The position numbers and the translations under genes are program-made. Below are positions 1 through 64,000 of a stretch of 64,000 nt of DNA, one piece after another (positions within the stretch are counted from its first letter, which is position 1; every line of letters starts with the position of its first letter). The notes under the pieces are model-generated. The model did no database searches, was not told the origin of the DNA, and saw nothing but the letters and a program-made list of their open reading frames with translations. The stretch is from Eledone cirrhosa (taxonomy: Eukaryota): contig OZ024758.1 of assembly GCA_964016885.1 (NCBI GenBank), positions 14,260,001 to 14,324,000 of the forward strand. The letters are read 5' to 3'.

Positions 1-859
1 AAGGACAGAGAGAGTGAGACAGGTAAGCGAGACAGAGGGGGGAGTGAGACAGGTGAGAGCACATCAGAAATTACTGTCCTCAACCAGACATGTTGCTTAC
101 TGAGAGCCATCACTCCGGGGCGGAAGGAGAGAGAAAATGAGAGTAAGTACCGGATCGTGAAATCGGCCTTCAAGGGACAGGGTCATGACAACTCGGTATA
201 GAGGGTAAAGATTGGGGAAAAGTGGAAGAAGTAGATCCATAACATTGATCGGTACATGCATGGCTAAGGTACTTCTTTTTATGTGTCAGCAAACATCGTA
301 CTTAGATAATCAGTGTGGTGGTGGTGTAGGAGGGGGGGGCACCATGTCAGGGGTTAAAGGAAGAGGATGGGGAAACCTAAATGTCGATATATCTTAGATG
401 CTACACCATGATCTTCTCATGTAGTGCCAGATTTAGGACAAATGAGGCCCTGTGCTAGTTAAGATATGACGCCCCTTACTTGGGCCCTGAAGGAAATAAA
501 AAAAATTTCTGGGTTCCCTAGACTGAGTGCCCAGCACTTCTTTATAATGATAATAATAAAAATTATTGTACAATGCTCAGGTGCACTATAACTCATCAAA
601 GGTGCATGCTTAGTACATAGAATAATTGTTTCTACTTTTGGCACAAGGCAAGCAATTACCCCAGTGCATTACTTGTACTTTATGTTATCAACCCCGTAAA
701 GATGAAAGGCAAAATTAACCTCAGCGGGATTTGAACTCAGACCGTAAAGGGCCATAACTATGCTGTAAAGCATGGTGTCTGATCCTCTACCGATACTGCC
801 AATCCGTCCCCTTCTATAGTACATATAATAAGGTACAAATGTCAGGAAATAAAGCTGTC

Positions 860-1360
860 ATCTTCCTGTATGCAACACATGTCCATACCAATGCAGCTTC
901 CTCTCTTGTCCACCACATTTGATCCCTCTTATGCCCAGTTTTTCTCTTTCTACATTATTGCACTATATCATTCATGTACTATTGCTCATCCATCAGAACA
1001 TTCTTGCCACATTTCTTTCTAATCTTTGTAAATCCTTTGCACTCAAGGCCCAAGTTTCACTTTTGTGCAGCATCACAATTCACACACGGGCGTCATTCAA
1101 TTTGCTGCTCACTGTGAGACAGAACCCCCTTGTGGTCAAAAGAGATTGTTGGTCATTGAACTTTTTCCAACCAGTTCTCATTTTGAATATTGTACTTTCA
1201 GAACATCCACCTCCACTACTAATTATATTAGCAGAAACTGTCAACAACATCTAGAGAGCTATCACAGCATTTGATAGCACCTGTATCATATACCCTCTTA
1301 CTGCTTACTGCCCCTGTACATCTGCTACATGCCAAGTCTACATTCTTCATTAGCCTACCT
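860..1360 (-). mobile_element. Degenerate fragment of the same RTE family (3' half)
   Basis: Reverse complement resembles 5050-5520; antisense peptide LNFFQPVLILNIVLSEHPPP matches that of the intact copy. Confidence 0.75.
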
Positions 1361-1699
1361 GAGGAGAAGAAGGTAAATTGAAAATTATGAATGTCAGGGA
1401 AAACTCAGATTTAAGCATCCTGTCCAGCCCATGCCAGTATGGAAAGGTGGACATAAAAACATAAAATCATGATGATGACATACATATATATATATATGTG
1501 AGTATGTGTGTGTATATATAGAATATAATCATCATCACCGTTTAATATCTGTTCTTCCACGCTAGCATGGGTTAGACAGGTTGTCCTGTTGTGGGCAGTG
1601 TCTGGTTGGCTGACCTTGTCTTGCTCATACTGGAACCGATTCTAGGTTGATTTCTACAGCTGGATGCCCTTCCTAACACCAACCTCATTTACAATGAGT

Positions 1700-1741
<42 letters not shown>

Positions 1742-1793
1742 AATATAGATGGAAAAATTATCTTTTAAATCATATTTATTTCCTTCCACACGT

Positions 1794-1828
<35 letters not shown>

Positions 1829-2529
1829 CACTTTTGATGTATGTATGTGTATATACATATGTGTATATACATATGTGTATGTGTGTGTATATGTATATCT
1901 CAGTGGATGCGACCAGATTTCAACACAGCAACAACTACAACAACAACAGCAGCAACACCAACAACAACAACAACAGCAACAACACCATCGTCTGTGTTGA
2001 ATGTGTGTGTATGTATTTGTATATATGCGACAGCAATAACAGCATCAACACCATTGTCTGCAGCAACAGCAGCAGTGAAATGAAGGACAACAACAACAGT
2101 AACAACTACAATAACAACTACAGCACCAACAACTGCCACCACCATCACTGACCATCCTCCACCACCACGCTGATACCATCCACCACCACCACACTGACAC
2201 CATCCACCACCACCACACTGACACCATCCACCACCGCCATTACCAGCGTAAACAAACAATTATTATTGTTATTGTTATTATATACAAGCCGAACTGGACT
2301 GGGAAAGGTCAACAGTTGACATGATAGTGATTTTGACGATTTTGATTTTGATTTTGATTTTGTATCAGTACTGTCGGTAATATATGTATATATATATATG
2401 TTTGTGAGTGGTGTGCGTGATTGTATGCATGAATGAGTGTTGGTATGTGTGGTTGTGGTTTGTATGCATGAGTATTAGTGTGTGAGTCGTGTCAATAAGT
2501 TTTTTTTATTTTTTTTTTATTTTTTTTAT

Positions 2530-5500
2530 GACCATGCTGTAAAATGGAGGGGTAGAGAGGGCCCTTGAGTCTAGTAAGACATCCTCTCTAGTGCTGGTGG
2601 CACAAATAAAAGCACCCAGTCCATGCTGTAAAGTGGCGCTGGTGTTAGGAAGGGCATCCAACCAGTGTATCAATGCCAAAAAGCTTATCAGCACAGCAAC
2701 AAAACAGCATAGAAAAATATGAAGACGTCGCATCTCAGAGTTGCAACACTTAATGTTGGCACTCTCAGAGGTAGGTCTGCTGAAATAGCGGAGATGCTGG
2801 AGAGAAGGCAGGTGGATGTGTGCTGCGTGCAAGAGGTGAGATGGAGGGGTGCCTCTGCGAGACTAGTCGTAGGCAAGCGTCTTAGCTATAAGCTATTCTG
2901 GGTAGGTAAGGATAATGGGTTAGGGGGAGTAGGCCTTTTCCTGGCTGAGAAATGGATCAATAAGACAATAGAGGTAGTTCGAGTTAGTAATCGAATAATT
3001 AAGCTTAGATTAGTTGTAGGTAGGAGACTACTGACAATCATCTCGGTCTATGCTCCCCAAGCAGGCCTAGGCAAAGATGAGAAAGACTGCTTTTATGAGC
3101 AACTTTTGCAAACAACCACAATGACAGAGGACGGAGACATCGTTATGCTAGCAGGAGACTTCAATGGTCATGTTGGACAGCTCCAGGATGGTTACACTGG
3201 GGTACATGGTGGGCACGGTTACGGTTCAAGAAATGAAGAAGGAGTGAGACTTCTTGAATTTTGTGATGCAAGTACATTGACTATTTGCAACACAAACTTC
3301 CAGAAACCTGCCAATCACCTAATAACCTACAAATCTGGTGAGCACATAAGCCAGATTGACTTCCTGCTAGTTAGGCAGCGGGACAGGCAGATAGTGTCTA
3401 ATACCAAGGCATACCCTGGGGAAGAATGTACCCCACAGCATAGGTTAGTTGTTAGTGATATCTCAGTAAGCAAGAGATGGAATGAGACATATAGGAAGGT
3501 GTGGAGAAGAAAGGTCTGGAAGCTAAAAGACCTTTCACTAAAATTCAAATTTAGGAAAGCCCTTCAAGATGTATATGACGAAAAAGAAGACGATTTAGAG
3601 ACGTATGACATAGATAATAACTGGAAGTTCTTACGTGACAACTTGCTGAAGGCTACTGATGAAACCTGTGGCTGGAGCAGAGCTCCAACCAGACAGAGAG
3701 TGACCTGGTGGTGGAACAGCAGTGTAGATAAGGCTATTAGAGACAAAAGACTAGCATGGAAGGCTTGGAATAAGGGTGGGAGTAGGGAAGAATATACAGC
3801 CACTAAGAGAGAAGCTAGACGTCAGGTGTACTTAGCACGCAGGGAGGCAGAGAGTAGGAGGTTTGCCAATGTTCTGCGACGGGAAGATCAGAGGCGTGCG
3901 GTGTTCCACATTGCAAGGCAGTGTGTCAATGCAAATCAGGATGTTGTTGGTGATAAATGTGTCCGGGATGATGCCGGTGTACTTAGTGTCACGAATGACC
4001 AGAAAAAGGAGGCCTGGAAATGTCATTATGAGAGACTGATGAATGTGGAGAACGAATGGGAGAGAGAGAAATTACCCTTGGTAGATCCGACAGAGGGACC
4101 AGCTATTGAGATTGACGAATATAGGGTCCAAGAGGCGATTAGGGAAATGAAAAATGGTAAGGCGGCCGGACCATCGGGAATAGTTGCTGAGATGCTGAAG
4201 GCATCAGGGGACGTAGGCACTAAACTGGTTGCACGCATAATCAATCAGGCTATATATGGTGGTGTCGTACCCAAAGACTGGTGCAGCAGTATTCTCATAA
4301 ATTGCTACAAAGGTAAAGGGGATGCTTTGGAGAGGAGCAATTATAGGGGTATAAAACTGATAGATCAGGTTATGAAAGTGGCAGAAAGGATTTTAGCACA
4401 ACTAATTAGAGAAAGGGTCAAACTAGATGAGATGCAGTTTGGTTTTGTGCCTGGGAAGAGTACAACAGATGCCCTCTTCTTGGTGAGACAAATGCAAGAG
4501 AGGTTCTTAGAGAAGAATAAGCCACTATACTTAGCCTTTGTTGACCTAGAGAAGGCCTTTGATAGGGTACCCCGATCTGTCATCTGGTGGTCCCTAAGGA
4601 AGCTGGGTGTTGAGGAATGGCTTGTAAGGACAGTGCAAACTTTGTACAGAGGTACTCTCAGTAAAGTCAGGGTAGGAATGGAGTTTAGTGAGGAATTCCA
4701 GATACAAGTAGGAGTACATCAGGGTTCGGTCCTCAGCCCGCTCTTGTTCATTATAGTCCTCCAAGCCATAACAGAGGAGTTTAAGACTGGCTGTCCATGG
4801 GAACTTCTCTATGCTGACGATCTGGCTCTTATGGCAGAATCAGTAGAGGAGCTAGAGAATAAATTCCGGCTATGGAAACAGCAGTTGGAAGCAAGAGGAC
4901 TGAGAGTAAATCTAGCTAAGACAAAAGTGTTGAGTAGAAAAGAGGACAAAACCCTGATTCCGTCAGGGAAATGGCCATGTTCGATATGCAGAAAAGGAAC
5001 TGGCATAAATTCTATAAAATGCACACAATGTAGGTCCTGGGTACACAAGAGATGTAGCGGGATAGCAGGCAAACTAACAGGTAGGGAGAAATATGTATGC
5101 AGTAGATGTACAGGGAAATTAGACAGTAGAAGTCGCACTGATAGACACATTTTTCAAATGCGAGAGGGCGCTATAGAAGTGGTGGATAGCTTCCGGTACC
5201 TAGATCAGATTAGCATGGGAGGAGGGTGTTCCGAGGCCATAGTATCAAGAATAAGGACGGGTTGGAAGAAGTTTAGGGAGCCGCTTCCTCTGTTGACGAA
5301 GAAGGGTTTCTCCCTGCGTACGAAAGGCCGGTTGTATGATGCCTGTGTGAGGAGCGCGATGCTGCATGGTAGTGAGACATGGGCAGCTACCGCAGAAGAT
5401 ATGCGACGGCTGGAGAGAAATGAGGCAAGCATGCTCCGTTGGATGTGCAGTGTAAATGTGCGTGAACGACCCAGCATAAATGTGTTGAGAGAGAAACTGT

Positions 5501-5801
5501 GTCTGAGAGGGATAGAATGTAGTGTACGGGAGAGGAGACTGAGGTGGTATGGACATGTGATGCGCATGGAGGATGACCGATGGGTGAAGAAGTGCCAGGA
5601 AATGCCAGTTGAAGGAAGACGTGGTAGAGGTAGACCACGAAAAACATGGGCGGAGGTGGTGAGAACAGACCTCAGATCATTGAAGCTCACGGTGGAGATG
5701 ACGAGGGACCGTGACGAGTGGAGAGATGCTGTGCTGAATAAGACCCGTCCCACCCTTGCGAGCAGGGGAGGGCGGACGTAAAATGATGATGATGATGATG
5801 T
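2530..5801 (+). mobile_element. Near full-length RTE LINE with (GAT)n tail
   Basis: Single ORF, ~190-nt 5'UTR, stop codon followed by gatgatgat; no TSD recognised, 5' boundary approximate. Confidence 0.9.
2719..5781 (+). CDS. RTE-clade LINE ORF: APE endonuclease + reverse transcriptase with PHD-like zinc finger
   Basis: 1020-aa open ORF; APE motifs (ATLNV, CVQE, VYAPQ, GDFNGHVG, IDF, QHRLV); RT motifs (QFGF, FVDLEKAFD, GVHQGSVLSPLLF, YADD); RTE C-terminus RRLRWYGHVMRM, RGRGRPRKTW. Confidence 0.96.
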   Translation: MKTSHLRVATLNVGTLRGRSAEIAEMLERRQVDVCCVQEVRWRGASARLVVGKRLSYKLFWVGKDNGLGGVGLFLAEKWINKTIEVVRVSNRIIKLRLVVGRRLLTIISVYAPQAGLGKDEKDCFYEQLLQTTTMTEDGDIVMLAGDFNGHVGQLQDGYTGVHGGHGYGSRNEEGVRLLEFCDASTLTICNTNFQKPANHLITYKSGEHISQIDFLLVRQRDRQIVSNTKAYPGEECTPQHRLVVSDISVSKRWNETYRKVWRRKVWKLKDLSLKFKFRKALQDVYDEKEDDLETYDIDNNWKFLRDNLLKATDETCGWSRAPTRQRVTWWWNSSVDKAIRDKRLAWKAWNKGGSREEYTATKREARRQVYLARREAESRRFANVLRREDQRRAVFHIARQCVNANQDVVGDKCVRDDAGVLSVTNDQKKEAWKCHYERLMNVENEWEREKLPLVDPTEGPAIEIDEYRVQEAIREMKNGKAAGPSGIVAEMLKASGDVGTKLVARIINQAIYGGVVPKDWCSSILINCYKGKGDALERSNYRGIKLIDQVMKVAERILAQLIRERVKLDEMQFGFVPGKSTTDALFLVRQMQERFLEKNKPLYLAFVDLEKAFDRVPRSVIWWSLRKLGVEEWLVRTVQTLYRGTLSKVRVGMEFSEEFQIQVGVHQGSVLSPLLFIIVLQAITEEFKTGCPWELLYADDLALMAESVEELENKFRLWKQQLEARGLRVNLAKTKVLSRKEDKTLIPSGKWPCSICRKGTGINSIKCTQCRSWVHKRCSGIAGKLTGREKYVCSRCTGKLDSRSRTDRHIFQMREGAIEVVDSFRYLDQISMGGGCSEAIVSRIRTGWKKFREPLPLLTKKGFSLRTKGRLYDACVRSAMLHGSETWAATAEDMRRLERNEASMLRWMCSVNVRERPSINVLREKLCLRGIECSVRERRLRWYGHVMRMEDDRWVKKCQEMPVEGRRGRGRPRKTWAEVVRTDLRSLKLTVEMTRDRDEWRDAVLNKTRPTLASRGGRT

Positions 5802-7293
5802 GCATGTATATATATATATATTTTTTTATTTTTATGTTAGAATCGTCTAACTTCGCGAAACCATGGGTAATGGAATAATTATATTGTGTTGTTTATTTCA
5901 TAATGAAATAGCTCTGTATTATACACAGAGCACTCTTCTTTCTTTTACCTTTACCATGGAAATACTTATATATACACACACACCTACCTTTATTTTTTTT
6001 TCATATTTGAAAACGACTTATTCTACATATATGTATACATATATACACACAGAGAAGCTAAAAGTGCTAGAGAGAAAAACTAATTTTCTTATCATTGATT
6101 TGAATATCATTTCTTAATTAGAAAGAAACTATAAAATGCCAAACATGATATGAACAGTAATTTGGTTTCCACTGGTAAAATATTGATTTTATTTTATTAT
6201 TATATTCAGCAAAAGGTAAAAGGTAAATTTTGTGAAGGTTACAATGTAGATTTATTAATTTTAAAGATGAAGTTATACAAATTCAAACCCAGTGTCACTA
6301 AAAGTGGGGTTTGCGAAAAAAATTCTGGGGTTCTGCAACGTAAAGTGTACTTTAATAAAATTCAATAAAAATTATATATATTAACACTTAACATTTAATA
6401 TTCTATCATACTATTTCATTATGATACCATTATAAATTCTAAAGGATTGTAAATAAAACAAGTAAATCAGACAAAGTTGGAATTCCTTTTATTAATATAA
6501 TCTTCTATACACAATCATACACACCCGTGTATATTTATCTATCTATATATCTATATGATGGCTGCCAACTCGTTTTCGAGTACGGCCACTACTTTATATC
6601 CTACCGATGCGCTGAACGAGTGTGACTTTTTAGTCCAGCCAGCGACTTGAAAACTCTGGTACAAACACTACACTTGTGACAATTATTGACACATAGTGCT
6701 GGGCCCATGGTACCATGTGACGACAAGTGCAGAGAGATCTCCAGATATAAAGCAATGCCTGTGCCGTGAAGCTTTTATAGTGAGCAAAGGCACTGCACAA
6801 AGCCAGTCCCACTCTCTTAACCAAGATGATATTTACCAAAAAGAAGAACAAGTCAACATCATTGGATACCATCAGGGTTGCAGGTGTTATATCAGAGTTT
6901 TCCATATAATAATTGTTTCTACTTTTAGCACAAGGCCAGCAATTATCCAGTGTATTACTGGTACTTTATTTTATCGACCTCGTAAGGATGAAAGGCAAAG
7001 TTAACCTCGCCGGGATTTGAACTCAGATCATAAAGGGACGTAACTATGCTTCAAAGCATGGTGTCCGACTCTACAGATACTGCCAATCCACCGCCTATAT
7101 ATACAAATAATAATATTTCTACTTTTGGTACAAGGCCAGCAATTACACCAGTGCATTACCGGTGCTTTATTTTATCGACCCCACAAGGACGAAAGGCAAA
7201 GTTAACGTCAGTGGATTCAAACTCTGAACGTAAAGGGTCATAACTCTATGCTGCAAAGTATGGTGTCTGACGCTCTACCGATACTGCCAAACC

Positions 7294-7571
7294 AATAATA
7301 ATAAAAGAACAATTTGTTATGTCTTCATTACGTTTATTCAGTAGTGACGTGCGTTTCGCTATTGATCAGCTCAAGGTTCGATGGAATCGCCTCTGGAATC
7401 AAAAGCTCGTCGGACCTCTACTGCGGTAATGACAGCAGAGGCCCGATGAGATTTTGATTCCAGAAGCGGGCCAGATCGATACAAATTGAACCTTGAGCTG
7501 ATCAATAGCGAAACGCGCGTCACTACTCAATAAACGTAATGAAGACATAACAAATTGTCCTTTTATTATTA
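7294..7571. repeat. Imperfect fold-back inverted repeat, ~130-bp arms
   Basis: Arms meet near 7423-7430; contains gcgaaacgcgcgtc followed by aataaa. Confidence 0.85.
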
Positions 7572-7670
7572 TATTTACACTCTGCTTAGTTCTACACCTC
7601 TTTACAGACAGGAAACTATGCATGGAGTGCTCACTTGGGTGAACCTACAGTAACTGCACATTACACTGCC

Positions 7671-8043
7671 ATGGCTTAGTGGTTAGAGCATTGGCCTTGC
7701 AATCGAAAGGTTGTGAGTTCAATTCTCAGACCGGGTGATGTGTTGTTTCCTTGAGCAAGACACTTTATTTCACATTGCTCCAGTTTACTCAGCTGTAGAA
7801 ATGAGATGATAGGGACCGGGGTCCCTATCATTCCACTGCAAAGTGGTCGTGGAGGTGCCACGGCAAAAAATCTCCCAGCCCACACTGTAAAGTGGACGTG
7901 TAGGTGCCACGGAAAAAAAGCACCCAACACTCACTGTAAATGAGGTTGGTGTTAGGAAGGGCATCCAGCTGTAGAAATCAAGCCAGAATCAGTTCCCGTC
8001 ACACCCTTGCAAGCAGGGAAAAGTGGACGTAAAATGATGATGA
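7671..8043 (+). mobile_element. tRNA-derived SINE with RTE-derived body and tail
   Basis: A box tggcttagtggt, B box gagttcaattc, tail cacccttgcaagcagggaaaagtggacgtaaaatgatgat. Confidence 0.85.
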
Positions 8044-8050
8044 TATACAG

Positions 8051-8090
<40 letters not shown>

Positions 8091-9569
8091 AGAGTCCTGG
8101 GTTCAATCGGAGGTAATTACAATAAGTAAGGTACTCAATACATTAGTAGAGTGTATACAACAAAATTTAATATAGAAATAGCTTCTACAGGACTAGAACT
8201 GTTTCATTCAAAGGAAATCAGTTCTATTATTTACTCTTCTCTGGTCACCACCTTTAACCCTTTAGCATTTACATTACTCTATATTTACTATTGTATTTTG
8301 TGGTAAAGGCTTTACCTCACATAATTATCTCGCATAGTATCAAATCTATGAGATTTTTATATTTATTTTGAGAACAATACCTCAACATAAGTATAAGCAG
8401 CCAGTTACAGCCGGTTTGAACAGAGAGAGGTGAGAGAATTCTGGCCGGATATGGCTGGTTTAAATGCTAAAGGGTAATGGTATTTAGTAAATCATATCAG
8501 ACCCAGTACTTATTTTCTTTTATGTCTGGTATTTTATCAATCTCTTTGTGTCTGCCTGCTACATTATAGGACATCGACACACGCACACACATCATCATCA
8601 TCATCAATTACGTCCGTCTTCCACGCTAGCATGGGTTTGACGGGTCCTATTTTGAGGCAAGTTGTGTCGGGTAACCGTGTCTCGCTCAAATAGGTGTGAT
8701 TCTGGCTGGTTTTCTACAGCTGGATGCCCTTCCTAATGCCAACCACATTTACAGTGTGGGCTGGATGCTTTGCTTTTTTGGGGGGGGGGGGGGGCATTCT
8801 GTACATATGCTTCGGCTTGTGCTCATATATATATATATACTTTATCTATTATACCTAAGTTGTATCTGTTGAAGCAGCCCTTTGAAAATTCCTCGGATCT
8901 CCCAAATCCCGTAATTTTTAACTTTTAATTTGTAATTTTCCTCAATTCGTTTATATATATCTTTAAAGGCTCTCTAAAATTTTAATTCTTTGAAGGGTCT
9001 CTCGGAAGAGGTTCTTATTAAAAATATTAAAGGGGCCTTTTCTGAGGGATTTATTGAAGGCTTTTTGAATTAACCTTTAATTGATTAGTTTCTTTCAACT
9101 TAGTAGGGATTATCAAAACTTCGTAAATTTTCTGAAATTTTTTAACGTGATCTCTGGGAAAAAACATTTTTTTCTTTCGAAGGAATTTTTTAGGAAACTT
9201 TATATTTTTATTTTTTTAGTCTCTTAATCTCTTCTGGTTTGTTAGGTTTATTGGGGCTTATAAGCTTTATGCACTTATTGAGGGATTTTTTAAGGTGCTT
9301 CTACGAGATCCCAAGTCTTTTACTTTTAATGCGTAAATTATAAATTCTCTAATTTTTAACCTTCAATCTCTGACTCTTAGGCCCTTTTCAAATTCTCTTA
9401 ACTCCCCATAACCCATCCCTTTTACAACTCCGACAACTAATATAAAAGAGCCCCTTAGAATATAGACCCCAAATATACAAGCGTAGCTGTTGATGTATAC
9501 CACAATTTCAAACTGCTAATCTTGAGTGAAACGTTGATGTAAAAAATGAACTTACAATCACCTGTTATA

Positions 9570-9616
9570 TGCCTTGAAAAGTCCCACCATATGGTCGGAC
9601 GAAACGGCCGTTGGCA
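9570..9616 (+). ncRNA. Minimal type I hammerhead ribozyme-like motif (variant core)
   Basis: ugcc-UUGAAAA-gucc(caccauaugguc)ggac-GAAA-c(ggcc)g-UU-ggca; all three stems can be drawn; AATAAA follows. Confidence 0.6.
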
Positions 9617-9769
9617 ATAAACTTGTTATAATGTCATAATAGTTCCTTTGTTCTTTTTCATTAATATTTCTGCTCTGCTTATACGCATAGAGCTTAACTA
9701 GCTACCGTCGCATATTTGGTAGGTCAGGCGTGATCATCGCGATTCACATACGACCTACCATACATCTTG

Positions 9770-9811
<42 letters not shown>

Positions 9812-10289
9812 AGGCTTCAGGAATTTCTGTCAAGCAAATTTCGCTCACAAGGCTATATATAGAGGGGGTAAAAATAAAAATGGTGCCATTTTTATTTTAG
9901 TCACCTTGTATATAAAATGATATTTTGCAAAATTGTTACATATAAACTTGTATACATGCATACCACCTTATTTACTTCTTTCCTTCTAAAGAGAAATTAT
10001 CACTTTGTTCATGAAGAATGTCGACCATTAGAATTGGCCAGCATAATCAAATAAATAAGATATTGAGTCAAGGAGAAGACATAGAACATAAAAATTAAAA
10101 ATAAGAACAATGGAAAGCATGCTATTTCTGGTATATTTGAAATAATGCAATAGCACAAAGAATGGCACTAGGTTAAAAGTCTACTTTTCTTTGGTATGTA
10201 AATATTTAACTTATTTTAACAATACATCGTATCATTCATGATATGAATGTGTCAGACTGAACTCCTGTTTAAATGGGATATTAAGACTT

Positions 10290-11225
10290 ATAGGTCCAAT
10301 TCGTGATCTGATGTGTACAAATGATTGTCAACCTGTGGCTCACTCAAAAGAAGATATTCATCAGACAATAATGAGTTTCTTCTCCAATGCTTATATTGCT
10401 TTTGGACTTACAATAAACCCAAATAAAACTAAGGTGTGGTTTACATTTACTCTCGGTAAATGGTATGTGGAATTACATAAGCAGTTGTTCCCCCTGTATT
10501 CGTGGGGGGGGAGGCGGGTTACGTTTCTAGAGCACTCGCAAAGAGTGAAAATCTGCAAAGATTGGACGGGGTTCATAAAAATTCCTATAAACATCAAAAC
10601 ATAACATAAAATATAGGCTGGCAAATATGGGATATTGTTATTAATAATTTAGCATTAAAAAGCGTGAAGAAATATATATTGCCACGAAAAATGCCATAAA
10701 AATATTGTGGAAGATATTTACGATTCCGCGAACAATTATTAGTTAGGTTCTAAAGAAAATTCCGCGTTAACCGGGACTGTGAATGGTGAGGGTACACTGT
10801 ACTTGTTCAAGGGACCAGACTTGATGTAATGAATTATTTTCTATACCTCAACAGTTCTGTTTGGCTCCCTAGATTCTGAGACTAACTTGAGGATTGAGAA
10901 GGCATCAATTGCATTTAGGACGCCCGAGAAATAAGCAGTGCCAGATTTACCATTGTGCTTAGGTGTGCTTAAGCACAGGGCCCCATTGGCCGGGGAGGAG
11001 GGGGGGGTCTTCTTGGAAAGGGGTAGGCTGTCTCAGTATGGAAACTTGCTTTATCAAGTTCCATGTGTATTATGTCAGTCAAGCCATCAGTCTTGATGAT
11101 TTCAGGCTTCCAAACCAATTATTTCATGGAGAATTAGTTCTTGGTAAGCTTCCCCAGCACAAATTAAAAAAGAGATTTTATGATATCCTAAAAGATAATT
11201 TTAAGTTCTTTAATATCAACTGAAA
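10290..11225 (+). mobile_element. Old BovB-like RTE remnant interrupted by other repeats
   Basis: FFSNAYIAFGLTINPNKTKV and RLPNQLFHGELVLGK..KKRFYDILK. Confidence 0.65.
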
Positions 11226-13106
11226 ATATCTTGCACCTGAGAAAGGTGAATGATAATTGGTAACCAGTAAGATTTGATGGGCAGTTCAAAGACACTTGAG
11301 TTGCCCATCAAATAAAGAACCAAAATTCTCTCAGCCTCCAAATAACTGAAGTTCTGTGTTGTAGAGAGTCCAAGGAGCCAAGGATGATCTTACCTGCTCT
11401 GTTTGTCATCATCAGGGCCTATGAGGGGGAGGGGTCCAGCCGGTACTGTGTTCTGGGGCCCAAGAGCTAAGAAGGTTCCACATCTATTCCAACATCTATT
11501 TTGAGCAAAATCTTTGCCTGCTTTGGGTCCTAAAGAGGTCTTGTACCACCTTACAAAATTTCTCTTGGAGGCCCAGGTCATCATATTATATTTTCAAAAC
11601 CCAGTCTTGTTTACCCATGAGAGATCACATATTAGGAAATAAAGACAAGTTTATAAGCATGTCATTCATCACCTCCACCCAAGTACTGCACTCCTTACTG
11701 TTCAAAAGCATGCACATCTGTCAAATTGAAAAAAAAAACCTTTTGGATAAATGCATAAAGGATGCATCCTTTGTTTCTATCTGTGGTCATATTACAAAAA
11801 CCAATTCATGACGATGCTTTGGGATTGGTGGCTTAGAATGACCCCAGCTTCATTGAGCAAAAGCAAGAAAAAGAAGAGAAGAGACCCTAGTTAACCATGA
11901 GAAATCCCCTGTTGTGAGACAGTCTATGTACTTGTAATCTCACCAGTCCCATCAGAACACTGCTGTCATTCGTATTAAAAAGTATGCTACTGAGTTGAAA
12001 ATCTATTAACCCTTTAATGTTCAAACCGGCCAGAATTCTCTACCTCTTTCTGTTGAAACTGGCTGTAACTGGCCACTCATACTGATGTTAAGGTATTGTT
12101 CTCAAAATAATACTTTCAAAATCTCATAGATTCGATATTATGTGAGATAATTATGTGAGGTAAAGCCTTTACCATGAAAATATAATAGTATATATATAGA
12201 GTAATGTGAATGCTAAAGGGGTAAGACGAATAAACAAGGGTTTATCGCTGTAGATAATACCTTTAACCTAATTCCGTCCCACATTTATTGTAAAAAAAAA
12301 AAAAAAATTAAAACAAAATCAGGGGTAGGTAGTCAGTCATCTAAGGACATGACAGGGAAACTAGGATACCTGATATAGGTAAATTACTACGGTAAGGAAG
12401 TGGTTATGTTCCAGATCGGGTCAACTACCACAGATATATGTATGTTGTAAGAACATACATGCTTAGAAGTGTGCATTCATGTTGTTGTTTAGCTCAGATC
12501 GTGCAAATCTATGACCATTGATCAAGGGTATTCTAGACATGACCCTTGTTTTAGATGTATCTAGGACTACATTATAATAATAATGATAATAATAATAATG
12601 AAATTATTGTGTACAGTGCTCAGGTGCACTACAACTCATCAAAGGTGCATGTATAGTACATAGAATAATGTACAAATGTCAGGAAGATGAACAGTGTATG
12701 AGTCATGATATAATAATTGTTTCTACTTTAGGCACAAGGCCAGCAATTACCCAGTGCATTACTGGTACTTTATTTTATCGACCCCGTAAGGATAAAAGGC
12801 AAAGTCAACCTCGGCGGGATTTGAACTCAGATCGTAAAGTGTATGAGTCATGATATAATAATAATAATAATAATAATGAAATTATTGTGTACAGTGCCCA
12901 GGTGCACCACAACTCATCAAAAAAGTGCATGTACAGTACATAGGGCAATGCACAAACATCAGTAAAATGAACAGTGCACGAGTCATGATACACACGTGTG
13001 CATGTGTATGGAAGGGGTACATCGGGTGTAGTTTTGGCGTATTTCGGGAAGCATGAGTATCTTATCCAGTGTGACATTCCCTTATTTTAAACAGTTGTAT
13101 GTATTT

Positions 13107-13379
13107 ATGGATGTTATCCAACCATTTTGCTCGGGGTTTACCCCTGGGTCTCTTGCCAGTTGGTTTTGCCCGTAAAATCTGTCCAGCGATTCTTTCCTGA
13201 AACATTCTAACTACCCACATGCCCATAGTACTGGAGCTGTGATCTCTGAGCTTGGTTGGTCACGCTTGGGGATCCAGCCAGATCAGTTGGAGACGGTTGT
13301 TTCTGACAGGACCCACTGGAAGGAGTGTTTGAGGGCTCTGCCCCTACGACCCTCTCAGGAATAAGTGGACGAAGAAGAA
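13107..13379 (+). mobile_element. Short RTE-like LINE insertion with 5' inversion and 10-bp TSD
   Basis: Same family as 38733-39520; 13107-13247 antisense, 13248-13379 sense; gtatgtattt on both sides. Confidence 0.82.
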
Positions 13380-13971
13380 GTATGTATTTTTTGTATGTAA
13401 TATTTAGCTGCTATTTCTAGTAGACTGGACAACGCGTGTGTCCGGCTACGTTAGCTTAGCGTGGGACACTTGTTGCAACATATATATTCATAGCTACACA
13501 CATACACACATACATACACTCACGCACACACACACACACAAACCACACACATACACACACACACCCACCCACAAACAAACAAAATCATGTTTTGACATGT
13601 AATATTTTTTGTTTGTTTACATTTGTTTTGTTTTTACGTTACTCTCTATTTTTCTCTCTTTCTATTCATTGTATGTCTCTCTCTTTCCGAGTCCCTCTCT
13701 CTACCTTTACCTTCTTACTCTCCCTCTCTCCTGAATCAGTCTCTCTCACTCTAACCCCTTACTCCCTCTCACACCTCACCCAATTTCTCATTTCCCCCAC
13801 TTAGTCTCTTTTTTTCTCTTCTCTCTCTTCCTATAGCCCCTCTCTCTCTCTCTCTCTCATCCTATAGCCCCCCCTCTCTCTCTCATGATATAGCCCCTCT
13901 CTCTCTCTCATGATATAGCCCCTCTCTCTCTCTCATGATATAGCCCCTCTCTCTCTCTCATGATATAGCCC

Positions 13972-14021
<50 letters not shown>

Positions 14022-14040
14022 AAAGTTCTATTTAAATTGT

Positions 14041-14097
<57 letters not shown>

Positions 14098-14293
14098 CTG
14101 GCTATAACATCAAATAAACTAAGTGAAGGATTTTAAAGAATCTTTCTTACATCAGGTCTATATTTTGGTTTCTAACGTTTTAATTAAGATATTGAGATAT
14201 AGAAATAGGCGTTTTTGTTTTGGGTCTGTCGCCCACCTTCGTAACATATTTCTACAATGTGTATGTATGTATATATATATATATATATATATA

Positions 14294-15090
14294 CGAGGAT
14301 GATCTGAAAAGTTCATTGACTTACTATAAAGGAGTGATGCTAGAGCTGTAAAATCTTGCATGCATTAATTTTAACTCTTATTAATAACTGCATTGTTTCT
14401 TTCCAGGGGCTATGTTGAAAAATAAACCTCATTTGGTCATTCCACGAGAGTATCTTGGTCAGTCTATGAAGGAGTGATGCTAGAGCTGTGAAATCTTGCA
14501 CGTATTAATTTCAACTCTTCTAATTAATAACTGCATTGTCTCTTATCAAGTAAACCGACATCTGACTGTTCAAAGAAGGCTTCAAAAGTAACTTGTAGTG
14601 ACTTCTCTTGAAAATGGACAAAATTTGGCATCGTAGTGTTATCAAGAATCTGGAGAAAACGGGGTTTAGCCCCCAAGGACATTCATGCTGACATGGTTGC
14701 TACATGGTTGCTACATTAACGGATGACACTCCAGCTTTGTCAACAGTGCAAAAGTGGGCAGCTGAATTTCGGAGAAGAAGGGAGAGTCTTGAAGATGACC
14801 CAAGGTCTAGACGTCCTGCAGTTGTCACCACTAAGGAAAACATTGATTGTGTTCACCACATGGTATTGGATGACAGGCAATTGACTATAAATCAACTAAC
14901 CAATGTTATTAGCATTTCTCATGAGAGAGTTGCGAATATTCTGCACAATAAACTTGGCATAATAAATGTTTCTGCTAGGTGGGTGCTATGTCTTCTGACA
15001 CCTGATCACATCACAGGAAAATCTGACATTGTTTGCAGCAGATCCAGCTGATTTCCTTGAAAGTTTCCTAAATCCAAGATAAGTGTTATT
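14294..15090 (+). mobile_element. Truncated mariner transposon (left TIR and N-terminal transposase pseudogene)
   Basis: TA then cgaggatgatctgaaaagtt; ATG at 14614; STVQKWAAEFRRRRESLEDDPRSRRP, ILHNKLG..VSARWV; frameshifted. Confidence 0.88.
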
Positions 15091-15327
15091 CATGGAGAAA
15101 GAACACAGTTCCATAATTTGTAAATTACAAATGGGCACACTATCTAGAACCTTCAAAATCTGTGAAACATTCTTACAAATCAAAAAATGAATAATTGCAC
15201 AGGGAATGATGAAAATTTTCTTTCCTTTACAAATTTGCCACCAGGATGGTGGTCAGTCAAAAATAAACTTGAGATTAAGAGAAAGAAACCAAACATACAT
15301 ACACATTGTATTATTTAATGATTCTGA

Positions 15328-15517
15328 GGGCGGTGGATTGGCAGTATCGGTAGAGGGCCGGACGCCATGCTTTCCAGCATAGTTACGTCCCTTTACGATC
15401 TGAGTTCAAATCCCACCGAGGTTAACTTTGCCTTTCATCCTTACGGGGTCGATAAAATAAAGTACCAGTAATGCACTGGGTAATTGCTGGCCTTGTGCCT
15501 AAAGTAGAAACAATTAT
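15328..15517 (+). mobile_element. tRNA-derived SINE with Nin/Deu-like domain
   Basis: A/B boxes plus gcctttcatccttacggggtcgataaaataaagtaccag; about 20 copies in the window (e.g. 622, 6908, 7110, 12716, 27220, 27825, 37108, 43585, 44230, 49578, 60513, 61666, 63902). Confidence 0.85.
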
Positions 15518-15630
15518 TTAATGATTCTGAAGAATTCAGTACAGAGGAATAAAATGCTATTTCCTTCTGTATTTGAAAGAAATGATTGTAAATCTACTAG
15601 ATAATATAATTAGACCCAAGTTATTTATTC

Positions 15631-15672
<42 letters not shown>

Positions 15673-15674
<2 letters not shown>

Positions 15675-15768
15675 GGGTGTCCCAAAAATGTATACACACT
15701 TTGATTACCTGTACAGGCAATATTTATTAGAATGCAGTTTTTGTGTATACATTTTGGGGGGACACCCT
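15673..15768. mobile_element. Tc1/mariner-like MITE (cagggtgtcccaaaa...ggggacaccct)
   Basis: Terminal inverted repeats in TA context; relatives at ~45977-46056 and ~46216-46308. Confidence 0.6.
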
Positions 15769-16503
15769 ATATATATATATATAATATATGATGTGATATA
15801 TATTATATATATATATGTTACATGTACAACTGTAATATGTACACGTATATTTTAACCTAACTATATATACATATATTTTAACCTAACTATATATACATAT
15901 ATTTTAACCTAACTATATATATATATATTTTAACCCAACTATGTATACATATATCTTAACAGCTATCACTGTGCTCATGCAAAATATTTATATATATATA
16001 TATAGTAATAATAATAATTTTAAAGACTAAAATCCAAAGAGGGTTCGATAAGGATAAATATATATCAAATATAGAAGATCCCGTTAAGGATGAAAGCAGT
16101 GATTCTTTGCTTAAAATTTAATCTGTTATTTTAATAAATATATATATAAATATTTTGCATGAGTACAGTGATAGCTATGTGGTTAAGATATATATATATA
16201 TATATATAGATATATATATATACATGTAACATGTTTTTTACAAAATTTAATTGACTGAATGCCAAAGTGTAACATCACATGACCAGGGTGTAATATATAT
16301 TGACCAATCAAAACCTTAGAAGGTATTTCAAAGCTGAGTAGAAGATCTAAAGAAACGTAATGGCAGCCATAACAAAATTAAAGATTAAAATCTAAAAATA
16401 TTGGCAGCTAAGTGAACACAATGCACTTCAAAACCTCCTTTCTTAAATAATAGCGTGTGTAGTTATACCCATGTGGTTAAGATGTCCTCTTTGTGTGTGT
16501 GTA

Positions 16504-16666
16504 CCAGACCTGCCAACCTCTAAAAGCCCAAACGGGGTGTATCATGAAAAAAAAGTGCTCCAAAACGGGGGAAAATGAGGCAAAACAGGGAAAATTATGT
16601 AATGAAAGCTATACCCATTTTGGAATGGGTGGGAGATCTCCCTGTTGGAAGAGTTGATAGGTCTGG
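16504..16666. mobile_element. MITE with ccagacctgccaac terminal inverted repeat
   Basis: Imperfect inverted ends; second copy at ~32968-33156. Confidence 0.55.
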
Positions 16667-16884
16667 TGTACAGTTATATCCATGTGGTAAATATGTTCAC
16701 TTAGACCAGGGGTCTGCATCTCACCTACATATGGTCCCACGTTTTAGTGAGTGTACAGGAGATGTTGGCATGTCTTTAACACACCTGAGGGGGGTCCTCT
16801 CAACCCTTTGTTTAGCAAGCTTTCTGTGGCTGGATGCCCTTCCTTTATATATATTAGCAATAGCACTAATGTAGCATTTAACAA

Positions 16885-17200
16885 TCATCATCATCATCCA
16901 GCGACCTCAGCCAAAATGGACTCAACAATTGATCTCCACATGGGCCTGTCGTTCACTGCCGCTGCCAAATCCTGGATTTCAACACCAGAATCTCTGGAGA
17001 TGACATCGGGATAGAAGAGCTTGCGTCCCCTGTTATTAGTGACTGCTTATGGTTTCGAAAGCACTAATGGGGGCACAGCCTCATAGGTGGCATGATGGCA
17101 GTGGCCAGCAAATCTTACTCTCCACGACAGATATGCGTGGGAGGCTGGCATACATTTCTTTCAAAGTCAGATGTCGCCATAATAGAGGTGTATATGATAG
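16885..17200 (-). mobile_element. Old RTE LINE 3' remnant
   Basis: Hand translation gives WRHLTLKEMYASLPRIS, RFAGHC and DRPMWRSIV across frameshifts. Confidence 0.55.
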
Positions 17201-18380
17201 GCATATACTATATTTTTATATACAATAAACATATGAGAGAGCCTTGCTATAAAGAAACAAATATTTTTCTCTTTTGCTCTGTGAACATATCACAGATATC
17301 TCAGTAGCTGTTGAGAATGCCAGACAGCTGTTTCAAGATTCATTAATTTTTCATCAGTGACATCCACTCAACAAGTTGACCTTGTGCCTAAATCAGAAAC
17401 CATTATCTCTTACAGGCTATTGAACAGACATATTGTAAACCCTGTGAGCTTAAAGAAACATGTTTACAGCCATAGTATGTCAAAACAATGTAAAACATGA
17501 TTTTGACATGAAACAAACAGCTAATGTATATTATCATTCAATATCATCATTTAATTCTATCATTTTAAAGTAAATATATGTGTGTGTGTGTGTGCATGAC
17601 TATATTTGTATGTATATATGTATGTAGGTATATTTGTATGCATGTTCCATTTCTCTTAATTTCAAGTACATTTTTGACTGGCCACCTTCCCGGTGGCAAA
17701 GTTATAAAAGAAAAGAAATTGTCATCCCTTGAATCGCAAGAATGTTTTGCAAATTTCGAAGGAGGAAATGCCTTCTCCATTCTGACCGCCGGGGTTGTGG
17801 GGCAGCCAGCACGTGGGGCTACATTTACTCATAATAGAGAGAGAGATGGGGAGGGCGAGAGAGATGGAGGCAATGATAGTGGGATTCGGCCCTTCTGTGT
17901 TCGGACCTGGTGCACAGCATCAGTTGTCTGTAAGGAGGTAGTGATTCATATACTATTATCTAGGGCGCTGATTTCACGGGGTGCATTTCCACAAAATATA
18001 ATTAGGTGCCAGATATCGCGGTCATTTGTAGTCTATGAATTAGGGAGCTGCGCTGTATATATGTATGTATGCATATTTGTATTTATATATGCATGTATAT
18101 TTGTATGTATGTGTGTGTATGTACCTACGTACATATATATGTATGCATATCTGTATGTATATATACATATATATATATGTATATATATATGTGTGTATAT
18201 TTGTAACGAAGGAAGATGGTAAGGAACCAGATGGACCATAACGCACCAGAGTACTCAATACTTAGGGTAGTAGAGTGGGTAATAGGAAAATGTTCAAGAC
18301 CCCGACGGCAGACCTCTGCCGTCGGGGTTTTGAACATTTTCCATATGTATATTTGTATATATATATATGTATATATGTAT

Positions 18381-18720
18381 GGAGGCACATGGCTTAGTAG
18401 TTAGAGCATTGGCCTTGCAATCGAAAGGTTGCGAGTTCAATTCTCAGACCGGGTGATGTGTTGTTTCCTCTAGCAAGACACTTTATTTCACATTGCTCCA
18501 GTTTACTCAGCTGTAGAAATGAGATGATAGGAACTGGGGACCATATCATTCCACTGCAAAGTGGTCATGGAGGTACCACGGAAAAAAGCACCCAGCACTC
18601 ACTGTAAATAGTTGGTGTTAGGAAGGGCATCCAGCTGTAGAAATCAAGCCAGAATCAGTTCCCGTCCCACCCTTGCAAGCAGGGAAAAGTGGACGTAAAA
18701 TGAAATGATGAATGATGATG
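18381..18720 (+). mobile_element. tRNA/RTE SINE copy
   Basis: Near-identical to 7671-8043. Confidence 0.85.
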
Positions 18721-19899
18721 TATATATGTATGTATATATATATATACATATATGTATATTTGTATGCTGTATGTATTTGGTTTTGTTTTTAATTATGAAA
18801 AGAGAGAGAAAGAGAGGGTGAGAGAGATATGAAATAAATTATGATTGTACTATTTAAATGTTTATATGTGTGTATTAGAGGAGATCTTACTTCTTACTTT
18901 TCTATGGTTAGACTACTTCAGTTCCAAAGGTCAACTATATAGACTGACCATTTTCTGGAATAGTTAACACAAGCTCACTTGATAATTACATTCAGCAGTA
19001 TAAGAATCATTTTATAAATCTGTCCTTAGTATTGTCCATAGGTCATTTTTGCTGACCTTTGTTGGATGAATATAACAAAGCTTGTAGAATTTATTTTTTT
19101 TCCACCATACATCCTCTCTCTAACCCTTTAGCATTTAAATAATAATAATAATAATGAAATTATTGTGTACAGTGCTCAGGTGCACTACAACTCATCAAAG
19201 GTGCATGTATAGTACATAGAATAATGTACAAACTGGCCGTATCCGGCCAGAATTCTCTCACCCCTTTCTGTTAAAACTGGTTGTAATCGGCCACTCATAC
19301 TTATGTTAAGGTATTGTTCTCAAAATAAATAGTATCAAAGTCTCATAGATTTGATATTATGTGAGATAATTATGTAAGATATTGTGAGATATTATTTGAG
19401 ATATGAGATAATTATGTAAGATATTGTGAGATATTATATGAGATAATAATGTAAGATATTGTGAGATATTATGTGAGATATTGTGAGATAATTATGTGAG
19501 GTAAAGCCTTTACCATATAAATATAATAGTAAATATAGAGTAATGTAAATGTTAAAGGGTTAAACATCTCTCTTACGTCTTTTTTTACTGATTTTCTTCC
19601 CCAATTTATGTTATACTGACCTACAACTGTTATTTTGTTTCTATTTCTACATGGTTAATAGATCTGTTAGAAATAACAGCCAAATCTCCCACGTTCCGTT
19701 TCTACATCATTTGCTTTCAATATGTTATGTATTCAATTTTCATTAATTGAATCATCATAATCATCATCATCACCTGTAAATCAGGCCAGGGTTTTTACAG
19801 CTGGATACCCTACCTAACACCAACCACATTTGCAGTGTGGAACTGGATGGCATTGTTATGAAGAGGGACAGGCCAGTTGGCCACGTTGAACCTTTCTCA

Positions 19900-22800
19900 C
19901 AGTGGAACCATAGTTTTGGAGCCTGTAACTGGATGGCACAGCTATGAGGAGGGACCAAACCCATCACTCAGCGGAACCATAGTTTTGGAGCCTGTAACTG
20001 GATGGCACAGCTATGAGGAGGGACCAAACCCATCACTCAGCGGAACCATAGTTTTGGAGCCTGTAACTGGATGGCACAGCTATGAGGAGGGACCAAACCC
20101 ATCACTCAGCGGAACCATAGTTTTGGAGCCTGTAACTGGATGGCACAGTTATAAGGAGGGACCAAACCCATCACTCAGCGGAACCACAGTTTTGGAGCCT
20201 GTAACTGGATGGCACTGTTATAAGGAGGGACCAAACCCATCACTCAGCGGAACCATAGTTTTGGAGCCTGTAACTGGATGGCACTGTTATAAGGAGGGAC
20301 CAAACCCATCACTCAGCGGAACCATAGTTTTGGAGCCTGTAACTGGATGGCACTGTTATAAGGAGGGACCAAACCCATCACTCAGCGGAACCATAGTTTT
20401 GGAGCCTGTAACTGGATGGCACTGTTATAAGGAGGGACCAAACCCATCACTCAGCGGAACCATAGTTTTGGAGCCTGTAACTGGATGGCACAGCTATGAG
20501 GAGGGACCAAACCCATCACTCAGCGGAACCATAGTTTTGGAGCCTGTAACTGGATGGCACAGCTATGAGGAGGGACCAAACCCATCACTCAGCGGAACCA
20601 TAGTTTTGGAGCCTGTAACTGGATGGCACTGTTATAAGGAGGGACCAAACCCATCACTCAGCGGAACCATAGTTTTGGAGCCTGTAACTGGATGGCACAG
20701 CTATGAGGAGGGACCAAACCCATCACTCAGCGGAACCATAGTTTTGGAGCCTGTAACTGGATGGCACTGTTATAAGGAGGGACCAAACCCATCACTCAGC
20801 GGAACCATAGTTTTGGAGCCTGTAACTGGATGGCACAGCTATGAGGAGGGACCAAACCCATCACTCAGCGGAACCATAGTTTTGGAGCCTGTAACTGGAT
20901 GGCACTGTTATAAGGAGGGACCAAACCCATCACTCAGCGGAACCATAGTTTTGGAGCCTGTAACTGGATGGCACTGTTATAAGGAGGGACCAAACCCATC
21001 ACTCAGCGGAACCATAGTTTTGGAGCCTGTAACTGGATGGCACAGCTATGAGGAGGGACCAAACCCATCACTCAGCGGAACCATAGTTTTGGAGCCTGTA
21101 ACTGGATGGCACAGCTATGAGGAGGGACCAAACCCATCACTCAGCGGAACCATAGTTTTGGAGCCTGTAACTGGATGGCACTGTTATAAGGAGGGACCAA
21201 ACCCATCACTCAGCGGAACCATAGTTTTGGAGCCTGTAACTGGATGGCACAGCTATGAGGAGGGACCAAACCCATCACTCAGCGGAACCATAGTTTTGGA
21301 GCCTGTAACTGGATGGCACTGTTATAAGGAGGGACCAAACCCATCACTCAGCGGAACCATAGTTTTGGAGCCTGTAACTGGATGGCACTGTTATAAGGAG
21401 GGACCAAACCCATCACTCAGCGGAACCATAGTTTTGGAGCCTGTAACTGGATGGCACTGTTATAAGGAGGGACCAAACCCATCACTCAGCGGAACCATAG
21501 TTTTGGAGCCTGTAACTGGATGGCACAGCTATGAGGAGGGACCAAACCCATCACTCAGCGGAACCATAGTTTTGGAGCCTGTAACTGGATGGCACTGTTA
21601 TAAGGAGGGACCAAACCCATCACTCAGCGGAAGCATAGTTTTGGAGCCTGTAACTGGATGGCACTGTTATAAGGAGGGACCAAACCCATCACTCAGCGGA
21701 ACCATAGTTTTGGAGCCTGTAACTGGATGGCACAGCTATGAGGAGGGACCAAACCCATCACTCAGCGGAACCATAGTTTTGGAGCCTGTAACTGGATGGC
21801 ACTGTTATAAGGAGGGACCAAACCCATCACTCAGCGGAAGCATAGTTTTGGAGCCTGTAACTGGATGGCACTGTTATAAGGAGGGACCAAACCCATCACT
21901 CAGCGGAAGCATAGTTTTGGAGCCTGTAACTGGATGGCACTGTTATAAGGAGGGACCAAACCCATCACTCAGCGGAACCATAGTTTTGGAGCCTGTAACT
22001 GGATGGCACTGTTATAAGGAGGGACCAAACCCATCACTCAGCGGAAGCATAGTTTTGGAGCCTGTAACTGGATGGCACTGTTATAAGGAGGGACCAAACC
22101 CATCACTCAGCGGAACCATAGTTTTGGAGCCTGTAACTGGATGGCACAGCTATGAGGAGGGACCAAACCCATCACTCAGCGGAACCATAGTTTTGGAGCC
22201 TGTAACTGGATGGCACTGTTATAAGGAGGGACCAAACCCATCACTCAGCGGAAGCATAGTTTTGGAGCCTGTAACTGGATGGCACTGTTATAAGGAGGGA
22301 CCAAACCCATCACTCAGCGGAACCATAGTTTTGGAGCCTGTAACTGGATGGCACTGTTATAAGGAGGGACCAAACCCATCACTCAGCGGAACCATAGTTT
22401 TGGAGCCTGTAACTGGATGGCACTGTTATAAGGAGGGACCAAACCCATCACTCAGCGGAACCATAGTTTTGGAGCCTGTAACTGGATGGCACTGTTATAA
22501 GGAGGGACCAAACCCATCACTCAGCGGAACCATAGTTTTGGAGCCTGTAACTGGATGGCACAGCTATAAGGAGGGACCAAACCCATCACTCAGCGGAACC
22601 ACAGTTTTGGAGCCTGTAACTGGATGGCACTGTTATAAGGAGGGACCAAACCCATCACTCAGCGGAACCATAGTTTTGGAGCCTGTAACTGGATGGCACT
22701 GTTATAAGGAGGGACCAAACCCATCACTCAGCGGAACCATAGTTTTGGAGCCTGTAACTGGATGGCACTGTTATAAGGAGGGACCAAACCCATCACTCAG

Positions 22801-24030
22801 CGGAACCACAGTTTTGGAGCCTGTAACTGGATGGCACTGTTATAAGGAGGGACCAAACCCATCACTCAGCGGAACCATAGTTTTGGAGCCTGTAACTGGA
22901 TGGCACTGTTATAAGGAGGGACCAAACCCATCACTCAGCGGAACCATAGTTTTGGAGCCTGTAACTGGATGGCACTGTTATAAGGAGGGACCAAACCCAT
23001 CACTCAGCGGAACCATAGTTTTGGAGCCTGTAACTGGATGGCACTGTTATAAGGAGGGACCAAACCCATCACTCAGCGGAACCACAGTTTTGGAGCCTGT
23101 AACTGGATGGCACTGTTATAAGGAGGGACCAAACCCATCACTCAGCGGAACCACAGTTTTGGAGCCTGTAACTGGATGGCACTGTTATAAGGAGGGACCA
23201 AACCCATCACTCAGCGGAACCATAGTTTTGGAGCCTGTAACTGGATGGCACTGTTATAAGGAGGGACCAAACCCATCACTCAGCGGAACCATAGTTTTGG
23301 AGCCTGTAACTGGATGGCACTGTTATAAGGAGGGACCAAACCCATCACTCAGCGGAACCACAGTTTTGGAGCCTGTAACTGGATGGCACTGTTATAAGGA
23401 GGGACCAAACCCATCACTCAGCGGAACCACAGTTTTGGAGCCTGTAACTGGATGGCACTGTTATAAGGAGGGACCAAACCCATCACTCAGCGGAACCATA
23501 GTTTTGGAGCCTGTAACTGGATGGCACTGTTATAAGGAGGGACCAAACCCATCACTCAGCGGAACCATAGTTTTGGAGCCTGTAACTGGATGGCACTGTT
23601 ATAAGGAGGGACCAAACCCATCACTCAGCGGAACCATAGTTTTGGAGCCTGTAACTGGATGGCACTGTTATAAGGAGGGACCAAACCCATCACTCAGCGG
23701 AACCATAGTTTTGGAGCCTGTAACTGGATGGCACTGTTATAAGGAGGGACCAAACCCATCACTCAGCGGAACCATAGTTTTGGAGCCTGTAACTGGATGG
23801 CACAGCTATGAGGAGGGACCAAACCCATCACTCAGCGGAACCATAGTTTTGGAGCCTGTAACTGGATGGCAGAGCTATGAGGAGGGACCAAACCCATCAC
23901 TCAGCGGAACCATAGTTTTGGAGCCTGTAACTGGATGGCACAGCTATGAGGAGGGACCAAACCCATCACTCAGCGGAACCATAGTTTTGGAGCCTGTAAC
24001 TGGATGGCACCACTATGAAGAGGGGCAGAC
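19900..24030. repeat. 69-bp minisatellite, about 60 copies
   Basis: Unit ggaaccatagttttggagcctgtaactggatggcac(agc/tgt)tat(g/a)aggagggaccaaacccatcactcagc; period 69 (19912 to 19981). Confidence 0.97.
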
Positions 24031-24409
24031 TAGTTGGCCACCCCGACGCTCTGAACCCTTCTCACGGTGAGATACAAAATATTAATACAGTAAACATGCC
24101 ACATGGCCACATCCATCAGACCTAATGTAGGATATTTAAATGTTTCTTTCAAATCAACTGACAGAGTTGAGTTGCTTGAGTGAGGTAAATGTTGCTGTAT
24201 TTAGTGCAATCAGTCACATACTGACCTTTAAAGATTGCCATGTTGTGCCCTTCTGTATTCAAATACTGACAACTGATTGAGCAGGATTGTGTCAACTATA
24301 CCACCCAACTCTTCACTTTTAAAGAAAACATTATTCTGTTAAATGTCTAAAAGCTTGAGATGAGTTATTGTTAATACAATCATGTTGTTTAGTATTGTTA
24401 ACTGTTGTG

Positions 24410-24937
24410 CTCATAATCATCACCATCATTGTCATCATATTGAAAGTCCTTCTCTTCCTCCTCTTCCTCATCATCATCATCATCAGCACCACACCACTAC
24501 AAGTGATACCATCATTACCATCACCACCACCACCACCACCACCACTACAACTGTTACCATCATCACCACCTCCACTACAACCATCATCACCACCACCACC
24601 ACTACTACTGTTACCATCACCACCACCACTACAACCATCACCACCACCACTGTTACCATCACTACAACCATCACCACCATCACCACTACAACCATCACCA
24701 CCACCACCACCACTACAACCATCACCACCACCACCACCACCACAACCATCATCACTACCACCACCACCACCACTACCACTGTTACTATCACCACCACCAC
24801 AACCAGTTACCATCACCAAACACTACTACCATCACCATTACCATTGTTACCATCCCCACCATCATTATCATCACCACGACCACAACCATCAACATCCCTA
24901 TCACCAATCATCATCATCACTATCATCATCATCATCA
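24410..24937. repeat. (CAC/CAT)n low-complexity tract
   Basis: Imperfect trinucleotide run; similar tracts at 1920-2240 and 28450-29030. Confidence 0.9.
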
Positions 24938-25174
24938 TTTAATGTCTGTTTTCCATGCCGACTTGTGTTGGTGAGGCTATTACAGAACAGGTCAGCTCTT
25001 ATTCAGAGATACAACCCTCATAGATTGGTTATAGGAAGAAGTAGAGACCCAGGGGCAGACCCCGAGCAAGATGGTTGGATAACATCCATGAGCTTGGCTG
25101 GTCTCACTTGGGGATCCAGCCTGATTAGTTGGAGACGACTGCTTCTGACAGGACCCACTGGAGGGAGTGTTTAA

Positions 25175-27178
25175 CCCTTTAACATTCACATTTCTCTATA
25201 TATACTATTGTATTTTCATGGTAAAGGCTTTACCTCACATAACATTCACATTACTCTATATATACTATTGTATTTTCATGGTAAAGGCTTTACCTCACAT
25301 AATTATCTCACATGACATTCACATTACTCTATATATACTATTGTATTTTCATGGTAAAGGCTTTACCTCACATAACATTCACATTACTCTATATATACTA
25401 TTGTATTTTCATGGTAAAGGCTTTACCTCACATAATTATCTCACATGACATTCACATTACTCTATATATACTATTGTATTTTCATGGTAAAGGCTTTACC
25501 TCACATAACATTCACATTACTCTATATATACTGTTGTATTTTCATGGTAAAGGCTTTACCTCACATAACATTCACATTACTCTATATATACTATTGTATT
25601 TTCATGGTAAAGGCTTTACCTCACATAATTATCTCACATGACATTCACATTACTCTATATATACTATTGTATTTTCATGGTAAAGGCTTTACCTCACATA
25701 ACATTCACATTACTCTATATATACTATTGTATTTTCATGGTAAAGGCTTTACCTCACATAACATTCACATTACTCTATATATACTATTATATTTTCATGG
25801 TAAAAGCTTTACCTCACATAATTATCTCACATAACATTCACATTACTCTATATATACTATTGTATTTTCATGGTAAAGGCTTTACCTCACATAACATTCA
25901 CATTACTCTATATATACTATTGTATTTTCATGGTAAAGGCTTTACCTCACATAATTATCTCACATGACATTCACATTACTCTATATATACTATTGTATTT
26001 TCATGGTAAAGGCTTTACCTCACATAAATATCTCACATGACATTCACATTACTCTATATATACTATTGTATTTTCATGGTAAAGGCTTTACCTCACATAA
26101 ATATCTCACATGACATTCACATTACTCTATATATACTATTGTATTTTCATGGTAAAGGCTTTACCTCACATAAATATCTCACATGACATTCACATTACTC
26201 TATATATACTATTGTATTGTCATGGTAAAGGCTTTACCTCATAATATCTCACAACATTCACATTACTCTATATATACTATTGTATTTTCATGGTAAAGGC
26301 TTTACCTCACATAAATATCTCACATGACATTCACATTACTCTATATATACTATTGTATTTTCATGGTAAAGGCTTTACCTCACATAAATATCTCACATGA
26401 CATTCACATTACTCTATATATACTATTGTATTTTCATGGTAAAGGCTTTACCTCACATAAATATCTCACATGACATTCACATTACTCTATATATACTATT
26501 GTATTTTCATGGTAAAGGCTTTACCTCACATAAATATCTCACATGACATTCACATTACTCTATATATACTATTGTATTTTCATGGTAAAGGCTTTACCTC
26601 ACATAATATCTCACAACATTCACATTACTCTATATATACTATTGTATTTTCATGGTAAAGGCTTTACCTCACATAAATATCTCATGACATTTACATTACT
26701 CTATATATACTATTGTATTTTCATGGTAAAGGCTTTACCTCACATAAATATCTCACATAACATTCACATTACTCTATATATACTATTGTATTTTCATTGT
26801 AAAGGCTTTACCTCACATAAATATCTCACATAACATTCACATTACTCTATATATACTATTATATTTTCATGGTAAAGGCTTTACCTCACATAAATATCTC
26901 ACATAGCATTCACATTACTCTATATATACTATTGTATTTTCATGGTAAAGGCTTTACCTCACATAACATTCCCATTACTCTATATATACTATTGTATTTT
27001 CATGGTAAAGGCTTTACCTCACATAATTATCTCACATAATATCGAATCTATGAGATTTTGAAAGTATTTATTTTGAGAACAATACCTTAACATCAGTTTG
27101 AGCAACCGGTTACAGCCAGTTTCAACAGAAAGAGGTAGAGAATTCTGGCCGGTTTTGGCTGGTTTGAACACTAAAGGG
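25175..27178. mobile_element. TTAA-flanked piggyBac-like MITE expanded by an internal 60/73-bp tandem array, nested in an RTE-like fragment
   Basis: ttaa-cccttta...taaaggg-ttaa; host LINE sequence resumes across the site (25035-25174 / 27183-27212). Confidence 0.8.
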
Positions 27179-29371
27179 TTAAAGACACTGCTCCCATGAC
27201 CCTCTCAGGAATAATAATAATAATTGTTTATACTTTAGGCACAAGGCCAGCAATTACCCAGTGTATTACTGGTACTTTATTTTATCGACCCCCGTAAGGA
27301 TGAAAGGCAAAGTTAACCTCGGCGGGATTTGAACTCAGATCATAAAGGGACGTAACTCTATGCTTCAAAGCATGGTGTCCGACTCTCTACCGATACTGCC
27401 AATCCACAAGAAGAAGAAGGTAAAGAAGAAGAAGAAGAAGAAAAACAAAAAAAAGAAACAAAGTTGACCCCAGGAGTTGAACTTGAAGCACTTTTAATCT
27501 AATGCCTTGATGTTACAACCCCACCCCTTCAACAATGGCTTCTCTTTACAACATTTACAAATGCTGATCAATTTTCTCAAACATTATATTTTATTTCTTG
27601 AGAAAATATATTTCTTTATCTTTCTTTTTTTTTTTTTTTTTTTCGTGTCTGTTTCAGGAACAAATTTATTTCGAAAAAAAAAAAAAAATAATAATAATAA
27701 AAAAGTAATAACCTTCGAAACCTCTTGCTGTGATTTTTAATGGAACAATTTGTATGTAGAGTGATTGAGAATATCACAAGTGTCAGGTGGAGTTTATAAA
27801 ATCAATTCGCTAGTGTGTAATAACTGTTTCTACTCTTGGTACAAGGCCAGCAATTACCTAGTACATTACTGGTACTTTATTTTATCGACCCCGTAAGGAC
27901 GAAAGGCAAAGTTAACCTCGGCGAGATTTGAACTCAGATCATAAAGGGAGGTAACTATGCTTCAAAGCATATATAGTAATAATTGTTTCTACTTTTAGCA
28001 CAAGGCCAGCAATTACCCAGTACATTACTGGTACTTTATTTTATCGACCCCGTAAGGATGAAAGGCAAAGTTAACTTTTGTGTAGTGTGTAATAATATAT
28101 CTTTGAGAGAATCTATTTCTGTTCAGAGAATAGCAGAGAATAAATGATTATGAATGAATAATTTGGGACGAAAGGGTAAAAGTACTTTCACCCTTTAATA
28201 TTCAAACCGGCCAAAACTGGCTAGGATTCTGTACCCCTGTCTGTTGAAACTGGCTATAACTGGTAGCTGAAACTGGTGTTAAGGTATTGTTCTGAAAATA
28301 AATACTTTCAAAATCTCATAGATTCGATATTATGTGAGGTAAAACATTTGCCATGAAAATATAATAGAGTAATAATATATAGAGTAATATGAATGCCAAA
28401 GGGTTAATTTAATTGTTTTATATTGATCATAACATTCTTAACCATACATAATTATCATCACCATCACCATCATTGTTACCACCACCATCATTATCATTGT
28501 CAACATCACTACCACGACCACCACCTTCATCATTATCACCACCACCACCACCACCACTACCACCATCACCATCATTATCACTACCACTACCATTATCACC
28601 ACCACCACCACCACCACCACTACCACCACCACCATCATTATCACTACCACTACCATCATCGTTATCATCACCACCCCCACCATCATCATCGTTATCACCT
28701 CCAACATCATCACCACCATCATTATCATTGTCATCATCACTACCACCACCTTCATTGTTATCACCACCACCACCATCATTATCACTACCACTACCATCAT
28801 CATCGTCATCACAACCACCACCACCATCATTATCATTGTCATCATCACTGCCACCACCACCACCTCCATTGTTATCACCACCACCACCACTACCACCATC
28901 ACCATCATTATCACTACCACTACCATCATCATCGTTATCACCACCACTCCCATCATCGTTATCATCACCACCACCATCGTTATCACCTCCAACATCATCA
29001 CCATCATCACCACCATCACATTATCATTTAACGTTAGTTCTCTCTGCTAGCAAACGTCAGACAGGTCTTTACAGACCAAGTCAGTTCCCAAGCAGAGCTA
29101 CTGACCTCTCAGATGAGCTGAGGGCCTACATCACACTCACATGTTCCCACACTCTACCAAGTGCATTTTATTGTGGCACCAGCACTAGGGGTGTTGTCAT
29201 GTCTTTCACAAAGCTGAACTGGTCCTTTGGTTGACAGGTTTTCTACAGCTGGATCCCTTTCTCATCCCCATCCCCACTTTCCGAGTCTACCATGAGTATT
29301 CCAGTTGAATGATCAACAGAATGAACATTCCAGACACATCTACCTTTATGTAATTCTCTTATTATTATTAT

Positions 29372-30375
29372 TGGCAGCATCGGTAGAGCGCCAGACAACA
29401 TGCTTAGCGGCATAGAGTTACAGCCCTTTACGTTCTGAGTTCAAATCCCACCGAGGTTGGCTTTGCCTTTCATCCTTACAGGGTCAATAAAATAAAGTAC
29501 CAGTAATGTACTGGGGGCGATTTAATTGACTTCCCTTCTCCCCAAATTATTGGCCTTGTGCCTATAGTAGCAATCATTCTGGCAGTATCGGTAGAGGGTC
29601 GGACGCCATGCTTTGCAGCATAGAGTTATGGCCCTTTATGATCCGAGATCAAATCCCGCCGAGGTTAACTTTGCCCTTCATCCTTACGGGGTCAATAAAA
29701 TAAAGTACCAGTCACGCACTGGGATCGATTTAATCGACTTTGCCCTCCCCCAAAAGTGATGGCCTTGTGTCTATATAAGCAACCATTATTATTGATAGTA
29801 TCAGTAGAGTGGCAGACAACACGCTTAGAGGCATAGAGTTATGGCCCTTTACATTCTGAGTTTAAATTCCACCGAGGTTAACTTTTTTCATTCTTACGGG
29901 GGTTGATAAAATAAAGTACCAGTAATGTACTGGGGGAGGGGGGGGGGTTGATTTAATTGACTTTTCACTTCCCCCAAATCACTGGCCTTGTGCCTAAATC
30001 AGAAACCATTATTATCGTGGCAGTATTGGTAGAGGGTCGGACGCCATGCTTTGACGCATAGAGTTACGTCCCTTGCCATTCTGAGTTCAAATCCCGCCGA
30101 GGTTAACTTTGCCTTTCAATCCTTACAAGAGGGGGTCGATAAAATAAAGTACCAGTAATACACTGGGATAATTGCTGGCCTTGTGCCAAAAGTTGAAACA
30201 ATTATCGGCAGAGGGTCGGGCGTCATGCTTTGCAGCATAGAGTTACGGCCCTTTACGGTCTGAGTTCAAATCTTGCTGAGGTTAACTTTGCCTTTCATCC
30301 TTACGGGGATCGATAAAATAAAGTACCAGTAATACACTGGGATAATTGCTGGCCTTGTGCCAAAAGTTGAAACCA
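29372..30375 (+). mobile_element. Head-to-tail cluster of five Nin-domain SINEs
   Basis: Units start near 29372, 29580, 29795, 30018 and 30207. Confidence 0.85.
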
Positions 30376-30954
30376 TCATCTTTCTTCTACAGCAGTCTTT
30401 GTTTCAAGTATCAAATTACTCATACTTGAAATTCTTTAAAACCTCAGCTTGTGTTAGAACAATTCTCTACATTTTTATCTCTCTCTTCTCTCACTTTTGA
30501 ATAAAGAAGTAACTTTGTATTTTATTGACATCCTCATCTCTTTATTTTCAACAAAAGGTTACTTCGTTTATATTCATTGATTCATTTTAATGAAATGAAA
30601 TTCTTACATGAATTAAATTATATTTTCATACCTTTCCCCCCTATCTCTTTATTTAAATTTTTCCTTTGTTTCTTTCTTTTTTCATCTCTTGGTTTCTTAT
30701 TGCATCCATCCTTTCTTTCTTCATTTCTTTTTTCCTTCTTTCTTCACTTTTTTTTCTTTTCTTTCTTTCCTCTCGTCACTTCTTTCTTCCTTTCTGTAAC
30801 TCTTTATCTCCTCTCTTTTTTCTTCATGTCTTTCCTCTCATGATCTTTTCTTTCTTTTATCATAATTTTTTCTTTCATTTTTAAATTTCAGTCTGCATTT
30901 TTCCCTCCTTCAGAGTTGAGTTTGCAAATCACACATTTGACAGGTTTTTGTCAA

Positions 30955-32482
30955 AAATATACCACAGTAGAAATAAATATACCACAATAGAAATAAAATA
31001 TACCACAATAGAAATAAAATATACCACAATAGAAATAAAATATATCACAATAGAAATAAAATATACCACAGTAGAAATAAAATATACCACAGTAGAAATA
31101 AAATATACCACAGTAGAAATAAAATATACCACAGTAGAAATAAAATATACCACAATAGAAATAAATATACCACAATAGAAATAAATATACCACAATAGAA
31201 ATAAATATACCACAATAGAAATAAAATATATCACAATAGAAATAAAATATACCACAGTAGAAATAAAATATACCACAGTAGAAATAAAATATACCACAGT
31301 AGAAATAAATATACCACAATAGAAATAAATATACCACAATAGAAATAAATATACCACAATAGAAATAAATATACCACAATAGAAATAAATATACCACAGT
31401 AGAAATAAATATACCACAGTAGAAATAAATATACCACAATAGAAATAAAAATATACCGCAGCAGAAATAAAATATACCACAGTAGAAATAAAATATACCA
31501 CAGTAAAAATAAAATAAATATACCACAGTTGAAATAAAATAAATATACCGCAGTAGAAATAAAATATACCACAGCAGAAATAAATATGCTATACTATAGC
31601 AAAAATAATTATACCACAACAGAAATAAATATATCACAATAGAAATAGATATACCACAATAGTAATAAAATATACCACAGTAGAAATAAATATACCACAG
31701 TAGAAATAAATATACCACAGTAGAAATAAAATAAATATACCACAGTAGAAATAAAATAAATATACCACAGAAGAAATAAAATATACTCCAGCAGAAATAA
31801 ATATGCTATACTATAGCAGAAATAAATATACCACAACAGAAATAAATATATCACAGTAGAAATAAATATATCACAGTAGAAATAAAATATACTCCAGCAG
31901 AAATAAATATGCTATACTATAGCAGAAATAAATATACCACAGTAGAAATAAATATGCTATACTATAGCAGAAATAAATATACCACAGTAGAAATAAAATA
32001 AATATACCACAGTAGAAATAAAATAAATATACCACAGAAGAAATAAAATAAATATACCACAGAAGAAATAAAATATACTCCAGCAGAAATAAATATGCTA
32101 TACTATAGCAGAAATAAATATACCACAACAGAAATAAATATATCACAGTAGAAATAGATATACCACAATAGTAATAAAATATACTCCAGCAGAAATAAAT
32201 ATGCTATACTATAGCAGAAATAAATATACCATACTATAGCAGAAATAAATATACCACAGTAGAAATAAATATGTTATACTATAGCAGAAATAAATATACC
32301 ACAGTAGAAATAAAATAAATATACCACAGTAGAAATAAAATAAATATACCACAGTAGAAATAAAATAAATATACCACAGAAGAAATAAAATATACCCCAG
32401 CAGAAATAAATATGCTATACTATAGCAGAAATAAATATACCACAGTAGAAAAAAATAAATATATTACAGCAGAAATAAATAT
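30955..32482. repeat. 20-25-bp AT-rich minisatellite with higher-order variants
   Basis: Core aaatataccacagtagaaata; variant aaatatgctatactatagcagaaat appears in the right half. Confidence 0.92.
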
Positions 32483-34357
32483 TTTGAAACATTAAAACAT
32501 TACTCATCAAATTTTTTTGTTTTTATAAAAAGAATTACAAATGCACTTGAATCAACAGTTCTGATTTTCTTAAAATACAAAGTTAGCTTCATTAGTTTCA
32601 TATTCAATGTTTTTGAAGAGAAAGTATGACTTGTTGCTCAAAGAATATCTTTGTATTTTGGGAGCATGTTTGTTGATTTGAGTGCATTTATTGTACAGTA
32701 GTTTTAAATGAAATTCTTAGTGATTCATGCTTAACATTGTATGTATTTATAGGGCGGTGAATTAACAGAGTCATTAGTCTGTATTCCAGACCTGCCAACC
32801 TCTAATAAAGCTGTTGTACAGACCACACACTTGCATGGATCAGAATCTTGGCTGCATATAGGTTGTACATCAACAAACTGGACGTCTTTCATAAATGTAG
32901 TCTTCGAGCAATCTGTGGTTACACTAAGAACAAAATATGAGGTATTGAGACCTTTCTCATGCAATCACAGACCTGCCAGCCTCTAAAAACCTGAACGGGG
33001 AGCACCATGAAAAAGGTGCCCCAAAACGGGGAGAAACGAGGCAAAATGGGGAGATTTTACATAATGAAAGCTATACCCATTTTCACAAAAGAAGAGAGAT
33101 CTTCCACCCAAAGTGGGTGGGAGATCTCCCCATCGGATGGGGAGAGTTGACAGGTATAGTATTCTGTACTTGTACTTTTTAAGATCCTCTTTGACAACAT
33201 TTCTGCAAGTTTCTGTGGAGAGACCCAAGGATTGACACAAATTGAAAGCTCTTCCTAACCCCTTGTTTGGCAAGTTTTATATGGCTGGATGCCCTTCTTA
33301 ACACCAACCACTTTACACCATGTACTGGGTGTTGTTATTGTGTAGATCACTAGGGAGGCTGTCATGTCCTTGACACAACTAAAGGGTGCTCTCAATCTTT
33401 TGTTTGGTAAACTGTCTATGGCTGGATGCCCTTCCTATCACCAACCACTTTACAGTGTACTGGGTGTGTTTACTATGTAGATCACCAACACTACAGTGGT
33501 TGTGGTGTCTTTAGCCTTTTAGCGTTTAAACTGACCATATCCAACTGCTCATACTTATGTTAAGGTATTGTTCTCAAAATAAATAAAATCAAAATCTCAT
33601 AGATTCAATATTATGTGAGATAAAGCGTTTACCATGAAAATATAATAGTATATATAGAGTAATATAAATGCTAAAGGGTTAACCCAACTAAAGGCTCCTC
33701 TCAACCCTTTTAGACATGGTTTCTACTGCGAGGTGCCCTTCCTGTCACCAACGACCCATACAGAATGTATTGGGTTCATTGTCGCGTCACCATCAGTAGA
33801 GAGGTTTTTGGTCATAGATCCAACAGTAGAGCCCTCACAGCCCCTATGTCCCATCCTCACAGCTGGTGGGGCATAAGGGAGGTAGATAGGTTTGAAGTTA
33901 TAGGGGATTTGACAGGATGATGAGTAAAGGGTAGAGGTGGCAGATTAGTGTATTAGGATATAATGGTGTGGGAGATGTGGTCCATTTGGCAAGGGAGGGG
34001 GGTGAGGCCATGATGGAGACATAGGTAGGGGGTAAGGGATGAATAAGGGACAGGGATAGCTAGTTAGTGTAAGGGGAGAGGGGATAGAGTCGTGTGGGGG
34101 GGGGGAGGTGTTCGATATAGAGGGAGTCATTGTGAAGAGATAAGAGAGGGTGGTGGTGATGAGGTAAGGGGTGGTAGTGGGGTGTGAACTAGGGAGAGGA
34201 TAGATGGTGGGAGGGATCGGTTAGTGTATGGGGAGAGGGAATATCTGTGTATGTGTGTGTGTATCAAGGGTGGTGCCCCAGCATGGCCTCAGCCAGATGG
34301 CTGGAACAAGTAAAAGAGTATATATATATATAAAAATCTATATATATATAGATACAT

Positions 34358-34388
<31 letters not shown>

Positions 34389-34432
34389 CACACACATGCA
34401 TACATACACACACACACATACATACATATACA

Positions 34433-35125
34433 CATGTGACCTGGGCATTACGGTCAGCAGCGATTTGCGTTGGACGAGGCACGTCTCTAAAATTGTCAAG
34501 AGGGCCGAGGGTGTCTTAGCATCACTCAGCAAGACCTTTGTCAGCCGCTCTCCAGATATCTATTTAAGGCTGTATACAGCTATGGTGCGACCACACTTAG
34601 AATTTGCATCACCAGTCTGGAACCCCTATCTTACTCAGGACATTGACCGCCTGGAAACTGTTCAGAGACGTGCAACCAAGCGAATACCCTCCATCAGGCA
34701 TCTACCATACTCTGAGCGCCTTGCTTCCCTGGGCATGGATTCATTGAAGCTCCGACGCCTGGCAACTGACTTGGTAAACACCCACAAAATTGTTAACCAT
34801 GTTGCCAACAACAACCCTGAGTGCCTTTTCGATTTCCATGTGTCTAACACACGTGGACATGCCCACAAAGTCAGAAAACAGCACAGTTCCCATGACTTTC
34901 GGAAACATTTTTTCAGAGTTGCTGAAGCATGGAACAAACTACCTGCATCAGTTGTTAGCTGTCGAGACACTGCATCCTTTAAGGCCTCCATGCTTCCCGA
35001 GATCCGCCAACAGAACAGCTAACACATACACACATGTACTTCCCTGACATTTGTGTATTATTCTATGTACTATATTGACGAGTTGTAGTGCACCTGAGCA
35101 CTTTACACAATAATTTCATTATTAT
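34433..35125 (+). mobile_element. 5'-truncated CR1/L2-group LINE
   Basis: DLGITVSSDLRW, LYTAMVRPHLEFASPVWNPY, LETVQRRATK, TRGH, WNKLP; (ATT)n tail. Confidence 0.9.
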
Positions 35126-35175
35126 TTTTATACACATACTCACACATATATAAGTATATAAATACACACACACAC

Positions 35176-35432
<257 letters not shown>

Positions 35433-35867
35433 TTATAAACATTTATCTCGTCACAAACTAGAGAACGACGTTATATTGAAGGTAACTGTTAACGATTGAA
35501 TGTTGGCTTATTAATCAATCAATTCCTTTGTAATTATAAGTTCTTTTCGTTGATTTCAAGGCTGTCTCTTTTGTATTGAAAATTGTTTATTAAATGTAGA
35601 GCTCAGTGGTTATTATGGTCAAATATAAACATATATATATATATATACTGTATGGTTATACACACATTTATACAAAACACACACACACGTGTTTTCAATC
35701 AATTTTGTTAACGGCTTAGTTTATCGATCTCTTTAAGGGACATATTCTAGGCTTGATAAAATTTACTTTGAATTCATATAAGAATTTCCAGAACTATGAT
35801 CTACACACTCTAGTATCTCTACAAAATTTCAACAAAAAATATAAAATCGGTGGTGTCATTATTTTAG

Positions 35868-36049
35868 GCGGATTGGCAGTATTGGTAGAGTCGGACGTCA
35901 TGCTTTGACGCATAGAGTTACGGCCCTTGCCATTCTGAGTTCAAATCCCGCCGAGCTCAACTTTGCCTTTCATCCTTACGGGGTCGATAAAATAAAGTAG
36001 ACCAGTAATGCACTGGGTATTTGTTGGCCTTGTGCCTAAAGTAGAAACA
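35868..36049 (+). mobile_element. Nin-domain SINE with 10-bp TSD attattttag
   Basis: TSD at 35858-35867 and 36050-36059; empty homologous site at 39604-39613. Confidence 0.85.
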
Positions 36050-36342
36050 ATTATTTTAGAAGACACAGATATATATTACAATCAAAGGGAGGTAATCATA
36101 AAACTTTCTACCCGGCTTGTGAACATCTACGTGGTCAACAACAATACTGGAAACAGCAGCCAAACATTGAAATTTATATAAAAGAAAATGCTAGAAAAAG
36201 CAGCCATATCTCCTTCAAATTACACATCGTATTATATTTCAGAATGCTAGAATTGGCAGTCAAATCTTCATTTCATTCTTTTAAATGATGATTTATGAAA
36301 AAAAAACTTTCAGTATATTTTCGGGGAAAAGTTATATATATA

Positions 36343-36680
36343 TCATTCATTTCATCATACGTCCGCTTTTTCCCTGCTTGCAAGGGTGGGACGGGAACTG
36401 ATTCTGGCTTGATTTCTACAGCTGGATGCCCTTCCTAACACCAACCTCATTTACAGTGAGTGCTGGGTGCTTTTTTGCCGTGGCACCTCCACGACCATTT
36501 TACAGTGGAATGATAGGGACCCCAGTCCCTACCATCTCATTTCTACAGCTGAGTAAACTGGAGCAATGTGAAATAAAGTGTCTTGCTCAAGGAAACAACA
36601 CATCACCCGGTCTGAGAATTGAACTCACAACCTTTCGATTGCAAGGCCAACGCTCTAACCACTAAGCCATGTGCCTCCAT
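36343..36680 (-). mobile_element. tRNA/RTE SINE copy
   Basis: Reverse complement of the 18381 copy. Confidence 0.85.
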
Positions 36681-37806
36681 ATATATATATATATATACAC
36701 ACACATATGTAGAAGAGATATTTAATTTGTTGGAAATCCAACAAATATAGATGTTTACAACTGATTCAGAGCACTCGATAGATCCAGGAATAACTTGAAC
36801 CATTAAGGTATATTATCCTTGGTCATGTTAAATATTTATAAAACATTTTGTATTTTATCTGATGATAGCGTACCAAAATTGTTGGTACCCTTGAAATATA
36901 TATAATAGAATAAATATAGCTTTATAAATATAGTTTCCATTTATTTAATATCATTGAATACACACACATATATATATACACACACACACAGACACATATA
37001 TATACATACACACACATTGATCAATACACACATTAATATACATACATTAATCAATACACACATACACATTATATAGCAATGTTATATACACACGTTTAAT
37101 ACTAGAAATAATTGTTTCTACTTTTGGCACAAGGCCAGCAATTACCCAGTACATTACTGGTACTTTATTTTATCGACCCCGTAAGGATGAAAGGCAAAGT
37201 TAACCTCGGTGGGATTTGAACTCAGATCGTAAAGGGACGTAACTCTATGCGTCAAAGCATGGCGTCCGACCCTCTACTGATACTGCAAATCCAAGAAATA
37301 ATTAAAGAGAATTTGTTTAAAGCAGACGACACATACATTCTTATGTATATTCGAACATTTGTTTAAACTATTTAAAATAAAATAAATAGATATCATTGAA
37401 ACATACTTATAAACGACAGTTAAATCCCAAACATTTAGAAAATTATTCGAACTATGCAGAAGAAATACAAATATTTCAATAAACTTTTTCGTAGTCGCTA
37501 ACGACTGAATCTTGGTTTATTAATCAATCAATTCCTTTGTAATTAGTTTTTTTCCATTGATTTCAAAGCTGACTCTTCTATTGAAAATTGCTTATTAAAT
37601 GTAGAGCTTAAAGTATTTATCATGGTCAAATATAAACAGACACACGTACACACATATATATAGTTTACATATACACACATATATACTGTATACATATATA
37701 CATACACATATATACTGTATACACACACTTATACAAAACGCACGCGCACACACACACACATACAAAACGCACGCACACACACACACTTATACAAAACGCA
37801 CGCACG

Positions 37807-37850
<44 letters not shown>

Positions 37851-38114
37851 TTTATAAAAAGAAAACATACACACACACATAAATAGCTGTGTTTATTTTT
37901 TCAGCAGCAAATGTCTGTTTTCAATCAATTTGTTTAACTTTGATAGCGGCTTATTTTATCGATCTCTTGAATTAAAAAAACTCTTATATGTTACGGGACA
38001 CATATATAAATATCTCATAAAACCTATTAAAAATAACATTTAAATCTCCCTCTAACCACAAAGTTTTTTTTAAATACAGGGAACACCAGCGAAACACCTT
38101 TTTCTGGTGTTTTA

Positions 38115-38430
38115 GGCAATGTTAGCAGTACCAACAAAATCTTCCCCAAACTATAGATAAATTGGTGTCACTGCCTTCGTTGCCGAACAGAATAAAATTC
38201 GGAAATACCTGGATTTATCCAGTACTCATTTCTTCCAACTTGTGGTGTTCGAGGCGTTTGGGGGAAGTATAAATCACTGACAGCGAAGTTCTTGTCATCG
38301 CTGGCGGCTCGCCTTACTGAGGTGTCAGGTGACACCCGTGAGGGTCCTTGGTTGTTTTGCCGCCTTAGCCTCGCCATCACCCGTGGTAATGTTGCCAGTG
38401 TGTTGGCTTGCCTCAAAGTGTTCCATTGAC
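38115..38430 (+). mobile_element. 3' fragment of a CRE/NeSL-like non-LTR retrotransposon (restriction-like endonuclease region)
   Basis: AFVAEQNKIRKYLDLSSTHFFQLVVFEAFG, frameshift, KFLSSLAARLTEVSGDTREGPWLFCRLSLAITRGNVASVL. Confidence 0.72.
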
Positions 38431-38732
38431 CTCTAAGATGTGATGTGAGGCCGATTGTCGCACTTTAGTGGTGAATTGATGGTCGTTTTTCTTTTCCCCC
38501 CTTTTTTCTTTCTTTTTTTCCCTCTCGTTTATGTGTTTATATTTGTGTTTATCCCCGACATTATATTTGAAATGTTCTTCTGAAAGAATTGCGAGCAATT
38601 TATATTACTTACGCATTTGTAATGTTATTTATACAACTGTGAATAAAACATACCTTTTTAATGTGTCAGAAAATATGATAGAAATAGCAAAGAATTATAC
38701 CTTTAATCACATATTCTAGTCCTTTTAAAATG

Positions 38733-39520
38733 CTCTTCTTCGCCCACTTATTCCTGAGAGGATCGTGGGGGTGGGGGACAGATTCCTCAAACACTCCTTC
38801 CAGTGGGTCCTATCAGAAGAAACCGTCTCCAACTGATCCGGCTGGATCCCCAAGTGTAACCAGCCAAGCTCATGGATGTTACCCAAACATCTTGCTCAGG
38901 GTCTACCCTTGGGTCTCCTGCCGGTTGGTTTTGTCCGTAAAATCTGTCCAGCGATTCTTTCCTGAGACATTCTAACATGTCCGTAGTATTGGAGCTGTGA
39001 TCTTTCAATTCGAAGAAGTAGCGGCTCTACCTGGAGTGACTCTCTGATCTCCGAGCTACACACTCTATCGAGTAACATTTCTCAAAAGACCCTTCAGAGG
39101 AACCCCATTTCAACCGCTTATATTCACGATCGCATTATTTCGGTCATTACCCAAGATGTGGTAAGAGTTGGGCCCAAACACCGAATTTAACATATCAAGT
39201 TTGGCTTTTACATTTACCCTTCTTTTTTTGATTACCAACTGCTGAAGTTGGTGTATGACTACACCAGCTCCGGCAATTCTTGCATTTAATTCAGCCTCCT
39301 GCCTTCCATCACCCGTGAACACGGTCCCGAGATACTTGAACTTCTCCACCTGCTTCAGTGGAACTCCATCCACATGTAGAGTACACAGCACAGGCTTCCT
39401 TGAGAGGACGAGTGTTTCAAGCTTTGCAGCACTAGATATAAAACCTATCAAGTGCATGTCGGAGATCCCCTGCCGATGAGATAAGTAACACCATCACCTG
39501 CAAATGCCAGTCGATAATCT
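38733..39520 (-). mobile_element. 5'-truncated copy of a second RTE-like LINE family, (GAA)n tail
   Basis: LKQVEKFKYLG, ERSQLQYYGHVRM, GRRPKGRP; 3' end gaataagtgggcgaagaag. Confidence 0.85.
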
Positions 39521-40844
39521 ACATACTTTAATAAGTATCTCCACAAAATTTCAACAAAAAATATGGATTATTTAAGAAAATTATTAACAAAATCAGTGGT
39601 GTCATTATTTTAGAAAACTCTGGTAAATATTATGGTGAAAGGGAGGTAATCATAAAACTATCAACCCTACTTGTGGACATTTACGTGGTCAACAACAATG
39701 CTAGAAACAGCAGCCAAGCATTGAAATTTATATAAAAGAAAATGCTAGACACAGCAACCAAATCTTTAAATCACACATCCTGTAGTCTTTTAGAACGCTA
39801 GAAATAGCAGCCAAGTCTTCCTTCCATTTTTTTCTTTTTATTATGACTCACGAAAAAAAATTCAATATATTTTCAAGCAAAATATATAACTTTTGTAGAC
39901 ATACACACACACAATATATATATATATATATATAACGAAAGGGGTGTGGTAAGGAACCAGATGGACCATAATGTACCAGAGTACTCAATACTTAGGGTAG
40001 TACAGTGGGTAATAGGAAAAAGTTTAACCCCGACAGCAGAGCTCAAGCCGTTTCGACGGCTATTTCTGGACGCCCAGAAACGGCTTGAGCTCTGCCGTCG
40101 GGATTAAACCTTTCCCTATGTATATATAATTGTATGTGTGTGTGTGTGTAACAATATACACACTTCGATAGTAGATAACTCAAAGTATGTATATATTTTT
40201 TAGAACAGCCTGTATATATATAGTGTGTGTATACGTATATGTGTATATATTAGAGCAACATGAATGTGTGTGCATGTGTGTGACGTGCTTTTCTTTACGT
40301 TACGTAAATTCGCGGTTCAACAAAAACTGATAACATAAAGAGATATACATTCTTATGTATGTATGAACATTTGTTTAAACTATTTTAAATATAAAAAATA
40401 GATCTCATAGAAACAGAATTATAAACAGGAGACTAATCCCAAACACGAGTACTTACAGTTGACCAGTTCAGCATGACTGTCCTAGATGAAGTGGGGAAAA
40501 CATTCTCTAGACTGTGAGAGTCCACGTGTAGACCACCCCGTAGTCCTGGCGGTCAGAATCGATAAAACGTTGTCCTAAGGAATAATGAGTTTAGAAAATG
40601 CTTCAAACTCTGCAGAAGAAATACAAATTTTTCATAAAGTCAGACGGAGTGGCATCATGGGTAGAAGATAAATAAATGAATTTTTTTTTTAAGGATGAAA
40701 GATGAGTTTTTTAATGTTATATCCCAGATATCTCTTTGTTATTAAAGTAGCTAAATAAACGTATGGACATATTTCCTCGCTTTGGTACATCTCAAAATGT
40801 CTTTTTCCGATTTCAGCTTTCCCTCTTTAATGTTTTAGTATATC

Positions 40845-41180
40845 ACAGCATGACTTAGTGGTTAGAGCGTTGGGCTTACAGTCGTGAGGTTGTGAGTTCG
40901 ATTCTCCGACTGGGCTTTGCGTTGTGACCTTCAGCAAGACACTTTATTTCATGTTGCTCCAGTTTATTCAGCTTTAGAAATGAGTTGAAACGTCACTGGT
41001 GCCAAGCTGTATCGGCCATTGCCTTTCTCTTGGACAACATCGGTGGCGTGGAGAGGGGAGAATGGTATGCATGGGTGACTACTGGTCTTCCACAAAACAA
41101 GCTTGCCCTTACTTGTGCCTCGGAGGGGAACTCTATAGGTTCAAATCTCATGGTCATTCGTGAACGAAGGGGTTCTTTAC
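40845..41180 (+). mobile_element. Related tRNA-head SINE with a different 3' body
   Basis: Same head and core (caagacactttatttca..ttgctccagt), distinct tail; second copy at ~56785-57120 on the minus strand. Confidence 0.7.
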
Positions 41181-41332
41181 TCTTACTCTATTTTTGCACT
41201 GTTTTTACAGTTATTGAATTTGCTATTTTAAATGTTTACACACAGACGCACACATTTCCTCCACAAACACAGATTTCATTTCTGTTTTAGCTCGTTCCAA
41301 CCACCTCGTGCGGTCCATGCACTCCCTCTTAA

Positions 41333-41363
<31 letters not shown>

Positions 41364-41539
41364 GAGAGAGAGGTTAAGGACCAAAACACTTGCTTGAGAG
41401 TAGCCCGTACCTAGAGAATGACACTATATATCGAGGGTAACCTCCACCTAAACGATGCTATACCGAGGGTAATCGCTAACGATTGAATGTTGGGTTATTA
41501 ATTAATCAATTCTTTTTTAATTCCTGTGATTTAAAAGGT

Positions 41540-43000
41540 TTATATCATTGGCGCTTTCCCTCTCGATTAACCATGTGCAACTTCTACATAGAAAGTCTAC
41601 CTGTTACCCCACTACATTTCTTCTGTATCCAGTATTTATATTGTGTACATCGTATGGAGTTTGTCTACTCCTTTTATATATACTAAACATGGCTATTTCC
41701 CCGAGGGAATCATGTTTCTATCTTTTTCCCTAGTTACTAGCATTTTAGTTTTGGGTAAGTTTACTCTCAGACCTTTTGATTCCAAATTTTGTTTCCATTG
41801 TCGGAATTTGTTCACTAGTTCTTTTATAGATTCAGTAATAAGGCCCAAATCATCTGCTTAAAGAAGTTCCCATGGACAACCAGTCTTACACTTCTCTGTA
41901 ATAGCCTGGAGAACTATGAGAAATAGTAGTGGGCTAAGAACCGAACCCTGATGGACTCCTACTTGTACCTTGAATTCCTCATTAAACTCACTTCCTACTC
42001 TTACTTTACTGACAGCTCCTCTGTACACGTCTTGCACTGCTCTCACAGACCATTCTTTTACACCTAATATCCTTAAGGATCACCAGATAATAGATCGAGG
42101 TACTCTGTCAAAGGCCTTTTCTAGATCAACAAAAGCTGAAGACAGCGGCTTATTGTTGGCTAGAAACTTATCTTGTAGTTGCCTCACTAAAAAGAGGGCA
42201 TCTGTACTTTCATGACTTGGTTCATTAGTTTTATTCCTCTATAGTTGCTCTTTTCAAAAGCATCACCTTTGCTCTGGCAACAATTTATGATTGAACTGCT
42301 GCCCAGTCATTGGATATGACTCCGTCCTGTATTACCTGATTTATTATAAGGGTTACTAGTTTGAATTTTAACATCTCAGCAACTATCTCTGACAGTCCCA
42401 CAGCTTTACTAGTCTTCATTTCCTTAATTGCTTCTTTAACCCTATAACTGTCAACTTGAATAGCTGGTCCCTCATAATAACATTTCCAGGCCTCTTTCTT
42501 TTGAGCATCAATGGTGCTAAGTACACCGGGATAATTTATAACACACTTTTCTCCAACTACATCCCCATTCACACTGACACACGGCCTTGCGATGCGTCAC
42601 CACGCCGCAAGACGTTGGCAAACTTTCTTTCTTCAGCCTTTCTCCGAGCTGCGTATAAAAATGCTTCCAAAACTCATGGGAGCTGTGTTGTTTTCTGACT
42701 TAGTCATCATGTCCACGGGCGTTAGATATACTGTCCAACAAATCCATTGAAGTCTCTTTCATCAATATTGAGGTTGTCAGTAATAGTTCCTCATAGAACC
42801 TGTCTTTTTGTTCTTTATTCAGTCCTGCCTGTGGTTCATGGGTAGATAAATGCAAATGTCAACATTCTATTTCCTACAGCTATTCTAAGCTTGATAATTC
42901 TGTCACTTACTCTAACTACCTCTATCACCTTATCTATCTATTTCTCAGCAAACAGAGTGCCTACACCACCTACCTCATCCTCGTTTCCGACAGGTATAGA
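41540..43000 (-). mobile_element. Degenerate, internally deleted RTE LINE copy
   Basis: KVQVGVHQGSVLSPLLFLIVLQAITEKCKTGCPWELL, DVVGEKCV..QKKEAWKCY; many stops and frameshifts. Confidence 0.88.
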
Positions 43001-43230
43001 GGTAATTTCCGTTAATAACACGTAAAACAAGAAAACTCGTAGAGGTATGCCTACCCCATCATCTCCATTTTCCTGGGAAAAAAAGTCGATTGCGACCATC
43101 TGTGAGGTCAGATTAGTTGATAGCACACGAACCCCCCCCCTCTCTCTATATATATATATAGAGAGAGAGAGAGGGAATACTAGTTATGGAATACTGTTAG
43201 CTTATCGCTAAAACAATTTCTATACCTTTC

Positions 43231-43265
<35 letters not shown>

Positions 43266-43271
<6 letters not shown>

Positions 43272-43427
43272 TGTAATAAACAACATAAGATAATTAATTC
43301 ATTTACCAGTGGTTTCTTGAAGACATATTTATATTTGTCTTCAGTCGACTGAAGACAGATATAAATATGTCTTCAAGAAACCACTGGTAAATGAATTAAT
43401 TATCTTATGTTGTTTATTACATAACTA
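43266..43427. repeat. Palindrome with 81-bp arms and no loop; probable Penelope-like terminus
   Basis: Centre gtc|gac at 43346/43347; contains ctgaaga...gaaaccactggta. Confidence 0.9.
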
Positions 43428-43770
43428 AAAAGCTCTGTAGCCTACATAGAGCACTCTCTTTTCCTTTACCTTTCCTACGGAAACACTTCATATATATATA
43501 TATATATATATTCAGGTTTGAGGTTTACCACTGGATAGAGCTGGATCCAGCCTCCTGTCATTTCATTATAATATATATATTAAAGGGCGATGGATTGGCA
43601 GTATCGGTAGAGGGTCGGACGCCATGCTTTCCAGCATAGTTACGTCCCTTTACGATCTGAGTTCAAATCCCGCCGAGGTTGACTTTGCCTTTCATCCTTA
43701 CGGGGTCGATAAAATAAAGTACCAGTAATGCACTGGGTAATTGCTGGCCTTGTGCCTAAAGTAGAAACAA

Positions 43771-43803
<33 letters not shown>

Positions 43804-43877
43804 ATGGACAAATTTGAACAGGAACAAAACAAAATGTTTATTAATTTCACGCTCTGGAGAGTGGGGTGGTGGTGGGG

Positions 43878-43912
43878 AACGATGTTTCGGGCATAAGCCC
43901 TTCCTCAGGTGA
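43878..43912 (-). ncRNA. Hammerhead ribozyme-like core
   Basis: CUGAGGA-A-gggc(uuau)gccc-GAAAC-auc-GUU; stem I not evident. Confidence 0.55.
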
Positions 43913-44034
43913 GAAGTGTGTGGGAACAGAGTTCAAAGGGTGTGTAGGGGAGTGGTGGAGAGACATATAGCGAAAGAAAACGGTGCGAATGAAATTAAAA
44001 ATAAAAATAAAGCATGATCAAAATACAAGGAATG

Positions 44035-44115
<81 letters not shown>

Positions 44116-44479
44116 AAAGTACATTAGATAGATAGATAAAGTTACCATAAGATTGATAGATAGTGATAGATGAAGAAGAAACACAAAAAAAGAAAACTAG
44201 CGGCGGAGGATATTGTGATAGGAGAGTGAGATAATTGTTTCTATTTTTGGCACAAGGCCAGCAATTACCCCAGTGTATTACTGGTACTTTATTTTATCGA
44301 CCCCGAAAGGATGAAAGGCAAAGTTAACCTCGGCGAGATTTGAACTCAGTCCGTAAAGGGACGTAACTGTACTGGAAAGCATGGCGTCCGCCTCTCTACC
44401 GATATTGCCAATCCACCGAGTGAGATAATGATGAGATATCAATTACAGGGGGGGGGGGACTAAACGGGAAAGAGGAAAG

Positions 44480-45810
44480 AGAAAGAAGGTCGAGTAATAG
44501 ATAGAGTGAGGTACGAAAAAGAACAGAGAGGAAGGAAATAGAAAGAAGGAGAAAGATGAGATAGAGAGAGATAAGAAGGAAGCGAGAGAGATAAGAAGGA
44601 AGAGAGAGAAAAGCAGAGAGAGAGAGAGATAAGAAGGAAGAGAGAGAAAAGCAGAGAGAGAGAGATAAGAAGGAAGAGAGAGAAAGGCAGAGAGAGAGAG
44701 ATAAGAAGGAAGAGAGAGAAAGGCAGAGAGAGAGAGATAGGAAGGAAGAGAGAGAAAAGCAGAGAGCTGTAGAGCAACGCGAAGAAGGGAGGAGAGGGAA
44801 AGCTAGAGTGAGAATAATATGAGAGGGGTGAGGGTAGACAACAGGAGAAATAATATGATCTTGAGAGAGAGGGAGTTACGGAAAGAGGAGAGACAGAGAG
44901 AGAGAGGGAGTTACGGAAAGGGAAGAGACAGAGGGAGGAGCAGCTACGGAAAGGGGAGAGAGAGAGAGAGAAAGAGGGAGAGAGGAGAGGGCCATCTACG
45001 GAAGGAGAGAGAGAGAGAGAGAGAGAGGAGAGGGCCATCTACGGAAGGAGAGAGAGAGAGAGAGAGGAGAGAGCCATCTACGGAAGGAGAGAGAGAGAGG
45101 AAGCTATAGAAACGAGACAGAGAGAGGGCGGGAGCTACGGAAAGGGAAGAGAGAGAGAGAGGGAGGGAGCTATAGAAACGAGAGAGAAGGGGGAGCTTCG
45201 GAAATGGGAGGAGAGAGGGAGAGAGGAAGTTACGGAAAGAGGAGAGACAGAGGGGGAGCTACGGAAATGGGAGGAGAGTGGGAGTTGAAAGGAGTAAAAG
45301 GGAGAGAAGGGAAGCGAAAGGGAGAGAGAAAAGAGAGTATAAAAGATAGAGTATAGAACAGAGAGAAAGAAAGTGACAGACAACCAGGAAGAACGAGAGA
45401 GATGATGAAAGACTAAACAGAGAGAAAGAGCAGAAGGTAGGGAGTATAAAGGAGAAAAAGAGGGAAAGGAAGGAAGATAAGGAGGTATGGTGGTAGGGGG
45501 AAAACGGAAGTGATGAGAAAAAAGGTGAGAGAGGGGAGGAAGCGAGGGAGGGAGGAAAATGGGTGGAAAGAGAGAGAGGGAGAAACAGTGGGGGAAGGAA
45601 GGGAGATAAGGAAAGAGAAAGATGATGAGATGCAGGCAGAGAGAGAGGAAGAAAGGCAGGTAACGAGAGAGAGAGACAGGAAGAGAAGCAGGTAACGAGA
45701 GAGAGAGAAAGGAAGAGGGGGCTGGGGGAGAGAGAGAGAGAGAAGGATAGTGAGGAAGAAAGAGGAAGAGAGGAGAAAAGCGGAAGAGATCTGAGAAATA
45801 AAAAAAAGGT
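44480..45810. repeat. Polypurine (AG-rich) low-complexity region
   Basis: Strong purine skew with short internal tandem units. Confidence 0.88.
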
Positions 45811-46334
45811 GGCAGAGTTTTTTTGAACGACGGCTTTTATGCTTACAGGCAATTGGTCCCTCTTCCGCCCAAGATCTGCTGTCGCTGCCTAGCAGAACTA
45901 TAGACAGACATGCTTCATACAGACAGACAGACATACTACATACAGATACTACTCTCTCTCTATCTATATATATATATAGGTTGTCCCCCTAAAAATGTAT
46001 ACATATATTTATTAGAATGCTGTTGAAGTGTGCATATAATTTTTGGGGACACCCTGTGATATATATATATTGCTTTAGCCACTCACTGACTCACGTTCTA
46101 CTTTTTAGCTAGTTTATTAAATATTCACGTTTTCTTTCTACCTCTGTGTGTGTGTGTTAATGTGTATGAAAATGGTTATGTACGTGTGTATGGAGGATGG
46201 GTGGATGAATATATACAGGGTGTCCCCCCCCCCCCCCCCCTAAATATATATATACATTATTTTGATTAGAATGCTGTCGAAGTGTATATACATATTTGGG
46301 GGACACTGTGTGTGTGTGTATATATTATATAATA

Positions 46335-46369
<35 letters not shown>

Positions 46370-46611
46370 GTGTGTGTGTGCGCGCGTTTGTTTATGTGCA
46401 TATATGTATCTTTGCACATACATACGTACGTATGTACTTACGAGTAGATAGACCGTCATCACTCTTTGACGTCCATTTTTCCACGTTAGCATGGGTTAGA
46501 CGAGTTGTTCTGTTGTGAGACAAGCCAGGTCAGATGACTGTCGCTAGCTTACACTGGACCGAGTTAGGCTTGGTTTCTACAGCTGGATGACCTTCCTAAC
46601 GCCACCCACAT

Positions 46612-47885
46612 TTATACAGTGTGGACTGGGTGCTTTTTGTTGTGACACCTATACAACCACTTTACAGTGTGGACTGGGTGCTTTTTGTTGTGACACCTAT
46701 ACAACCACTTTACAGTATGGACTGGGTGCTTTTTGTTGTGACACCTATACAACCACTTTACAGTGTGGACAGGGTGCTTTTTGGTGTGACACTTATACAA
46801 CCACTTTACAGTGTGGACTGGGTGCTTTTTGTTGTGACACCTATACAACCACTTTACAGTGTGGACTGGGTGCTTTTTGTTGTGACACCTATACAACCAC
46901 TTTACAGTGTGGACAGGGTGCTTTTTGTTGTGACACCTATACAACCACTTTACAGTGTGGACTGGGTGCTTTTTGTTGTGACACCTATACAACCACTTTA
47001 CAGTGTGGACAGTGTGCTTTTTGTTGTGACACCTATACAACCACTTTACAGTGTGGACTGGGTGCTTTTTGTTGTGACACCTATACAACCACTTTACAGT
47101 GTGGACTGGGTGCTTTTTGTTTGTGACACCTATACAACCACTTTACAGTGTGGACTGGGTGCTTTTTGTTGTGACACCTATACAACCACTTTACAGTGTG
47201 GACAGGGTGCTTTTTGTTGCGACACCTATACAACCACTTTACAGTGTGGACAGGGTGCTTTTTGTTGCGACACCTATACAACCACTTTACAGTGTGGACT
47301 GGGTGCTTTTTGTTGTGACACCTATACAACCACTTTACAGTATGGACTGGGTGCTTTTTGTTGTGACACCTATACAACCACTTTACAGTGTGGACAGGGT
47401 GCTTTTTGGTGTGACACTTATACAACCACTTTACAGTGTGGACTGGGTGCTTTTTGTTGTGACACCTATACAACCACTTTACAGTGTGGACAGGGTGCTT
47501 TTTGGTGTGACACTTATACAACCACTTTACAGTGTGGACAGGGTGCTTTTTGGTGTGACACTTATACAACCACTTTACAGTGTGGACAGGGTGCTTTTTG
47601 TTGTGACACCTATACAACCACTTTACAGTGTGGACAGGGTGCTTTTTGTTTGTGACACCTATACAACCACTTTACAGTGTGGACAGGGTGCTTTTTGTTT
47701 GTGACACCTATACAACCACTTTACAGTGCGGACTGGGTGCTTTTTGTTGACACCTATACAACCACTTTACAGTGTGGACTGGGTGCTTTTTGTTGTGACA
47801 CCTATACAACCACTTTACAGTGTGGACTGGGTGCTTTTTGTTGTGACACTTATACAACCACTTTACAGTGTGGACAGGGTGCTTT
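46612..47885. repeat. 48-bp minisatellite, about 26 copies, derived from an RTE 5'UTR-like segment
   Basis: Unit ttacagtgtggactgggtgctttttgttgtgacacctatacaaccact; continues directly from the element at 46456-46640. Confidence 0.95.
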
Positions 47886-48799
47886 AAGCTACAACCTTCA
47901 CCGAATCTCAGTTAAGTGTGCATGTGTCTGTGGAATACTCAGCCACTTGCATATTAATTATACAACAGTATGTTCTTTTAATCAAACAACTGTAATACTG
48001 ATCTTTGAGATCAACAGAGTATTCCATTCTTACAACCATTGTATAAACGTTTTCAACAAGTACCACCATTATTTAACGTCCATTCAATGTTTAGACTGGT
48101 TGTCACATTATCAGACAAATAAGATCAGGAGACCAAGACTTGCTCCAATGGGTCTGTATTTCAGCTTGGATTCTATAGCTAGATGCCCTTCCCAACATTA
48201 ACCATGTTACAGTAAGAACTAGGTGGTTTTTCATTGGCATCAGCACAGTCACTTTACAGGGTGGACAGGGTACTTTTTGTCATGTCATCGAAATGACCAT
48301 TCTAAGAGGGTGGAATGGGTGCCTTTTGTCGTGTCACCAGCATAACCAGTGCGGACTGGGTGCTTTTTATCATGTTACCAACACAACAATCTTAACCAAA
48401 AAATTTGCAAACCCCGCAATTCTACATATCAAGTTACCTTAGCACAAGTAATTGGAATTGAAAGGTTATAAATACAGGTATTAAATGCAAAAATTTTAAC
48501 CATCCTAAAACTAAAAAGCCCAGCTGAGGGCACAAATAAGTAGCTATAGCTGTTGCTTGTGGGGCCCTGGGGCAACTTCCCCCTTTACCCTGCTCCCCAT
48601 TAAATCTGGTCCTAGTCACAGTGTCTATACTGGTAGCCAGGTCCTTTGTAGTACAGTAAATCACTGGTCAAATTGATCCTGTTTCATCTTCTGTGAGGTT
48701 CAGTTTCCTGAGATCATTCTTCACAACTTCATCCTAAGTCTACCTTGATCTACCTCTACCACAGGCCCCATCTACTTCAAGTACTCAGCACTTTATGTC

Positions 48800-49325
48800 A
48801 TAATAATGATAATAATAATAATGAAATTATTGTATAGTGCTCAGGTGCACTACAACTCATCAAAGGTGCATGTATAGCACATAGAATAATGTTCAAATGT
48901 CAGGAAAGTGAACAGTGTATGAGTCATGATATACATGTACGCGTGTGTATGGAGGGGGGATATCAGGCATGTTGTTGGCAAATTTCAGGAAACATGGAGG
49001 TTTTAAAGGATGCAGTGTCTCAACAGCTAACAACTGATGCAGGTAGTTTGTTCCATGCTTCAGCAACCCTGCAAGTGAAAAAAATGCTTCCAAAAGTCAT
49101 GGGAGCTGTGCTGTTTTCTGCCTTTGTATACAAGCTCACGTGTGTTAGACACACGGAATTCAAAAAGGTGCTCAGGGTTGTTGTTGGCAAGATGGTTAAT
49201 AATTTTGTGGGTGTCTACCAAGTCAGTTGCCAGACTTTGGAGCTTTAATGCATCCATGCCCAGCGAAGCAAGGCGTTCAGAGTATGGTAGATGTCTCTGA
49301 ACAGTTTCCAGGTCAATGTTCTGAG
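48800..49325 (-). mobile_element. Second truncated copy of the CR1-like LINE
   Basis: HLPYSERLASLGMDALKLQ..RKQHSSHDFWKHFF; shorter tail pieces near 545-620, 12575-13055, 19140-19230, 58954-59160. Confidence 0.85.
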
Positions 49326-50049
49326 TGCATCTGTTTGACAACTGATTTGTCAAACATTAACAAAAATAAGTTAGACAGGTGAGGCGGTGCAGTTGCCATG
49401 ACCTTTGCAAATATTGTGTTTCTACTTTTGGCACAAGACCAGAAATTACCCCAGTACATTACTGATACTTTATTTTATCGATGCCATAAGAGAACTATCT
49501 CTCTGAAAATTATAAGCAATTTTGGGTGTTAACTGGCTTGCCAATGTATACAGTGAGTTTATTTGCGAGATTATATAAATATTTCTACTTTTAGCACAAG
49601 GCCAGCAATTATCCCCAGTGCATTAGTGGTACTTCATTTTATCAACCTCGTAAGGATGAAAGGCAAAGTTAACCTCAGCAGGATTTGAACTCAGAACGTA
49701 AAAGGCCAAAACTCCATGCTTGCAAAGCATGGTGTTTGAGACTCTACCGATACTGCCAATAAAACTCAAAACACTCTCCCAACCATTAATAACACTAGAA
49801 GGCGGGGGCATGAAACAAATAAATAAATAAAGGCGAAAGACAAAATACAAATTTAGTAAGTTATTTTATTTCAAAATGATAAACAAACATTTCTATAATT
49901 GCTCTGCAAAATGCAGCTGAAAATTGTTGAAAACCACCCTGGAAACAGCTTGCATGGCTGTTAAAATACCCCCCAAATAATGGATGATTGTGTCACAAGT
50001 CAATATATTCTACTTTACAAAGGTAGTTTACAAGTGAGTGTAACAGGTT

Positions 50050-50137
50050 AACATATATATATATATATCTATCCATTGGGAGCAATATATATATATACAT
50101 ATCAGCACATATACTTGGTCAATATACACATATATAT

Positions 50138-50172
<35 letters not shown>

Positions 50173-50740
50173 CCCATATATATATATATATACATATACA
50201 CATATACAAACATACATATATATATATATACCCATATATATACATATACATATACACATATACAAACATACATATATATATATATATACCCATATATATA
50301 CACATATACAAACATACATATATATATATATACCTATATATATACACACATATACAAACATACATATACAAACATACATATATATATATATATATATATA
50401 CAAACATACATATATATAGACATATACACATATACAAACATACATATATATAGACATATACAAACATACATATATATAGACATATACAAACATACATATA
50501 TATATAGACATATACAAACATACATATATATAGACATATACAAACATACATATATATAGACATATACAAACATACATATATATAGACATATACAAACATA
50601 CATATATATAGACATATACACACATACATATATATAGACATACACACACATATACATATATATAAACACACACACACAAATGAGACTAATGTACATATAT
50701 ATAACATACATGTGAGTATATATATATGGATATATAAACA
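50050..50740. repeat. TA/CA-rich compound micro/minisatellite
   Basis: Unit like gacatatacaaacatacatatatata. Confidence 0.88.
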
Positions 50741-51082
50741 TTTACATAAATCAATACAGTTTACATGATTTAAAATTTCTAATAATATAAATACTTTCAA
50801 TGTAGCAAAGTAGTAGTAATAAGATCAAAACATTGTCTTCTGTACCATATTATCAATCCCTGTGGTTTATAAAATGGCAAAATTTTACAAGCAAAAGCAT
50901 TTTTACATATTTTTCCAAAAGAAAATATCAAAAGTGTAAATCCCATCCAAAGAAACATGAAAAAAAGGATGAAAAAAAATGTACAAGAAAGAACAAAATC
51001 CTTTATATATAAGGTGAATAAATCTAATCTTACTAACTTCTTAGCAGGATTCCTACTTTAAACAATACTAAGTAATAGAGAG

Positions 51083-51431
51083 TCATCATTTCATTTCATC
51101 ATTTCATTTTTACGCCCGCTTTTCCCTGCTTGCAAGGGTGGGACAGGAACTGATTCTGGCTTGATTTCTACAGCTGGATGCCCTTCCTAACACCAACCTC
51201 ATTTACAGTGAGTGCTGGGTGCTTTTTTGCCGTGGCACCTCCACGACCACTTTGCAGTGGAATGATAGGGACCCCAGTCCCTATCATCTCATTTCTACAG
51301 CTGAGTAAACTGGAGCAATGTGAAATAAAGTGTCTTGCTCAAGGAAACAACACATCACCCGGTCTGAGAGTTGAACTCACAACCTTTCGATTGCAAGGCC
51401 AATGCTCTAACCACTAAGCCATGTGCCTCCA
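51083..51431 (-). mobile_element. tRNA/RTE SINE copy
   Basis: Reverse complement of the 18381 copy. Confidence 0.85.
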
Positions 51432-51569
51432 GTGTGTAACTTTTAAGATATTTTGAAATGAAAGGATGGAGATTAATACACAAAAGATAGAGTTTGGAGA
51501 GATGTCACTTTCTCCTTCAGAATTGATAAAGTTTCTATTATTGAGAAATTGGTGGTAGGTCTGGATAAT

Positions 51570-51835
51570 AATTGGTCAAAGACAATGATAGCATCTCAAT
51601 TGAACTGGTCAGAGAGAATGGTGGCTTCACATTTGAACTGGTCAGAGACAACAAAGGCTTCACATTTGAACTGGTCAGAGGGAATGGTGGCTTCATATTT
51701 GAACTGGTCAGAGACAATGGCGATATTACATTTGAACTGGTCAGAGACAACAATGGCTTCACATTTGAACTGGTCAGATCAATCGTGGCTTCACATTTGA
51801 ACTGGTCAGAGACAATGGTGGCTTCACATTTGAAA
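51570..51835. repeat. Degenerate 33-bp tandem repeat
   Basis: Unit tcacatttgaactggtcagagacaatggtggct, about 8 copies. Confidence 0.85.
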
Positions 51836-52209
51836 ACAGGTTTTAGGGATTCAAACTCACACACACACAGACAGAAATCCTCAGTTTTATATATATAGAT
51901 TACATTTTCATGGTAAAGGCTTTACCTCACATAATATTGAATCTATGAGATTTTGATAACAATACCTCAACAACAATATGACCAGCCAGTTACGGCTGGT
52001 TTAAACAGAAAGAGGTGAGAGAAGTCTGGTCGGATATGGCCGGTTTAAATGCTAAAGGGTTAAACAACTGGCAAAACTACTTTTTAACTTCACTGGTTAA
52101 AAACTTCCATTGGTCTATAATGAATCGCGTGATTGAATTATATCAAAACATCTGATCAGTTTCTAGACCAAAACATTCAATATATGACAATACAAAGGTC
52201 AGTTATCAA

Positions 52210-52425
52210 TTAACCCTTTAGTATTTACATTACTCTATATTTACTTTTATATTTTCATGGGAAAGGCTTTATCTCACATAGTATCGAATCTATGAGATTT
52301 TGATATTATTTATTTTGAGAACAATACCTTAACGTCGGTATGAGCGACCGGTTGCAGCTGGTTTGAACAGAAAGAGGTGAGAGAATTCTGACTATATACA
52401 GCCAGTTTAAATGCTAAAGGGTTAA
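52210..52425. mobile_element. Unexpanded ~210-bp copy of the TTAA MITE
   Basis: ttaaccctttag...ctaaagggttaa; other copies near 8254, 12006, 19121, 28190, 33512, 51900, 53097, 60760, 62125. Confidence 0.8.
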
Positions 52426-53133
52426 ACATGCACTAAGATACTGACAATGTTTTAGATTGTTAAGAAGAACAACAGGAGGTTCCAAGACAGGATTTTGGTC
52501 AATCAGGAACCCTTCTATCATATGAAAAAGTAAATTGGCAAGATGGGCAAAACATTTTAGTAAAGGCCTAATAAACAAACCTGCTGCAACTATCCCAGTG
52601 TAGACATTCCTTTTCGAGACCCACCCACCCCATCCCTATAAGTACACTGAAGTTCACATATGTTAGAGAGAGGACATTATTAAAACCTTCAGGAACAACA
52701 AGCCATCGAGTGTGAACAGAATCAACCCTGAAATACAGTTAAGTTGGAGAGGAAATTATCATATAGTAGTTATAGTGTGACGGTAGGTAGTCTAGTGGTA
52801 AGGGTGTTGGACTTATGATATGTTAATTTCTGATGAGAAGAATTAAAAAAACAAAACATTGTGTGCTCACTGAAAGATAAAATATAATTCTAATTGTGAG
52901 CATAAGATAATATAAAACAACACCTCATACATTCCTGACCTTAGTAAACAACATATCAAACATGAACAACAATGGCGGCAGCAGCAGAAGCAAGCAATGC
53001 TTTTAACAGCAGGGGAAGACTTTTAGTAATCCAAGGAAGAAAATCCAAGAGAATTTCTTAAGAAATTTAACCATCACACTAAATGTCTTTTTACATTCAA
53101 CCCTTTAGCATTTACATTACTCTATATTTACTA

Positions 53134-54140
53134 CTAGCCGAATTACCCGTGCCTTGCTGATTGATTTTAATTAAGTGATATAATTTATGGAGAAAAACTC
53201 TGCATTTCAATATTACTCAATGTAAAATGTAATCAAAAATTGGAAAACATTAGTTTTTGTAATATATCAAATCAAAATTACATTATTAAATCTTATTCTT
53301 ATTTTGTTTCTTGTAAATAATTTTTTTCAAAATATCAATTCAAAACTTGATCATTTCATTTTTGTGTATAGCATTATTTTCAAATTAGAAATTCAAAGTT
53401 TAATTATTTATTTTTTAACATAATAAATACATGAAAATATATTTCATACTTTGTCCTAATGAAGAACTTCAGGGTAAACAACATTTCTTGTCTTTCTTTG
53501 ATTGGCTAAAATGTAGAGATTTTTTGAAGTTCCTGTCTTTGAAATAGCCATATAAAACATGCCATGACTGAAACATGGGTTTGTCAGATCTATAACAATC
53601 GTTTTGAAAGTTTGATCTTGACTTATTGATACGCATGGCAAAGCATGGCTTCACTGGGAACTGCAGTCTCTTAAATGTAAAAGGCAACTCGCTATCACTT
53701 GGTATAAGTGGAATCCTCGGAATGAGAAGAGCTTGACCTTTGTAAGCCCCAAATATAATGGTTGCTTCAATCAAGTTCTCATTCAATCTTGTTACAACAC
53801 ATCTTGTTCCATTTATTGGCCAAAATTTTCACTATAGGGGGTTTAACCCCCATTAGAGTGTCTTAATATTATTGAAATTTACTGATATTTTGTGAATAGG
53901 CATCATATCTTATCATTTACCTATCGTTTAAATTCATATAAATCGAAGGGAAAAAATTTTCAGCAGGTGTTTGTGCCCCCGGGGAACCCGTTGATTAAAA
54001 TGAAATATATTTATCCAAGTACCCTGGGCAATGTAGTTTCAGAATATATATGGTTTTGGAGGTCTATCTCCAAAACCATAGGAGGAGTTCGTGAACAAAC
54101 AAAAAAACAGACAGGAACTACAACTTTATATATATAGAGA
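53134..54140 (-). mobile_element. Non-autonomous Helitron with PIF1 helicase C-terminal remnant
   Basis: 5' TC at 54140, 3' CTAG at 53134, inserted between A and T with no TSD; LIPRIPLIPSDSELPFTFKRLQFPVKPCFAM.INKS, CFSHG, RNVVYPEVL. Confidence 0.92.
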
Positions 54141-54239
54141 TTGTATTTTCACAGTAAACATTTTATCTCACATAATATTCAATCTATGAGATTTAGATAT
54201 TATTTATTTTGAGAACAATACCTTAACATAAATACGAGC

Positions 54240-54750
54240 AGCTGGTTACAGCCAGTTTGAACAGAAAGAGGTGAGAGAATTCTGGCCAGTTTCAGCTGGT
54301 TTGAACAGAAAGAGGTGAGAGAATTCTGGCCAGTTACAGCTGGTTTGAACAGAAAAAGATGAGAGAATTTTGGCCGGTTACAGCTGGTTTGAACAGAAAG
54401 AGGTGAGAGAATTCTGGCTGGTTACAGCTGGTTTGAACAGAAAGAGGTGAGAGAATTCTGGCCGGTTACAGCTGGTTTGAACAGAAAGAGGTGAGAGAAT
54501 TCTGGTCGGTTACAGCTGGTTTGAACAGAAAGAGGTGAGAGAATTCTGGCCGGTTACAGCTGGTTTAAACAGAAAGAGGTGAGAGAATTCTGGCCGGTTA
54601 CAGCTGGTTTGAACAGAAAGAGGTGAGAGAATTCTGGCCGGTTACAGCTGGTTTGAACAGAACAGAAAGAGGTGAGAGAATTCTGGCCGGTTACAGCTGG
54701 TTTGAACAGAAAGAGGTGAGAGAATTCTGGCCGGATACGGCTGGTTTAAA
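54240..54750. repeat. 44-bp tandem array inside the TTAA MITE
   Basis: Unit gctggtttgaacagaaagaggtgagagaattctggccggttaca, about 11 copies. Confidence 0.92.
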
Positions 54751-55105
54751 AACTACGTAAATCTCATTGAAAGCTAGTTTACAGCCTGGTTCTTTTTGTA
54801 TGAATTGGACGGTGTGTTAATGAAAATAGTTGGTTCATGAAAAAGTTATGACTGTTTTTTTCTTCCCTTCCCCAGATACTTTTTTGAGTTACTTGGTCCA
54901 AGATTAAAATCTCATCACAGCTAATCCTGTCCCAGTGCAGTCAATATGATTGTAATATAACTTCCTTTGATTAACAGGATAATATATACCCTCTGCCCTG
55001 TTATTTTAAAGCTAAATACCCCAAGAAAGAAATGACCTACCCTGAAAATAGAAAATATATGAAATTGCAGACCCATTGGTACCATGGTGACCATATGCAT
55101 AAAGA

Positions 55106-55137
<32 letters not shown>

Positions 55138-55153
55138 TACATACATATACATA

Positions 55154-55200
<47 letters not shown>

Positions 55201-55358
55201 TTAGTTATACTATTTATGGTTATGTAAATACAAAACCTTATGCAGTTATAAGTATTTTACATACACCCTAAATAGTGGTAGGCAGTAATGTATTACTACC
55301 TTATTACCAGTAAGTTAAGTAGCTCAATGTAAAAACATCAGATGATTTACAGAGCAGT

Positions 55359-55752
55359 TATATGAAATATAAGAATCAAAGAACTGTTCAAAACATTATT
55401 GTGCTTACAGCTGTTTCCTCCAAACCGAGGTTTGGATTCTTCGGAGCAATTTATTAATGCATGGACAGTTATATGACCTCCTTTTCAGCCGAGAGACATA
55501 CCGATACATATTCAAACATTGTGGGTCAACATTCATTACAGAATTTAGAGTGTACTGCCACTCTAAATTCTGTAATGAATGTTGACCCACAATGTTTGAA
55601 TATGTATCGGTATGTCTCTCGGCTGAAAAGGAGGTCATATAACTGTCCATGCATTAATAAATTGCTCCGAAGAATCCAAACCTCGGTTTGGAGGAAACAG
55701 CTGTAAGCACAATAATGTTTTGAACAGTTCTTTGATTCTTATATTTCATATA
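55359..55752. repeat. Apparently perfect inverted repeat, 194-bp arms with 6-nt loop; probable Penelope-like terminus
   Basis: Arms 55359-55552 and 55559-55752; ORF track gives the same peptide on both strands except at the loop. Confidence 0.93.
55663..55709 (+). ncRNA. Hammerhead ribozyme-like motif (mirror copy at 55402-55448 on the minus strand)
   Basis: ugcu-CCGAAGA-a-uccaaacc(uc)gguuugga-g-GAAA-c(agcu)g-UA-agca; palindromic stem III, U4C core variant. Confidence 0.55.
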
Positions 55753-55784
<32 letters not shown>

Positions 55785-56047
55785 CACACACACACTGCAC
55801 CTCCTACATTGAGGTCCTATGTGTCAAGTGGTATCAAAAACAGTAACAATAACCACCTATATTAATGTGCATGTATAAATAACGATATATATACTACACC
55901 ACCTACATCAATGTATGTATAAAGAATAATATATATATATATATACTGATCCACTTTACATTAACATAGTCTTCATAACAAAAGTGAGGTTACATGGACC
56001 ATCTCCTATTCTCTAATAATGAAAGGCACTGATTTGGGGTGTTTAAA

Positions 56048-56185
56048 TCACAACTCATCATGAAATTGTGCAGCTTTTAGAAACCATTCTTCGTAGACTT
56101 TCTTGGGATCAATCATCCAGTGTTTGTGGAAGGAAATCGGATCCTGGAGTTCCAGTAGTTTTTTGCTATAATCGTTGGGTCTTGC
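56048..56185 (-). CDS. B3GLCT: B3GLCT terminal coding exon ending in HDEL
   Basis: aaacag acceptor; ARPNDYSKKLLELQDPISFHKHWMIDPKKVYEEWFLKAAQFHDEL then TGA. Confidence 0.94.
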   Translation of the reverse strand, partial: ARPNDYSKKLLELQDPISFHKHWMIDPKKVYEEWFLKAAQFHDEL

Positions 56186-57193
56186 CTGTTTAGTGAAATA
56201 TAAAAAGACAAAACATCATATCATCAAAATAAGTGTAACATCTTCACAGATGGAATGATAGTAACAATACAAAGATGAGGATATGTCACACTGTCTGGAA
56301 ATCAAATACACAACCTTATGATTGACAGCCTGACACCCTAACCATTATGCCACATACCAACCAAACAGATGCAGTTCTTAATATAATTCCAGTCACACAA
56401 ATGCCATTCTTTGTGTCATTGCAACCAAACAGGAGTTGACATGACCTCCATCTTTGACTGGCTACCACTCTGATTTAGTAAGCCCTATATTGTTTAAGTA
56501 TAGCAGCAAATTGGCAGAGACGTTAGAACATCAGATAGAATACTTTGTGGTTTTCATTTCGGCTCTCTGAGTTCAAATTTGCCTTTTACTCATTCAAGGT
56601 CGATAAAAAAAGTCTTCCTCTATATCTATTTCTCACTTCCATTCCCTCAATCTCTATCATACTCAGGAAGAAATCTGCTGTATTCAGACCTGGAGAGGAT
56701 TGGGCTCGGCTGGGTTTAAAAAATGCCCTAGTAATATGGCGCCCCTACGACTCCCTCAAGAATTATGAAACCATGAGGCCATCATCGATCACTAATGACC
56801 ATCGTTTTGCACCTAGAAAGTTTCCCTTCGACGCACAAGCCTGAGCAAGGTGTGTTTGTGGAAGACCAGTAGTCACCCATGCATATCAGTCTCTCCTCTC
56901 CACGCCACTGATATTTTCCAAGAGAAAGGCAATGGCCGATACAGCTTGGCACCAGTGACGTCGCAACTCATTTCTACAGCTGAGTAAACTGGAGCAACAC
57001 GAAATAAAGTGTCTTGCTGAAGGACACAACGCATCACCTGGTTCGAGAATCAAACTCACAAACCCTCAATTACAAGCCCAACACTTCCAACACTTTAACC
57101 CTTAAGCCACTCGCCTTCATGGGACCATACATACATATTGTTTAAGTAAGACAACAATATAGAGTAGAAGTGAAGACAAGCTATGGAGTTTAC

Positions 57194-57341
57194 CTGGTGA
57201 AACAATGAACTGTGAATAACAGGAATGTTGAGATTCTGTAGACATATACCAATTATCATGTCATCTGGGGAATCATCTCGAGGACAGGTACAGAGATTAC
57301 TGGTCACCATTGTCTGGACAGCTGCTCGACTAAACACCATC
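57194..57341 (-). CDS. B3GLCT: B3GLCT exon
   Basis: cacaag/gtaaac; 148 nt; MVFSRAAVQTMVTSNLCTCPRDDSPDDMIIGICLQNLNIPVIHSSLFHQ. Confidence 0.94.
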
Positions 57342-58265
57342 CTTGTGGAGAGAATCATAAACAATAGGTCATTGGAATAGTAGATGGTTAATGGTGAAAA
57401 AAAAAAAAACCGTCTAACCCATGCTAGCGTGGAAGATGGACGTTAAACGATGATGATGATGATGAATACTTATAAGACAACTAAAGTCTAAAGTCTGTTT
57501 TAAACCAGAAGGCTCGTTAGGCCGGTGTTTATTCTAGTTTCATGGCATGAAGTGACTGAGAGTACAAGACTTCCCCCTGGATAGGACACCAGTCCATTGC
57601 AGGGATAAACCTCCCAGCTATTGCTGGTTCTCATTTTCAGCTGAGTATACTGAAGCAACGTAAAATGAAGTGTCTTGTTCAAGAACACAACACACAACCC
57701 AGCCAGGAATTGAACCCATGAGATTATAAGTCCGACCCCCTTAACACTAGGTTAAGGGGGTCAGACTTATAATGTCATGCGCCTTCACATAAGACAACAC
57801 AAATAGCTGTCATACACCAGGACATCAAAGTTATAAAAAAATGCACCCAGTAAACCCTGTAAATTGATTGGTGACAGAAAGGGCATCCTGCTGTGGAAAC
57901 GATGTCCACAAGGATAAGGAACACTCTTCAGTTATGTCGGTGACAACATCTCTAGTGTTTCAGTCCTTATATCATCGTCATCACCTTTTAGCGTCCATCT
58001 TCCCATGCTAGAATGGGTTAGACGAGTTGTCCTGTTGTGAGACAAGCCAGATCAGGTGACCATGTCTTGCTTATACGGGAACTGATTTTGGCTTGGCTTC
58101 TACAGCTGAATGCCCTTCCTAACTTCAACCTCATTTATAGTGAGTACTGGGTGCCTTTTAATGTGACACCTATACGACCACTTTACAGTGTCGGCTGGGT
58201 GCTTTTTATTGTGACACCTACATGACCTATATATATATATATATATATATTAATATAAAGTAATA

Positions 58266-58630
58266 CACACATCAATATGAACTGATATACACATCAATAT
58301 GAGATGATATACACATCAATATGAGATGATATACACATCAATATGAGATGATATACACATCAATATGAGATGATATAACACATCAATATGAGATGATATA
58401 ACACATCAATATGAGATGATATAACACATCAATATGAGGTGATATACACATCAATATGAGGTGATATACACATCAATATGAGATGATATACACATCAATA
58501 TGAGATGATATACACATCAATATGAGGTGATATACACATCAATATGAGATGATATACACATCAATATGAGGTGATATACACATCAATATGAGATGATATA
58601 CACATCAATATGAGGTGATATACACATCAG
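58266..58630. repeat. 22-bp minisatellite next to a B3GLCT splice donor
   Basis: Unit tacacatcaatatgagatgata, about 16 copies. Confidence 0.92.
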
Positions 58631-58639
58631 TATACTTAC

Positions 58640-58762
58640 CCTCCACCTCCAGTGATGTAATTGTAACCAGAGCCTGTTGTTACACCATAACCATATCTCT
58701 CTCCAATAGCCAGGGCTTCGTTTGGGTTGTAACAGGCCAATAGTTTCCGCAGTCTTGTGATA
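58640..58762 (-). CDS. B3GLCT: B3GLCT exon
   Basis: ttacag/gtaagt; 123 nt, phase 2/2; [42 protein letters not shown]. Confidence 0.94.
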
Positions 58763-59389
58763 CTGTAATAATCACCAATAAAGAAATTATTATTATACAA
58801 CTGGAGGCACATGGCTTAGTGGTTAGAGCATTGGGCTTGCAATCGAAAGGTTGTGAGTTCAATTCTCAGACCGGGTGATGTGTTGTTTCCTTGAGCAAGA
58901 CACTTTATTTCACATTGCTCCAGTTTACTCAGCTGTAGAAATGAGATGATAGGACTGCATCCTTTAAAACCCTCATGCTTCCCGAAATTCGCCAAAACTA
59001 CACCTGATGTACCCCTTCCATACACATGCACACATGTATATATCATGACTCATACACTGTTCATTTTCCTGACGTTTGTACATTACCCTATGTACTATAC
59101 ATACACTTTTTGATGAGTTGTAGTGCACCTGAGCACTGTACACAATATTTTCATTATTATTTCATCAACACTAGGTCATCTGCATACAATAACTACCATG
59201 GTAAATCCTCCTTTACACTTCAGGCGGGTAGATCACATGTTTTCATACCCAGAGTTACTCAGCATAAACTGGCAGAGCTCTAAGCACACTTGATGTACCC
59301 AAAGGTTTGAAAGATGGAACACACACACATACATACACACACACACACATACATACACATAAACATGTTAGGTTAAAATCCTTGCTTAC

Positions 59390-59492
59390 CTAATGATGGT
59401 ATCATCGTCAACAATAACTAACCATGGTTTACTGGAGATTGATGGTTCACGAAGGGCTCGTATGAAGATGTTGTATGTCTTTTTACAGTGAC
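59390..59492 (-). CDS. B3GLCT: B3GLCT exon with DxD motif
   Basis: tttcag/gtaagc; 103 nt; GHCKKTYNIFIRALREPSISSKPWLVIVDDDTII. Confidence 0.94.
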
Positions 59493-59776
59493 CTGAAATG
59501 GTATACAATATCTATATATTATAACATTACCTCTGTTGTACAATAACAGAATTATTACACTTATGTGTTATATCACCACCTGTGTTGTACAATGATCTAG
59601 TTATGATATGTTATATGATATCTGTGTTATAACAATGTGTAGAAATGTAACTTGGAATAGTATATATATATATATATATCTATGTTATATAACACTATAA
59701 TTCTGTGGCTTGGGATTATATATGTTATAACACTGATTGTGCTGTATTGTGACTTGGAGCAAATAACATCTATATA

Positions 59777-60100
59777 CTGGCCTTGCAATCGAAAGGTTGT
59801 GAGTTCAATTCTCAGACCGGGTGATGTGTTGTTTCCTTGAGCAAGACACTTTATTTCACATTGCTCCAGTTTACTCAGCTGTAGAAATGAGATGATAGGG
59901 ACTGGGGTCCCTATCATTCCACTGCAAAGTGGTCGTGGAGGTGCCACGGCAAAAAAGCACCTAGCACTCACTGTAAATGAGGTTGGTGTTAGGAAGGGCA
60001 TCCAGCTGTAGAAATCAAGCCATAATCAGTTCCCGTCCCACCCTTGCAAGCAGGGAAAAGTGGACGTAAAATGAAATGATGATGATGAAATGATGATGAT
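59777..60100 (+). mobile_element. 5'-truncated tRNA/RTE SINE in a B3GLCT intron
   Basis: Same family; a head-only copy lies at 58803-58953. Confidence 0.82.
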
Positions 60101-61058
60101 ACCCCCCTCCACTTCACTCACCTCAAACCCTACACTGACCTATGATGATGATGATGATGATGATGAGGATGATCTCACCAGTTTGGAAGTGTGGGCTCTG
60201 CAAAAGTCATGAGAACTACTCCTCCCTCCTGACTAAGCCATAACAACTATTGTGTAGCTGTACTCACCACACTTGGCCAATTGCAGGTGAGTGAGGCTAT
60301 TTACTGCATAGTTGGAGTGGATGGCTGTTGACTGTGAGGAGTTCATCTGCCCTTTTAACAGCTCTTGTTTTTTGAGCTGTGGGGTTCTACTTACCTTCCT
60401 CACCAGACCAGGATCTGGTGGGGGAGCTGGTTTAGTTGCTGACCACTCGACCACGAAGCAGGTTGTACTGGATTACATGGTACCAGTCGCAGGCAGGAGC
60501 CGCACCTAACAGTGGATTGGCAGTATCGGATGCCATGCTTTGCAGCATAGAGTTACGGCCCTTTATGATCTGAGTTCAAATCCCGCCGAGGTTCACTTTG
60601 CCTTTCATCCTTACGGGCTCGATAAAATAAAGTACCAGTAATACACTGGGTAATTGATGGCCTTGTGCCAATAGTAGAAACAATTATGAAGATGTGTTGA
60701 TGGAAATTATTTAGAAGCTTGTTGGATAGATTGTACTTGTAAATGAAAGGACCTGACATTAAGGTATTGTTCTCAAAATAAATAACATCAAAATCTCATA
60801 GATTAGATATTATGTGAGATAATTACATAAGATAAAGCCTTTACCACAAAAATACTATAGTATATATAGAGTAATGTGAATGTTATGTGAGATAATTATG
60901 TGAGATAATTATGTGAGATAAAGCCTTTACCACAAAAATACAATAGTATATATAGAGTAATGAAAATACTAAAGGGTTAAGTTTACCAGCTGAAAAATAT
61001 AAAAAATATAACCAAATATTTGAAATCAGTACAAAAACCCCTCAAATGTTGATATTAC

Positions 61059-61172
61059 CTCTTTCTGTATTTGGAACTCCAAGACTAATTGTTGGTATGG
61101 ATAAATCTTCAACATCACTGTAGAACTCAATATGTTTTGCTTCTCTTACCCACGTAGACTTAATAATTGGTA
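61059..61172 (-). CDS. B3GLCT: B3GLCT exon
   Basis: tttgtag/gtaata; 114 nt, phase 1/1; LPIIKSTWVREAKHIEFYSDVEDLSIPTISLGVPNTERG. Confidence 0.93.
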
Positions 61173-61561
61173 CTACAAAGATAGAAAAATACAAGAGAAT
61201 AAGACATGGCATACACATGCAGCAAATAGTTATAAAAGGGTTAAGTTATGTTCCAAATACCAGCTTAATAACAAGAAAGTTAGATATATTACTAAATCCC
61301 TCCAAATTCTTGGTTATTTTCAAAATTATGTGAAAATTCTTGCTCTAGGCTCTTGAAATCATTCAGGGAAGAGGAACCCCTCCCTGGACTCCTTTCACAG
61401 ACTCTTGTCCCTTGCCAGTCTTGGCTATGAGGGTCCCAGGTGGTTGGTGAGATATGGCAACAAAAGTCACTACCCACTTTACTTCCACAGAACTTGCTCA
61501 GGTTGCTGAAGAACTAAATAACAGACTTAATGAACAGAATAATTTCAATATAAATACTTAC

Positions 61562-61631
61562 ATCGTTCGTTATGAAATTTCTGACAGGTCTTAACAGCAA
61601 CAAACAAGTCATTATTAGAAATAGGGGTTCC
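61562..61631 (-). CDS. B3GLCT: B3GLCT exon
   Basis: ttccag/gtaagt; 70 nt; GTPISNNDLFVAVKTCQKFHNER, the fringe-like FVAVKT..KFH..R motif. Confidence 0.93.
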
Positions 61632-62834
61632 CTGGAATAAACAACATTAACAAACATTATTATATTGGATTGGCAGCATCGGTAGAGGGTCGGATGCCAT
61701 GCTTTCCAGCATAGTTACGTCCCTTTACGATCTGAGTTCAAATCCAGCCGAGGTTGACTTTGCCTTTCATCCTTATGGCGGTCGATAAAATAAAGTACCA
61801 GTAATACACTGGGTAATTGCTGGCCTTGTGCCTAAAAATTAGAAACAATTATTATATCTCTAGTCTAAAAAAATCTAAAGTCTGTCTCAAGTTCGGAGGC
61901 TCATCAGGCTGGCGTTTATCCTGGTTTCATGGTGTCAAGGGACCGAGAGTACAAGATTTGAGGTCAGCTTTCACCACCTCTGCCCAGGCCTTTCTCGGTC
62001 TACCTCTACTGTGGCTTGCTTCCACTAGCATTTCCTGGCACTTCTTCATTCATCAATCACCATCCGTGCACATCACGTCCATACCAACGCAGTCTTTTCT
62101 CCTGCACACCACCTCGGATTCCTCTTAACCATTTAATGTTCAAACCGGCCAAAATTTTCTACCTCTTTCTGTTAAAACTGGCCACTCATACTGATGTTAA
62201 GATATTGTTCTCAAAATAAATACTTTCAAAATCTCATAGATTCGATATTATGTGAGATAATTATGTGAAGTAAAGCCATTACCATGAAAATATAATAGTA
62301 TATATAGAGTAATGTGAATGCTAAAGGGCTAAACCCACTTTTTCTTCCTCAGTTTGTCTAAGCTCTGCCTTTCTCTCACATTTACATTGTATATCCAACA
62401 AAGCATAGTTGCTTCATTTCCCTCCAGTTTAACAAAGAACTTAAATATATAACAACATTAATGTTCCATGTGGGTTTAGCTGGTCTCCTATGAGGTTTCT
62501 TAGGTATTTTGATAGTAGGAGCCCTTAATCCTATCATGAAAAGACTCCACTTTAACTGAACACCTGCTTGTTGCAAGAGTTAACCCCACCTCCCAGCTGC
62601 TGCTTCTATTCTTTCTTTTTTTTTCATCTGAGTGAACTGGAACAAGAAATGAAGCATCTTGCTCAAGTGCACAATGTGTTGCCTGATCTAGGAATCAAAC
62701 CCATGACCCTGTGATTCTGACATCAACAACCTAACCACCAGGCCTTCACAACAACATTAGTGAAAGGTAGATGACTAATGCAGATTTTTTTTCACAGTAG
62801 GAGGAGTGGTAGATAGACAAAGAAACATACTTAC

Positions 62835-62948
62835 ACAGTGTGGGAATTTATGAGGTAAATATACAGCACAATCCTGCTTCCTGTTACAAAACTCTGGCAC
62901 ATCAGTGAGAGAAACACCATTTCCATCATCCCAAATGTACATAGCAAG
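62835..62948 (-). CDS. B3GLCT: Beta-1,3-glucosyltransferase exon (first of 7 in window; upstream exons lie beyond the window end)
   Basis: ttttcag acceptor, gtaagt donor; 114 nt, phase 0/0; LAMYIWDDGNGVSLTDVPEFCNRKQDCAVYLPHKFPHC resembles vertebrate B3GLCT [21 protein letters not shown]. Confidence 0.9.
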
Positions 62949-62980
62949 CTGAAAATATATTAAAATAGTATAGTTATATA

Positions 62981-63403
62981 CGGCATACGTCAAAACGGCC
63001 GGTCTCAAAAGTGAAACTAATGTTTGACAGTTACGTACACGTTATAAAAGTTATTTAAATTTATATATATAAAATAAAGGAGCAAATAAGAGCATGATAT
63101 GAAGTCAGTCATGTGTGTGTGTAAACGAATGTAAAAGAATATATGTAGGGCATAGATAAGGTTTCCTAGAATTTTACACACACACACGTGTATATATTAT
63201 AGTGTGTATGTGTGCATATATAAGTGTATATGTGTGTACTTTTACATTCGTTTACACACACACACACACACATGACTGACTTCATATCATGCTCTTATTT
63301 GCTCCTTTATTTTATATATATAAATTTAAATAACTCTTATAACGTGTACGTAACTGTCAAAAATTAGTTTCACTTTTGAGACCGGCCGTTTTGACGTATG
63401 CCG
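62981..63403. repeat. Inverted repeat, ~160-bp arms with ~100-nt spacer, in a B3GLCT intron
   Basis: Arms 62981-63137 and 63239-63403 with a few mismatches. Confidence 0.9.
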
Positions 63404-64000
63404 TTATATACCATCATCATCATCATCATCATTTAACGTCTAACTTCCACGCTAGCATGGGTTAGACAGGTTTGTCCCATTTGAGGCAAATTGGGTCGCG
63501 TGGCCGTGTCTCGCTCATATAGGACTGTTTCTGGCTGGATGCCCTTCTTAACACCAACCACTTTACAGAGTGTGTTGGGTGCTTTTTGCCGTGACTCCTA
63601 CACAACCACTTTTCAGAGTAAGAGTGGTGTGGGTGGAAGTGGAAGGGAGGTGTAGGGGTGTATTGGATTAAGAGGTGCCTATTGGGTATAAGTTTAAGTC
63701 GTATGCAAGGGAAGGCAGGTCTTATATATCATCATCGTTTAACGTCCATGTTCCACGCTTGCATGGGTTTGGATATATATATATACACACACACGGGTTT
63801 GGATATATATATATATACACACACACATGGGTTTAGATATATATATACACACACACATATGTATATCATTATTGTTAAATATAATATTATTATATATACT
63901 TGGTGGATTGGTAGTATCAGTTCAGTAGAGCATCAGGAAACATGCTTTGCAGCACTGAGTTATAACCCTTTATATTCTGAGTTTTAATCCCACCGAGGTT

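Follow-up and report, generated by a model that had tools for sequence, protein, structure and literature searches.

What is the long, perfect hairpin that lies shortly behind the octopus gene B3GLCT, how did it come to be there, and what would it do to the mRNA of this gene if it were transcribed? In the window, by which we mean the whole 64-kb stretch of DNA that was analysed, the last coding exon of B3GLCT occupies positions 56048-56185 of the minus strand and ends with HDEL followed by TGA. This assignment follows from translation, homology and the exon chain: the exon shows 93% identity over 45 amino acids to the Octopus bimaculoides beta-1,3-glucosyltransferase, seven tblastn pieces of the O. 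bimaculoides protein follow one another in order between 62975 and 56051 (minus strand), and a Fringe domain is found in the preceding exon. A tRNA-like Rfam match (31 bits) at 58812-58869 of the plus strand, inside a B3GLCT intron, is probably the head of a SINE.

The initial annotation had reported a perfect 194-bp hairpin past the B3GLCT stop, and this was confirmed, with a gap of 295 nt between the stop and the nearer arm. The distal arm (55359-55552) carries the element in sense orientation on the gene strand, and the proximal arm (55559-55752) carries it in sense on the plus strand and thus antisense in B3GLCT read-through RNA. The arms of 194 nt each are 100% complementary and are separated by a loop of 6 nt (55553-55558), and the full stem is predicted to fold at -351 kcal/mol. 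Only two perfect non-microsatellite inverted repeats with arms of at least 20 nt and spacers of at most 60 nt are present in the 64 kb, and the hairpin is the longer one; its arm matches nothing in the window except itself and its mirror copy. As the arms show 0 differences in 194 positions (95% upper bound of divergence 1.5%), either the insertion is young or the arms have later been homogenised; assembly polishing could be another source of the perfect identity.

To place this sequence in a wider context, public contigs from four of 23 runs (X1, X3, X5 and X6) were aligned to positions 55200-55590. Contigs matching the arm and the adjoining sequence numbered 837 in X1, 56 in X3, 17 in X5 and 4 in X6; the observations that follow concern 28 listed contigs and 22 listed loose ends (890 and 63 more lie outside these listings), and are not to be read as genome-wide proportions. 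The hairpin belongs to a repeat family of high copy number. The element also runs 161 nt past the distal arm, to 55198, an extension that the initial annotation had missed. This one-sided tail (55198-55358, minus strand) is represented by family contigs in all four runs, many diverged contigs cover both the arm and the extension (55358-55198), and two contigs, X5 record 17 and X6 record 25, join arm to tail (242 and 250 nt, with 4 other letters each). The insertion can thus be delimited to 55198-55752, located between TA runs and extended on one side only. A (GT)n(TA)n microsatellite at 55753-55796 abuts the proximal arm and a (TA)n(CA)n microsatellite occupies 55154-55197; these probably represent the upstream and downstream halves of the target site, respectively. 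Thirteen contigs (11 from X1 and 2 from X3) stop matching at 55359 and continue into TA-rich letters, which identifies 55359 as a recurrent family end beside microsatellites. TA runs of at least 12 nt are common here, with 51 in the 64-kb window. No orthologous empty site was seen among the listed contigs, and a target-site duplication is unreadable inside TA runs. A 55-nt direct repeat of 82% similarity surrounds the TA runs that flank the insertion (55914-55968 and 55094-55147), and may reflect chance or an older duplication.

Several further features of the contigs concern the extent and distribution of the family. X3 record 11 extends 876 nt past 55200, so the parent element may be longer on the tail side too, or this extension may alternatively be the flank of another copy. 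None of the three X3 contigs that cover 55242-55269 is identical to the tail in the window; the contigs show presence only, and the X3 sample may be one without the insertion. In X5 and X6, which bear other organism labels, the element occurs at 98-100% identity and low depth; it could come from related species or from trace DNA, and no horizontal transfer is claimed. Exact-pattern scans of two metagenome, one viral and one prokaryote collection returned 0 loci.

The centre of the hairpin records how the second arm began. Among the listed contigs, four (from X3, X5 and X6) contain the six loop letters and then continue as non-palindromic sequence for 60-504 nt, five X1 contigs show the same non-palindromic junction from the opposite side, and in one, X3 record 16 (depth 2, 10 other letters), the loop is followed by a second arm. 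Loose ends gather at the same place, behind 55552 in X3, X5 and X6 and before 55550 in X1. The family sequence at the loop, when compared by eye, contains a natural micro-hairpin in which the loop is closed by GTG/CAC pairing, with a mismatch at the fourth position and two further pairs behind it (5 of 6 possible); the 3-bp match that closes the loop in the window is thus native to the family. The copy in the window agrees with the family in the three loop-closing letters, after which it turns into the mirror of its own arm, which indicates that it is 5'-truncated and that its second arm starts at the 3-nt fold-back match. At 55502, an 18-nt tandem duplication is present in contigs of X3, X5 and X6 and absent from both arms in the window, as is consistent with a single donor for both.

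We consider the insertion to be the 5'-truncated, head-to-head end of a Penelope-like element (PLE), comprising a pseudo-LTR (pLTR) and a minimal hammerhead ribozyme (min-HHR) motif, which landed in a TA microsatellite and which, if transcribed, would mask its own AATAAA and hammerhead motif; the probability of this reading is about 0.8. PLEs have been described with pLTRs measuring 193-218 bp, a second, inverted pLTR next to them and, optionally, a tail on one side (Arkhipova et al. 2013, PMC3846280), and the same account interprets palindromic inverted junctions as products of self-priming, head-to-head being the most frequent arrangement (PMC3846280). Inverted 5'-truncated copies, tails and a preference for (TA)n are likewise described by Craig et al. 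2021 (PMC8557442), and a further account has both target strands cut and extended, the tail being the stretch between two internal start sites of reverse transcription (PMC11167929). The locus agrees with the insertion unit of endonuclease-bearing (EN+) PLEs, as presented in these descriptions, in its arms of about 200 nt, its head-to-head orientation with a palindromic junction, its tail on one side and its AT-rich or (TA)n target (PMC3846280, PMC8557442). In the window the inverted 5'-truncated copy indeed meets its partner head to head at a palindromic junction, and the microsatellite target is apparent from the TA runs on both sides and from the 13 TA-rich family contig ends. In contrast to the published units, the octopus copy is an end module without an ORF, and its tail measures 161 nt rather than 30-40 nt (PMC3846280, PMC8557442).

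No reverse transcriptase or GIY-YIG ORF of the parent was seen in the sequence analysed; family contigs with extensions of 504 and 876 nt exist. Since no parent ORF was recovered and published tails are shorter, membership in the PLEs is assigned on architecture. The open frame within the arm (52-64 aa) has no homologue and belongs to no Pfam family; its only phmmer match is P0001 (E 1.6e-4), a single-member, tandemly repetitive protein. A GIY-YIG C-terminus was considered for this frame and rejected on these grounds, and the frame, having no meaningful homologue, was treated as non-coding. P0001 is unnamed and shares with the arm frame the QTSVW peptide encoded by the helix II palindrome; it may be a spurious ORF that covers a related array of repeats. 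Animal non-LTR retrozymes offer another comparison, being likewise non-coding, equipped with a type I hammerhead and proposed to derive from pLTRs, and differing in that they form head-to-tail tandem arrays whereas the octopus locus is a single head-to-head pair (bioRxiv 10.64898/2026.07.22.740005). Membership in this group was rejected, since within the window the arm has no match besides its own mirror copy, and head-to-tail units are absent.

The proposed course of events would be as follows. Reverse transcription would have been primed from the TA run and begun inside the element RNA; the cDNA would have stopped just past the natural micro-hairpin, where the 3-nt GTG/CAC match may have permitted fold-back and self-priming. 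Alternatively, the cDNA may have joined a second cDNA primed on the other target strand and started 161 nt further 3'. The outcome would be two identical arms with the 161-nt tail on one side only, in which the hammerhead and the AATAAA are probably passengers. The hairpin is most likely an ordinary, young, single-event stub of a Penelope-like insertion.

The hammerhead-like motif deserves separate treatment, as the initial annotation had placed one directly after the AATAAA (55448-55402). Such a motif of minimal type I is present at 55402-55448 of the minus strand, with its core at 55444 and a predicted cut after 55406, and it has a mirror copy in the proximal arm on the plus strand (core at 55667, predicted cut after 55705). 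Its first half consists of a 4-bp helix I, a CCGAAGA core with the U4C change, one unpaired A and a helix II of 7-8 bp; its second half contains one extra G, GAAA, an 8-nt palindromic helix III and a GUA cut triplet. A double hammerhead is the minimum-energy structure when two copies are cofolded (-35.1 kcal/mol). A descriptor, which was composed after the motif had been seen, matches only the two arm copies in the 64 kb and none of 20,000 shuffled arms. Searches with Rfam detected no hammerhead in the window at the gathering score, nor in the distal arm at E values up to 10.

Metazoan PLE min-HHRs are characterised by a helix II of 7-8 bp, a helix I of 4-5 bp, an unpaired nucleotide and a palindromic helix III, and they also occur as opposite-strand pairs 100-700 bp apart (Cervera and de la Pena 2014, PMC4209133). 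The octopus motif shows the corresponding helix lengths (4 bp for helix I, 7-8 bp for helix II), the unpaired base at position 9.1, 5' of helix II, and a palindromic helix III that favours a dimer fold, and its two copies occupy opposite strands at a distance of a few hundred bases (PMC4209133). It differs from these ribozymes in U4C, in the lack of the G10.1-C11.1 pair, which is called highly conserved in PLE min-HHRs, and in the extra G before G12 (PMC4209133). The first pair of helix II is U-A, or an A.G apposition, and the canonical core CUGANGA...GAAA...UH with G10.1-C11.1 is departed from (U4C, the missing pair and the extra G). U4C is a known natural hammerhead variant with much reduced activity in vitro (PMC3088659), and in the tested min-HHR case reported the monomer showed no cleavage and dimers showed low cleavage (PMC4209133); the published min-HHRs are described as weak or dependent on the protein of the element (PMC4209133, PMC11167929). 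By its letters the motif is therefore classed as hammerhead-like rather than as a canonical member, and self-cleavage is only putative. None of the 37 listed variant places (at least 5% of depth, four runs) falls within 55402-55449, and the odd core is accordingly the majority state of the family rather than a product of decay in the copy at hand. No special conservation of the motif is claimed, as another 48-nt tile, 55344-55391, also has 0 listed variants.

A second structure of the same layout is found at 43266-43427, where two 81-nt arms with one mismatch meet head to head at a GTCGAC centre. It contains hammerhead-like CTGAAGA...GAAA cores that start right at the centre, with a TA run on one side and, on the other, a 62-nt tail (to 43489) followed by a TA run. 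The two elements belong to different families, and both carry GCTCTGTA just past the arm end. A single-arm relative of the 43-kb family, of 80% identity and with the same tail end before a TA/CA run, lies at 5851-5974. The existence of a second palindrome of this layout suggests that such structures are ordinary in this genome. Rfam searches at 43250-43950 revealed no hammerhead, only generic hairpin matches below the gathering score. A lone core resembling a minimal hammerhead, with an unpaired A and a 4-bp G-C helix II and without a clear helix I, was observed at 43908 of the minus strand. Other features of the window include a 1,022-aa open frame at 2713-5778 (plus strand), which we take to resemble the endonuclease/reverse transcriptase ORF of a LINE, a 119-aa frame at 53472-53828 (minus strand) presumably similar to the C-terminus of a PIF1/Helitron helicase and without a Pfam match, and a 1,402-codon open frame at 19862-24067 (plus strand) that is made of a long tandem repeat.

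Two other origins of the hairpin have to be weighed. A palindromic non-autonomous DNA element of the MITE or foldback type, which moves as a ready-made hairpin, would account for the perfect short inverted structure, the TA target and the high copy number, and X3 record 16 suggests the same centre in another copy or sample. Such an element is expected to end in symmetric terminal inverted repeats, whereas the ends here are asymmetric, with the 161-nt tail on one side; the listed contigs that reach the centre mostly continue into non-palindromic sequence, and the arms carry a hammerhead motif of retroelement type. We give this origin little credence. A fold-back artefact of the library or the assembly, or polishing that erased differences between the arms, would explain the 100% arm identity, and no listed X1 contig spans the loop; fold-back artefacts likewise arise at micro-hairpins. 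Yet the mirror stops exactly at the recurrent family end, the two flanks are unlike each other and one of them holds the intact gene, the contig X3 record 16 from another sample crosses the loop into a second arm, and the other palindrome of the same layout in the window has one mismatch. An artefact is thus very improbable. In the part of the open literature that was searched, nothing was found on hammerhead-bearing Penelope palindromes in octopus.

Returning to the probable Penelope-like insertion, its consequences for B3GLCT depend on where the mRNA ends. On the gene strand the first AATAAA past the stop is at 55455 and no ATTAAA precedes it, as the initial annotation had stated. The stretch from stop to hairpin without a canonical hexamer is near chance expectation, since 8,275 of 12,742 tiles of 293 nt in the window also have neither AATAAA nor ATTAAA. 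AATATA variants are found on the gene strand at 55863 and 55745; the former (55858-55863) is the sole listed polyA-like candidate in the stretch from the stop region to the insertion. Folding predicts partial opening of this hexamer (unpaired probability 0.45-0.73), and GT/T-rich letters follow it directly. Past the insertion, a candidate host polyA region at 54095-54208 contains the hexamers AATAAA (54208), GATAAA (54167), AATACA (54147) and TATAAA (54130), followed by a U/GU-rich tract, and the downstream windows of the 54167 and 54147 candidates contain 50-54% T. A 44-bp tandem array (54153-54750) stands between the insertion and this region.

The initial annotation had further proposed that the AATAAA of the distal arm (55450-55455) could be a polyA signal supplied by a transposon. 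The transposon origin is upheld by the family contigs and the PLE-type architecture; the supply of a polyA signal is not. If the element did donate a working signal at 55455, the mRNA would stop within the distal arm and carry a 3'-terminal stem of about 100-120 bp. This outcome would profit from the fact that 55455 is the first canonical hexamer past the stop, and the hexamer is predicted to be open (unpaired probability 0.83-0.90) whenever the proximal arm is unavailable for pairing. With both arms present, the predicted unpaired probability of AAUAAA is 0.002; during emergence of the RNA it is 0.10 at first and 0.002 from 20 nt later. These folding values are equilibrium predictions, and CPSF loading, bound proteins or unwinding by ADAR could alter access. 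The window 20-65 nt downstream of 55455 contains 26% T, a diverged subfamily is changed at 55450, 55452 and 55453, i.e. in 3 of the 6 letters of the hexamer, and an AATAAA on one strand is common in itself, being present in 2,148 of 6,381 tiles of 194 nt in the window. A GTAAG splice-donor-like motif at 55408 of the minus strand, which overlaps the predicted cut site of the hammerhead, also bears on the question, as in HIV-1 a splice donor downstream represses the polyA site upstream of it (PMC2645353). Because of the predicted occlusion, the poor downstream element and the subfamily changes, a donated polyA signal is rejected as a likely outcome, and we regard it as quite improbable. The folding predictions suggest instead that in read-through RNA the stem would hide, rather than supply, the AATAAA and the ribozyme motif; the core of the hammerhead has a predicted unpaired probability of 0.000 with both arms versus 0.74-0.86 without the proximal arm. 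A precedent is described for HIV-1, where a hairpin masks AAUAAA from CPSF (PMC2645353). The two cases are alike in having AAUAAA within a stem and a donor-like motif downstream, and unlike in that the HIV-1 hairpin is finely balanced whereas the octopus stem, at -351 kcal/mol, would be an off state, so the comparison is an analogy only (PMC2645353).

With the donated signal set aside, two possible 3' ends are left for B3GLCT: one before the insertion, at AATATA 55863, and one beyond it, in which case the hairpin would be part of the 3'UTR. The earlier end presumes the same Penelope-like origin and a mature mRNA that stops before the insertion at a non-canonical signal such as 55863, so that the hairpin exists only in discarded nascent RNA; it thus competes with read-through and not with the proposed origin. 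The partly open hexamer and its GT/T-rich surroundings favour it, whereas the window from +20 to +65 contains only 26% T, in contrast to the 50-54% T after 54167 and 54147. This end may well be the one in use, with a chance somewhat short of one half, and the odds that the mature mRNA reads through the hairpin are about even. Read-through RNA would form the full 194-bp duplex and become a target of ADAR, and it would likely pass the buried AATAAA and end further on, the best candidate being at about 54210-54100.

The general point made by the initial annotation, that ADAR acts on long perfect stems and that cephalopods edit heavily, is in agreement with Porath et al. 2017, in which octopus is reported to stand out by an exceptionally strong hyper-editing signal and to have a large share of near-perfect dsRNA (PMC5625713). 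The same report describes massively edited Penelope repeats in a lizard (PMC5625713), and young repeats are presented elsewhere as the main ADAR targets across animals (PMC9989829). The hyper-edited Harbinger repeats of Xenopus and Penelope repeats of the lizard resemble the octopus hairpin in that they fold on themselves, span a few hundred bases and have a short loop; they differ in that editing was reported there, whereas the octopus locus is known here from its DNA letters (PMC5625713). None of the 23 listed runs is on record as RNA, X3 included; the small size of X3 and its word share of 0.63 suggest that it may be an RNA run. Its variants show no excess of the changes expected from editing, with 2 A>G and 4 T>C among 30 places, each T>C recurring in other runs. 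X3 record 13 (55357-55508) is a gapless contig of 152 nt with 26 other letters and a depth of 5.09, over a stretch with 47 plus-strand T; by depth arithmetic it appears to share three of the four T>C changes listed within its range and none of the six determinable other variants. It is possibly a hyper-edited molecule of the family, or else a diverged copy, and it is not assignable to the 55-kb locus.

Penelope-like retrotransposition is known to leave structures of this kind behind, and the value of the locus is that of a test case. At its junction the fold-back point can be linked with a micro-hairpin of the parent sequence, and the U4C hammerhead, a variant found family-wide, is available for assay. 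The most far-reaching scenario, in which B3GLCT mRNA reads through a young and possibly polymorphic fold-back, would place in the 3'UTR a hyper-edited 194-bp stem open to ADAR and Dicer that buries AAUAAA and the ribozyme and alters export, stability or the 3' end allele by allele; taken as a whole, this is unlikely. If the insertion segregates, carriers and non-carriers would provide a natural allele pair for the effect of a long stem on an mRNA, which would be useful in an animal with very high ADAR activity and of modest value as an ADAR test locus. If the scenario is true and fold-backs are common, as two in 64 kb might indicate, such insertions could be a major source of the dsRNA load and hyper-editing in octopus.
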